The notes under the pieces were generated by a model. It saw nothing but the letters and a program-made list of their open reading frames with translations, was not told the DNA's origin and ran no database searches. The position numbers and the translations under genes were made by a program. Positions 1 to 64,000 of a DNA stretch of 64,000 bases are shown piece by piece. Numbering within the stretch: position 1 is the first letter of the stretch; each line of letters starts with the position of its first letter. The stretch is from positions 7,998,001 through 8,062,000 of the forward strand of contig JBHGNT010000005.1 in NCBI GenBank assembly GCA_043228905.1. Reading direction: 5' to 3'. This stretch comes from Azolla caroliniana (Eukaryota; Plantae; Polypodiophyta).

Positions 1-3000
1 CGGCTACATCTTTTCCTCCGATGACCAAATCATCCACGTAAAGGATGATGACAATCGGATTATCCCACTCATTTCGGATGTACAGAGAAGTATCGGATTT
101 TGACATTTGAAATCCGATTTGATGAAGATACTGCGTGATCTTCGAGTGCCACGCACGCAGTGCTTGTTTGAGGCCGTAAAGTGGTTTGTTAAGTCGACAT
201 ACGGTGTGCGGATAGTTACGCGATTCAAATCTGGGTGGTTGAATCATATACACTTCCTCTTCCAATTCTCCTTGGAGGAAGGCGTTTTTCATGTCCATCT
301 GGGGGAGGTGCCACCCTTTCGCCGCTGCCAGGGCAATTACAATCCGTATAGTGGTCATCTTTGCCATCGGGCCAAAGGTCTCTTCGTAGTCTACGCCGTG
401 GGTTTATGCGTATCCTTTTGCAACAAGACGTACTTTGAAGCAATTTACAGAGCCATCGGCATTGTGCTTCACCTTGTAAATCCATCTACAACCAATTGCT
501 TTCTTGTTCGGCGGATGAGGAACGAGATCCCATGTCTCATTTTTGCATAACGTTTCCATTTCCTCATGCATCGCGTTGACCCATCATGAATCCTTTACGG
601 CTTCGAAAAGCATTTCCAGCTCCCATACTGTCGCTACCTTCATCATAAAGGCGTAATGATACGCTATGTACTCATTGTAGCCGTAACGACTTACGAGGTT
701 CTTCTCTCGGGTGGACCGGCGTAGCTTTTCATTCACAGATTCTAAAGCTTTCTTCACACCGTCTGTCCGGATGTCAAGGCCTTCGACTCACTATCAAGGG
801 AGTGAGTCGATTCAAATTCAAACTGATCTTCGTATTCCCGTATTTTCGCCTTCCCTTTGTTCAACTTTGGACTCAGCCGAGATGTGCTTTGATCGCTCAG
901 CAGCTCTGATAGCCCACTCAGTCGTGTCATAATTGGACTTTCGTCGAACATGCGCGTAACCTGATCTTCGGCTTCTGCCTCTATTTCGGCGTATATCTAA
1001 GTCGGAGTCGAAGTTGTCTCTGGTGTGTACCAGGATGCGGACTCGTCAAAAACGACATCTCGATTTGTTCGAACTTTTCGGGTAGATGGATTGTAGCATT
1101 TGTACCCCTTCTGTTCAAGCGAGTACCCCCACGAAGATACATTTCTCTGACTTTGGGTCGAGCTTTTGTCACGTATCGTCGAGAATATGCACATCAGAGA
1201 TTGCACCGAAAATGTGGACATGTGATAAGTCCAACTTCTTTCCAACCAACTTCTCATGAGGAGTTATGTCGTGTACTCCCGAGGTTGTGCACCTATTAAT
1301 GAGGTATACAACCATGTTCGCCGCTTTTGCCCAGTCCGATTTCGGCAGATTCTTCTCATTCATCATAGCCCGAACGACTTCTACTATGTGCCGGTTTTTA
1401 CGCTCAGCTACGCCGTTCTACTGAGGTGTGTGACGGCATGAGAATTCTCGTCGGATTCCTTCCTTTCGGAGATACGCCGTAAACTCATCCGAAAAGTATT
1501 CTTTGCCTCCATCCGATCGAAGGTAGCGTACATGCCGACCCGTAGCTTTTTCGACTTCAGCTTTGAACCTCTGGAAGTGTCCAAACACTTCACTCTTCTG
1601 TCGCATCGGGTAGATCCAGGTGTTCCTAGAGAAGTCATCGATGAACGTGACATAGTGCCGACAACCGCCGAATGTAGATGTTTGGGTTGGTTCCACACAT
1701 CTGAATGTACAACATCCAGGATTCCTTTGCTCACATTTCGCTCTTTTGGGAATAGGTGATGGCCTTGCTTTCCAAATTTGCATGCTTCGCATACACCCGT
1801 AATTTCCTTCGTCGTAAAGTTCGGGAGTCCAATTACAACTCCTTTCGATTGCATGTTCTGAAGTTTTTGGAGATTGGTGTGGCCGATTCTTTTGTGCCAC
1901 AAATTTAAGTCCGTTTCGACTTTGAGGCCCTTCGCGAACATGGCTAACTTTACCTCGTTTGATTCGAGGATACACATACGGCCTTCTCGTCGACCGTGAG
2001 CTACGACTTGACCGCCCGTTTCGATGAAGCACCCGTCGTTGTTGAATCGTACTTGCATTCCTTATTCGACAATCTAGCCGATTGAGACCAAGTTTTTCGT
2101 GATGGTGGGGACATGCAATACATTCTTTAGGTAGGTTTATTTGTCGTCGTTTTTGAATGGGACATTCCCGATATGTTGTATTGGATGAGTCATGTCATCG
2201 CTTGTCTCGACATATCCAGGACGTTCGGGTTTTCGTAATTCCCGAAACCAATCTTCATGAGACGTCATGTGATTTGACGCTCCTGAATCGACAAACCATA
2301 CATTATTTGAGGTGGACGCGCTAGTTGAAGCCTGTGCGGACATCGAGTGTGCTTCATGTTTCATTATGAACATTCCGCCACGATCGCCGTAGTCGGAATT
2401 CAAAGCGTAATTAGTAAGCTGTCGGCATGCCTCATGTTTCTTCTTTCGGCACTCCTCTTCGTAATGGCCGAGTTTTCCGCAGTACCCGCATTCTATTGGG
2501 TTTCAGCGATTTCTTGGTCTAGCATGATGACTCCCTCTTCCGCCAAACTCTTTGGGACCAGATCTGTCCGCTTGCCATTGGTGGGGGTTACGCTCATGAT
2601 TGTGTCGGCCTTGGCCGAATCGGCCTCTCCTTTTCCGACTGTGTCCTCTTCCTCCATCGAAATTTGAATACAACATTTGTCTGTCATGCGTGTTGTTCCT
2701 TTGATGCATGTGATTCTCCTCGACAAGCAATAACGATTGGACATCAAAAAAGGAAGAAGGATTCTCTCTCGCAAGGATGGACGATCCGAATCGAGCCAAA
2801 TCGAGGTGCTAAGCCGAGCCGAGGGTGTCACATAGTTCCGTGATCTTCAAGGTGTAACTTGTGATCGACATATCCCTCTGTTGCAGATTGTTTAGCTCTT
2901 GTCAAAGTTGGAGCTCCCGTGCAGCCGTATTGGCCGCAAAGATTTTCTTGAGGTTTTCCTACACCTGTTTTGGCATTTTTGCCTCTCTGATATATCCCGG

Positions 3001-3589
3001 CATATGATCATGTACGCATGATGCTAAGCAATACAACACATGGCTTGCGGCCTGCTCCCAAGCGGGATAGTCGATGTGTGTTGGGCCGGGTTGCGTTTTG
3101 TGAGCTCCTTCAATGTAGTTACAGTAACCTTGCTCGACAAGGTATTGACGCATCTTGTATTCCCAAGATGCGAAGTTCGTTCTGTTGAGCTTCTCCGTCA
3201 GAAGAGCGCTTCCCATCTGAGTATTCATGGTGGTTTCTTCTCTGTTGATGAGCTGGTTCTATTGTTCATCGGCGTGTAGCACCACACAAGAAATGAGGAG
3301 GATGATTAAGCAACCACGTGCTCTGATACCATGTAAAGAGGAGCAAGAGTGGTTGAGATGCAACGGAAGGACTGTGTGTACATAAGGCAAAACAGAGAGA
3401 GAGTAAGAGAGAGCTTAAGACATAGATAAATATATATTACATCCAACAGTAACAAAGTTACAAAGGGTTGGTTTAAATACCAACTAAATTAGGGCAAGGT
3501 CCCTTTCTACTATTTACAAAACTAGCCTGGTATGTCCATGAGCTAGTGTGAATCCTATTTCTATGGGAAGTTGAGTTCGATTCTCAACA
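1..3589 (-). mobile_element. Degenerate Ty1/copia LTR retrotransposon, 3' part beyond window start
   Basis: Fragmented minus-strand ORFs: gag (EKLNRTNFASWEYKM), protease (WFVDSGASNHMT), GAG-pre-integrase (LWHKRIGH), integrase (TFIDDFSR..LRSDGGKEY) and RT pieces. tRNA-iMet PBS GCTCTGATACCA at 3320-3331 abuts a TG..CA LTR at 3332-3589. Many stops and frameshifts. Confidence 0.92.
3332..3589 (-). repeat. 5' LTR (~258 bp) of the copia at 1-3589
   Basis: Begins TGTAAA directly after the PBS and ends TCTCAACA; partner LTR is outside the window. Confidence 0.75.
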
Positions 3590-4370
3590 CGGTTACATAT
3601 CCTAAATGCTTGTGGGACTCTTTGATTGATATGTGCATCAAATGTGGTCTGATAATGGAATGTGATGGCATCTGGATATACTGACTATGGCTCGAAAAGC
3701 AATTGTTTTATGGCATGGAACAAATGCAAGTAGAAGAAATTTGCTTGATTTGTTTGCTTCTTGAAAGCTTGTTTTGGCGTAGACTCTCTAACAAGAGGAG
3801 GGGAATTACATGGTGATAATGCAAAAGAAGGATTTGAAAAACATCATTTTCTTGGTACAATAAATGTGAGACAATAATTGAAGCCCAACAACCTTTTCAT
3901 GGATTATTGTTGGTTGGAGATGTGGTACAATGGATTGTCTTGTTATTGGGCTATACTGAGCATGATAAGAATGAGGATGCTACACAACTCTATGTTCAAA
4001 TGCTGGTGCAAGGCATCTTACCTAATATGATGACATTTTCTGGTATGTTGAAAGCATGTGGCAACATGGGAGATATACAGAAAGGGAACAACTTCCATGT
4101 TCTAATCTCCTCGTAATGCATGGAGGTCACACAAACAAGTGCCTTATTGAGAAGTGTGCTTGAAGCTTACCAAGTCTTTGTCATAAAACAAGCAAGAAGT
4201 CTTTTTCAATGGTCTAGTTTAATTTCGAGATATGCTCAAACGGAGAAACTGTGCAGAAAACATTCAATTATGGTTTCAAATATCGTCTCGTGGAATGCAC
4301 TAAAAAGAGGCTATAGAGACTATGGATATGCCGAGGAGGGGTTGTATTAATTTTCAACAGATGCAACACA
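3590..4370 (+). pseudogene. Decayed PLS-type pentatricopeptide repeat (PPR) gene fragment
   Basis: PPR-like peptides (SLIDMCIKCG, DVVQWIVLLLGYTEH..QGILPNMMTFSGMLKACG, NIVSWNALKRGY..GYAEE) broken by stops and frameshifts. Confidence 0.75.
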
Positions 4371-4498
4371 ATATATGTATATAGTTTCCTTTAATTTTAA
4401 TACCAATGGAGGATTTTTTTATGAAAAAAAAAGGGATCAAATAAAAAAGTATATGGTCAAATGTTAAGATGGATTATGTGGCCCATCATATTCATAAC

Positions 4499-5021
4499 CA
4501 TAGTACGTAAAATTCGTATTCGTCAGCCATATCATTCGTTTTCCTACATTGGAAAACGAACACGAATGATATTAAAAAATTCGTGTGTTTTTTTTTTCCT
4601 TTTTTTTTTCCTTTTTTCCTTTTTTTTTGTTTTTTCCCTCTTTTTCACCCTTTTCCCCCTTCTCCTCTGCACATAACGTTACGCTCTCCTCTCCTCTCCC
4701 ACTTAGCCTCGAACAATTTGCACAGTGCATACCAACGACTCACGACATTTAGGTATAATTAGGTTTAATAATAGGTATTAGGGTTTAAATTTCTAAAATG
4801 AAATTTCAGAGATGAAGTGATTAAATTTTGATATTTACGTTTTACAGTAATTTAGGAACTAATGGGTAGACAAAAAGGCCTGGAGTGGGAACATGTTGTA
4901 ATTCAAGTAAAGAATCCAAAAGTATGGTATTTATCATTCTTCAAAGGGTGTTTACCCTTCTCGAATGATTGAATCATTCTTGAACACGAATGCACGAATG
5001 GTACGCATGGTTCATACTATG
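4499..5021 (+). mobile_element. Non-autonomous hAT element (523 bp)
   Basis: Termini CATAGTA...TACTATG; perfect 8-bp TSD TTCATAAC (4491-4498, 5022-5029); subterminal TTCGT/ACGAA repeats; relic BED-finger start MGRQKGLEWEHVV at ~4862. Confidence 0.85.
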
Positions 5022-5283
5022 TTCATAACAACCAACCTTACATTCTAGAAGGTGCAACCATGAGCTCTCAAACATGGCTTTAGCATGGAGGTGATATTAG
5101 AGAAGGACATGACAATGGTACTAGTTTTATCAGTTTGAGGATATCATCAAGCTAGCATGAAAGTGTTACCAAATAAATTTCAACAAAGCGATTTTATTTT
5201 TTTGGTGCATGCCAATTGTGACAAAGTTGTTATGAGTATGTAAATGAATAAATGGGCATTTCTCTAGACCATTCTAAGTTTAG

Positions 5284-5678
5284 TGTAAAAAGTAACGTGC
5301 GGAAGCAAGTGTGAAGACCGAACAGGAGGAAGAAAACTCAGGTTCAATGGAGAGCTTGAGCTTACACAGTATACGCGGAGAGACAGAGAGAGTGAGAGAG
5401 AGAACACAGAAGAACTATATTCAACCTCTATTCACGACTCTGTACATATGTGTGTTCAATGAACACTTTTATACAAGTCCTAGAAGGATTGACCGAAGTA
5501 CTGATAGTACTTCAATACTCATTAAGAGCTCCTACACTAACTCCCAAATATATTCCTCACGGAATATCTTTCCTAACGACCTCCCGGTTTACGCACTCGG
5601 CCTAACCGATCGGTCCCAACCGATCCGGTCCTCGGCTTCTTCAGCTGATCCGGCCGATGTTGAGCTTGTCTCTGAACA
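5284..5678 (-). repeat. 3' LTR of copia 5284-10976
   Basis: TG..CA, 395 bp; about 8 substitutions and 1 indel versus 10581-10976 by eye. Confidence 0.95.
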
Positions 5679-8600
5679 CTCCCCCTCAAGCTCAACTTGA
5701 GGCTCTTCGGGATCTTCGGGCTCACAGCTCCGGTTCCTCTTGGCTTCACGCCTCGCTCGCGCTCCACGACCTGTTCGACTCCACGCACTTCGACCCTTCC
5801 GGTCGGCTTGTCTGCTCATGTGGCCCTTATCAGCTCTTCTGTTGTTGCGGTGTTGACGCTTCTCCTGCTGCCTTTTCTTCTGCTTGGGCCTCGGTTGATT
5901 CAGCGTATCTGAATCAAACATCCGAACCGGCTCGACTACCTCCGATCGGTTTCCGCTCTCGTCCGAGTTGGCTGTCTCCAACTCGTCTTCAGTCTTCTCG
6001 CCCTCGGTGGCGTCATCTTCCCCATGCGTGGTTGGCTTCGGCTCTCTCCTTCGGTTGCTCCCCTTTTGTCCGCTTCCGAACTTTTCCGCGGGTCCGCCTT
6101 CGGCTTCTTCAACCGATCCGAAGTCCAACTTGACAACCGAGTCAACCGACTCGGTGTCGCGGTCTCCGCTCCTTTCCTGTTGCCTTGCTTGGTCGTTCGG
6201 GACTGTTCTCCCCCTCAAGTTTGGCACGTCGAGGTGACGCAATCCGAGCGCACCTGAGAATTGCCCCAACTTGTCCAGACCAAGAGGCTTGGTGAAGATG
6301 TCGGCAGTTTGCCGATCCGTCGGAACGTACTGAAGTTCGACTTCACCGGAAAGGACACGCTCACGGACGAAATGGTAGTGCACCTCAATGTGCTTGGTCC
6401 GTGCGTGGAAAACGGGGTTTTTCGCGAGCTGGATGCTGCTGAGGTTGTCGCAGTAGATCGTCGTCGGATCTGACACCTCCTCTTGCAGGTCCTTAAGTAG
6501 CCGCTTCAACCATATGGCTTCGCATGTCGCGACAGCCGCTCCTCGGTACTCAGCTTCGGTGCTCGACAGTGCAACTGTCGGCTGCTTCTTACTGCTCCAC
6601 GCGATCGCAGCACTCCCGAGGGAGAATGCGTATCCGGACGTGGATCGGCGATCGGCGGCGTTGCCAGCCCAATCAGCATCGGTGTAGCCGACTAACTGCG
6701 CGGCTGCACCAGTCCGATATAGCAGTCCCCGGTCCTTAGTGCCGTTGACATACCGAAGTATGCGTTGCGCACACTGGAGGTGCTCCTCGGTAGGTCGCGT
6801 CATCAACTGACTGATCACTCCGACCGGATAACTGAGGTCGGGTCGGGTGATGGTCAAGTATATGAGGCTTTCGATAATTTGTCGGAACCTCGTCGGGTTG
6901 CATACCTTTCCCGTATCGGGACGAAGCTTGACGGTTCTGTCCAGAGGAGTCGAGACGGACTTACAGTCGGCCATCCCGAATTTGAAGAGCATACTCAGCA
7001 CGTAATGACGTTGGCTGATCAATATGCCTTCGGGGGTACGGATCACTTCGATCCCGAGGAAGTAATGAAGGTCCCCCAGATCCTTCATGTCGAACGATGC
7101 TGCAAGCTAGAGCTTCACGCGGTCGATTTCACCTAGATCGGCGCCGGTGATGACCAAGTCATCAACATATAGTAAAATACTAACCGGTCCGAGTCGACCT
7201 TTCCGGATGAACAGGGAAGAGTCCGATTTTGACGTGATGAAGCCCATCCGACGCAGTTGTTGCGTGATCTTCGCGTTCCAAGCACGCGGGGCTTGCTTCA
7301 ATCCGTAAAGGGACTTCTTTAGTCGGCATACTGCCGAGGAGTTCGTTCCAGAGTGAAATCCGGGGGGTTGTACCACGTACACCTGTTCCTCAAGGTCACC
7401 TTGCAGGAACGCATTCTTTACATCCATCTGATGTAAGTGCCACCCCTTCACCGCAGCTACTGCGAGCAAAACACGGACGGTCGTCATTTTCACGACCGGC
7501 GCAAACGTCTCATCGTAGTCGATGCCGTGTTTCTGCGCGTAGCCCTTTGCCACTAGTCGAGCCTTGTACCGGTTGACCGAGCCATCAGTGTTGTACTTGA
7601 CCTTGTACACCCACCTACACCCGATCGGCTTCACACCATTCGGTGCGTCAACCAGGTCCCAGGTCTCATTCTTCGCCAATGCGTGCATCTCTTCCTCCAT
7701 CGTGGCACGCCAATTCGCGTTTTTAACCGCTTCTGCGTAGCTCTCCGGCTCACGCACTTCCGCTACACGGGTCATGTACGCATAATGATGCGCCATGTAC
7801 TCGTTGTATCCGAACCGCAAAACAGGGTTCTTCTGGCGGGTAGATCGGCATAATCTCACATTAGCCGATGTCGAGGCCTTCTCGGTCGACGCAGACTTCA
7901 CCTTTAAAGACCCGTCACCGGTTCCCTCGGAGTCGGACTCGCGTCGGTCTGACTCGTTCCTATCCGTGCCGGAATCCGACACCTTCTTCTTCCCTTTCTC
8001 TTTGCGCGTAAGCCGTCTCCTCGGCTTCCTGCGCGGGGAATGCACGACCGAGTCTCCACTACTCGCCGGCTCTTCATCGGACTGATCGTACCGACTCAGT
8101 CGTCCAATCGGTCCACTTAAACGGAGTGAAATCGGACTCTCTTCGCGGGTCTCAATTTCGGGCTCATCCGGAGGCATCTCAGCCTCGTTGACCTCATCGT
8201 TAGAACACGGATTGGAGTCGGGGTTCGGAGTCGGGGGCTGGTACTAGGACGCAGACTCGTCAACCACAACGTCGCGGCTAACACGCGCTTGTTTGGTGCG
8301 AGGGTTATAGCACTTATAACCCTTCTGCTCGTCCGAGTAACCGACCAAGATGCATTTCTTGGCCTTTGCGTCCAACTTCCTCCGTTTCTCCTTCGGTACA
8401 TGCACATACGCAATGCTACCGAACACCCTCAAGTGTCGCAAGTTCGGCTTGGTTCCGAAATATAGCTCGTGCGTTGACACTTTGTCTCCGATCCGGTTCT
8501 GGATGTATACCGTGGTCCTTACCGCCTCGGCCCAGTAGAACTTGGGCAAGCTCTTCTCCTCCAGCATTGCCTGTGCCGCTTCCACAACTGACCGATTCTT

Positions 8601-10580
8601 CCTCTCGGCCACGCCGTTCTGCTCCGGCGTGTATCTACAACTAAATTTGCGGCGAATTCCCATTTGTTGTAGGTAACCGTTGAATTGACCGGAAAAGTAC
8701 TCTTTCCCGCCATCCGACCGCAGGCACTTGATCTTTCGTCCCGTTTCCGTTTCCACGAACCCTTTGAGGTCCCGAAAACAGTCGAAGACTTCGCTCTTCC
8801 TCTCAATGAGGTAGATCCACGTGTGTCGCGTGTGATCGTCAATGAAGGAGACGAAATATCGGCTCCCGCCAAGACTAACATTTTGTGCCGGCCCCCATAC
8901 ATCGGAGTGTATAAGGTCGAGCTTGTTCCGGCTCTGGTTTCGCTCGTTGGGGAAGGGAAGTCGGTGTTGCTTCCCGAGTTGGCAGGCTTCACAAATTTGT
9001 GCCTTTCGGCCACTAAATTTGGGCAATCCAAACACTACCTGTTTCGTTTGCAGATCTTGAAGCCGTTGGTAGTTGACGTGACCTATCCGCTTGTGCCACA
9101 AGTCGATGTCCGACTCGGATTTTTGTCCCTTCGCGAACATTGCGGTGCCGCCGTCAGTGGAGTCGAGGATGAACATCCTCCCGTCTCTGCACCCTTGCGC
9201 AATCACACGGCCTTCTTCCTCAATGAAGCACCCGAGGTGTGTAAACCGAACCTCCATCCCTTGGTCGACGATCTGTCCGACCGAGACCAAGTTCTTCGTG
9301 ATTGTCGGAACGTGCAACACGTTCATGAGTTTCCCTTTCTGCCTGACATGGCTAAGGGGAACTTCTCCGACATTCGCGATCGGATGCGGAGTGTCGTCTC
9401 CAGTTGCGACTACTCCAGGTTGTATCGGTTTTTCAAGGTACGAGAACCACTCCTTATGGCTCGTCATGTGGTTTGACGCGCCGGAGTCTACGTACCACAC
9501 CTCGTCCGATCTCGGGGTGGTCTGTTTCATTGAGTTTGCTTCGTGTCTCGTCACGAAGGCAGACCCTTCTCCGGCTCTCCCGGAGTCTTCGGTGTAGTGC
9601 GATCGCTGCCGATTTCCCTTGTCGATATGTCCGGAGCCGTTTCCGGAACCGGTTCTCTCCGAATCGGCGCGCTTCTTCCAACACTCACTTTCCCTTTGGC
9701 CTTTCTTGCCACAGTACCAACACTTCGCGATGGCCTTCCCTTGCCGGTTCTCATCGCTTCGACTCCCCCTGTTTCCGGAGGGTCCGGAGTTGCTGTCGGC
9801 ATCACTTTGGTGCCTTCTTCCTTGATCTCGTCGGCCGCCTCCATTGCGCGCCGACTCGCCTCATCCTCCACGTCCACGGGGCCTATCTCCCTCCGTGTAC
9901 AACATTCTACTGTCGGTGTGCGTGCTTGTAGACGCACACGCATGGTTCTCCTCTACCAGGAGCATTGACTGTAAGTCGAAAAAGGACGGCGTATTCTCCC
10001 GGGTACACACAGCCGTTCGGAATGCTCCGAACTTCGACGCCAAACCTCCGAGACAAATCTGGACCATCTCGCTCTCCTCGATGTTCACCTCTATGGAGGC
10101 GAGGGAGTCGCAGATATCCTTGATCTTCGAGGTATAGTTCGCCACCGACAAGTCGCGCTGTCGTAGGTTGCTCAACTCTTGTCGGAGCTGAAGCTTCCTG
10201 GCTGTGGTGCTCGCGGCGAAAATCTTCTTCAGATTTTCCCACGCACCCTTCCGCGTCTTTGCATCCCGAACATAGCTCAATAGTTGTTCGCCCACACACG
10301 ACGCGAAGCAGTATAATACCCTGCTCGCCGATTGCTCCCACGACGGGAAGTCTCTGTGTGTCGATTCGGGTGCCGCGTCATTAGCTCCTTCAACATAACT
10401 CCAGTAGCCGTGCCCGAGAAGGTACTAGTGCATCTTGTAGGACCAAGATGCGTAGTTGGTTCTGTCGAGCTTCTCTATTGGAAGCGAGCTCGCCATGCCT
10501 CTATCCATCGTTCTTCTTGTTCTTCTTCGTCAAGCTGTGTCGGCTGCAGAGAGGTTGTCAACCCTCGCGCTCTGATACCA

Positions 10581-10976
10581 TGTAAAAAGTAACATGCGGA
10601 AGCAAGTGTGAAGACCGAACAGGAGGAAGAAAACTCAGGTTCAATGGAGAGCTTGAGCTTACGCAGTATACGCGGGAGAGACAGAGAGAGTGAGAGAGAG
10701 AACACAGAAGAACTATATTCAACCTCTATTCACGACTCTGTACATATGTGTGTTCAATGAACACTTTTATACAAGTCCTAGAAGGACTGACCGAAGTACT
10801 GACAGTACTTCAATACTCATTAAGAGCTCCTACACTAACTCCCAAATATATTCCTCACGGAATATCTTTCCTAACGGCCTCCCGGTTTACGCACTCGGCC
10901 TAACCGATTGGTCCCAACCGATCCGGTCCTCGGCTTCTTCAGCCGATCCGGCCGATGTTGAGCTTGTCTCTCAACA
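10581..10976 (-). repeat. 5' LTR of copia 5284-10976
   Basis: TG..CA, 396 bp, adjacent to the PBS, followed by TSD TTTAG. Confidence 0.95.
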
Positions 10977-11550
10977 TTTAGGCACAGTGAAGTACAAAGA
11001 ACAAGAACGTGCATATTCTAATTGTTTATTGTAATCCCTACAACTCGCCAAATTCCGGAAAAGGCACACAATATTAATGCCCACAAGCTACAACATTGGA
11101 ATGCATAGTTACACATGCCATATTTCATAAAATTTCAGAAAAGCCACAAAACATCAATGCCCCACAAGCTAAAACTTGGGAATGTATAGCTAAACATGCC
11201 ATGAAAAAGCCGGAACCAAGAAGCATGCATAAAACTAAAAGCTTAAATGTACATGCACACAGCTTCTCGGCTAGTCAAGGAAATCGATCAGACATCATCA
11301 GTCAAGCCCGATGAAACAGAAAGACAAACCGTTAGTTAAAGTTGATGGTATTATGAGCTGGTCATCCATCTCGAATTCGGGCAAAGTTTGGTCGATAGGA
11401 TCCGGAAAGTTCCGCTCCGAGAGCGGATTCGATCGATGACACGCGAAGCAACGAATATTTCTCTTGTTTTTGTTTTTGCTTGACAAATGTGGAGGAGGGG
11501 TTTGGATCGATCGGAGTCTAGGTGTGAAAGCGAGCGAATGGGCACCCCGC

Positions 11551-11665
11551 GAATTCGAACTCTGAACCGAATTCGGAACCGAACTCTAAACCGAATTCTG
11601 AACCGAACTCTGAACCGAATTCTTGCTTGTTCCCTGTCGATCAGAAGAAGAAGAAGAAGAAGAAG
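11551..11665 (+). repeat. 12-bp tandem repeat (GAACCGAAYTCT) plus (AGA)n microsatellite upstream of PIG-V
   Basis: About 5-6 copies of gaaccgaa(t/c)tc(t/g), followed by an AGA run at 11643-11665. Confidence 0.85.
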
Positions 11666-11721
11666 ACGTTTCTCTTTCCTGCCATTTCTGAGTTCCCTCC
11701 CAGTCGACGACAGAATTCGCC

Positions 11722-14700
11722 ATGCCTAGGAGGAGGCAGCGAGAAGTCATCAAGATTGCGCTGGGTTCAAGAGCTCTGTTGCTCCTCCTCATCGTGCTCT
11801 GGCGTCTCCTCGGCCGACCCTATGACACCTCCGCATCCCTCGATCCGCCATGCCTCTCTGCTCAACATCTCCCAGAAGATGTGGGGAGAGGAAACAATGG
11901 AGGAGCGCCATTGTGGGGGTGGATGAGTACTAAGATCGAGAGTAGCATCGTGTGGGATAGTGTTTACTACGTCCGCATCGCTCAATGCAGCTACGAGTAT
12001 GAACAAACCTTTGCTTTCCTTCCTGTCTTCCCGCTCGCCCTTCGTCTCATCTCTAAAACTGGTAGGTGGTATGTTGTATAAGTATAGATATCTGTATAGA
12101 TACATAAAATATTGTATATTACATATACATATATGCATACACAGCATATATGTGTATACATTTATGTGTTTCCATCTGCATATATATATAATATGTCTAT
12201 ATATGTATATATGGGTTGATAGATAGTTAAATCGATGGAGAAACAAAGAAAGCAATATTAACATCTCATAATCTCTTATGAAGTATATAGAGGGATTAAA
12301 AGAAAAACATAAAATTTCCAAAAAAGACCTTAATGGTTAATGACTCCAAATATTAATTGGAAAAAAATAAAATTTACCCAAAAAGTGATAGATAACTCGA
12401 AAGGTATGGAGAAAGGAAATATTTAGTGAACAAGTCTCAATCTCAGGAAAGAATAATTTGAAGTAGCAAACCTTCACTGAAATTTGTTGAAATTATTCAT
12501 TCACAAGATATCTCAGCATTTGAGGGTTATTTATCTCTAAACAATCTCACAATCTGGAGGTAATAGTCATTTTTACTTTCAGATTCAAAATTTAAATTCA
12601 ATGTTGAACCTTTTTTGTTTCTGAAATACTGCTTGTGAGGCTTAATCAAAGGTTACAATGGCTGCTAACCAGGGAACAAAGACATGTAATATAATCTCCT
12701 AGAGAAGCATAATGAAAGCTTTAACAGAAATGGTGGATAGTGGCCAAAACTAATCAAGGGAGATGCATGATCACCGGAACTGAATTTGTTGCCCTCTTAG
12801 ATTTCCAAATAGGATATTAACTTGTCATCTTTTCTCTCTTCCTCTTCTGAGAGGTTTAAACATCATCTCAAAGCCAAAGTTAACATATGACACAATTCAG
12901 ATCTTCAATGTGTGATGCACAGCATGTCTCAATTCATAATAAACTGGGAATGCAATTATATGACACAAGCAGAAAAACCTGAAATTTCAAGTGTCTACTA
13001 CTTCCTTCTAGCAGAAAACTTGTGGCTCAGAAATTTTCTGAATGATACTTCTATGTTTCAGAAGACGTTGCAGACTGGGCTTCTTATTTCTTATGTGTTA
13101 CCTTTCTCAGGGATGAATCTTGGTAAACTAAACACCATTTGGAAACTTACGTAAAGTGAAGAGTTTCCCATCAACGGCATATCAGTGATGTAAATAAAAA
13201 ATGGCTGGTCACTGGTATGAAATGGCTGAATAAATGTGGAAGGACAAAAAGTGGAATGGATGCCTGAGGATTGACTTTACATCCATGATGTAGTGACTGT
13301 GCTGGTTGATACTTTGTCCTCGTTTGCTTAATTTCAGAATCATGGTTACCAAATTCCAACCAGGGAAACACAAAAGATGTTTTTTGGCAATTCCTGATGT
13401 TTTCTTGATACTTTGCAACGTTTACTAACTTTGTGCTAATGGGCCCTGATTTTCAGCCAACTTTCTTCAGCTACTAATTTGTTTGGCCAGTCTCTCTTCT
13501 ATCATTTTGAAATTGAAATATCATGTGGTTTATGTGTATATTTATTTTTACAATTTTATTAATGTGGATAACTTGATAGAATCTTGGAAGCCCTCTTATT
13601 ATCATAGTACAGCCCCATATTCTACTTTTTTGTGCACCACCATTTATTTTCAAAGTGTTCTCTAATACATTGGATGAGTCCAGAGTGGTGGCCTTGATCG
13701 CCACCCAGACCCATGGAGAGAAACAAGCAACACTAGCAAATTTCTTTAAATAAGTAAGAAATATATTTAATGTAATGAGATATGAAACAACACAAGAGGC
13801 CCAAATGATAGAACCATTCAATTTGGTCAGAAGAATCCAACAAGATCATTGTACTGCCTGGAGATTGTTTTTAGTGCCTCATGTCACCGACGTAGCTACC
13901 CAAGTTCAATGCCAACATGAAATATCTATCAGCAGGACTGAAATACCTTGTGGAAATGTGGAATTCCAAATTAAAAATTTCATACTGCTATCTTTTGTGT
14001 CAGATATTTCTCAAATTTTACACATCTATTCTGTGAATGAAAACCATTCTAATCTGTGTAGTCCTTTCTAATCGAAACCATTTACTGACTGCTTGTTTTA
14101 TCATTTCGATCCCCCTATGTACCTCAAAGAATCTTTTCTCCTCCCTTCTCCCGTTGAGCCTGTTGTCTTCTCTGAAAATATGTTAACCTTTCAGAGTTAT
14201 TTTAGGGGCTTGCTCTTGATATTCCTTGCTATTTGTGTTTGACTTTTTTGGCCACACCTTTGTTGAATTGATGCTACTGGATGAACTAAGATGAATGATA
14301 CCAAAAATCAAAGGAATAACCTTACCAGAGTTGATTGAATATATCATATCTGCCACCTGTGCTGGCATCTTGTGCATTGAGGAATTTCTTATAATTTTTA
14401 TTTCTTAGGTAGTGTTTGACCTGTGATTTCTACAGTAATGAACTTCTAGAAGGGGAGCTTGAGCAAGAAAGGATTTGGTAATGCTTCAAATGAAGAGCTG
14501 ATTTCTATTTATGGAAAATTTATCTGACAGTATTATCTGGATTGGTACCTTTGGTGGGCTATAGAGCTACGCTTGCCTTGTCAGGCTATCTCCTTAATAA
14601 TGCTACTTTTGTATTATCTGCTATTTTCTTCTACAGGTAGATATTTGTATTTTGCATAACCATATTCTAGATCATTCTGTTTGCAACTTTGTAATACTAT

Positions 14701-16199
14701 GAAATAAGGTTTTCTTGTGCTCACACTTTTGGCTGCACCCAGAATTTCTTGTATGGTGTTGAGAGATGAAGAGATGGCATTTCAATCTACTGCATTATTT
14801 TGCGTCAATCCAGCATCTATCTTCTATGCATCAATGTAAGCTTGAATTTTTTATTATGTTTGGTTACTTCATACTGTAAAGATTGGATGGTAATTGCATC
14901 AATTTTGCTGCAGATATTCAGAGAGCCTTTTCTCATTGGTTTCATTCGCTGGCATGTGGGAGTTCCTGCAAGGTTCACGATGGAGATCTGCATGCTTATT
15001 TGCCATCTCAGGTGGCATCAGGTCTAATGGCATATTGCATGCAGGATTTCTTCTGTTTGAAGCTATGCATAGAACTTTCAAGGCTCTCCAGCATCAACAA
15101 TTGAAGGTTGGGTTTCGCTTCTAACCCTCTCACTCGTTTTTAATGCATCCTGCAAGATGGTATATTACTGACACATTCATGGTTTCCAAGATGGCAGGCA
15201 AATTTTTATGCATTGTTACAATGCAAACTATTCTTGTATTTGTCCCCTTTGTAGCATTTCAGACCTTTGGGTTCTACAAGTTATGCTATGAAACAAGCCA
15301 GCCAGGAATCAAAGATAGCCGGCCATGGTGCCGGAAAAGGATACCATATTTATATGGATTTGTCCAAAGCTATTATTGGTGAGATAAATCAACAAATACT
15401 ACTTTTGCTCTAGTTTTAGAATCTGTTGTTCCAACCTCAGACTTCTTATATAAGACAGGGATGTTGGATTCTTAAGATACTTTCAACTCAAGCAGCTACC
15501 AAATTTTCTTCTGGCATCACCAATGTTGTCACTTGCAATGTGGTCTATAATCAGTTTTGTGAAGCATAGGCCAGATGTTATTTTCTCGCTTGGTCTACGT
15601 TCAGCATCTACAGCATTGCTGAATTGTGTCGATAAAGAAGATAAACAGTTAGAATCGTTACGATTCGATGGTATAACACTCATGTACATTGTTAATAAAT
15701 GTTGCATTGTTCATGCTTTAACCATGCAGGCGAGGTTCTTAAATTATAACTACCAAACTCGCAGGCTTCTTGAGACAAAGAGCACAAAGGAAATCACAGG
15801 TCATTTTTAATGATAAGTGTGATATAGATGTATCGAAAAGGTTGACTACTAGTACAAAAGGAATCTTCTCGTTGGAAGCTTTACCATTTGTTTTAGAAAT
15901 GGCATTCATGATTTTTGTTGCGTGCTTGATTATGCACGTTCAGGTGTAGAGCTAACTTTCAGTTATTGCTCTGTTATCAATTTTGACATCAGTTATAGAT
16001 GATGAGAGTAACTCTTTTTTTGAACTTGCAGGTTGCAACAAGGTTTCTCTCAATTTGTAGTCCGATATATTGGATTGCTGCTCACAAAATCCATTCTTAT
16101 CCCAAACGTTATAAACTAGCTTTTGTCATATGGGGAGCATTCTTTTTTTATGTGACATTGGGATCCTTACTCTTTGTAAATTTCTATCCCTTTACATGA
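11722..16199 (+). CDS. PIGV: GPI mannosyltransferase 2 (PIG-V/GPI18 family), 8 exons, ~492 aa
   Basis: Exons with GT-AG borders: 11722-12061, 14531-14636, 14743-14835, 14914-15106, 15191-15378, 15459-15670, 15765-15943, 16032-16199. These sum to 1479 nt in frame. Family motifs: PYDTS, [82 protein letters not shown]. Confidence 0.95.
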
Positions 16200-17399
16200 C
16201 TTCAGAATTTTCATTTATATAAATTCATTGAAGTTCTATTGAAGGTCTCACTTATGGATAAGGTAGTAAGTAAAAACATTGTTTTGTGGGAAAATTTAGT
16301 AAAGGACATCCGTTGTTGATGTCACTTATTGGTTCTTTCAAATAATATCTTATCATTCTCATTATTTTTCCTTGTCTATCCTGGATGGTGGTATGATTTT
16401 TCTCCCTCAACAAGTGATAAATTTCATATGGTGAATGGTGTATGCAATTGCCGGTCCATCACTTGCATGTTAGAAAAGAAATCCAAAGATACCAAAATTT
16501 AAGATATTTGGAAAGGGTAGTACTCGAACTTGAGCTGTATAACATAATGACTACATGAAAGCATCACTTTAAATATTATTTGCCTCTTTCAATAATGAGA
16601 TGAACCATCCAGATCTTCTAGGTCTGTGTGTAATTTAGCTGTTAATTTACATGAGAAGGTTCCAGGACGTGTTCATTGTTGAGTAGAGGATTGTCACAAA
16701 CAACATTGAAATTGGAGTTGTTCCACCTTCAGTGATACCAGAGATATATCTTTACCATTTCTTTCTAAATATGGAATTCCATGGGAACCTTTAACACACC
16801 AAAGCAATGTTGCATTAATGCCCCCCAACATCAAGATTAGAATCATCACAATTACATCCTTATGTATGAGATGACTTCTTATCTGCAAATATGCATCAAT
16901 GTTAGAAATATACATGTGAAGGTAAGAAAGTCCCACAAAAGTTGGAACAATATGTAGACATAGTGAGTAGTGGGAAATATGTCACCACGATAATTGAAGT
17001 TGATGGCATGATGGAGGCTAGGAAAAAGGTTATTAAGAGATATGTATTGTGACAGAAAATAAGGAAAGAATTTGACTTCAAAATATTAAAGGCATGCAAC
17101 CAAGAACTTATAATATGTAAACAACAGTTAGACAACGGCATCACAATTGCATAATGAAGTGGACACCTTAAAAGAACTTGAATAAAAGGGCTGAGCTATT
17201 CCTCAAGCGACTGATATGAGATAGAGTTTATGAGATTAGCCCTTGAACAAGACATAAATATGTATAGAAGATATTTGTTGATGATTGTGCCACACCTATG
17301 AGCGAACTCAGCGGAAAGAATTGACTGGATATACATGTTGGAACCAAAGGTAAGAAGGAAGTGCAATTTCTTCTGAGTACTCTAAACTTGATACTCAAC

Positions 17400-18400
17400 A
17401 GTAGGCAATTTCATGTCTGAGAAAGGCCACTTCGAATAGAAGTTGTCTATGTCTCATCATACTTCAAGTTAACATAGACAAGACTCGGTTGTATCCAAAT
17501 ATCGATGATATGATTTTGTGGAAGAGACTTCAAACATATACCAGACTGCTATGTGATGAATCAAGGAAAATACAAATGGATATGTTACTCAATGAATTAA
17601 CAAAGTTAGTGACCATTTCAATACAGAAATCAGCTATATATATGCATTCTCCCATAAAAAACCCATGCATCACACCATGAAGATGTATAGACCCTCAAAA
17701 TAGTTGTTATGAAAATGAATGTAGGCCATACCAAGAAAGCATGGAGATAGTTTCCATGAGGCCAATTAGTAACATATAAGTTTATAACACACCAACCCAA
17801 GGATTTTGGTACTAACATGATCATTAACTATATGATGTTCCTAATCACGAGCACATGCCAAAACCGGTTGAAAGTCAAACATTACACCACAAACTCTTCG
17901 CAGAAAAGAAGGCCAAGACATATCATTAAGAGACTATAGAACATAATATCCCAATATTATGATGGCATGGTGGTTGAATATCATAGCCCCAAATGTAAAA
18001 ACTTGGGCACAATTGCTTGCTTAAATATTTGACTTGAGTGAATGGTCCAAGGAATAAGGAACAAGATCCTTGGGACAAGCAATTTTTAGATCATATCTTT
18101 ACACTAAGAGTAACCATAGATGAAGTCTGGGCAAGAAAGAAAGAGATGTATTGTTGCTTTTTAGACTTTCATACAACATTTGACATAGCGCCATGGTAGG
18201 AACCAATGAATATACAAAAAATAATTTGAGTATCAAACCATATATGATTTATTTGGGAATATTACCTTGAGAATATGAGCACCAAGAGGGTAATGTAAAA
18301 TGCGATATGGAAGACCATCAACATGAAGCAAGGATGCCCACTATGGCCCACAATATTTGGTATTTAAATAGTTGAGCTCTCAAAATACAATGAATGAGGG
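17400..18400 (+). mobile_element. Highly decayed non-LTR retrotransposon (LINE) RT relic
   Basis: Residual RT motifs FLDFHTTFDIAP (~18160) and KQGCPLWPTIFGI (~18325); boundaries approximate. Confidence 0.45.
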
Positions 18401-18749
18401 CGTGAAGATAGGCTATAAGATGTGACAAAGTTGTGGTTCATTTTTGACATCTCTTTGGGACTTTTGAAGCCCCTACACACTCTCCATACTTTGCAAAGAT
18501 GGAGATGTCACAATGAGAAATCTAGAGGGATTGTGTCTGCCATCTTAGGAGCATGGGCCAAAACATTTGGTAATCTGTTTATTTGTGGACGAGAACCTAG
18601 GAATATGTTCCATAACGTCGGGGTCACACGCAAAGGGTCATAATCCTCTTCGTGAGACACATCATAAACATGGTTGACAAATGCAATACACATGCCTTGT
18701 CACACAAGTGACAATGCACACATGTCTAATTTCAAGATCCACAAAGCAA

Positions 18750-21700
18750 TCTATGCCTTTTTGAAACCATTGTCACTCCCACAATTGTATGTGGGTTAGA
18801 AATTTGTATGTGTGAATTAGGTGTTAAAGTTGACATGCTAAGGCCAAAAAGTTAGAGGACATGGTTTAGCTTCGGATAATACTAAAATGACACATTATTG
18901 GATCCATTTTCTCTAAAGGAAGTGCGTAACCATTGCCTAATTTCTTACCTTAATTCCACCAACCCATGTTATTTTGATGCTTATATATACCCCTCAAATC
19001 ACATTTGTAGGTATCCCAAAAATTATTTGAGAGAAAATCTTGTGAAATAAATTTGTGAAGAAACATTCTTGGACATATAATTGAGTGTGGGTTGCGAGTT
19101 GTAAGTTTTGTAAACACTATGTATTTTCTCCCTTACGTAAAATGATATGCATTTAGTCCTAAGATGCAAGCACAATTCACCGAACTTTGCTATCAAATTT
19201 GTGTGTTATTTCCATGTTAATTTTATTTTTTAAGGACTTGTTAAAAACAATCCAAAGGTAGTTAGAATCGAGTGAGAGCAATGGTGGCCGACTCATGAAA
19301 GGTGAAATTCATGAAATTTGATGACTATCTGTACAAGAGAAAGCTTTATCAATCTCTCTTAGAAAAGAAGCCAAAAGGTATGAAATATGAAAACTAGACT
19401 CCTCTTGACAAAAAAACCCACAACGTTATCCTATACACGTTATCTTGTGATGTTGCTTTTAACATTGTAAAGGAAAAGACCATGCCAAGTCTTATGGTGG
19501 TTGCCTCGAGTATGTATGTGTTAACAATATCTTACTAATCATAGAATAAATAAAAGTAAACGAATGGTGAATAGATTGGATAGAAGAATCCAATCCTTCA
19601 AACCACCCTTGAACTATGATAAACACATACCCAAACTACACCCAACGTCCCATAACGACGAATATTAAGATGACTAGTACCTTGGAAGAGGTAACATAGT
19701 TGTTGCCATGAAAGCCTAGCCCCCATCACTGGTGTCTCAAGACTTCAATTCTCCAATGTAATGTGTTTTATGAGGTTAGCTCCGCCTCATATTTATACTT
19801 CTTCCTAGGCCCCTTGAATAGATGTACTTTTCTAAAAGACTCTTTATTCATTGATTGTCAAGATCATGATAGTGCATGCACCTATCATTCCTTCTATCAA
19901 GTCTCATTAATCACTTTCTAACATTTGTTTGAACTTATCCTTATGTTTGGTAAATATTAGTGACCTATCCAGACTCACTTGCATTGTGCGTGCATAATAG
20001 GAAAATAGGAAGATGCATCAATAGCTCAAGATGTCAATGAAAGTACAATCACAACCCAATTGAGTTCAGTTGGAATTGAATTTGATGAAGTTGTATGAGC
20101 ATCGATACTTCTGTTTTTCTACCAGAAAGTTCGAACGCTATTGTCGCAATTATAAATAGTTTGTCAAGAAGCAATATGTTGAATTTTGATGATGTCGATG
20201 ATCTAGTACTCAATGAAGAGATCCCATGGAGAGAGTTGAGTGAATCATCAATGTCTTCAATTTTGCACACAGAGTCAAGAGGAAGAAATTCAACCAGAGC
20301 TAATGGACCTGGTAGATCAAAGTATTGAGGCATAACAAGGAACAAATCTAGGAATAATAATTTCAAAGCTTGAAAATGTTGAGAGTTGGACTTGTGGGAA
20401 GACCCAACACTGTACAAATCAACACAATACTACATCGAAGGACCAAAAGGCAAAGGCATATGATACTTCCACCTCAATAGGAGATGATGCATTGATATGC
20501 TTTTGGAGAGCAAGGAAGAGTCTTGGGTGTTAGAATCTAGAGCATCATTTCGCACTACTTTGAAGAAAGAATTATTCGAGAGGTATGTCCTTAGAAACCT
20601 TGGAAAGGAATACCTTGGTGATGGTCAACCTTTTTCTATTATTTGTTAAGTTGTAGTGAAGATTAAGTTGAATGTATCTAATTAGGAGTTGATGTCAAGT
20701 GTACTCTAGACATGAGAAAGAACTTAACCTTAGTAGGTTAGCTACACTATGATTTTCCATGGCAATAATAGGAAGGCTTCACAGGTGCAATAATGGTTAG
20801 GGAAACTTTCAAGTTTACAATAAGTTGAGATAGACATGTGCAAAGATTGCATACTTGGAAAGAAGAAGATGGCCAACTTTGTGACAATTGTCAAAACGTC
20901 AAAGAAAGAAAGGCTAGAGCTGGTTCATCCAACATTTGGGGACCGACACCTATTTATCATTGGTTGAAACACTACTTTCTAACTTTCATTGATGATCACT
21001 TTTGGAAGATATGACTTTACTTTCTAAAGAATTAGTTTAATGTGTTTGAGGCTTTGAGGATATGGAAAGTTATCGTTGATAAATGATGCAAGTTTGAAGA
21101 TTAAAAGGCTAAGAATTGAGAATGGTGGTGAATATGAGAACACTAGATTCAACAAGTTTTGCTATGAGCATGGGATCAAAATGGAGAGAATCCCATTGGG
21201 TATGTCTCAACATAATGGTGTAGTTGAGCCTCTGAATGAGACATTGAAAGAAAGAGGAAAAACCATTTGTGCACAATTAGGTTTACCAAAGCAGTTTTGC
21301 ACAGACATGGGCAAGACATCAACTTACTTGGTCAACAAAGGCCCATTGGCTCCATTTGAGCACAAGATACCATAGGGGGTATGCAGTGGAAAAAGAGATA
21401 AAATTGTCACATTTAAAAGTTTTTGGATATATAACATATGTTCATGACAATGATCAAGGTAAGAGTAAGCTTGATCCCCAATCTAAGATATGCACTTTCT
21501 ATGAGGAGGATGAGTTTGGATACTGCATTTGGGATGACTAAAACAAGATAATAATGCGCAACAAAGATAGGATTTTCAATAGAAGAGTGATGTACAAGGA
21601 TAGGCATAAAACTAATGCCAACGACTTAAGAGCAAAGTGCAACAATATTTGCAAATGCAGATGATGTCCTTAAAAGTCATGTGACAAAGCCAATTATAGC

Positions 21701-22150
21701 AAGTCCTTAATTAGAACTTGCTAGATAGAGCAATACACAACGGACCTCCTTCTCAAGCTCTTTTATTCAGGTCTTCTTAACCTCATGTGCCTAACAAGAG
21801 ATACATGAACTATTTATTACATTGACTTATGGAACGGAGCTTGAATGTTATCATGAAACTCAATACTATTGTTACATCGATGTTTAGTATTGTTGTTGAA
21901 GATTCTTACCTTGAACAACGAGACGTGAAGACTACATTTCTCCATAGATACTTAGATGTTCTGCACAATGATAGTATAGTGCAATAGATGTGGTGAAGAA
22001 TTGAACATTTGATTCCAAAACCAAGTATACTAAATATTATAACATTGTCAGATATTTATTGGAAGATGAGGTGTTAACACAGAAGAAAATTCAAGGACAC
22101 AAGAACTCAATGATATGTTCACAAAGATAATAGCTATCGAGCCACACAAT
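18750..22150 (+). mobile_element. Old, internally deleted Ty1/copia element
   Basis: LTR-like 18900-19250 resembles 62480-62830. Remnants of gag (DYLYKRKLYQ..KKPKGMK; TQLSSVGIEFDE), integrase (IKRLRIENGGEY..QHNGVVE; HLKVFGYITYVH) and RT (EQRDVKTTFLH). Boundaries approximate. Confidence 0.75.
19519..19923 (-). repeat. Probable solo LTR inserted in the gag of the old copia
   Basis: TGTTAA...TCTAACA termini interrupt the gag peptide; no clean TSD. Confidence 0.4.
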
Positions 22151-22269
22151 ACTATTCCAAGAATATCACGAGGCATGAATTTTCTTTTCCAATGGGGATT
22201 TAACATGTCAATCTTGTGTATGGAATAAGTTGGAACCAAGAATATCACAAGGCATAAATGTTCAACTTT

Positions 22270-22571
22270 AGGAAGTCTTTACTTATGACGAAATGAGTGA
22301 AGCACTTCAAGCTTTGCCCAAAAATAGTTGCTCAGGCATGGATGGTTTAACCCCAAAGTTCTTCATTAAATATTGAGACTTGTTCAAGGCCGATTTATGT
22401 ATAGCCTCCCAACAAATTCTTAGAGATGGTTGTATGCCTCCACATTTTACAGAAGGCCTAATTTACCTTATCCCTAAGTCAGATGGCCCTTCATTGGACA
22501 TCAAGAAATGACGTCCTATCGCAATACTCAATACGATGTATAAAATCTTGGCTAAAGCAATTAGTATACGT
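22270..22571 (+). mobile_element. L1-like LINE ORF2, fragment 1 (RT N-terminus)
   Basis: EALQALPKNSCSGMDGLTPKFF..GLIYLIPK..RPIAILNTMYKILAKAISIR; continues seamlessly at 50037 across TSD ACGT. Confidence 0.85.
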
Positions 22572-25500
22572 TATCGCGGATATCCGCATGTACATGTTGG
22601 ATGGGGTGAGACCACCAGGGCCTTGAACTAAGGAGTCAGAGAGGGAGACCACAAAGCCTGCAGTGACTAATTGGCTCGATTGCCGGATCTCCTAACTTAG
22701 CGCACGGGCTCGTAAAACCTGTATCCGATCCGGTACTACTATCGCTGGATTCCGGAAACGGAGCACACAGGTTCTCAAACATGATGAGTAAACGCAAAAT
22801 GGAGGAGAGCGGCCCCTCTTGATGAAAGAAATAGAGAAACGAATGTAGACCCAACACAGAAAGGAGTCGGATACATCAAAACCTAGAATAAATTAACGAA
22901 CAAAGAAGAATACAACCGGACTCAGCCGGTGATAGAACTTCGAGCCTCGCTCACACAGACATACACATGCATGCACGTTGTCGCGTAACTACACATGCAT
23001 GTGTGAAGCTAGGCGGGACCATGGGGGCCTCAAACCGAAGAGTTCAAGAAGAAGAAGAATAAGATAGACAGAGGGTGCGTAGGGCGTTAGGTGTCAAGAT
23101 GCATAGAGCACAACTAGCTCGGTCGGGATCGGAGCAACACGCTAGATGATCAACAAGAAACACATACCAACATTTCAATTAGGAGGCAGAGAAGTTACAA
23201 CCGGCTCAGTCGGTAGCCGAGCTACGATCTCAGCGAGCAACCCACGCACACCAATCACCGAAGTACAACGTGGAGCCTCTATTGGGAGCACACAAGCTTA
23301 CCACGCGAGTCGAGGCGTCCGACCTAAGAGGAAACAAACAGAAAAAAAAATGAGAATATAGAGAATAGGCACTTGGTTCCCAGTCCGATAACACTTCGTT
23401 CTCCCTAAACATGCGATCCCTAACTCAGTCCTCTCTACCTCCTTTTATAGACCAAGGAGGGAGATGGATGTTACATCAAGTAATTAATCTTTGTCGTCTC
23501 AGACAGAGATTCGCCTAGATTTATTCCTTTATTTAATTTTCCCTATTAAAGTTTTATACATCGCGCTGACCTAGCCTAGTCCTATGTTATTGACAAGTAC
23601 ACAATTTATTTTCACGTGCGTCCATGCACACACCCATTCACGCCTCTCCTGTCCCTTTTCTCCTTGTGGCCGGAAGTCCCCACCAAACCGCACTCCACCG
23701 GTATGTGCCGAGAGAGTGAGAGAGAGATGGGGAAAACCGGCCGTTTGTCACTTGTTGTCCTAAGATCCGTCGACTCCCCCGTCTTCGTCTGTTCTTTCTG
23801 GGTCGTCATTCTCGTCCACACAATCCGGGTCCGGCTCGTCCTTGTACCGCTTCTTGAATGCCTTGATCCACTTTCCCGCGACCGGTACTGCTATCCATGT
23901 TCCATCGAGCTTCACGAGATGGTATGTGGCATTGTCGTTCGGGCTTGTCATCATGTAAGGCCCGAACCATCTCCTTGCGAATTTCCGCGTCGCCTTATGT
24001 TGGTTATCGAGGCTACTGTCGTAAACCAACACCTAGTTGCCTTCCTCGATCTTCTTCGGTCTTAGCCGGTGTGTTCGGTCGAACCGGTCCTTATTCTTTT
24101 CCCGTGCCGCGCACAATTTCGCCTTCGTCTTCGCCTGCTCCATGTCCTCCAGCCTTCGCTCGAGCTAGTGAATCCGCGCCGCTAACAGCTCCTCTCGACT
24201 CATTTCGTCTATCTGGCCGATCGCCGCCCATGAAGAGATCGTCTGCTCCATTGGCATGATCGGCTTCTGCCCGTACATAAACTCTGCCAGCATAAACCCG
24301 GTCACCGAACTATGCGTAGTCCGGTCTGCCCACAACACGTAAGGTAAGAGCCTTGGCCAGTTCCCGACTTGTCCCTCGCAAGCCTGTACTAATGCCTTCA
24401 CGATTGGCCCATGTCCGCACTCCACCTTCCCGTTTGCCTCTGGATTGTACGCCGTAGTGAGAGAGAGTTTTACCCCTAACCGACCGAACAACTCTTCGGC
24501 TTCCAGCGCGTCCAACTCTTCCCGATCGGCCACGATCTTCCCCACGCATCTGTATTGGCAAACCAACTCTTCGATTAGGAATCGACATACGACCGCGGTC
24601 ATTTTGTTCTGCAGTGCACGACCCTCTACCTGGTTCGTTAGGTCCTCTTACGCAAGCACCAGGTACCGCATCTGCCCCACCCCCATCGGCATTGTCATTA
24701 AATCCACCGTCCATTTGAAATGGAAAGTTGGCGGGTAGGTCGGGTGCAACTCGTCTCTATGCAGGATCGTGGAATACATCTGGCAACTTTCGTAGGTTGT
24801 CACTAATTGGTGCATGTCACGGTAAATCCTTGGTCACCAATATTTTGCCTTCAGCTTCTCGAACGTAGCCCACGTTCTGCGGTGTCTAGCCCAAGGGCTC
24901 TCGTGGTACGCTTACAACAACGCCTTCTGCTCTTGGGTAAAAGCATGCTAGTGGAAACACTATTATAGCTAATTAGCTACTAAAATGGCCACAACTAATT
25001 AGCTATTTGTTTAGCTAGTTTTTTGTGGGAAAATCATAAGGATGGTTTACGAAATTTTATGTTTTATTAGTTAAATACATGTCATTTTATTGATGGGAAT
25101 ACTCAACTATTTGAACTTTGGTTTTTGACGTAATGGAACATGGGGAATAGTGCCATCATCTAAGGTCGACTTGAATGTCATCAAATTCTTGATAATCTAG
25201 AGTTCGAGTTCGAACTCCAAACAGATGGAGTACTCTAAGCATGAACGAAGATGACGCCCCCGCAGCAACACAAAAACTTTGAGATCGACATTGCACCTTC
25301 AGAGCTACAACACACAAGCTAGTTGATCCTCATCTAGGTATGTATCAGTTACATATTAAAAAAACTTTTTTTTCCTAATTTATAACTGTTTGTAACTTTG
25401 GTGCCTATTCATCTTTCCCAAAAATCGAATAGGGCGAAGACGTTGGAGTCCCAAACAATGATGTCTCGAACATCGGGGTGTAGGAGCAGGTGTGTTTCTG

Positions 25501-26359
25501 ATTGACAGAATTTTGTAGTACGGTTGATTTCTGCCTTTAGTGATGATTAGGGTTTGTGTTTCCCTTAAGTGGTTTAGGGTTTCTGATTACAAATTTCAGA
25601 TTGCAAGTTTCTAGTTACAAATTTCTAATTACAAATTTCTGATTACTGTTGCAATCTGTTGTAATTTTGCACCAATTCTCATGACAAATTTTGATTAGGG
25701 TTTCTGATTTTTTAAGTGGTTGATTTCTAATACATGTTGAAAAGGACAGATTACAAATTTCAAATTACTGTCTCAAAGTGTTGTAATTTTGCACCAAATT
25801 CACATTAAAAATTCGGTTTTTGCACCAATTCTGATTACTAATTTTCTATTTCAGGTGGCTCGTTCCTCCCTATCCTAGAGTGCTAAACTTCACAAAATTT
25901 TGCGAGACAAAGGAGGACTTTCACAACATATATGGTCTGTTGCTCGAGGGCATTGACCCTGCTGTTCTAATTGATAGATTGATTAGTGATGTAGATTGGA
26001 TGTCAGTATATAAAGTGTCTAGAGTGAAAGGCCAGGTCAAGCTCAAGCATGTACGACTGGACCTGTACAACGACTGCATGAGACTACATCAGAAAGTACA
26101 TCAAGAGATCTCAGTCAACAACGAGTTGACCGTTTCATTTGCCAAAGCTTTTGCATACGAGTATTGCAAAACAACGAAGGAATCTTGTGACCCTGAAATG
26201 TAAAGGGTAGCTTGGGCAATTTATGGTGAGGCATCGGTAGAAAGATGTCGGAAGATGGGGAGCTTGCAACAAAAAATGGCAAGATTTTGGAGCATGGCAG
26301 TTGATGATGCAACTGTCGACTCCCAACAAACCCGCAAGTATACGCCAGATCGACACACA

Positions 26360-27083
26360 ATTAGCTAAGTGGTAGCTCATTAGATACTACCATATGTTAG
26401 CTGAGTAGCTAATTAGCTACCACTTAGCTAATTAGATACTACCATATAGGTTCTGCACTTCCCAATGTAAAAATATATCCATACTTTAGCTAATTAGTTA
26501 TAGTGGCTAATAAGCTAGTACCATACTTTAGTACAGTAGCTAATTAGCTAAGTGGTAGCTAATTAGCTACTACCATAGTTTAGTACAATAGCTAATTAGC
26601 TAAGTGGTAGCTAATTAGCGACTATCATACTTTAGATGAGTAACTAATTAGCAAAGTGGTAGCTAATTAGCTACTACCATAGTTTAGCTGAGTAGCTAAT
26701 TAGCAAAGTGGTAGCTAATTAACAACTACCATAGTTTAGTACAATAGCTAATTAGCTAAGTGGTAGCTAATTAGCTACTACCATAGTTTAGTACAGTAGC
26801 TAATTAGCTAAGTAGTAGCTAATTAACAACTACCATAGTTTAGTACAATAGCTAATTAGCTAAGTGGTAGCTAATTAGCTACTACCATAGTTTAGTACAG
26901 TAGCTAATTAGCTACTACCATACTTTAGTTATAGTGGTTAACTAGCTAGTATCATACTTTAGTTGAGTAGCTAATTAGCTAGTACCATACCTACGCGAAG
27001 TAGCTAGTTAGCTTAGTGGTAGCTAGTTAGCTACTGTCATAGTTTAGAAAAATAGCTAGTTAGCTTAGATGTAGCTAATTAGG
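26360..27083. repeat. Tandem array (~52-bp unit) of the palindrome TAGCTAATTAGCTA, in an intron of accessory gene 1
   Basis: Unit approx. GTAGCTAATTAGCTACTACCATAGTTTAGTACAATAGCTAATTAGCTAAGTG, with shorter deletion variants. Confidence 0.95.
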
Positions 27084-27295
27084 GACCATGTTGTTGTAGA
27101 ATCTTGCGGATTAAGGAGGGTGCATGACCTGTTTGGTGCTGATGACGCTGCAACCGATGAGGAGATAGTTGCCAACGTGGCTGAAAGTAAGAGTCCTGCT
27201 ATACATCTCCTTCAGATCAACTCCACCCTATTCTTTTGGAAGATGGTAATGAATTAGGCAACGATGTGAAAAGCCATGAAATATTGGAAACAACA

Positions 27296-28105
27296 TGTTG
27301 GGAGACATGTCCCTCCGGATGGGAAAGGAGAAGAACAGTGCCGATGAACAAACTTGGCCGAGGCCGAGACCGGATGAGGAGTACCCGGCTACGGAGAGCC
27401 GGATGATACAGACCCGGTGAAGACCGGATGAGGAGTACCCGGCTACGGAGAGCCGGATGATACAGACCCAGTGAAGACCGGATGAGGAGTACCCGGCTAC
27501 GGAGAGCCGGATAATACAGACCCGGTGAAGACTGGATGAGGAGTACCCGGCTCCGGAGAGCCGGATGATACAGACCCGGTGAAGACCGGATGAGGAGTAC
27601 CCGGCTACGGAGAGCCGGATGGTGCAGCTACGGAGAACCGGATGAAGAGACATATTCGTAAATATGTTTTCTGATAGTCCACCGAGGCTATATTTGTAAA
27701 TAGCCGAAAAGTCATATTAGTATAAATATGACTTAGGGCAAACTAGTAGTTGTTGTTGTCATTCTTGTTGGTGCAAGAATATAGAGAGAGTGCGGAACTG
27801 TGTACAGAGAGAGAGAGAGAGAGAGAGAGAAAGAGGTCGTTGCCTCTGTTGTAACCGCCGCCTGTGGCGAAGATCTGTGAGCACGAGGTCGTTGCCTTAG
27901 TGAACTCACTGTTGTACATTCTTACATAGTGACAGTTTGCAGCCTGTGGGCTGCCGTGGTTTTTCCCCTAGTTTGGGGTTTTCCACGTAAACCTCCAGTG
28001 TATCTTCCTCTTCTTTGTGTCGTGTTCTATTTCCCGTTTTCTGTGTATCATTCTAAGCTCGGTTGTGGCCGAGCGTAGCGCATAAGGAACGTTGAGTTCC
28101 CGTCA
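27296..28105 (+). mobile_element. Copia solo LTR (810 bp) with a 54-bp U3 tandem repeat
   Basis: TGTTGG...CCGTCA; perfect TSD CAACA; ~5 copies of GAAGACCGGATGAGGAGTACCCGGCTACGGAGAGCCGGATGATACAGACCCGGT; same family as 59954-60710. Confidence 0.93.
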
Positions 28106-28695
28106 CAACATGTAAATCTGACGTTCACAACAATAGTGTTTTTGAACACTTAATGTGCCAACATTTCTTCAAATCCCAATACCTTGATTCCACCCCATTG
28201 AGCCCAACTACTGATAATGTCCAAACAGATCCCACTGTACTGGAAAAGCTAGTGCAAGACATGGCTGACTTGCATGCCGCTGCTGAGGTGATGGAAAGGT
28301 TGTCTGAGGAGGACACACTTGCGCAATGGGTCAAAGAAGCAAGGCTAAATGGGCAATCGGCTAGAAAAAGGCTAAAGAATGGGCCACGATCGGGGACAAG
28401 ACCAGTTACTCGTTCAAGGGGCTCTTGAATTGGAGCGAAATACTTATTAGTGGGACATGATTGCTAGCGATTTTCCTAGGGTTTTATGAAGTTTTGCTAT
28501 GATCTATTTGGACAAGTAAAACCTCAGATTGGTTGTTGCTTGATCCACATTATGTAATGGAACTCTATGATGTTTCTCCAAGATAATTATGTTCATGTTT
28601 CTATGATGGAAAATATTTCATGTTCATTATGTTGTTTTGTGAGACTGTTAGTTACTTTGTGAGTGTGAATATGTTGGTGTTTTCTGATTTTGCAG

Positions 28696-29660
28696 AGTCT
28701 AAAGGGTTTGAATCTATTGCTCCTAAGGTCGATGGTAGTGTGGAAATTGTTGATGTTGTTGCGTGTTTAGAGGGCCACATCTTGAAAGTAGATGTAGCAA
28801 CTGACACAAATGATCTGGTCACGCAAGTTGATCAAGCATGTTGCATAGATGATCTGATTTTGCAGGTAGATGCAGCATGTGATACCAATGGGTTGATATC
28901 GACTAGATCAATATCTACATACACTGAGCCAATGACTAAGTCGACAACACAAGAGCACCAGAATGTGAAGCCAAGCCCAACACAGTCGACCAAGGGTTTA
29001 GAGAGGAAAAAGACACCAATTGTGCCGACAGAACCTGAGTTGATTGACCTTGATCGTGTGCTACCAGTAATTGGTGTAACAGAGGCTCAGTTACAGGAAT
29101 GGAAACCTAAACCATTAGAAGTCGAAAGAAGAGCCTTGATCTTGGAGCTTGATAAAGTCCTGATGAGTGTGCGATATATGACACCAAGGAGGGATGCAAA
29201 TCAATTTCTGGAGTGGGTTGTGCAATATTTTGATGTGTTTATTTGGAGCGAAAAACCATGTACAGATGTGTGGAAGTGTGTAGAAAGATTCTTCCCAAAG
29301 TGGCGACAACATTTCAAGGGTCAGTGGACACAAGAGAATTGTGAGCAGAATGATGTTGCAAGATTCAAAAGACTTTCTGATTTTTGGGACACTTGGCCAG
29401 ATTATAATGCCGACAATACGTTGATTCTGGATACATAACATTTCCAACATTACTTCAACATTCGCAGATGCTGTTTCATTCTACCCGATGAAATGTCTGA
29501 ACACTAATTGGTGAAAACATTGACCTGCCAACTAGTTAAATGGTTGTGGACTCCATACCGTGCTCGGCATGCAGAAGATATATGTAGAGAAGTTCCACTG
29601 ACCAGCAAGAGCTTAGCTGTTTATAGATGATTTCAAGACATTGGCAATGAGATGTTATAA
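28696..29660 (+). pseudogene. Accessory gene 2 of the Sola2 element: FCP1/NIF (HAD-like CTD phosphatase) domain protein
   Basis: RALILELDKVL..RRDANQFLEWVVQYFDVFIWS..WTQENC..FKRLSDFWDTWPDYNADNTLILDT matches the NIF/FCP1 domain layout. DxDxT/V is altered to ELDKV. Stop at 29436. Confidence 0.7.
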
Positions 29661-30149
29661 ATATGTAATTTGCTACCACTTAATCAATGAAGAATTAAAT
29701 TGCTTGCTTTGAGTAACTTATCTACTGTGTAATTTTAAGAGTATGTTCAGGATTGTTGATTTCATGATAGTGCTTTTTCTTAAAATTATGCAAACTATTT
29801 TAACTTGTACATGGTTCACTTGAGAAAATCTGTATCTCAGAAAGAAGAACCCTAAACGATATTATTAAACTATATATATCAGAAAGAAGACTGTATATAA
29901 AAATGACACACGATTTTGTTGAGAAAGAAGCACAAAAAGTAGACTGTATATGGAAAAAAAAACTCCCAAACAGGTCCATTAAACTGTTTATTTGCAATAC
30001 ATGCGCTTTGTTTGTTTTACAAGAAAACTGGTAATTGCTACTTGTAGCTACAAATTCCATGGCATACTGTTGTAAATACATTCATACACATTAGCACTAA
30101 CTGTGTGTAAACCTAAGCAACTATTGTATTGCGACATTGGTACATTGAT

Positions 30150-33100
30150 GCACCTGACCAAATGAGAGTACATGTACGCCACTGGTTTGTCTTCTAATAG
30201 CCTATACACATAATTGTAATCATCTAGTCTTGCATAAAAAATACCTTCGATGTAGAATGTCCCGGTAGATACAACATTTCCCCAAGCATCTAATATATTC
30301 TACGTTGCACACTGTTTCTAACCGTGCACTTCAATATATAGAAATTAGCACCCTCTGAATTGCCTTCTTCTGCATTTATAGCGAAATTATCGCCAACATT
30401 TAAGACATCACTCCGAGTATCTCCACGTCCTTGATACGTGAAGTTAGCATTCTTTTCTGTTTCTCCATCAACTGCTTCCTTATCGTTCAATGTATGATAC
30501 TCCCAATTCTGAATATATGCTTTATTTAAACAATACCTCCGATTTCCCTGCACACAATGGAAGAAAAAACAAGTTAATTCTCTAACCGCAATACAATGAC
30601 CATCCAACCTAGAATAACTGCGAACAACATGGAGAGATCGCAATTCGGGAATTCCTTGGCAGTCCCAGGTCTTCTCCCTATTTACTTCATCTATCTTCAC
30701 TTCCCAAAATTCACGTTTGATATCTCGGACCTGCGAAGAATAAACACCAATTGCACTCGTTGACATATAAGCTCTTAAAAATTCAACTACATGTGTTGCA
30801 CAATTCATCTGCACACCATCTACCTTTAGTTGTTCACGGGTAAGTGCCCACTTTATAACAACACTTGCACCATCATGTTCACCTTTACCATGGCCAGACC
30901 CAAAAAAATTCAATCTCATCTCCAAACCTATTATAGTAGGATACCTCCCCACAAAATAAAATGGACGTCTAACCTTGAACTGTGACGCAGCTCCATCAAA
31001 CCAAACCCAATGTTGAGTAAGCTCCAAACGTTTAGCTAATAACCATTTTCTATGTAAGTTAAAACAATGTTGGACGAATAAGGTGTCATGGTTCTTATCA
31101 TCATAAAAAAAAAAATGAATTACTTTTTTAACATCACCTGAAACTCGAAAATATGTTATGTGCACAAAAATGGTTACCTACGCTGAACACCAATGCATAG
31201 ATTGAATTTCATTCTACTGCTTGAAAGTATAATTCTCTGCGAAATCTACTATTGAGACTACTACATCATTTGGAAAATTAGATATGCAAGTCTTAAACTA
31301 ATGGGCTTGCCATGAATAAATGAAGTTGTGTTTAATGAACTTTCCTAGAGATACTACAAATAGAGACGCTAAATCCCTTGGTTTAAGAGACTTCCTAACT
31401 AGATCCTTTCTTTTACACACCTTTCCTTCAAAATTGGTGTCAACTGACTCAAATAACATGACAAAAATTAGTATTTCACTACTCAATTCATTTGGACACC
31501 ACCTAAATCTACTACTAGGGCCACAATCTTGACATAAACCCATGACACATTTATGACTGTGGAAGATGGTCTTAGTTTCTGTCAGACACAATACTGAATC
31601 TAAAAGACAATTCATGGAAGAGATAACATGCTCAGATGATTTACAGTGCTCATGCGGGCTCGATCGACAAATTGGGCACACACAAGTGCAAACTGCATTT
31701 TTTAGGGAGGCACTATGGTGACGTAGTAGATTAACAGAGTCCTTGAGAAAACCCATTTGTACATGGTAAATGCAACAATATGTGCATCGATCCTTCAAGC
31801 GTCTCACAAAGTGTGGCTTAAGAGACTCGAATGTTCGTAATTGAACTTTGATATTTGGATGCATTCACCTGAACCTAATAAATAAATCAATTTGCGTAAT
31901 AAATGGACATACTGATTAGCTCTATGGCTAAGTGGTAGCTAATTAGCTACTACCATAGTTTAGTACGGTAGCTAATAAGCTAAGTCGTAGCTAATTAGCT
32001 ACTACCATACTTTAGTTGAGTAGCTAATTAGCTAAGTGGTAGCTAATTAGCTACTATCAAACTTTAGTTGAGTAGCGAATTAGCTAAGTGGTAGCTAATT
32101 AGCTACTACCATACTTTAGTTGAGTAGTTAATTAGCTAAGTGGTAGCTAATTAGCTACTATCAAACTTTAATTGAGTAGCGAATTAGCTAAGCAGTAGCT
32201 AATTAGCTACTACCATACTTTAGTTGAGTAGCTAATTAGCTACTACCATACTTCAGCTGAGTAGGTAATTAACTAAGTGGTAGCTAATTAGCTACTACCA
32301 TACTTCAGCTGAGTAGGTAATTAACTAAGTGGTAGCTAATTAGCTACTACCATACTTTAGTTATAGTGGCTAATTAGCTACTACTATACTTTAGTTGAGT
32401 CGTTAATTAGCTAACTAGTAGCTAATTAGCTACTACCATACTTCAGCTGAGTAGCTAATTAGCTACTAACATACTTTAGCCAATTTTGGTAGCTAATTAG
32501 CTATTGTTATAGGCAACTAATTAGGTATTGTGGTAGCTAAATAGCTATGAATGGTAGCTAATTAGTTATTCTGGTAGCTAAATAGCTATGTTTGATATAC
32601 TTAGGGAGCTAATTAGCTATTACTAGTAGCTAGTTAGCTATGGGCATATTTTGAGGTATGTAATTAGCTATTCGGGTATGGTCATATTCAGAGGTAGCTA
32701 ATAAGCTAACTAACTAAGCTCAAAAGTCAAAACAAATGTTGAGATAAATGTAAATACCTGAGGTACATCAAGAAGATGAATGGGATGCTCCTCGTATTGA
32801 CTCCTTCCAACACGTTTCCTGCATAAATCCTTCTTATTGGGTGAAACGCTACTCTCATTAGTCCAAAATATTGTGATTATATCCTTAATTTCTGATGTTA
32901 TGGGTGTCATTGGCTTACATCTTGTTGTTAGCTTTAGTAGACTAGTTCTTCACCCGAGGAAACTATTCAGTTCAATGTATTGTACACACTTTTTCTACTA
33001 ACACCATTTACCTTAGATAGCACACTAATGTTAATATCGTCAACATCACTATTAAGTAACATCATTAGACTAGACCTTTTTAATACAAGATCATCTTCTG

Positions 33101-33511
33101 TCCTACTCATGGATACGAAACTATTATGGAGATTATTTACTAGTACAGATGTTATGTTTGCATTAGACCATCACAATCAACTAACTCCTTTATCGATGAA
33201 TCATTTAATATTCCATAAAGTACTACCTTCTTGTCTTCATTGCTGATGTGCTTGGTTTGAACATTGAAATAGTCTACAACCTTTCTCTCTATGATAGTAG
33301 TCTCATTACTTTTCTCAGTGATATTTAGACCTATATCCCAACCAATACTATCTTTACCTTTAGTGAGTGTGGCTTTCGTATCCTTCAACAATTGACGATG
33401 TTTTTTTTTTTCTGCCCAATACTTTCGTATTGCTTCTTGTGTCCTAATAGCATCATCCCTATCCTGATGATCATTGAGGGGCAATTCTAAACACTCTCCT
33501 TCCCCTTCCAT
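30150..33511 (-). pseudogene. Sola2-type DDD transposase (disrupted, intron-containing)
   Basis: N-terminal MEGEGECL..; FWTNESSVSPNKKD; FESLKPHFVRR..CCIYH and a Cys-rich zinc region. Catalytic motifs VDFAENYTF..EIQSMHW (~31200-31250), WFDGAASQFK and NFFGSGHGKGEHDG. Intron donor at 32757 precedes the satellite array. Confidence 0.85.
31914..32720. repeat. Second TAGCTAATTAGCTA ~52-bp tandem array, in the transposase intron
   Basis: Same unit and same + strand orientation as 26360-27083; decays into ~20-bp monomers toward 32720. Confidence 0.95.
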
Positions 33512-33689
33512 TTGGCTTGACGGGTTTAAACCCTAATTTCCGGAAAAAAAAGCATGTATTAAAGATGGCTATGGGCAACGACTATACACAAAAATATTCC
33601 GCAATACACAAGATTATACACAACAATACACAAGATAATCAATAGAAAGAATAGTTATTCAAATCCAAGACTGAACAAGGGTGGTAATC

Positions 33690-34730
33690 TAGGGTCGAAT
33701 AGTGGCGGCAACTGAGTGTAGAATGGCGGTAGTGGAGGAGTGAACTCTGTTTGATCGAACAGTTTTGACAATCCAGGACCGCACAATGGCGGCAACTGAG
33801 TGTAGAATGATGGCAATGGAGGAGTGAATTCCATTGGATCGAACAATGGCAGATGGTGCTTGGAACGCATAGTGACGACAACTGAGAGTAGAATGGTAGC
33901 AGTGGAGAAGGAGTGAACTCCTTCAGATCGAAAAGTGGCAGCAATACACCATTGAACAGTAGCGGCAACTAAGTGTAGAATGATGGCAATGGATGAGTGA
34001 ACTCCGTCAAATCGAAAAATGGCAACAATCTAGGACCGAACAATAGCGGCAACTAAGTGTAGAATGATGGCAATGGATGAGTGAACTCCGTCAAATCGAA
34101 AAGTGGCAACAATCTAGGACCGAACAATAGCGGCAACTAAGTGTAGAATGATGGCAATAGAGGAGTGAGCTCCGTCAGATTGAACAGTGGCAGATGATGC
34201 TTGGAACGCACAGTGACGACAACTGAGAGTAGAATGGAAGCAGTGGAGGAGTGAACTCCTTCGGATCGAGAAGTGGTCGCAATACACCACCGAACAATAG
34301 CGGCAACTAAGTGTAGAATGATGGCAATGGATGAGTGAACTCCGTCAAATCGAAAAGTGACAGCAATCCAGGACTAGTCACCGAATAGTAGCAACAATTG
34401 AGTGTAGAATGATGGCAATGGAGGAGTGAACTCCGTCAGATCGAACAGTGGTAGATGATGCTTGGAACGCACACTAATGGCAACTGAGAGTAGAATGGCG
34501 GCAGTGGAGAAGGAGTTAACTCCGTCGGATCGAAAAGTGGCAGTAATATACGACCTTCACAATAGCGGCAACTGATTGTATAATGGCGGCAATGGAGGAG
34601 TGAACTCCGTCGGATCGAACAGTGGCAGATGATACTTGGACCACACAGTGCCGGTAACTAAGTGTAGAATGGCGGCAATGAAGGAGTGGACTCAATAGGG
34701 TTTAGCAACAGTGGTAGTAATCTAAGCTAG
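33690..34730. repeat. Minisatellite, ~12 units of ~84-90 bp with higher-order structure
   Basis: Core GGCAACTRAGTGTAGAATGATGGCAATGGAGGAGTGAACTCCGTCAGATCGAA with three alternating linker variants. Confidence 0.92.
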
Positions 34731-35342
34731 AATACTCAACCAAAGATGGCCCACGTGATGTGGCAAAGGATCATGCATAATGGACCTAGGAATTCGGTAT
34801 ATAATTTATGGTGGACATATCAATTTATGTTGCACATTTATGGTGCTCATTTATATAATTAAAACTCTCTACTATTTTCAATGGTAGCTTTTTGCATAGC
34901 TAATTTATCAATGGTAGTTTTTTGCAAAAATGACTATTTATCAACAGTAGCTTTTTGAATAGCTAATTAGCTTTGTCAAAGACATAGCTAATTGTTTCCA
35001 CTTGCATGCTTTCGCCCTCTTCCCTTCTTGGGATGCCTCCATATACTCCCATTCTGCAAGAAGAACCGATATGCCTTCTTCCGGGTCCTGTTCGCCTCGT
35101 CCCTCGTCCATGCCGCGTCCGGTGTCAATGTCCTCAAGAATCTGCCTATTCTAAGCCACTCCCCTTCGTACTCATTCTCATTGAACTCGTTCAGTGCCGG
35201 AGCGCTCCCCTCCCTTGCTATTACACAAGCCGACTCGAAGAAGACCATGCCGACTTCTTCGTGTTCCGAAACCATGCTACCCTCATCATCAAAATGCTCT
35301 CTTGAAAGCATATCGGCCATGGCATTATCTTTGCCGGAGATG

Positions 35343-37456
35343 TGTCAAATCTCACGCTCCCTTGTTACAAGGCACGCGAACACACAAGGAAAAGGCTTAC
35401 TTACACACACGAGAGACAGAGTTTCGAATGGCTTTGTGAAAAGAGAGGTGCATGGGCAAAGCCCGAACGCTCCCTTGTTACAAGACACGCGAACACACAA
35501 GCAAGGTTTACACACGGGAGACACAATTTCGAACGCCCTTGTGAAAGGAGAGGTGCATGGGTGAGCCCGAATGCTCCCTTGCCACAAGTTGTACGAACAC
35601 ACAAGCAAGATTTACACTAACACGCAAAACACGATTTCGAATGCCTTTGTGAAAAGAGAGGTGCATGGGCAAGCCCGTACGCTCCCTTGCCACAAGTGGC
35701 ACGAACACACAAGCAAGATTGTTGGGAAGTCAGTCCCTCCGGGTGGGATCCAATTATGAATGAAGAGGACCCGGTGAGAACCGGAAGAGAAGACATATTT
35801 GTAAATTTGTTTGGAGTAAGCTTATTGAGGCTATATTTGTAAATAGCCCTAAGTTCATATGAGTATAAATATGACCTAGCGCAATCACAAAAGAGAGTGT
35901 TGTCATATTGTTGTATGTGCATAACTGTTGTATAAAGAGAGAGGAGATACAGAGCGATACTCTGTTGTAACCGCCGCTTGGCAAAGATACAGAGCTCGAG
36001 GTCATTGCCTTCGAGTCTCTGATTGTATCTTTCTTATATAGTGATAGTTTGGAGTCTGTGGGCTCCCGTGGTTTTTCCCTATTAGGGTTTTCCACGTAAG
36101 CATCCTGTGTACTCTCTATTGTTCGTGTGTGTATACATACCAATCTCCAACCCCATTTCTGTGTTTGATTCTCATCGACAAGTGATTCAAGACTCGGTTG
36201 TGGCCGAGCAATATTCCGCGTTATTTTCTACAAACTTTACATTAACACGTAAGACACGATTTCGAACGCCTTTGTGGAAGGAGAGGTGCATGAGCAAGCC
36301 TGAACACTCCCTTGCCACAAGTCGCACAAACACACAAGTAAGATTTTACACTAACACACAAGACACGAAAGTTTGAATTTCTTTGTGAAAGGAGAGGTGC
36401 ATGGGCAAGCCCGAAACGCTCCCTTGTCACAAGATACACAAACAGATAAGCACAAATGACAATAACATATAAGACACGTAAGTTTGATTGCTTTTGTGAA
36501 AGGAGAGGTGCATGGGCAAAAGCCCGAAACACTCCCTTGTCACAAGACACACAAACAAATAATCACAAATGACAATAACATATAAGATACGTAACTTTGA
36601 ATGCCTTTGTGAAAAGAGAGGTGCATGGGCAAGCCTGAAACGCTCCCTTGTCACAAGACACACAAACAAATAAACACAAATGATGATAACATATAAGACA
36701 CGTAGGTGAAACCAAACATTAGTTTATTACAATATAATAGATTCCTTTATAAAATAAGAATAAATTTTACAAGGGGTTTGATATCAATATGAGAGATAAT
36801 TTATAAAGGAAGGGGGAAGAGAGGTGGAGGAAAGAAGAGAGTGGAATATAGAAGAAGGTGATTCTTTGTTGATGATGCCTCTCGATGTTGTTGATCCTTC
36901 TTCTTTTGCCTTCCAATTGAGTAGAGTTCCGCGTTCCTTCTCCCTCCCCCCCTTCTTCACTAGAATAGGCTCTTATTTATAGGTTTAGGATTGCTTGCCT
37001 TTTTCCCCTAAAACAAAGCTTGTCTATATGAGTCGACTTTTCTTTTCCTCACTATTTCTGTTTTCTAGCCCCAAATTTCACATACAAGATATTCTTGGAA
37101 AGCTCTTTGGGTTAACTTTCTTATGTATCTTTTCTTTTCTAATTTAGACAACTGACAAGGAAATTATGAGCTTTTTTCTCTACTGTGCTCCTCATATCCA
37201 CGCGTGCTCTTTTTTTTTCTCTCTCCATCTTTTTCTCTACTTTTGTCTACTTTTGAAAACCGCCTCTAACTTAATATTCATCATTATTTATTGTAAGGTT
37301 CAATCATTTGACCATTTATTTATAAGGAATTATCTTTGCCAAATGAAAAAGTATTTTTGCTACCAATAAAGTTGACTTCACAAGACTAGTTTATTTGAAC
37401 TACTATTTTACTTCTTTTCGAGGGCAGTTTCACACTGTGTTAGAAACATCACGACA
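35343..37456 (-). mobile_element. LTR-like insertion with a ~105-113-bp tandem array, replacing RT/RNase H of gypsy A
   Basis: TGTCA...TCACGACA ends; minus-strand TATA near 36980; ~7-8 repeats with core GAGAGGTGCATGGGCAAGCCCGAACGCTCCCTTG; no TSD, and host sequence between the junctions is missing. Confidence 0.6.
35720..36232 (+). mobile_element. Copia solo LTR (513 bp) nested in the tandem array
   Basis: TGTTGGG...TCTACA; similar to LTR 60848-61331 (reverse complement); degraded TSD AAGAT/AACTT. Confidence 0.8.
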
Positions 37457-37923
37457 CCGTTCTTCTTTGGCACCATAAACCACCGATTCAAATATGGGGC
37501 ACTCGACGGCTCGAGGATGCCCATCTCCACCTTCTACTTCAGTAGCTCCATCAGCTTCGGGATGTGAGCTCTCGGTACCGGGATCGGCTTGAGGTTCCAC
37601 GACACATGTGGTATCGTGAAGATAACCATCAGCTCCACGACGGTCCGGTCGACACACCCGATCTCCTCTGGCGAGAATGTGAAGGCCTTCCTACACCTCC
37701 CGAGCATCCTCCGAAACTAGTCCTCTTCCGCTTGTAGTAAGAAGCCACCCACACCGATCTTCAGCTCCCGTAGCGTCTCGTCGATGAACCGGTGCCCTAT
37801 GCTGGCCGGATTCCGCAAACTCGGGTCTGACGCGACCCCCTTCATTCGCTCCTCACTTCCCTCCGGCAAGGGAGCCGTGACCAACCTCACCTTCTGGTCC
37901 ACAGTCTTGTACTTGGTTTCAAC

Positions 37924-38767
37924 CAAGGTTGTTAGGTACGTTAGGTACGGTACGGATACCATACATATATAACGTATTAATACGTGTATAGGACCTCCCA
38001 GTTAAAAAATATGTTAAATACGTTTTCTTAATATGTTAAATACTTATAAAATACGTAAGATACGTAAAATATGTATTTTACGTATAGTACGTTAAATACT
38101 TCTAGAATTTGAAAATTATTTACCTTTCTAAAAAAAATCTATAATATTGTAAAAACATCTACTTTTACACAATTTTGTGATGTATAGTATAGTTGTACAT
38201 CCTAAAATGCATATAAGACATTTAAACATTTCACATCCTAAAATACTTATAGTAATATGAATGTCAACATTCCCTTATTCTATAAATTAGTGTAAGTGTG
38301 TATCACGATGTTCTACTTCAAATTGTAATTATTTACAATTATGCCTTTATAGATTGAGGAATCGTCTATGATTATCACACTCATGATAGGTTTCTCTTTT
38401 CTTCGTCTTCTTCTTCTATCCTCTGCGATTATTACACTCAGAGTCAAGACAAGTTTATGTCTTCTTTTCTCTCTTCTTCTTCATCTTCTTCATCTTCTTC
38501 ATCATCGTCTCTTCTAATCTTCTTCCTTCCTTCCTTTGGCTTCTTTTTCACTAAAATCTTTTTTTTCTTTTGCTTTTTGTTGGGTTTTTACTTACATTTT
38601 CTTTATAAATACGTATTATACCTGTTTTTTAATAAATACGTTAAATACCGTATTGGACAAATGGACATGATATTTGATTGAACAACATTCAGGTATAGTA
38701 CGTACTATACAAATTATGAGGTACTATACGTATTTAAACGTTAAATACGGGTACGTAAACAACCATG
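37924..38767. mobile_element. Non-autonomous hAT element, copy 1 (~844 bp)
   Basis: TIRs CAAGGTTGTT / AACAACCATG; 8-bp TSD GTTTCAAC/GTGTCAAC; subterminal TACG repeats; interrupts gypsy A pol. Confidence 0.88.
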
Positions 38768-41200
38768 GTGTCAACATGGGTTGTCCTCTCCGAAGTCCGC
38801 GATGACTTCGTACATTTCCACGGAACTGACCGGAATTACTCAGTCTTCGTTCAGGCCTTCATTGGCTACCCTTCCGATCTCTTCAAGGGTGACGTCGAAA
38901 GATATCGCCTCCACGGCACCGCTGATCTCGTCGTCGGTGCTAAGGGCACTGCACGCCCTTAAACGCTCTTCGACCCTCTTCCTTTCCTGGTCTCTAACGC
39001 CGGTTATAGTACAAGCCCCGCTGTCGGAGAACCAAAATTTCCTAGGGTCTCCGGACTATCGCGGCCCCACGCCTTGATAGCCCTCTCTAAAAATCCTCTC
39101 GGCCATTGTTGTCGAGAGACTCGCGGTTACCCTCGTGGTTCGGTCACACCGTCAAAAATTGGACGGAGTGACGCCCATCTTGGCCCTTCACCCGTCCGTA
39201 CGCCGAACAGTTGTCCAACACTTTGGTCTCCATACAGACCGTCGTAATGTATGGTTCGCCGAGAATCACCAGGTGTGAGGAGGTCTCCTGCACGAAAAAC
39301 TGTTGATCAATCTAGATATTGCCAATTTTCATGCGTATGTTCGAGCACGCCCCATGTAGTTCCTCCGTAGCGTGCGTGGTCGCGCGTATTCTTCAGTCAT
39401 GCTTGGTATTGATCGGCCATTTACCCTTCTTGTAGAAATCCATGGACATTAGGTTGATTTCGGATCCATGGTCTATTAACGCCACCACTGGTTCCGGAAC
39501 GTTCCCGATCCGAACGAGAGTTTCTGTAGTTGCCCTTGCCCAGTGCGACTTCAAATAGTGGCTCTCCGCCACTTCATCTTCCACGACCGCGTCATCCAAG
39601 TGCATTGTTCATACCTCCACAGGCTTCTCCGGCTCTTTCTCCGTCGCAAGCCTCTTGCGCTTCACCAAGTCCACGATGGAGTCATGGAACTCCTTCTTGG
39701 CGATCCCTAGTACTTCCCTCAGAGTTAGCTCCACCCAATTTTCAAGGATCCGTTCTTCGAGGACTTTCCACAAGTCCATCGCTCTTTCTATTTTCGTGCC
39801 CAGCCCGTAACCTGCCGGCTTCGATCTTTCCGGTGCGCCGGACCCCCCGCGTCGTTCTTCTTTGGAACGCTCCGCGTCTTGTACCGATTGGTGGGTCCGG
39901 CTCCTCCGCCCTGCCCTGCTCGTTTATCCTCCACCAGAACCTTGTAATTTTAGCACACGGCTTCTACAAACCCGAACTTTTCTTCGATCGGATCATCCCA
40001 TCTGGTGACCTCTCAGATCCGCCTTTTCGCACGGTCCGCTTCCTCCTTCCTTAGCCTCATGCCGGTGAGACCTTCGAGCACCGACTGCCAGAACCCAGAA
40101 TCCTTTGCCTTCTGGCTTCCATCACCTCTAATGTTGAATAATGGACGGCCTCGGCATGTCGCGCCGCGGCTTCTTCCATTAACCGCTTCATCTCGCCCCG
40201 GCCGGTATTCAATTCCAGGGGTTCCAGGTCTCGCATGCATACACCCGCCCATTCCATAGGTACACCATGTTACTCCTAAGCGCCTCGCCGAAATCCGCAC
40301 ACTCTCTCCACACGTGGACGATCGTATCGCACCACATGCATCGTTGGTTGACCGGAGGCCTCCGGTCATCAACTGACCCCCACTAACCCTCCGGGCTTGC
40401 GTGATCTGGAGGTCGCGTACCATCTTAGTCGGTTCTTCAAGGGTTGTGCCCCCGGATGGCCCTTGACCGCATCGGTCGGAACCGTCCAGACTTGATCCAC
40501 CTTCGCGTCCCTTCCGTCCTAACCGGAATCAGCTCTTCTATCCTCCCGCCTGCGGCCGACGGACCCGCGCCACTCCACTCACGCCGTTTGTTGAAACAAC
40601 TACAGACCTGTTTTACCACGGCCCAATCAACCGTGAGCCATTCATCCATCTCCAGAGACCCACCTTCTCCCTGTCAAGCGCGTCCACCGATTTGATGAAG
40701 ACTAGGACCTAGCTCGTATCGAGCACAGTCTGATCCAATGCCGAAAGCCAAGCAAACCGTCTTTCGAACTCTTGGAGGAGCATCGACATGTTCCTCCCCT
40801 TTCTAGGACTCTCGACCCACTCCATGAACTCCCGCTTCGACATCCAAAGTAAGTCATCAAACCCGTACCTCTCGAGAAGCCACCCTTCGAACTCCTCCCA
40901 GTTTTGGCAACCAGCCTATACCTCGAGCACCTCTACGTGAATGCTCGGCAACACCACCCGAGGGAATCCGAACAATCGTCTGTCCTCTGGGATATCCCTC
41001 ATTATCATATCGGCCTGGTAGGCCTCAAGATAACTTGTCACGTTCTTCCCACAGAATCGTCCTACTATGCCGACGATTGTTTTGATGGCCCTATCAAGGG
41101 CACCTGTGCCCTCACGAGCGTTCACTAGCCGATCAACGGCTACTACCATGGCTTCAGCAAGCTCACTTCCCCTCATTCTTCAGACTCCTCTGCCTACCGT

Positions 41201-41218
41201 TTCACGTCGGGTTCACCA
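41201..41218 (-). promoter_or_regulatory. Primer binding site complementary to tRNA-Trp (gypsy A)
   Basis: TTCACGTCGGGTTCACCA equals the 3' end of plant tRNA-Trp(CCA); 5 bp from the LTR. Confidence 0.85.
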
Positions 41219-44063
41219 AATAATATCGTGTAACTACGCGTGTGTGTGCGAAGCTAGGCAGGACCACGGGGGCCTCAAACCGAAGAGTTCAAGAAGAAGA
41301 AGAATAAGATAGACACAGGGTACATAGGGCGTTAGGTGTCGAGATGCATAGAGCACAACTAGCTCGGCCAGGATCGAAGCAACACGTTGTCGTGAAGAAA
41401 ACTGGCCCTAAGAGGAATCAAGGAATTAAAGGGGTGAGACCGCCCTTGCACGAGTGTGCACGAATTGATACATTGTACATAACTAGGAATAGGACGACTG
41501 ATGTAAATATTCTAGGTATGACATATTTATTAGCTAGGAAATCGATGCGTATCTCTGTCCAAAGGGAAAGAGAATAAAGTTGATATGTTTTGATGTAACG
41601 ACCTCCTTGGTGACCTATAAAAGGGAGGAGAGAAGAAGAAGAAGGGATCGCGTTTTTGGCGAGGACGAGGTGCTGTCGGACTGGGTATCGAGCTCTCTCC
41701 TCCTCTATCTCTCCTCTCCACTCTGTTCTGCGTCGGTTGCCTCTGCTGCGTGTAAGCCCGCGTGCTTCCAGTAGAGGCTCCACCGTGTGTTCGCTATGTC
41801 ACGTGTCTGTGCCTGGGTTCTCTGGGTTGGGTCTGTTGCCAGCTTGCCGATTGTAATCTTGCATACATTGTAACCTTGCTAGTTATTGAATTAAACTTCT
41901 ATTTTCTCTCTCTTGTGTTCTCGTGAGTTCCCTCTACCTGGTCCGGTGAGCGTGTGTCAGGTTCGGAGACTATACGCGTTGACGTCTTATTTGGCCACTG
42001 ACACGGCCGGCAATGAGCAGGCCTAGCCGACAATACGCTCGTGTATCTCTCTCTCTCCCTTTTGATCTCTTAAACCCCTTGGTCCAAGACCCCCGCGGTC
42101 CCGCCTTAGCTTCTCCCGCATGAGCAGAACTACACGACATTAATCTAGTGAACCCGACGTGAAATAAGGCGGTAGAGGAGTTGGAGATGAGGGGATCGGA
42201 GCTTGCCGAAACCATGGCGGCAACGGTTGATTGGATAGTGAGCGCTCGCGAGGGTACAGGCGCCCTCGATAGGGCCATTGAAGCGATTGTCGGCACGATA
42301 GGCCAATTCAATGGTAAGAACGCCACGAGTTATTTGGAGGCCTACCGAGCCGAAATGGTGATGAGGGACATTCCAGAAGATAGGTGGTTGGCTAGTTTCC
42401 CTCGGGTGGCGACACCAGGCATTCACATAGAGGTGCTCGAGGTACAAGTTGGATGTTGGACCTGGGGAGAGTTTGAAGGTCGGATACTCGAGAAATACGG
42501 GCTCGATGACTCGCTTCGGCTATCGAAGCGAGAGTTCATGGAGTGGGTGGAGACCCCTGGAAAGGCGAGGAACACATCTGCGCTCCTCCAAGAATTTGAG
42601 GACCGGACTATGCTCGACACGAGCCGAGTCCTGTTGTTCGTCAAAGCTGTGGACGCGTTGGACCGGCAGAAAGTGGGTCTCCTATTGGAGACGGACGAAG
42701 GGCTCACAACAGACTGGACCGTGGTCAAACAAGTATGTAGTCATTTCGACAAACGGCGTGAATGGAGCAGCGAGGGATCAACAGCGGCAAGGCCGGTCCC
42801 GACAAGGGAGTTCGAGGAGTCGGCATCGGTAAGGAAAGATGAGACTCAAACTTGGCTGGACTCAAACCGTCCGACGAGGTCAAGGGTCTCTCCGGGGGAT
42901 CAGCTCTAGAAGAGTTGACACAAATGGTGCGGGATCTCCAGATCGCACAGGCCCGGAGAGGCAGCGGCGAATAGCCTTGTGACCGAAGGCCGCTTGCAGG
43001 GCAACGATGCATGTGGTGTGACGCGGTTGGTCACATTCGGAAGGAGTGCGCGGATTTTGCAGAAGCACTCAGGACTAACACGGTTTACCTCTAGAATGGG
43101 CGGGTACATGCGAGTGAGACTTGGAGAGCCTTCGAGTTGAATACCGGGCGCGATGGAATGAAGCAGTTGATGCAGGAGGCCGCAGCGCGACACGCAGAGG
43201 CCGTCCACTACTTTCCATCGGCAAGTATCCGGGTCGGGGGTGATGAGGGTCAGAAGACGAAAGACTCCAGATTGTGGCCGCTAGTGCTAGAAGGCCTCTC
43301 CTGGGTTCGGCCGAGGAAAGAGGAAGCGGACCGAGTGGAGCAGCGGATTCGGGAGGTCACCGGATGGGACGATCCGGTTGAAGAAAAGACCGGCATCGTG
43401 GAAGCCGCGTGCCAGAACTACGAGGTTCTGGTAGAAGACAAGCCCGCGAGAAAGGTTGGAGGGGCCGGTCCCTCACAACGGTACGAGACCCGGTTCGAAC
43501 CGAAGCCAGATGATGCCACCAACACCGGCACGCAAGATAGAAAGAAGCAGGCCGGTTTCCAGCTGAGCACCGAGATCGAGCGAACGACGGACCTTCGAAA
43601 GGTCCTTGAGGAACGGATCGTCGACAGCAAGGTGGAGATGTCGTTACGAGAGGTACTCGGGATTGCCAAGAAGGAGTTCCACGACTCCATTGTAGACTTG
43701 GTAAAGCGTAAGCGGCTCTCGACGGAGCCGGAGCCGGAGAAGCCTGTGGAGGTGCGGACGACACGCCTAGAAGACACGGCCCTAGAGGACGAGTTGGCGG
43801 ACAGCCACTATTCGAAGTTGCATTGGGCCAGAGCCACTACGGAGACCCTTGTTCGGATCGGGGATGTTCCGGAGCCAGTGGTGGCATTGATAGACCATGA
43901 ATCCGAAGTCAACCTGATGTCCATGGATTTCTATAAGAAAAGGAAATGGCCGATCAACACCAAGTACGGGTGGAAGATACGTGCGGCGACGCACGCTACG
44001 GAGGAGCTGCATGGTGCATGCCCGAATGTTCACGTAAAGATCGGCAACGTCAAGATAGAATCT

Positions 44064-44891
44064 CATGGTTGTTTACGTACCCGTATTTAACGTTTAAATA
44101 CATATAGTACCTCATCATTTGTATAGTACGTACTATACCTCAATGTTGTTCAGTCAAATATCATGTACATTTGTCCAATACGGTAATCAACGTATTTATA
44201 AAAAAACTGGTATAATACGTATTTATAAAGAAAATGTAAGTAAAACCCCAACAAAAAGCAAAAGAAAGAAAAGATTTTAGTGAAAAAGAAGCCAAAGGAA
44301 GGAAGAAAGAAGAATACAAGAGACGACGATGAAGAAGATGAAGAAGAAGAAGAGAGAAAAGAAGACATAAACTTGTCCTGACTTTGAGTGTGATAATCGA
44401 AGAAGAGAGAAGAAAAAGAAGAAGAAAACGAAGAAAAGAGAAACCTATCATGAGTGTGATAATCGTAGATGATTCCTCAATCTATGAAGGCATAATTGTA
44501 AATAATTACAATTTGAAGTAGAACATCGTGATACACACTTACACTAAACTAGAATAAGGGAATGTCGACATCCATATTACTACAAGTATTTTAGGATGTG
44601 AAATGTTCAAATGTCTTATATGCATTTTAGGATGTAGAACTATATTGTACATCACAAAATTGTGTAAACATAGATATTTTTTACAATATTATAGATATTT
44701 TTTAGAAAGGTAAATCATTTTCAAATTCTAGAAGTATTTAACATACTATACGTAAAATACGTATTTTATAAGTATTTAACATATTAAGAAAACGTATTTA
44801 ACGTATTTTTAAATTGGGAGGTACTATACGGGTATTAATACGTTAAATACGTATGGTATCCATACCGTACCTAACGTACCTAACAACCTTG
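44064..44891. mobile_element. Non-autonomous hAT element, copy 2 (~828 bp), inverted relative to copy 1
   Basis: TIRs CATGGTTGTT / AACAACCTTG; close reverse-complement match to 37924-38767; target AGATAGA duplicated with extra ATCT on the left. Confidence 0.88.
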
Positions 44892-45108
44892 AGATAGATC
44901 AACACTTCTTTGTGCAGGAGACATCCTCGCACCTGGTGATACTTGGCGAACCGTACATTACGGCGGCACGCATGGAAACGAAGGTGCTTGACAACAGTTC
45001 GGCATATGCACTCGTGAAGAGCCAGGACAGGTAGCGCTCCGTTCAATTTCTGACAGTGAGGCCGAATCATGAGCGTAACCGCGAGACCCTAGGCAGTGAT
45101 AGCCGAGG

Positions 45109-45152
45109 GGATTTTTAGAGAGGGCTATCAAGGCGTGGGGCCGCGGTAGTCC
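45109..45152 (+). promoter_or_regulatory. Putative -1 ribosomal frameshift signal (G GAU UUU UAG plus hairpin) of gypsy B
   Basis: The protease frame ends GAT TTT TAG (45110-45118); the -1 frame is open into RT. Hairpin GGGCTATC..GGTAGTCC follows. The same cassette occurs in gypsy A (~39053-39096, minus). Confidence 0.7.
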
Positions 45153-48100
45153 GGACACCCCGGGGAAACCCCACACATGTACCATAGATAGGAAAGTTTG
45201 GTTCTCCGATAACGGAGGTTGTACTATAGCCGGCATCAGCGGCCGGGAAAAGAAGCGGGCGAAGGAAAGATTCAGGGCGTGCGGTGTCCTCGGCCCTGGC
45301 GAAGAGATTAGTGGCGCCATGGAGCCGCTCTCCTTCGATGACACCCTGGGGGAATTACGCGGTGTGGTCGAAGAAGGCCTTAGTGAAGACCGCACGATTC
45401 CGGTTAGCTTAGTGGAGATGTATGAAGTCATTGCTGACTTCGGAGAAAGGGTTGAGTCGGACCGAACGACTCGCATGGATACAAGGTACAAGACTGTGGA
45501 CCGAAAGGTGAGGCCAGTCGCGGCTCCCTTGCCGGAGGGCAGCAAGGAGCCGTCAGGTGCCCCATTTTCTAATCGGTGGTTCACCGTGCCGAAAAAGAAC
45601 GGCACGCTACACTTCATACAGGACCTATAGCCGGTCAACAAGGTGACCATTCGAAACGCAGGTATCGGACCAACAATCGACGAGTTTGCAGAGGCCTTCG
45701 CCAGAAGGTCAATCTATTCGGTCGGTGATCTATATTCAGGGTATGACCAGTTCCAACTAACCGTAGAGAGCAGGGATATCACGACGATGCGGACTCCTCT
45801 CGGCCTAGTACGGATGTGCACCCTGCCGCAGGGAGGGACCAACTCGGTGGCGCACATGGTGAATGCGATGAAGAAGGTACTAAGGGACTGCGTCCCAAAC
45901 ATCACCATGACATTCTTGGACGACATCCCGATCAAGGATTGTCCGGTAGGGAATACGGACGAATCGGTCGGGTCGGACGGATGCTGGAAATTTGTCGTGG
46001 ACCACATCAATGACTACGAGAAGGCTCACCCTCTCCGGAGAGAAGTCAGCTTTTGGATAGTCGGAGATCCTGGTTGTCGGGCACTTGTGTGGGCCTTACG
46101 GCCGGAAACCGTCTCCCGCAAAGGTGGAGGCCATCTCTACAATGAAGGATAATTGTGGATCGGTTACGGAGGTCCGGAGGTTCTTGGGGGCATGTGCGTT
46201 CTATCACATCTGGATTCCGCACTACGCACATGTCGCGGATCCACTCTACGGGCTGCTGAGAAAGGGGCGTAAGTTCGAATGGGACAAGGAGCATACGGAG
46301 TCGATCCGAAGACTAAAGGAGGCGCTTACTGTAGCACCGGCTCTCTGGAAAGTGATTTACAGCAAGGAGGTACCAATCTACGTAATTATAGATACGAGTC
46401 CGACCAGGATAGGATGGGTGATCAATCAAGAGGACGAGATCGGCACGCGGTTCCTGATCCGATTCGGGGCGATGGTTCTCAATGAGAGACAGCGAGGATA
46501 CGCCCAAGTTAAGCGCAAACTATGGGGTATCATTTCGGCAGTCAAGACCGATAAGGACTACTTGATCGGGACAGAAGTAATCATCGAGACGGACTGCTTG
46601 CCGATCCTCGGTATGGTTTCCGGATGCGTGACTCCGGATCTGGCAATGCTCAGGTGGATTGCGTACATTAAGTCCTTGGACCCGGAGATACGACACATCT
46701 CCGGAAAGGACAACACCATCACCGATATGCTTTCTAGAGTGTGTTTTAACGATGAGAACGACATGGTTTTGGAGGACGAAGAAGTCGGCGTAGACTTCTT
46801 CAAGTCGGCTCGCGTAGCGACAAGGGCAGGGAGCACTCCGGTGCTTAACGAGTTCAACGAGAGCGAGTACAATGGGGAGTGGCTCCAGATTGGAAGGTCC
46901 CTGAGGACAATGACGCCAGACGAGACATGGACCAAAGAGGAGGCTAACCGAATCTGAAAGAAAGTGTACCGCTTCTTCCTACAAGACGGAAGTATATGGA
47001 AGCTCCCAAAGAAGCGAGGCGACGTTCCACTCCGCATAGTGGCAGGAAAGGACGAGCAGGACAAGTTGTTAACGGCGTACCACGAGAGTCCTTGGGTCGG
47101 ACACCGCGGGACATGGGCCACGTTTGAGAAACTGAAAGAGAAATATTATTGGCCGGGGTTGTATCGGGATGTGTACCAATTCGTGACGATGTGCGAAAGC
47201 TGTCAACTGCACTCCACAGTTCGACATCGAGATGAGCTACACCCGACCTACCCGCCAACCGTCCATTTCAAGTGGGTGGTAGACTTAGTGACGATGTTGA
47301 TGGGGGTAGGGCAGATGTGGTACCTGGTGCTTGCGCGGGAGGATTTGATGAACCAGGTGGAGGGCCGCACACTGCAGAACAAGATGACTGCGGCAGTGTG
47401 CCGGTACGGGTGCGTAGGGAAGATCATGGTGGACCGAGGAGAGTTGAACACGCAAGAAGTTGAGGAGTTGTTCGATCGGCTAGGGATCAAGCTCTCCTTG
47501 ACCATGGCATACAATCCGAAGGCCAACGGGAAGGTAGAACGCGGGCATGGGCCGATCGTGAAGGCGTTGGTACGCACGTGCGATGGACAAGTCGGGAATT
47601 GGCCGTGGCTCCTTCCTTACGCGTTGTGGGCGGACCGGACTACACATAGTTCAGTAACAGGGTTCATGTCAGCGGAGCTAATGTACGGGCAGAAGCCTAT
47701 CATGCCGGTGAACCGGACGATTTCCTCTTGGGCGGTGATAGATTGGAGAGACGAGAGGAGCCGAGAGGAGCTGTTGGCGGTGCGGATTCGACAGCTTGAG
47801 CGAAGACCGGAGGACATGGAGCGTGCAAAGGCAAAGCTACATGAGGCGAGGAAGAAGAATAAAGGCCGGTTCGACCAGATGCACCGGTTGCGGCCAAAGA
47901 AGATCGAGGAAGGCGACTGGGTGTTGGTGTACGACAGCAGCCTCGACAACCAGCACAAGGCAACACGCAAATTCACGAGGAGGTGGTTCGGGCTCTACGC
48001 CGTAACAAGCACGAATGACAACAGGACGTAACATATTGCGGAGCTCCACGGGACGCAATTAACAGTGCCGAAAGCCAAGAAGCGAATCAAGGCGTTCAAG

Positions 48101-50036
48101 AAGCGGCATGAGGACGAGCCGGACCCGGGAAGCGTGACCGACGACGACGACCGGTTTGGAGCAGACGAGGATTCGAGAAGTGACAGATGATTACGGGCTG
48201 GTCTTCTCTGGCGATTGTTACTGTCTGGTGCATACCAGTGGATGCGCGGTTTGGTGGGGTGGATGTCGTGAAGAAAACCGGCCCTAAGAGGAATCAAGGA
48301 ATTAAAGGCGTGAACCCGCCCTTGCACGAGTGTGCACGAATTGATACATTGTACATAGCTAGGAATAGGACAGTTGATGTAAATATACTCGGTATGACAT
48401 ATTTATTAGCTAGGAAATCGATGTGTATCTCTATCCGAAGGGACAGAGAATAAAGTTGATATATTTTGATGTAACGGCCTCCTCGGCGACCTATAAAAGG
48501 GAGGAGAGAAGAAGAAGAAGGGATCGCATTTTTGGCGAGGACGAGGTGTTGTCGAACTGGGTATCGAGCTCTCTCCTCCTCTATCGCTCCTCTCCACTCT
48601 GTTCTGCGTCGGTTGCCTCTGCTGCGTGTAAGCCCGCGTGCTTCCAGTAGAGGCTCCACCGTGCGTTCTCTGTGTCGCGTGTGCGTGCGTGGGTTCTCTA
48701 GGTTGGGTCTGTTGCCGGCTTGCCGATTGCAATCTTGCATACATTGTAACCTTGCTAGTTATTGAATTAAACTTCTATTTTCTCTCTCTTGTGTTCTCGT
48801 GAGTTCCCTCTACCTGGTCCAGTGAGCGTGTATCAGGTTCGGAGACTATACGCGTTCAGGTCTTATTTGGCCAGTGACACTGTCAGCAACAAGCAAGCCT
48901 AGCCGGCGATACGCTTGCGTATCTCTCTCTCTCCCTTTTGATCTCTTAAACCCCTCGGTCCAAGACCCCCACGATCCCGCCTTTGCTTCTCCCGCGTGAG
49001 CGGAACTACACGACAAGGCTAGATGATCAACAAGAAACGCATACCAACATTTCAATTAGGAGGTAGAAAAGTTACAACCGGCTCGGCCGGTAGCCGAGCT
49101 ACGATCTCAGCGAGCAACCCACGCACACCAATTACCGAAGTACAACGTGGAGCCGCTACCGGGAGCACACAGGCTTCCTACGCGAGCAGAGGCATCCGAC
49201 CTAAGAGGAAACAAACAAAAAAAAGCAGAGAATACAAAGAATAGGCGCTCGGTTCCCAGTCTGACAACACTTTGTTCTCCCTAAACGCATGATCCCTAAC
49301 TCAGTCCTCTCTACCTCCTTTTATAGACCAAGGAGGGAGAGGGTTGTTACATCAAGTAATTAATCTCTGCCGTCCCCGACAGAGATTCGCCTAGATTTAT
49401 TCCCTTATTTAATTTGCCCTATTAAAGTTTTATACATCACGCCGACCTAGCCTAGTCCAATGTTATTTACAAGTACACAATTTATTTTCACGAGCATCCG
49501 TGCACGCGCCCATTCACACCTCTCTGGTCCCTTTTCTCCTTGTGGCCGGAATTCCCCATGACAGCGCGTACACACACACATACACACATAGAGGTGACCC
49601 TCTAGTCAGGAGCACACAGGGTTCCTATGTGAGCAGAGACCTCACTTTCCCTAGCCGAATGCATAGAGCAGAAAACCGAAAGCTCAGAGCACAACCCGAC
49701 AACATCTTCCCTTCCCAAAATGATGGATACCTAAATCAGACTCCCTCGCCTCCTTTTATAGTTCCAAGGAGGAGGAGGGTCGATGTTACATCAACTGTTA
49801 AGACAACCATTTTCGTCAAGGATCCCCTCCCCCGATTTTCCGGTATCACACACTTTTATTCTCCCCTTTTCGAGGGATCATAAAGTACCTAACAAATATA
49901 TGATGTCTCGTACTTATTAATACCCCTCTTTATTTACATTTCTTTATACAAAGAGCCACTCACGTACAAATGTGCACATCCCTGTTCACACGCATCCAAC
50001 GAGCTTTTCTTCTAGTAGCCGGAATCTTGCACGACA

Positions 50037-50514
50037 ACGTCTTAATACTATAATGCCTACAATTATTCACCCAACTCAAATAGGGTTCATTTGAGAAAGA
50101 AACATCTTGGATAATATTTATACATTTTGGGAATTTGCTCCATTGGCAACCAACTCCAAACAAAAGTGAGCCAATTGTTATGTTTGATTTTGAGAAATCT
50201 TATGTCCGTGTTGATTGGGATTTTTTGCAAGATGTATTGGCTCGTTTTGTTTTTTCTCAAGAATGCGTAATAGGTATATCATTATTATATATTTCAGCTC
50301 AAAGTTGAGTCTTATTGGTTGGGAATTATGGCCCACTTTTCCTATTCCTCAATCAGTCCAACAAGGTTGTCCTTTGGCTCCTTTCCTATTTCTATTTTTT
50401 GTTGAGGGCAATGGTTTCTTTTTTGAATGCTAACAACATTGGTGTATGTGGACTCTGCATCCCATTCTCAAATGTAGAATTAAGAGAAGTTGAATTTGCG
50501 AGTGACACTGCCCT
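50037..50514 (+). mobile_element. L1-like LINE ORF2, fragment 2 (RT core)
   Basis: RLNTIMPTIIHPTQIGFI*ERNILDNI..FDFEKSYVRVDW..SVQQGCPLAPFLFL..EFASDTAL (degenerate YADD). Confidence 0.85.
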
Positions 50515-51566
50515 ACGCGCGGATCGTGAGGCGGAACCGCCAGGGTTCTGGACCCGAAGGATTCAAAGTCGGTACAAGCTTTGGCACAAGCTTTAGCGAG
50601 AAAGTACTTAAGATAGATTGGGAAAGAGAGAAGTTGAGATCACACGATTGAGAGAGATTGATTGAACTTTTAACTTTAGATTTAAGAAACAAGTTACACG
50701 ATCAATTTGATAACGAATTTCTTCCTCTTAATTTTCATAAAAGAAACGTGTTTTTTCTCCTCCCCCTTCCTTCTTTTATAGATGCTCTCATGCATATGAT
50801 GCATGTGAGGGTACAAGACATGCATAAATTGCATGTTTGCCATTTGGCGCTTATGTATTACATGTGGTGCATGATAACCATGTCACTCATTTTAGCTCTC
50901 ATGTATGAGAATTTACATGTAAAAGTACAATGATAGAAATATAATTTCAACTAAATAGCATGGCTTAATGGTAAGCCAATTGATTCCTAACTTGGAGGTA
51001 CAAGGTTTGAATCCTTACTTGCCCTCCTTGTATATGTATATATATTTATTTATCTAGTCGCCGGACGCCGGTTCGTCTGATGTCATCGGTTACCGGTGCC
51101 GGATTGCCGTCGGATGCCGATGTCTCACTGGCGCCGGATGTCGTCGGATCACCGTCACCGGATTGCCGTCGGATCACCGGCTCCATCGTCGGTCCGGTTT
51201 TGGTTGGCCAAAACCCTTTACGAGTAGCTAGCCCACCTCCACTCTTAGTTCAAGTTACCTTGACCTCTCTATGCTCCACACATAGACACAAAGATAATAT
51301 CTTTTGCTCCACCTTATATATGATGAGAGCCGTATTTGTCGTGCCTATGTGGGATATCTCACAATTTTTCTCTTTTCCTTTCACAAACTTTATACCCTCA
51401 TATCTTGACATTTAGTTGTCCGTTTCTCGTGTAATAAAGTGCATTCGAAACCTCCATCATTTTGTACTTTAAAATGTTATCTTCACAATTATTGTATTAT
51501 GTGATTTATACTCGATTTTGTACGTTTTATGGGATTTTCACACTATTGCCGAAAATCTTCACGACA
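50515..51566 (-). mobile_element. Truncated LTR-like sequence ending CACGACA
   Basis: Gypsy-type terminus at 51566; minus-strand TATA ~50775; CCGG-rich short repeats at 51055-51200; joins the LINE to the old copia without a TSD. Confidence 0.5.
50957..51022 (+). other. tRNA-derived relic (Pol III A and B boxes)
   Basis: TGGCTTAATGG (A box), TTCCTAA loop and GGTTTGAATCC (B box) at tRNA spacing; stems do not pair well. Confidence 0.5.
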
Positions 51567-54078
51567 GCATTCTTCGTGAGGTGGATGGCATTTTTACTAT
51601 CGAAGTAGAGCCGGAACTCCTCTTGCCGGATTCCTAACTCTTCGATGAAGTACTTCATCCAGATTACCTCTTTTCTAGCTTCTACAACCGTTATGTACTC
51701 CGCTTCCATTGTCGATAGTGCAACGGACTTCTACAGCCTATACTGCCACGATACGGTTCCCCCTGCACATGTCATAACATATCCGAACGTTGACCGGTTG
51801 GTATCCGCATCAGACAACATATCTGAATCCGTGAATCCTTCCAACAAAGGTTTACTAGAGCCGAATCCGAGACACATACTCGAGGTGCCTTTCAGGTACC
51901 GGAGTATCCACTTGACCGTGGTCTAGTGTTCTCTTCCTGGATTGCTCATGAACCAGCTGACCACTCCAACAGCATATCTGATATCCGGCCAGGTACACAC
52001 CATTGCATGCATTAAGCTTCTAACGGCAGAGGCATAGGGTATCTTCATCATTTCCAACTTATCTGCCTTTGTCTTTGGACTTTGTTTTCGAGACAACTTG
52101 TAATTTTTTGGAAGTGTCGACCTGACCAACTTAGCATCCGACATGTTGAACCTTTGAAGCACCTTTGTCACATACTTTTCTTGTGACAGTCACAACTGCT
52201 TCTTCGATCAGTCCCGGATTATGTGCATCCCTAGGATCTTTCTTGCCGGACCCAGATCTTTCATTGAGAAGGTTTGGCTCAAGGCTTTCTTCAGATTTCC
52301 AAATTTGGTTCAATTTGGTCTGACGATCAACATGTCGTCCACATATAGTTGGAGTATCAGGAAATCGCCTTCGTCGAAATTCTTCACAAACACGCAGTGG
52401 TCGACCTGCGTCTTGTGGTATCCTTGGTCGGTCATGAAGGAATCGAACTTCCGATACTATTGTCGGGGAACATGCTTCAGTCTGTATAACCTCTTCTTCA
52501 ACCGGCACACCGGGTGCTCCTTCCCTTTCTGGACATACCCTTCCAGTTGTTGCATGTAGATCTCTTCTTCGAGGTCGCCACGTAAGAACGTCGTCTTGAC
52601 ATCTAGTTTCTCTAACTTGAGGTTCATGCTTGCCGCTATGGATGTCATCTTCACTACCAGGGCAAAGATCTCATCGAAATCCACTCCTTTCTTCTGTTGG
52701 AAACCCTTCACCACAATGCGGGACTTATACCTTTGTGGATTTCCGGAGTCTCCCGGTTTAAGCTTGTACACCCACTTGTTCCAAAGTGCTCTCTTTCCTT
52801 TCGACAGGTCTGTCAATTCATATGTGTGGTTCTCATGCAGGAAATCCATCTCATCCTGCATGGCACTTAACCACTTGCGGCAATGGGTGTCTCTCTTGGC
52901 TTCTTCGAAGCTTTCCGGCTCCCCCTCATCGGTCAACAACACATGCTCTGCATCCGGAAATCTCCTGGGGGCTCTTCTCTCCCTGAGAGGATATCTTCTT
53001 CCCTAGTTCTCAATCCCCGATTCCTCTGTTTCTTCTTCACCCGAATCTAACTCAGGGTCTTGTCAGATTCCAGTGTCCATATCTTCTTCTTCTTCTTCTT
53101 CGTCGGTTGGTTCAGTTTCTTATCTGACTCCAGCCGGTTCTTCGAGTGTCATTCGGCTTCCGGCCGAATGGGTCCTTGTGTCTTTTGACCGATTTCTATC
53201 GGTCGACCCAGAGTTCGTTGTCTTCTTCCCCGACTCCCAGTCGGATATTGTCTTGTCTTCCATGAAGACTATGTCTCGACTCCGGAAAACCTTCTGTCGA
53301 CCAAGTCCCAGACTTGGTAGTCGAACTCATCATTGCCGTATCCAAGGAATATACATGGGCGGGACTTCGGATCCAATTTTGCTCTCTTGTCCTTTGCCAC
53401 AAGCACGTAGGCAAGGTAGTCGTACACCTTCAGATTCCGGTAAGACACATCTTTACTGGTCCATACTCTCTGTGTGTCTCCGTCCAAGGGCGCTGAGGGT
53501 GATCTGTTTATCACATAGGTCGTTGTCATCATCGCCTCAACCCAAAATGTCTTGGAAAACTTAGCATATACAAGCATGCTCCAGACTCTCTCCATCACGG
53601 TCCGGTTCATCCTTTCGGCCAATTCGTTCAGCTCCGGTGTCTTCGGCACGGTAAATTTGAGCCGGATTCCCTTCGACCGACAGTACTCCTCGAACTACCC
53701 TTGGTATTCGCCTCCGTTGTCCGCTCAAACCGCCTTCAGCGTCCGACGGATTTCTGTTTCCACTCTCGCGTGGAATTCCTTGAAGAAGGATAATACCCAG
53801 TCCTTCGTCTTCAGCGGTCAGACCCACAGCTTCCTGCTGTGATTGTCTATGAACGTCAGGAAGTACTGTGATCCAGCATGTGACTTCGTTTCCACTTGGC
53901 ATACATCAGTATGCACAAGTTCCAAGCGGTGCATTCCTCCTTGACGGTGGTCTCGATCGGAAAGGGGTTCAGTTCTGCTTGTCGACCGAACCCGTGGGCC
54001 TCCTCGTTGACTTCGACCTCGTCCCCGGTTTGTCCTAGTTTTGGGGACTCTGATTCTGGTCTCTTCCCTAGTTATGGT

Positions 54079-57000
54079 TGTTGGGATTTACGGTCCCTCC
54101 GGATGGGATGTCCGGAGATGAATGACGGCAAGCCCGGTTGCGGTTACGGAGCCGGACGACGAAGACCCGGCTACGGAGCCGGATGATGAAGACCCCGGTT
54201 ACGGAGCCGGATGATGAATGTACCCGGAGAGAGATCCGGATGCGGGGACATATTTGTGAATATGTTTGCCAAGGGCCCTTGTGGCTATATTTGTAAATAG
54301 CCGGAAAGTCATATGTGTATAAATATGACTTAGGGCAAACAGTTTTATGTTGCTACTCATTTTTCTGTTTTTCCACTTAGAGAGAGTGAAGAGAGCAGCC
54401 GAGAGAGAGAGAGAGAGAGAGAGAGACGAAGAGGTCGTTGCCTCTGTGTATTACCGCCGCCTGTGGCGAAGACAGTGAGCTCAAGGTTGTTGCCTTGAAG
54501 CTTCACCATTGTACATCTCTGTTCATAGTGATAGTTGGAGTTTGAGGACTCCCGTGGTTTTTTTTTCCCTTATAGGGTTTTCCACGTTAATCCCTGTGTT
54601 ATCGTGTCTTTCTCTGTGTTTCCTATTTTCTGCTGCATTGATTCGTGATTTCTCGGTTGTGGCCGAACGGTGAAGGTGAATCGGAGCGTTGATTCACGAC
54701 AAAGTGGTATCAGAGCGACGGTAACACAGAAAATGGAAGGCGGCAGCAGCGGGCAGCCGGGGATGATGGTGCTGAATGCGCAGAACTACGCCGACTGGAA
54801 GATCAAGATGGAAGATCTTCTGATTGTTCGGGACCTGTACGAACCGATTGACAGGTCGGAAATACCGAAGGGAGTACTTGAGTCGGAATGGAGGCTTCTG
54901 AACCGGAAAGCCGTTGCAACCATCCGGCAATACGTCGACGTGAGCGTTCTACAGCATGTAGCGAACGACACCAACGCATACGAGATGTGGCAGAAGCTGT
55001 CGGGCCTCTACGAGAGGAAGAATGCGTTGAACCGGACCTCCCTGATGAGGAAGATAGTGAACCTCAAGTACCGGGACGGCGAGAGCATGGTGGAACACGT
55101 AAGCACGTTCATGGGATTCGTGAACCAGCTTGCGGCAATCAAGTTCCCGCTGGAGGATGCAATGCAAGCCATCATTCTGATGTGTACATTGCCGGAAAGC
55201 TGGGAGAACTTGGTGGTGACTCTCAGCACCTCCTGCACCGAAGATAACTTGTCTCTACAAACGGTAAAGACAAGTATTTTGAACGAAGAAGCGCGTCGGA
55301 GAGATAAAGAACCGGCCTCCGACCCGAAGGCGCTGCTTACCGAATCGGATCGGGGAAGACAATGGAACCGGAGTCCGCAAAGACGGGAGAAGTCGGGGAC
55401 CCGGTCGCAGTCAAGAGGAAGGCCCACATGCTTCCACTGTGGGAAGCCGGGGCACTTCCGGAAGAATTGTCGGCATTACCGAAAAGACAACGGAGCCGAC
55501 GACACCGATTCGAAGAAGTCACCGGAGAGAAACGGTGCATACCGGGGAGCCACGGACCGGAGAGGTCCGGATCGGCGAGGGCAGGACCGGAAAGGAACGA
55601 CGGCACTCGCGGCAAGTGAAGAAGAAATAATGCTCATTACCAAAGAGAGGGAGCTGAACCTTGCCGGTGAAGAGATGACCTGGGTGGTCGATTCCGGAGC
55701 GTCGTTCCACCTGACCCCGGAGAAGAAATACTTCTCATCCTACATAGCCGGTGAGCACGGCTGTGTCCGGATGGGAAATGAAGGTACGTGCCGGATTGCC
55801 GGCATAGGAGACGTGTGGCTGATGACATCAACCGGATGCAAGATGCTGCTGAAGGATGTTCGACACGTTCCGGAGGTTCGATTGAACCTGATTTCGGCCG
55901 GGAGGCTAGACGATGAAGGCTACACGGGTAGCATCCGGAACGGTGTCATGAAGTTCAGCAAGGGGAGCCTGATAGTGGCTCGGGCCCGGAAGGTCAACAC
56001 ACTGTACCTGATGAATTCCCGGCTATGTCCGGAGGAGTTGAATGTGGCAGCCGACACTGCCGGTGAGCTGTGGCACAAGAGACTGTGCCACATGAGTGAG
56101 AAGGGGATGAAGAGGCTTGCAGAAGACAACCTTATTCCAGTGAAGCATGTGCACCTGGAGAAGTGCACCGACTGTCTGGCCGGTAAGCAAAACCGGACCT
56201 CCTTCCACTCAAGGCCACCGACGAGACGTAGCGCACCATTGGAGCTGGTGCACACCGACGTGTGTCAAGTAGAAACGAAGTCACATGGCGGAGCCCAGTA
56301 CTTCGTGACATTCATAGATGACCATAGCCGGAAGCTGTGGACGGCACCGTTGAAGACAAAGGACCAAGTATTGTCCGTCTTCAAAGAACTCCACGCGAGA
56401 GTGGAAAGAGAATCCGGCAAGAAGCTGAAAGCGATACGAGCGGATAACGGAGGAGAATACCGAGGGCAATTTGAGGAGTATTGCCGTTCGATGGGGATCC
56501 GGCTCGAGTTTACCGTGCCGAAGACGCCGGAACTGAACGGGCTGGCCGAGAGGATGAACCGGACCATAATGGAGAGGGTCCGGAGTATGCTGGCGCATGC
56601 AAAATTACCCAAGGGGTTTTGGGCTGAGGCAATGTCGACGGCGACATACGTGATAAACAGATCACCCTCAGTACCTTTGGACGGAGACACGCCGCAGAAA
56701 GTGTGGACCGGTAAGGAAGTGTCCTACCGGCACCTGAAGGTGTTCGGGTGTCTCGCATACGTGCATGTGGCAAAGGACCGGAGAGGAAAGCTAGATCCAA
56801 AGACCCGTCCATGCATATTCCTCGGTTACGGCGACGATGAGTTCGGCTACCGAGTATGGGACCCGGTCGACAAGAAGATATTCAGGAGTCGAGATATCAT
56901 CTTCATGGAGGACAAGACACTCGCCGACTGGGAGTCGGAGAAGAAGATGAAGAGCTCCAAGTCGACCGGTGAGGATCAACTCTACGAGGAGCAGTCCCGA

Positions 57001-59136
57001 CCGGCAAGGGACCGGTTAGCACTCGAGGATCCGGCCGAAGACGGTGAAGAAACAGAACCGGCCGAAGAAGATGAAAATGATACCGGAATCGGCCCCGATC
57101 CCGAAATGGATTCAGATGAAGAAGAATCGGAAGAACCGGTTACCGAAGCCCCGGAACGGAGATATCCTCTAAGAGAGAGAAGGGCCCCCCGGAGATTTCC
57201 GGAACCAGAGCACGTGCTGCTAACCGACGAGGGGGAGCCGGAGAATTTTGAAGAAGCAGAGCTTGACACACATAGCCGCAGGTGGTTAAGTGCCATGCAG
57301 GAGGAGATGGATTCCCTGCATGAGAACCACACATATGAACTTGTGGAGTTGCCGAAAGGAAAGCGGGCACTTCGAAACAAGTGGGTGTTCAAGCTGAAAC
57401 CGGGAGATGCCGGAAACCCCCCGAGATACAAAGCCAGGATCGTGGTGAAGGGGTTCCAGCAGAAGAAGGGCGTCGACTTCGACGAGATATTTGCCCCGGT
57501 AGTGAAGATGACCTCCATCCGGACGGTGCTGAGCATAGCGGCAAGCACGGACCTCGAGGTAGAACAGATGGACGTGAAGACGGCATTCCTTCACGGTGAC
57601 CTCGAAGAAGAGATCTACATGCAGCAACCGGAAGGATTCGAGAAGAAAGGAAAGGAGCACCTGGTATGCCGGTTGAAGAAGAGCCTCTACGGTCTGAAGC
57701 AGGCTCCCCGGCAATGGTACCGGAAGTTCGACTCTTTCATGACCGACGAAGGGTACCACAAAACGCAGACCGATCACTGCGTGTTTGTGAAGAAGTTCGA
57801 AGGAGGAGACTTTCTAATACTCCTCCTGTACGTGGACGACATGTTGATCGTCGGACGAGACCAGGTCAAGATACGGATGCTGAAAAGGGCTCTTCACCGA
57901 ACCTTCTCAATGAAGGACCTGGGTCCGGCGAGGCAAATACTAGGGATGCACATCATCCGGGACCGGAAGAAGAAGCAGTTGTGGTTGTCACAGGAGAAGT
58001 ACGTGACAAAGGTGCTTCACCGGTTCAACATGTCGGAAGCAAGGCCGGTCGGATCGACCCTCCCGGCAAACTGCAAGTTGTCCAGGAAGCAAAGCCCCAA
58101 GACAAAGGCTGAGAAGGAGGACATGATGAAAGTACCATATGCCTCTGCCGTCGGGAGCTTGATGTACGCGATGGTGTGTACCCGACCGGACATAGGATAT
58201 GCAGTCGGAGTGGTGAGCCGGTACATGAGCAATCCCGGCAAAGAGCACTGGAACGCGGTCAAGTGGATACTTCGATACCTGAAGGGCACGGCAAACATGT
58301 GCCTCCGATTCGGCTCCGGTAAGCCCGAACTCGATGGATTTACCGATTCGGATATGTCGGCTGATGCAGATACCAGCCGGTCCACATCAGGGTATGTGAT
58401 GACGTATGCAGGGGGAGCTGTTTCATGGCAGTCGAGGCTGCAGAAGACGGTTGCACTGTCAACCACGGAGCCGGAGTACATGGCAGCTGTTGAAGCCGGC
58501 AAGGAAATAATATGGATGAAGGACTTCATTAGAGAGCTCGGTATCCGGCAGGAGGAGTACCGACTCTACTGCGACAGTCAGAGTGCCATCCACCTTGCGA
58601 AGAACGCGGCCTATCACTCCCGGACGAAGCACATCCAGCGAAGATATCACTGGATCCGGGAAAGGATAGAAGACAAGGAGTTCGTGCTGACGAAGATCCA
58701 CACGGACGAGAACAGGTCGGATATGCTGACTAAGGTACTTACACCCGACAAGCTGGAAGCATGCCGGAAGAGGATCGGATTGGAGAGACATCCCATGCCG
58801 AAGTGAAGGGGGAGTTTGTTGGGATTTACGGTCCCTCCGGATGGGATGTCCGGAGATGAATGACGGCAAGCCCGGTTGCGGTTACGGAGCCGGACGACGA
58901 AGACCCGGCTACGGAGCCGGATGATGAAGACCCCGGTTACGGAGCCGGATGATGAATGTACCCGGAGAGAGATCCGGATGCGGGGACATATTTGTGAATA
59001 TGTTTGCCAAGGGCCCTTGTGGCTATATTTGTAAATAGCCGGAAAGTCATATGTGTATAAATATGACTTAGGGCAAACAGTTTTATGTTGCTACTCATTT
59101 TTCTGTTTTTCCACTTAGAGAGAGTGAAGAGAGCAG

Positions 59137-59167
<31 letters not shown>

Positions 59168-59442
59168 GAAGAGGTCGTTGCCTCTGTGTATTACCGCCGC
59201 CTGTGGCGAAGACAGTGAGCTCAAGGTTGTTGCCTTGAAGCTTCACCATTGTACATCTCTGTTCATAGTGATAGTTGGAGTTTGAGGACTCCCGTGGTTT
59301 TTTTTTTCCCTTATAGGGTTTTCCACGTTAATCCCTGTGTTATCGTGTCTTTCTCTGTGTTTCCTATTTTCTGCTGCATTGATTCGTGATTTCTCGGTTG
59401 TGGCCGAACGGTGAAGGTGAATCGGAGCGTTGATTCACGACA
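54079..59442 (+). mobile_element. Young, intact Ty1/copia LTR retrotransposon
   Basis: LTRs 54079-54701 and 58817-59442 differ by eye only in GA and T run length. TSD ATGGT; PBS-Met TGGTATCAGAGC 54705-54716; PPT GAAGGGGGAG 58805-58814. Confidence 0.98.
54733..58806 (+). CDS. Copia Gag-Pol polyprotein (~1357 aa)
   Basis: Single uninterrupted ORF: CFHCGKPGHFRKNC, WVVDSGASFH, WHKRLCH, integrase D-D-E, RT YVDD, RNase H. First ATG after the PBS is at 54733. Confidence 0.96.
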   Translation: MEGGSSGQPGMMVLNAQNYADWKIKMEDLLIVRDLYEPIDRSEIPKGVLESEWRLLNRKAVATIRQYVDVSVLQHVANDTNAYEMWQKLSGLYERKNALNRTSLMRKIVNLKYRDGESMVEHVSTFMGFVNQLAAIKFPLEDAMQAIILMCTLPESWENLVVTLSTSCTEDNLSLQTVKTSILNEEARRRDKEPASDPKALLTESDRGRQWNRSPQRREKSGTRSQSRGRPTCFHCGKPGHFRKNCRHYRKDNGADDTDSKKSPERNGAYRGATDRRGPDRRGQDRKGTTALAASEEEIMLITKERELNLAGEEMTWVVDSGASFHLTPEKKYFSSYIAGEHGCVRMGNEGTCRIAGIGDVWLMTSTGCKMLLKDVRHVPEVRLNLISAGRLDDEGYTGSIRNGVMKFSKGSLIVARARKVNTLYLMNSRLCPEELNVAADTAGELWHKRLCHMSEKGMKRLAEDNLIPVKHVHLEKCTDCLAGKQNRTSFHSRPPTRRSAPLELVHTDVCQVETKSHGGAQYFVTFIDDHSRKLWTAPLKTKDQVLSVFKELHARVERESGKKLKAIRADNGGEYRGQFEEYCRSMGIRLEFTVPKTPELNGLAERMNRTIMERVRSMLAHAKLPKGFWAEAMSTATYVINRSPSVPLDGDTPQKVWTGKEVSYRHLKVFGCLAYVHVAKDRRGKLDPKTRPCIFLGYGDDEFGYRVWDPVDKKIFRSRDIIFMEDKTLADWESEKKMKSSKSTGEDQLYEEQSRPARDRLALEDPAEDGEETEPAEEDENDTGIGPDPEMDSDEEESEEPVTEAPERRYPLRERRAPRRFPEPEHVLLTDEGEPENFEEAELDTHSRRWLSAMQEEMDSLHENHTYELVELPKGKRALRNKWVFKLKPGDAGNPPRYKARIVVKGFQQKKGVDFDEIFAPVVKMTSIRTVLSIAASTDLEVEQMDVKTAFLHGDLEEEIYMQQPEGFEKKGKEHLVCRLKKSLYGLKQAPRQWYRKFDSFMTDEGYHKTQTDHCVFVKKFEGGDFLILLLYVDDMLIVGRDQVKIRMLKRALHRTFSMKDLGPARQILGMHIIRDRKKKQLWLSQEKYVTKVLHRFNMSEARPVGSTLPANCKLSRKQSPKTKAEKEDMMKVPYASAVGSLMYAMVCTRPDIGYAVGVVSRYMSNPGKEHWNAVKWILRYLKGTANMCLRFGSGKPELDGFTDSDMSADADTSRSTSGYVMTYAGGAVSWQSRLQKTVALSTTEPEYMAAVEAGKEIIWMKDFIRELGIRQEEYRLYCDSQSAIHLAKNAAYHSRTKHIQRRYHWIRERIEDKEFVLTKIHTDENRSDMLTKVLTPDKLEACRKRIGLERHPMPK

Positions 59443-59953
59443 ATGGTCATCTTCCATGACCAAGGCCTTCGGATCGGTTCCAAACTCTTGTTCCTTACGG
59501 CGAGCTTCTTCATCCAACAAGCTTGATTTTACCCTTGCCAAGGACAAATGTTCTCTTTCCAGCCCCGACGTTGCCCAAAGTGACAACTAGCATCTCCCAA
59601 CTATCCAGGAGGAAACCGAGCAAGAGCAACGCAAGTACCTCGTCGGCTAGAGGTACTTCCAGTGAGGTTGTTTGATTTATGAGCCCCTGGAATGCATTCA
59701 TGTGCTCCGCCATGCTGGATCCGTCTTGGTACCAGAGTCTCACTAACTTCTGGAATACCGAAACCCGATTTATAGCGTTCTTGCTCTCCAGCATGGTGCC
59801 GATTTTCTCCCAGAGCACATGTGCCTTACTTTCTTCATGAACATTGTTGTATAGGCTCATGTCGATGAAGCACCGGATGTATGCCGTCATCTTTATGTGC
59901 ATCACCTCCCACGTCGTGGCATCAATCTTGTTTGGTTTCTTGTCCCCAAACTG

Positions 59954-60710
59954 TGTTGGGAGACAGGTCCCTCCTGATGGGAAGGGAGAAGAACAGCGCT
60001 GATGAGCAAACTCTATCGGCCTCGACCGAAACCGGATGAGGAGTACCCGGCTACGGAGAGCCGGATGGTGCAAACCCGGTGAGAACCGGATGAGGAGTAC
60101 CCAGCTACGGAGAGCCGAATGGTGCAGACCCGGTGAGAACCAAATGAGGGGTACCCGGCTACGGAAAGTCGGATGGTGCAGACCCGGTGAGAACCGGATG
60201 AGGAGTACCCGGCTACGGAGAGCCGGATGGTGCAGACCCGGTGAGGAGTGCTCACCGAATGAAGAGACATATTCGTAAATATGTTTTCTGAGAGTCCATC
60301 GGGGCTATATTTGTAAATAGACGGAAAGTCATATTAGTATAAATATGACTTAGGGCAAACTTATGGTAGGGTTGTTATTCTTGTTTGCGCAAGATCAGAG
60401 TGTGTAATTGTGTACAGAGAGAGAGAGAGAGAGAGGAAGAGGTTGTTGCCTCTGTTGTAACCACCGCCTGTGGCGAAGATAAAAAGCTCGAGGTTGTTGC
60501 CTCGGTGCTTTACTGTTGTACACTGTAACATAGTGATAGTTTGCAGTTTGTGGGCTACCGTGGTTTTTTTCCCTAGTTTGGGTTTCCAAGTAAACATCGT
60601 GTGTACTCTTCTCTCACTTTGTGTCGTGCATTCATTCCCATTTTCTGTGTTTGATTCTAAGCTCGGTTGTGGCCGAGCGTTGTTCATAGGGGAGCGTATA
60701 GTTCCTGTCA
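59954..60710 (+). mobile_element. Copia solo LTR (757 bp) with a 54-bp U3 repeat
   Basis: TGTTGG..CTGTCA; perfect TSD AACTG; ~4 repeat units; same family as 27296-28105. Confidence 0.93.
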
Positions 60711-61331
60711 AACTGTACCAGCACCCAGAGATCTTTGACCACGAGCATGTCCCTCATCTTCGACTTCCACACTGGATAGTTGGAGCCGGTGAGCTTGAAC
60801 ATGCTTCCGAATGAATATTCCATCTATTGTTCGCTCCGATACCAGATTGTGAGGAAATGGTGCTCGGTCACAACCGAGTCTTAAACACTCAATGGAAGGA
60901 AACAAGAAATAGAAATAAGATAGACACAAGATGTTAACGTGGAATACCCTAATAGGGAAAAACCACGGGAGCCCACAAACTCCAACCATAACTATAAGAA
61001 GAGGATACAATGCGAGACTCAGAGGCAACGACCTTGAGCCCTATGTCTTCGCCAATTGGCGGTTACAACAAAAAACTCTCTATATCTCGCACTCTCTCTC
61101 GCAAGCTCTCTCTTTGTCTATACAACAATAATAATAACTAACATCATACAACTCTTCAACTCTGCACACACAAGTGATTGCCCTAAGTCATATTTATACT
61201 TATATGACTTTAGGACTATTTACAAATATGGTCATGATAGGCACTCTAGAAACATATTTACAAATATGTCCTCGGATCCGGTTCACACCGGATTCATCCA
61301 GATCCCATCCGAAGGGACCGAATTCCCAACA

Positions 61332-62050
61332 ATAAGGTCACATTGGAAGTTGTGGGTGTTGGCTAAACAACCTTTGTTCATATTAGATTGGGACCCATGC
61401 AATTATAAATGGACAGATCCATTTACTAGTAACAACTTTGAAATTTTCAAGTATTTTGTACAATTGAGAAGACATGTGTTTTCGGATAGAGGGTATACGT
61501 TACCAACTGCATTTTAATAAGGGAGTCAGCAAGGTATTACTCCGAATTTCCTTGCTAAGTTCAAGGTTAAACTATGGGCAAGAAAACAACCATAACAAAT
61601 ACTACATGTTCAATGGTTACTTGTACATCAAGCCTTGCTTGTTGACACATGATTGCGTAAGATGGGCATATCCTCTAGTTGTGCTCGATGCCATTTACAA
61701 GCTGAAACTCAATAACATTGTTTATGGGACTGCGTTGAGTCTCAACTAGTATGGCAATGCCTCAGAATATTTGCTAACCACTTTCCCCCATCGGTTTTCA
61801 CATGGGGCATGGTGCTTTGGACGTCATTTGTCCGCTCTACTTTCCATTACGATGCCGAATCTATGCCAAATCTAACAATGATTGTGCTCTTCCATTAGTG
61901 TCTTTGTAGTTTCTAGGGATAAGGAAGGAAATCTAACCATTATGGGAGATACTGAGTTGTACTATTGCATATTACATCTGGAAGGCTCAGTGCTCTCTCG
62001 TTTTTCATCAAGTTAAAGACTCACCAACTGATTTGGTTAAAAGTATTTGG
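61332..62050 (+). mobile_element. L1-like LINE ORF2, fragment 3 (C-terminal zinc knuckle)
   Basis: LDWDPCNYKW and CARCHLQAETQ*HCLWDCVESQLVW (CCHC zf-RVT motif). Confidence 0.7.
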
Positions 62051-62091
62051 TTGGATATGATTCTTACTTTGAGGGGTCAATGGGATTGTAT

Positions 62092-62866
62092 TGTTGGAAA
62101 TTTTGACGATAAAGTTGCTCAACGTCGTGAGTTTCTTATCTTGTGGATAGCTACTCCACTTATGACCTCCAAGAATGGCAATCCTTGCTAGCACTTTCAG
62201 CCACCAAAATGGTTGTTTCCTCCACCGATCACATATAGTTCAATACCTTGTAAATTGTTTACAGTAATGAAGGGATATCTTTAAAAAAAATGACAGTAGC
62301 TATCGACAAACTTCAGTTGGATAGCAAGATTAGCAAGACCAGAAAGATCCGCTGCACAAATCTTGATGTAAAGATGGATTGCAATCATTCTTCAAGTGGG
62401 AGATTATCAAGGAAATGAGAAGTAACCATTTTTTGTTTTAAAAAATGGGTGCTTAACTTAGGCAATTATCAATGGATGTGCATAACGATCGCCTAATTTC
62501 TTGCCTTAATCCCACCAATCCACGTTATTTTGAAGCCTATATATACCCCTAAACTCACATTTGTAAATATCCCAAAAATTAGAGAATCAAGACAGAGTTT
62601 AAAAGAAATCTTGTGAAAGAATTTTATGAAGAAACAATCTTGGATATAATTGAGTGTGGGTTGTGAGTTTTTGGTGTTATAAATGTTGTCTACTTTCTAC
62701 CTTTAGTAAAACAATTGTAGTAGGTTCGGAGATGTAGGCACAATTTGCAGAACTCCGTTATCGATTTTGTGTGTGTGTGTGTGTGTGTGCGCGCGCGCTA
62801 TTCTCGTTGTTATTTTGTGTTCTCACTAATTTCGTTTATAAGGAAATCTACGTAAGTTTCTAAACA
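62092..62866 (+). repeat. Probable solo LTR related to 18900-19250
   Basis: TGTTGG..TAAACA; 62480-62830 aligns by eye with 18925-19230; TSD not evident; (GT)n(GC)n run at 62769-62798. Confidence 0.55.
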
Positions 62867-64000
62867 CACCATGCCATACAATTTGTGGACATAAAGTGTT
62901 TTGGTTTCTAGCTTACGGAACTACCAACAAGTAGATTTGCCATATTAAATAAAGGCTCAACCACATCCATTGGAAGAACACAACACCATCCATTGTAACT
63001 TGCCTCACCCGCACACACTATATTCCCCACAACTCACTTAAGCCCAAAATGGAAGATATTCAAGGCAAATGAGCTTATCTAGAGGGATTACCTTGGAGAG
63101 AGCTAAAGAACTCAAGCTTGGAGACAACATTAGAGAAGAAAGAGATAAAAGCCATGACTGGGAAGCATCGAGGGCTTGAGTTGAGACTCGCCAAGTACAA
63201 TAGTATGATTAAGATGATGCATTTCATGGGGCTTTGAGATGTTTCAAAATGGACAAGTTACCCTACTCTTTTTTTGTTTGGTGTTTGTTAAATTTTTGTA
63301 TTTCTTGAACAAGCAAATAAGTTATACCACTTATATGGATTTGTTCTCGGAGGCTACATTTGCCACATTAAAGACATTAATATTGCAATTTTTCTTCTTC
63401 CTCTCGGGGGCATTGAGTTATTATCTCATTATACCAATGGTGGAAAAACGGTTTGGATATTTGTGTTTTTATTCTCCATCATGGATATTAATCTCTCTTT
63501 ATTAAAAAACCATATGGAGATAGGGACATGGCCTTGGAGCAGTGCTATGCATGCATGTCTCATTGTTTATATAAATTGCCATTTCATTGTGATAAGTAAT
63601 AAATAGATGTTAATGCCCATTCCATGTCAATCTTATCGAAAATGTAGCTTCTCAAGGTCTACAACATGCCCATAAAAAAAATAGAACGTAGGTTCCTCCT
63701 TATATTCAAGTTGTGAAGTAATGAATAAAGAATACACTTGGATGAGATGTTACTTTCTCAACCAAAGTGATTTGAGGTAGATGAGACATATTTATGGTAT
63801 ACTTCTAATGTATCTATGGTTATAAACCTTTTGAGTTAATATTGAAGAGTTTGATGCTCAATAAATTTCTTGGAGAAAGTATCTTCTTCTTTTTTCAATA
63901 ACATATGAAAAATCATACAGTTCAAATGCATATTCCAGCAGTGGAGGGCCAGAGTGTGACATCATCAAGCAAGATACGAAAGATATGTCAAAATGTTTGC

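Follow-up and report, generated by a model that had tools for sequence, protein, structure and literature searches.

A decayed Sola2 transposon in Azolla caroliniana with a convergent accessory gene and palindrome arrays: a candidate protein-plus-address system

Elements of the Sola2 group have G-R-G termini. Their target site duplications (TSDs) are 4 bp long, and some Sola2 elements are known with passengers (Fanzor1) (PMC3627910). Sola-2 has already been annotated in a conifer genome. Sequence-specific regulators encoded by transposons are so far represented by a few flowering-plant systems. VANC proteins contain DUF1985/DUF287, have a MAIN-like fold and are described as dicot-specific (accessible parts of PMC5735166 and PMC13547354). 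The Spm protein TnpA has roles in both activation and transposition, and transposases alone are reported to be able to activate their own copies (accessible part of 10.64898/2026.08.24.746577).

A Sola2 element was delimited in a 64-kb window, the whole stretch of DNA analysed here, by the following ends:

24931..24934, no strand: left TSD, TCTT
24935..24959, plus strand: left terminal inverted repeat (TIR), GGG-tipped, 25 bp, 22/25 identical to the right TIR
34993..35017, minus strand: right TIR
35018..35021, no strand: right TSD, TCTT

The GGG..CCC TIRs and the 4-bp TSD proposed in the first-pass annotation were thus both recovered. GGG forms both element termini, so that the G-R-G feature was tested and is present. 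A 4-bp TSD flanks all 12 TIR-bounded copies (12/12) and 11/15 two-ended sequences (12 with one end shifted by 1 base; 3 mismatch). The TIR has 600 exact matches across the genome, and the family comprises approximately 300 copies with exact ends; first-look candidates number 1378 for the transposase, 690 for the NIF domain and 659 for the N-domain. Among end pairs drawn from the first 100 TIR matches, 22/32 span 9.5–12.5 kb and none is shorter than 4.9 kb. Young copies lie 0.08–0.47% from their consensus, with the youngest less than 0.5% diverged. The element belongs to a high-copy Sola2 family with recent bursts of activity and has itself decayed, as recognised earlier: its transposase matches contain 6 stops, and the reading frame is broken in several places.

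The DDD transposase noted in the first-pass annotation is encoded on the minus strand by two exons:

30051..31888, minus strand: transposase exon 2, with a Cys-rich part, the DDD core (DFAENY, SDG, HGKGEHDG) and a C-terminal part; stops and frame breaks in this copy; motifs match the published Sola2 alignment
32758..33521, minus strand: transposase exon 1 with a helix-turn-helix (HTH); in an intact copy it matches Pfam HTH_11 with E 5.6e-05, below cut-off

The intact-copy transposase is 865 aa long, and its intron is bridged by one contig. By-eye comparison with the alignment in PMC3627910 Additional file 10 identified Sola2 signature motifs in the DDD core. No Pfam or PDB match was found for the core, and no MULE Pfam match was found in 32 aligned transposases; Sola2 motifs are present instead. 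These motifs and the TSDs support the earlier assignment to Sola2. Between the young and old consensuses the transposase has a dN/dS of 0.19. Exon 1 with its HTH diverges between families (19–43%).

The accessory gene converges on the transposase from the left end. In this copy, the following parts were identified:

25225..25337, plus strand: accessory exon 1; contigs from two runs, aligned to an intact copy, show intron 1 spliced out
25433..25489, plus strand: accessory exon 2, 57 nt
25855..26360, plus strand: 5' part of accessory exon 3, encoding the helical N-domain (~135 aa), with one stop, truncated by a deletion; 139 homologues
27100..27186, plus strand: putative accessory exon 6, 87-nt short form; in frame; acceptor and donor kept in 13/13 aligned copies
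27187..28428, plus strand: open continuation of exon 6, whose acidic then basic tail closes with a stop; may serve as an alternative last exon; interrupted in this copy by the solo LTR; open in both subfamily consensuses
27297..28105, no strand: solo LTR, 809 bp, TSD CAACA, containing a 54-bp repeat of its own; foreign to the family and missing from intact copies
28696..29657, plus strand: accessory exon 7, encoding a linker and an FCP1/NIF phosphatase fold with ELDKV for DxDx(T/V); 3 stops; Pfam PF03031 E 2.8e-06

Compared with intact copies, this copy is without the 3' part of exon 3 and exons 4–5 (coiled coil and RING), deleted at 26360. The intact-copy gene reads through 808 aa in frame and encodes, in order, the conserved helical N-domain, for which no database match was obtained, the coiled coil, a putative RING, the linker and the FCP1/NIF fold. 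Splicing of the first three introns was seen in contigs. None of the runs is recorded as RNA, and missing cover over exons 5–6 carries no weight. The earlier annotation lacked the RING (deleted here) and did not identify the second part as NIF. Family copies carry both the accessory gene and the arrays, in line with the co-occurrence check proposed there.

The first-pass annotation described two spliced genes converging on the transposase. The convergence holds; the two accessory "genes" are probably parts of one spliced gene, split in this copy by the deletion and the solo LTR. A first gene finishing after the RING or the extended exon 6, and a separate second one that encodes NIF and has a start codon of its own, could account for the fact that no contig among those examined joins the RING to exon 6 or NIF. 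In both subfamilies the exon-6 frame also stays open until a stop, the NIF exon is closely preceded by an in-frame ATG, and the homologue P0181 (448 aa) has the N-domain, coiled coil and RING without NIF. However, four splice sites of matching phase are conserved across subfamilies (kept in 8/8, 13/13, 13/13 and 13/14 copies), the N-domain and NIF occur within one chain in the Adiantum gene models P0139 and P0198, and both forms are explicable by alternative splicing of one gene, which makes a two-gene arrangement distinctly improbable. NIF was found in just 2 of 57 long homologues scanned, and the dN/dS of the open exon-6 continuation is 0.73 (not significant). A NIF-removing deletion is common to two copies at different sites (L173 and L175), so that NIF is dispensable in cis.

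Selection on the accessory protein was estimated between the young and old consensuses. The dN/dS is 0.15 for the N-domain (p 1.6e-09), 0.35 for the RING exon and 0.23 for NIF. The dN/dS check suggested for the accessory ORFs therefore gave purifying selection on the domains (0.15–0.35), and a neutral captured host gene was rejected on these values.

The 139 homologues of the N-domain were retrieved by HMMER search, and its AF2 model has a pLDDT of 93. Longer N-domain forms were not returned by a word-index search and were recovered by the HMMER search. The domain contains 23 K/R and 20 D/E residues and is not markedly basic, and no feature marking DNA-binding was found in its sequence. Fold searches with the N-domain model gave a best E of 1.4 in PDB Foldseek, a best Z of 2.8 in a wide search and a best E of 0.78 in a viral library. 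Such weak scores, obtained with a predicted model, are evidence neither for a new fold nor against an existing relative. No usable match was found in the ESM Atlas. The model of the 448-aa homologue returned only coiled-coil and weak RING matches, including the HRD1 RING (rmsd 2.1, E 0.63), and the homodimer prediction for P0181 residues 1–410, run without an alignment, was uninformative (score 0.00). The RING pattern is C3H2C3-like with a wider last pair; P0181 matches zf-RING_2 at E 0.0008, below cut-off, and no Pfam match was found for the RING exon of the Azolla family.

Active FCP1/SCP phosphatases carry the catalytic motif DxDx(T/V). The NIF domain scores above the Pfam cut-off (PF03031), and none of 13 homologues surveyed (0/13) retains this motif, with 4 showing ELDKV and 9 showing DLNG or DLNN. 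Because of these replacements, the NIF phosphatase fold is likely inactive or altered. The best solved relative of its profile is UBLCP1 (PDB 3shq; E 3.6e-06), and no named host gene emerged as a donor from the NIF search. DUF1985/DUF287 (or PMD) had no match in 61 proteins, 56 alignment members and 7 proteins at E up to 10. The fold searches with the N-domain and the homologue listed no VANC entry, and 9LNK was not confirmed among the chains compared.

Repeated non-coding sequences were located as follows:

24966..24979, no strand: subterminal copy of the palindrome TAGCTAATTAGCTA; core at element offset 33–34 in 13/14 two-ended copies
25580..25646, no strand: 14-bp array in accessory intron 2, adjoining TAGGGTTT words; longer in young copies
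26359..27082, no strand: array 1, palindrome array, unit 52 = 19 + 33 bp, putative accessory intron 5
31927..32720, no strand: array 2, the array 1 palindrome and 52-bp unit, transposase intron
33701..34693, no strand: array 3, 84/170-bp CG-containing repeat unrelated to the palindrome, upstream of the transposase; in 12/12 TIR-bounded copies
34960..34973, no strand: subterminal palindrome core near the right end, core at 34962; ≤60 bp from the right end in 11/14 two-ended copies

The three arrays reported before, with units of 52, 52 and 84/170 bp, were found where they had been placed, the repeats of array 1 covering at least 26487–26914. A fourth array (14 bp) and a palindrome common to arrays 1 and 2 and both ends were additionally observed. 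Arrays 1 and 2 are both built on this 14-bp palindrome, which is echoed near both element ends, 8–35 bp inside the TIRs. All exact GCTAATTAGC cores of the window (31/31) fall within the element, a distribution that is therefore not due to chance. The 10-bp core is invariant, while the spacers differ (six subfamily groups). Two-ended copies contain 65–105 cores when young versus 27–51 when old.

Methylation-type decay was compared near and far from the arrays in 13 old copies. The C-to-T counts are 78/580 near versus 286/2273 far at CG sites (p 0.58) and 105/751 versus 510/3489 at CHG sites (p 0.69). No protection from such decay was seen beside the arrays in these old copies; a transient effect would escape detection. 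Young copies also show CG/CHG decay of 0.8–1.0%, compared to 0.04% for T-to-C, indicating that copies are methylated most of the time.

Related Sola2 families were compared for gene order and arrays; own-genome searches with distant queries returned matches from this family only. NIF is convergent on the transposase in the relatives L080 and L083. An N-like domain lies on the opposite strand 3.4–9.2 kb downstream of the transposase in 9 loci (4 of them seeds), and none was found upstream or on the same strand in related loci (reversed control ≤4.6 bits). It was detected in only 8 of 23 related loci with at least 5 kb downstream, and its link to the N-domain described above is weak (E 0.0008–0.0014, two targets). 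These matches weakly suggest that distant plant Sola2 families have a related gene at the same convergent position.

In the 2 kb preceding transposase exon 2, a tandem array occurs in 16/28 related families versus 0/9 control flanks, and several of the words arrayed in the corresponding intron of other families are non-palindromic. This family, L078 and L083 have a common TIR core and different array words; each has its own intron word at position 47–61 of the end (104, 15 and 10 times, respectively, in its own intron). An array-word echo about 60 bp inside the end was seen in 2/4 relatives checked. The terminal echo is absent in 2/5 families (L107 and L136), whose second ends were looked for and not found.

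The arrays might be by-products, a self-complementary word in long introns expanding by slippage and conversion while the conserved accessory gene has an unrelated job. Array 1 as single-stranded DNA folds far better than shuffles (z -9.0) and array length varies widely among near-identical copies, as expansion of this kind would predict; the unreduced decay near arrays and the 12/28 related families without an array at the cut-off used point the same way. In contrast, the core stays invariant despite flank turnover, the palindrome word also sits at fixed subterminal positions, the corresponding intron elsewhere holds arrays of unrelated, partly non-palindromic words, and arrays are absent from the control flanks. 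An origin as by-products is accordingly improbable.

It is an even call that the accessory protein is a partner that binds the palindrome arrays of its own family and acts as a TnpA/VANC-like sequence-specific activator or helper for its own copies. The transposase would read the conserved TIR core, and the N-domain would read the family-variable palindrome. The coiled coil would favour occupancy of many sites (20-bp spacing in young copies), and the RING, together with a phosphatase fold that is probably inactive, may attract or obstruct chromatin or transcription factors of the host. Candidate outcomes are reduced methylation, activated transcription or assisted transposition. The contrast between family-specific array words and a shared TIR core would fit such a protein-plus-address module.

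The arrays could instead be extra transposase-binding sites, either for end-pairing or as enhancers of transposase-driven activation, with the accessory protein acting by protein contacts only, either to help integration or, through its RING and pseudophosphatase, to counteract a host silencing factor. Maize MuDR has a similar convergent layout of mudrA and mudrB. The position of the palindrome just inside both TIRs would suit this explanation, and UBLCP1 as best NIF relative, together with the RING, points to ubiquitin-related protein work. Since exon 1 with its HTH varies between families, the transposase could track the array word equally well, and cognate copies can be activated by transposases alone in the accessible part of 10.64898/2026.08.24.746577. 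However, families with different array words have a common TIR core, an indication of two recognition systems, and most motifs are intronic and kilobases from the ends, like VANC sites in the accessible part of PMC5735166. We regard transposase-binding arrays as rather unlikely.

Returning to the partner-protein model, its fullest form is put forward tentatively, as a possibility short of probable. Plant Sola2 elements may have evolved sequence-specific self-regulation independently of VANC and TnpA, as the third such system. Its DNA-binding domain, with a fold not described before, would be oligomerised through the coiled coil on intronic palindrome arrays that vary between families, and would carry a RING ligase together with a CTD-phosphatase-like decoy to the element's own chromatin, where they would override host silencing. 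If true, this would be a case from another superfamily, in seed-free plants and with unrelated parts, implying that the design arose repeatedly, and it would add a novel DNA-binding fold as well as a potential means of targeted activation. Otherwise, the family would still represent a recently active Sola2 lineage that is large, has two genes and is apparently undescribed. A 14-bp candidate site with hundreds of near-identical targets in one genome offers a ready test set, and sister families with different words are available for swap experiments.

Compared to the Sola2 elements in PMC3627910 Additional file 10, the element shares the motifs DFxENY, SDG and W.FF..xHGK..DG.G, together with the F(Y/W)...SR..P.KKD and Cys motifs ahead of the core, and a 4-bp, mostly AT-rich TSD. 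It differs in the family size of approximately 11–12 kb, in the array within the transposase intron and in the convergent N-domain/coiled-coil/RING/NIF gene. The literature search found no description of such a gene or layout; Repbase, subscription journals and bioRxiv supplements lay outside its reach and may contain one. Sola1-1_Ec32 of Ectocarpus is likewise a Sola element of large size and carries, on the opposite strand, an accessory gene for which binding to the element's DNA has been proposed, but it belongs to Sola1, and its cargo, ParB and an amino-methyltransferase, is unrelated to the accessory protein described here (accessible part of PMC12477816). The NIF domain is shared with the FCP1/SCP/UBLCP1 HAD phosphatases, from which it differs by ELDKV here and DLNG/DLNN in relatives.

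In the accessible parts of PMC5735166 and PMC13547354, VANDAL/VANC is similar in that a DNA transposon keeps an accessory gene, in the coiled coil, and in short family-specific motifs arrayed in introns and terminal non-coding parts. VANDAL is a Mutator element, whereas the present element is a Sola; the motif here is a perfect palindrome, and RING and NIF parts are present. Demethylation by VANC has been demonstrated in those sources; for the accessory protein here it is a candidate effect. Judged by its domains and sequence, it is not a VANC family member. Spm/CACTA likewise has a second element-encoded protein, TnpA, with family-specific clustered motifs and a motif adjoining the termini; TnpA is reportedly transposase-derived and acts at the termini (accessible part of 10.64898/2026.08.24.746577), unlike the accessory gene here, which is convergent and separate, with most motifs internal. 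Pfam and fold searches gave no transposase-related match for the accessory protein. As an analogue, Spm TnpA would be at least as close as VANC, because here too the motif also lies beside the termini.

The first-pass annotation had described a Sola2 element with two accessory genes and three tandem arrays. The element is real and all three arrays are present in the window copy, but the two accessory genes are probably one. The element interrupts an LTR retrotransposon in its pol region. The window copy is dead, both of its genes carrying stop codons and frame breaks, and it diverges by 3.5% from the consensus of an older subfamily.

Features of the window copy
24935-35017, accessory gene on the forward and transposase on the reverse strand: Sola2 element with 25-bp TIRs (22/25 identical) and target duplication TCTT
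26360: deletion in the copy
27297-28105: solo LTR inside the copy, 809 bp

The host retrotransposon is missing 35 bp at 35018-35030 compared with a relative at 46722-47343; the gap and the right TSD are separated by a few bases. The window also contains, at 54649-58806, a copia-type LTR retrotransposon whose single gag-pol frame is open over 1385 aa; LTR-like repeats flank it at about 54149 and 58887. Nested LTR elements make up most of the remaining window.

Exact TIR-pattern matches number 600 in the 523-Mb genome (control, 0), and first-look candidates number 1378 for the transposase, 690 for the FCP1/NIF fold (NIF) and 659 for the N-terminal domain (N-domain) of the accessory protein. Young copies (n=11) are 0.08-0.47% off their consensus. 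TSDs of 4 bases flank 11 of 15 two-ended sequences (12 allowing a one-base shift of one end) and all 12 further copies. Manual reading of the first 100 of the 600 TIR matches gave 32 end pairs; 22 span 9.5-12.5 kb, five are longer and five are shorter (minimum 4,980), and none is MITE-sized. In each of the 12 shortest end pairs, the N-domain exon is retained together with one or more arrays, and seven of them have internal deletions. Ten copies were picked by their transposase; six carry every accessory exon, two show internal losses and two lack the N-part within the fetched range. In two family copies, L173 and L175, an identical deletion has removed most of exons 6-7; their TSDs differ. This NIF-less derivative appears to have moved.

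The transposase of an intact copy is 865 aa long and encoded by two exons, and its predicted intron is spanned by one contig from run X1 with a short side of 21 letters. By-eye matches of the motifs DFAENY, WSDGAASQFK and WNFFGSGHGKGEHDGAG to the published Sola2 alignment (PMC3627910 Additional file 10) point to a Sola2-type transposase. The dN/dS between young and old consensus is 0.19 over 861 codons. A conserved C-terminal part of ~150 aa (family copy L029:6749-7200; about 30051-30500 in the window) has a dN/dS of 0.12. This part has what we take to be a BAH-like look by eye, and no match to it was obtained in Pfam or PDB. Named transposase homologues are from ferns, liverworts and conifers, and named accessory-protein homologues are all Adiantum models (18/20 looked up), pointing to a seed-free plant, likely a fern, as the host. 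Sola-2 is given as 0.6% of the Cryptomeria genome, and Physcomitrella Sola1 is the sole Sola entry in the table of a land-plant review.

Seven accessory exons join in frame in the intact copy, encoding 808 aa. Introns 1-3 are spliced at GT..AG in contigs of presumed RNA from two runs of one study. These contigs exit the element within exon 4, so that their source is a rearranged copy and the remaining joins are uncovered. The four splice sites from RING to NIF are conserved in 8/8, 13/13, 13/13 and 13/14 aligned copies. Among the 57 long homologues, out of 139 in total, P0139 and P0198 contain the N-domain and NIF within a single chain, P0176, P0181 and P0198 give sub-threshold RING matches, and NIF is absent from most others. 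From these sequence comparisons, the accessory coding parts probably form one spliced gene with a predicted RING-to-NIF join. The exon-6 frame runs on to a stop, and this open extension (dN/dS 0.73, p 0.32) may be an alternative last exon. Four fern gene models (P0114, P0183, P0203 and P0193) fuse the N-domain with retrotransposon gag or zinc-knuckle sequence; in these, gene prediction probably joined nested insertions wrongly.

The N-domain is modeled as a small helical domain (pLDDT 93, pTM 0.86; 56 sequences). A single-exon homologue contains the N-domain, then long helices and then a RING-like end. The NIF part scores above the Pfam cut-off and has UBLCP1 as its nearest solved structure, and its DxDx(T/V) motif is missing in 13/13 homologues. 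Between the consensus of young copies (n=8) and that of old copies (n=13), dN/dS is 0.27 across all 786 accessory codons, with 0.15 in the N-domain, 0.22 in exon 4, 0.35 in the RING exon and 0.23 in NIF.

Arrays 1 and 2, in predicted accessory intron 5 and the transposase intron, are composed of the palindromic TAGCTAATTAGCTA, and array 3, upstream of the transposase, is a distinct CG-containing repeat. All 31 exact cores in the 64-kb window lie inside the element, and the doubled motif with 20-bp spacing occurs 3134 times genome-wide. The palindrome core is unchanged between subfamilies, with spacing of 19/33/52 bp in old and mostly 20 bp in young copies, and cores are more numerous in young copies. 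A lone palindrome core lies 33 bp inside the left end and another lies about 56 bp inside the right end. As single-stranded DNA the arrays form strong folds, a property favouring slippage. TAGGGTTT words, presumably telobox-like, were identified in accessory intron 2 (window 25548-25703; L029:650-975) and are expanded to nine in the young copy examined.

A scan for relatives retrieved 80 loci. An array lies ≤2 kb upstream of transposase exon 2 in 16 of 28 related families versus 0 of 9 flank controls; array words vary among these families, some palindromic and some not. The window family and the related loci L078 and L083 have the TIR core in common, and the intron word specific to each is found again at position 47-61 of its end. 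This echo is absent from the element end in L107 and L136. In three families whose transposases are 45-60% identical (window 34900-34992; L078:1790-1860; L083:39-110), a short inner inverted repeat of the ATGTC-nnn-GACAT type is found ~30-45 bp in from the end on the transposase side; it is a candidate second transposase site.

In L080 and L083 the transposase is faced by NIF, and in L089, L119 and L122 by weak RING matches. The NIF ORF at L080:2767-3972 ends within or directly next to the 3' region of the transposase gene that converges on it. The L080 intron carries an array with an imperfect ATGCTAATTAGCAT palindrome that comes close to the core of the window family. A profile seeded with the N-like domains of L090, L091, L107 and L122 additionally detected this domain in L095, L099, L119, L153 and L154. 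In every case it lies 3.4-9.2 kb downstream of the transposase, on the other strand, and it is present in 8 of 23 loci with at least 5 kb downstream, many of which are decayed. This divergent domain is weakly linked to the N-domain of the window family. Intact-looking single-ORF accessory genes oppose Sola2 transposases at L090:7029-8732 and L091:3686-5302, and encode an N-like domain, a long acidic tract and a coiled coil, with neither RING nor NIF within these ORFs. Both genes are good candidates for expression.

The reading we consider most likely, at an even chance of being correct, is one of two recognition systems: the transposase would recognize the conserved TIR core, the accessory N-domain would recognize the variable array word, and RING and the pseudophosphatase would serve as effectors. 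CG and CHG decay of copies is ~20x the T-to-C rate, and no relief from it was found near arrays or ends. This pattern is as expected if the copies are mostly silent, and is compatible with transient activation. Between-family variation in the HTH exon of the transposase is as large as that of the accessory domain. The decay pattern, this variation and the folding of the arrays weigh against an anti-silencing reading.

No description of the accessory gene of the window family was found in the literature searched. For an Ectocarpus Sola element with cargo unrelated to the accessory protein of the window family, an accessory gene is proposed to bind its own element (PMC12477816). The proposed two-recognition module would operate in the manner described for VANC (PMC5735166) and for TnpA (bioRxiv 2026, 10.64898/2026.08.24.746577). 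Fold searches listed no VANC entry. The module belongs to neither system, as its superfamily differs and its accessory protein has no DUF1985/DUF287/PMD match.
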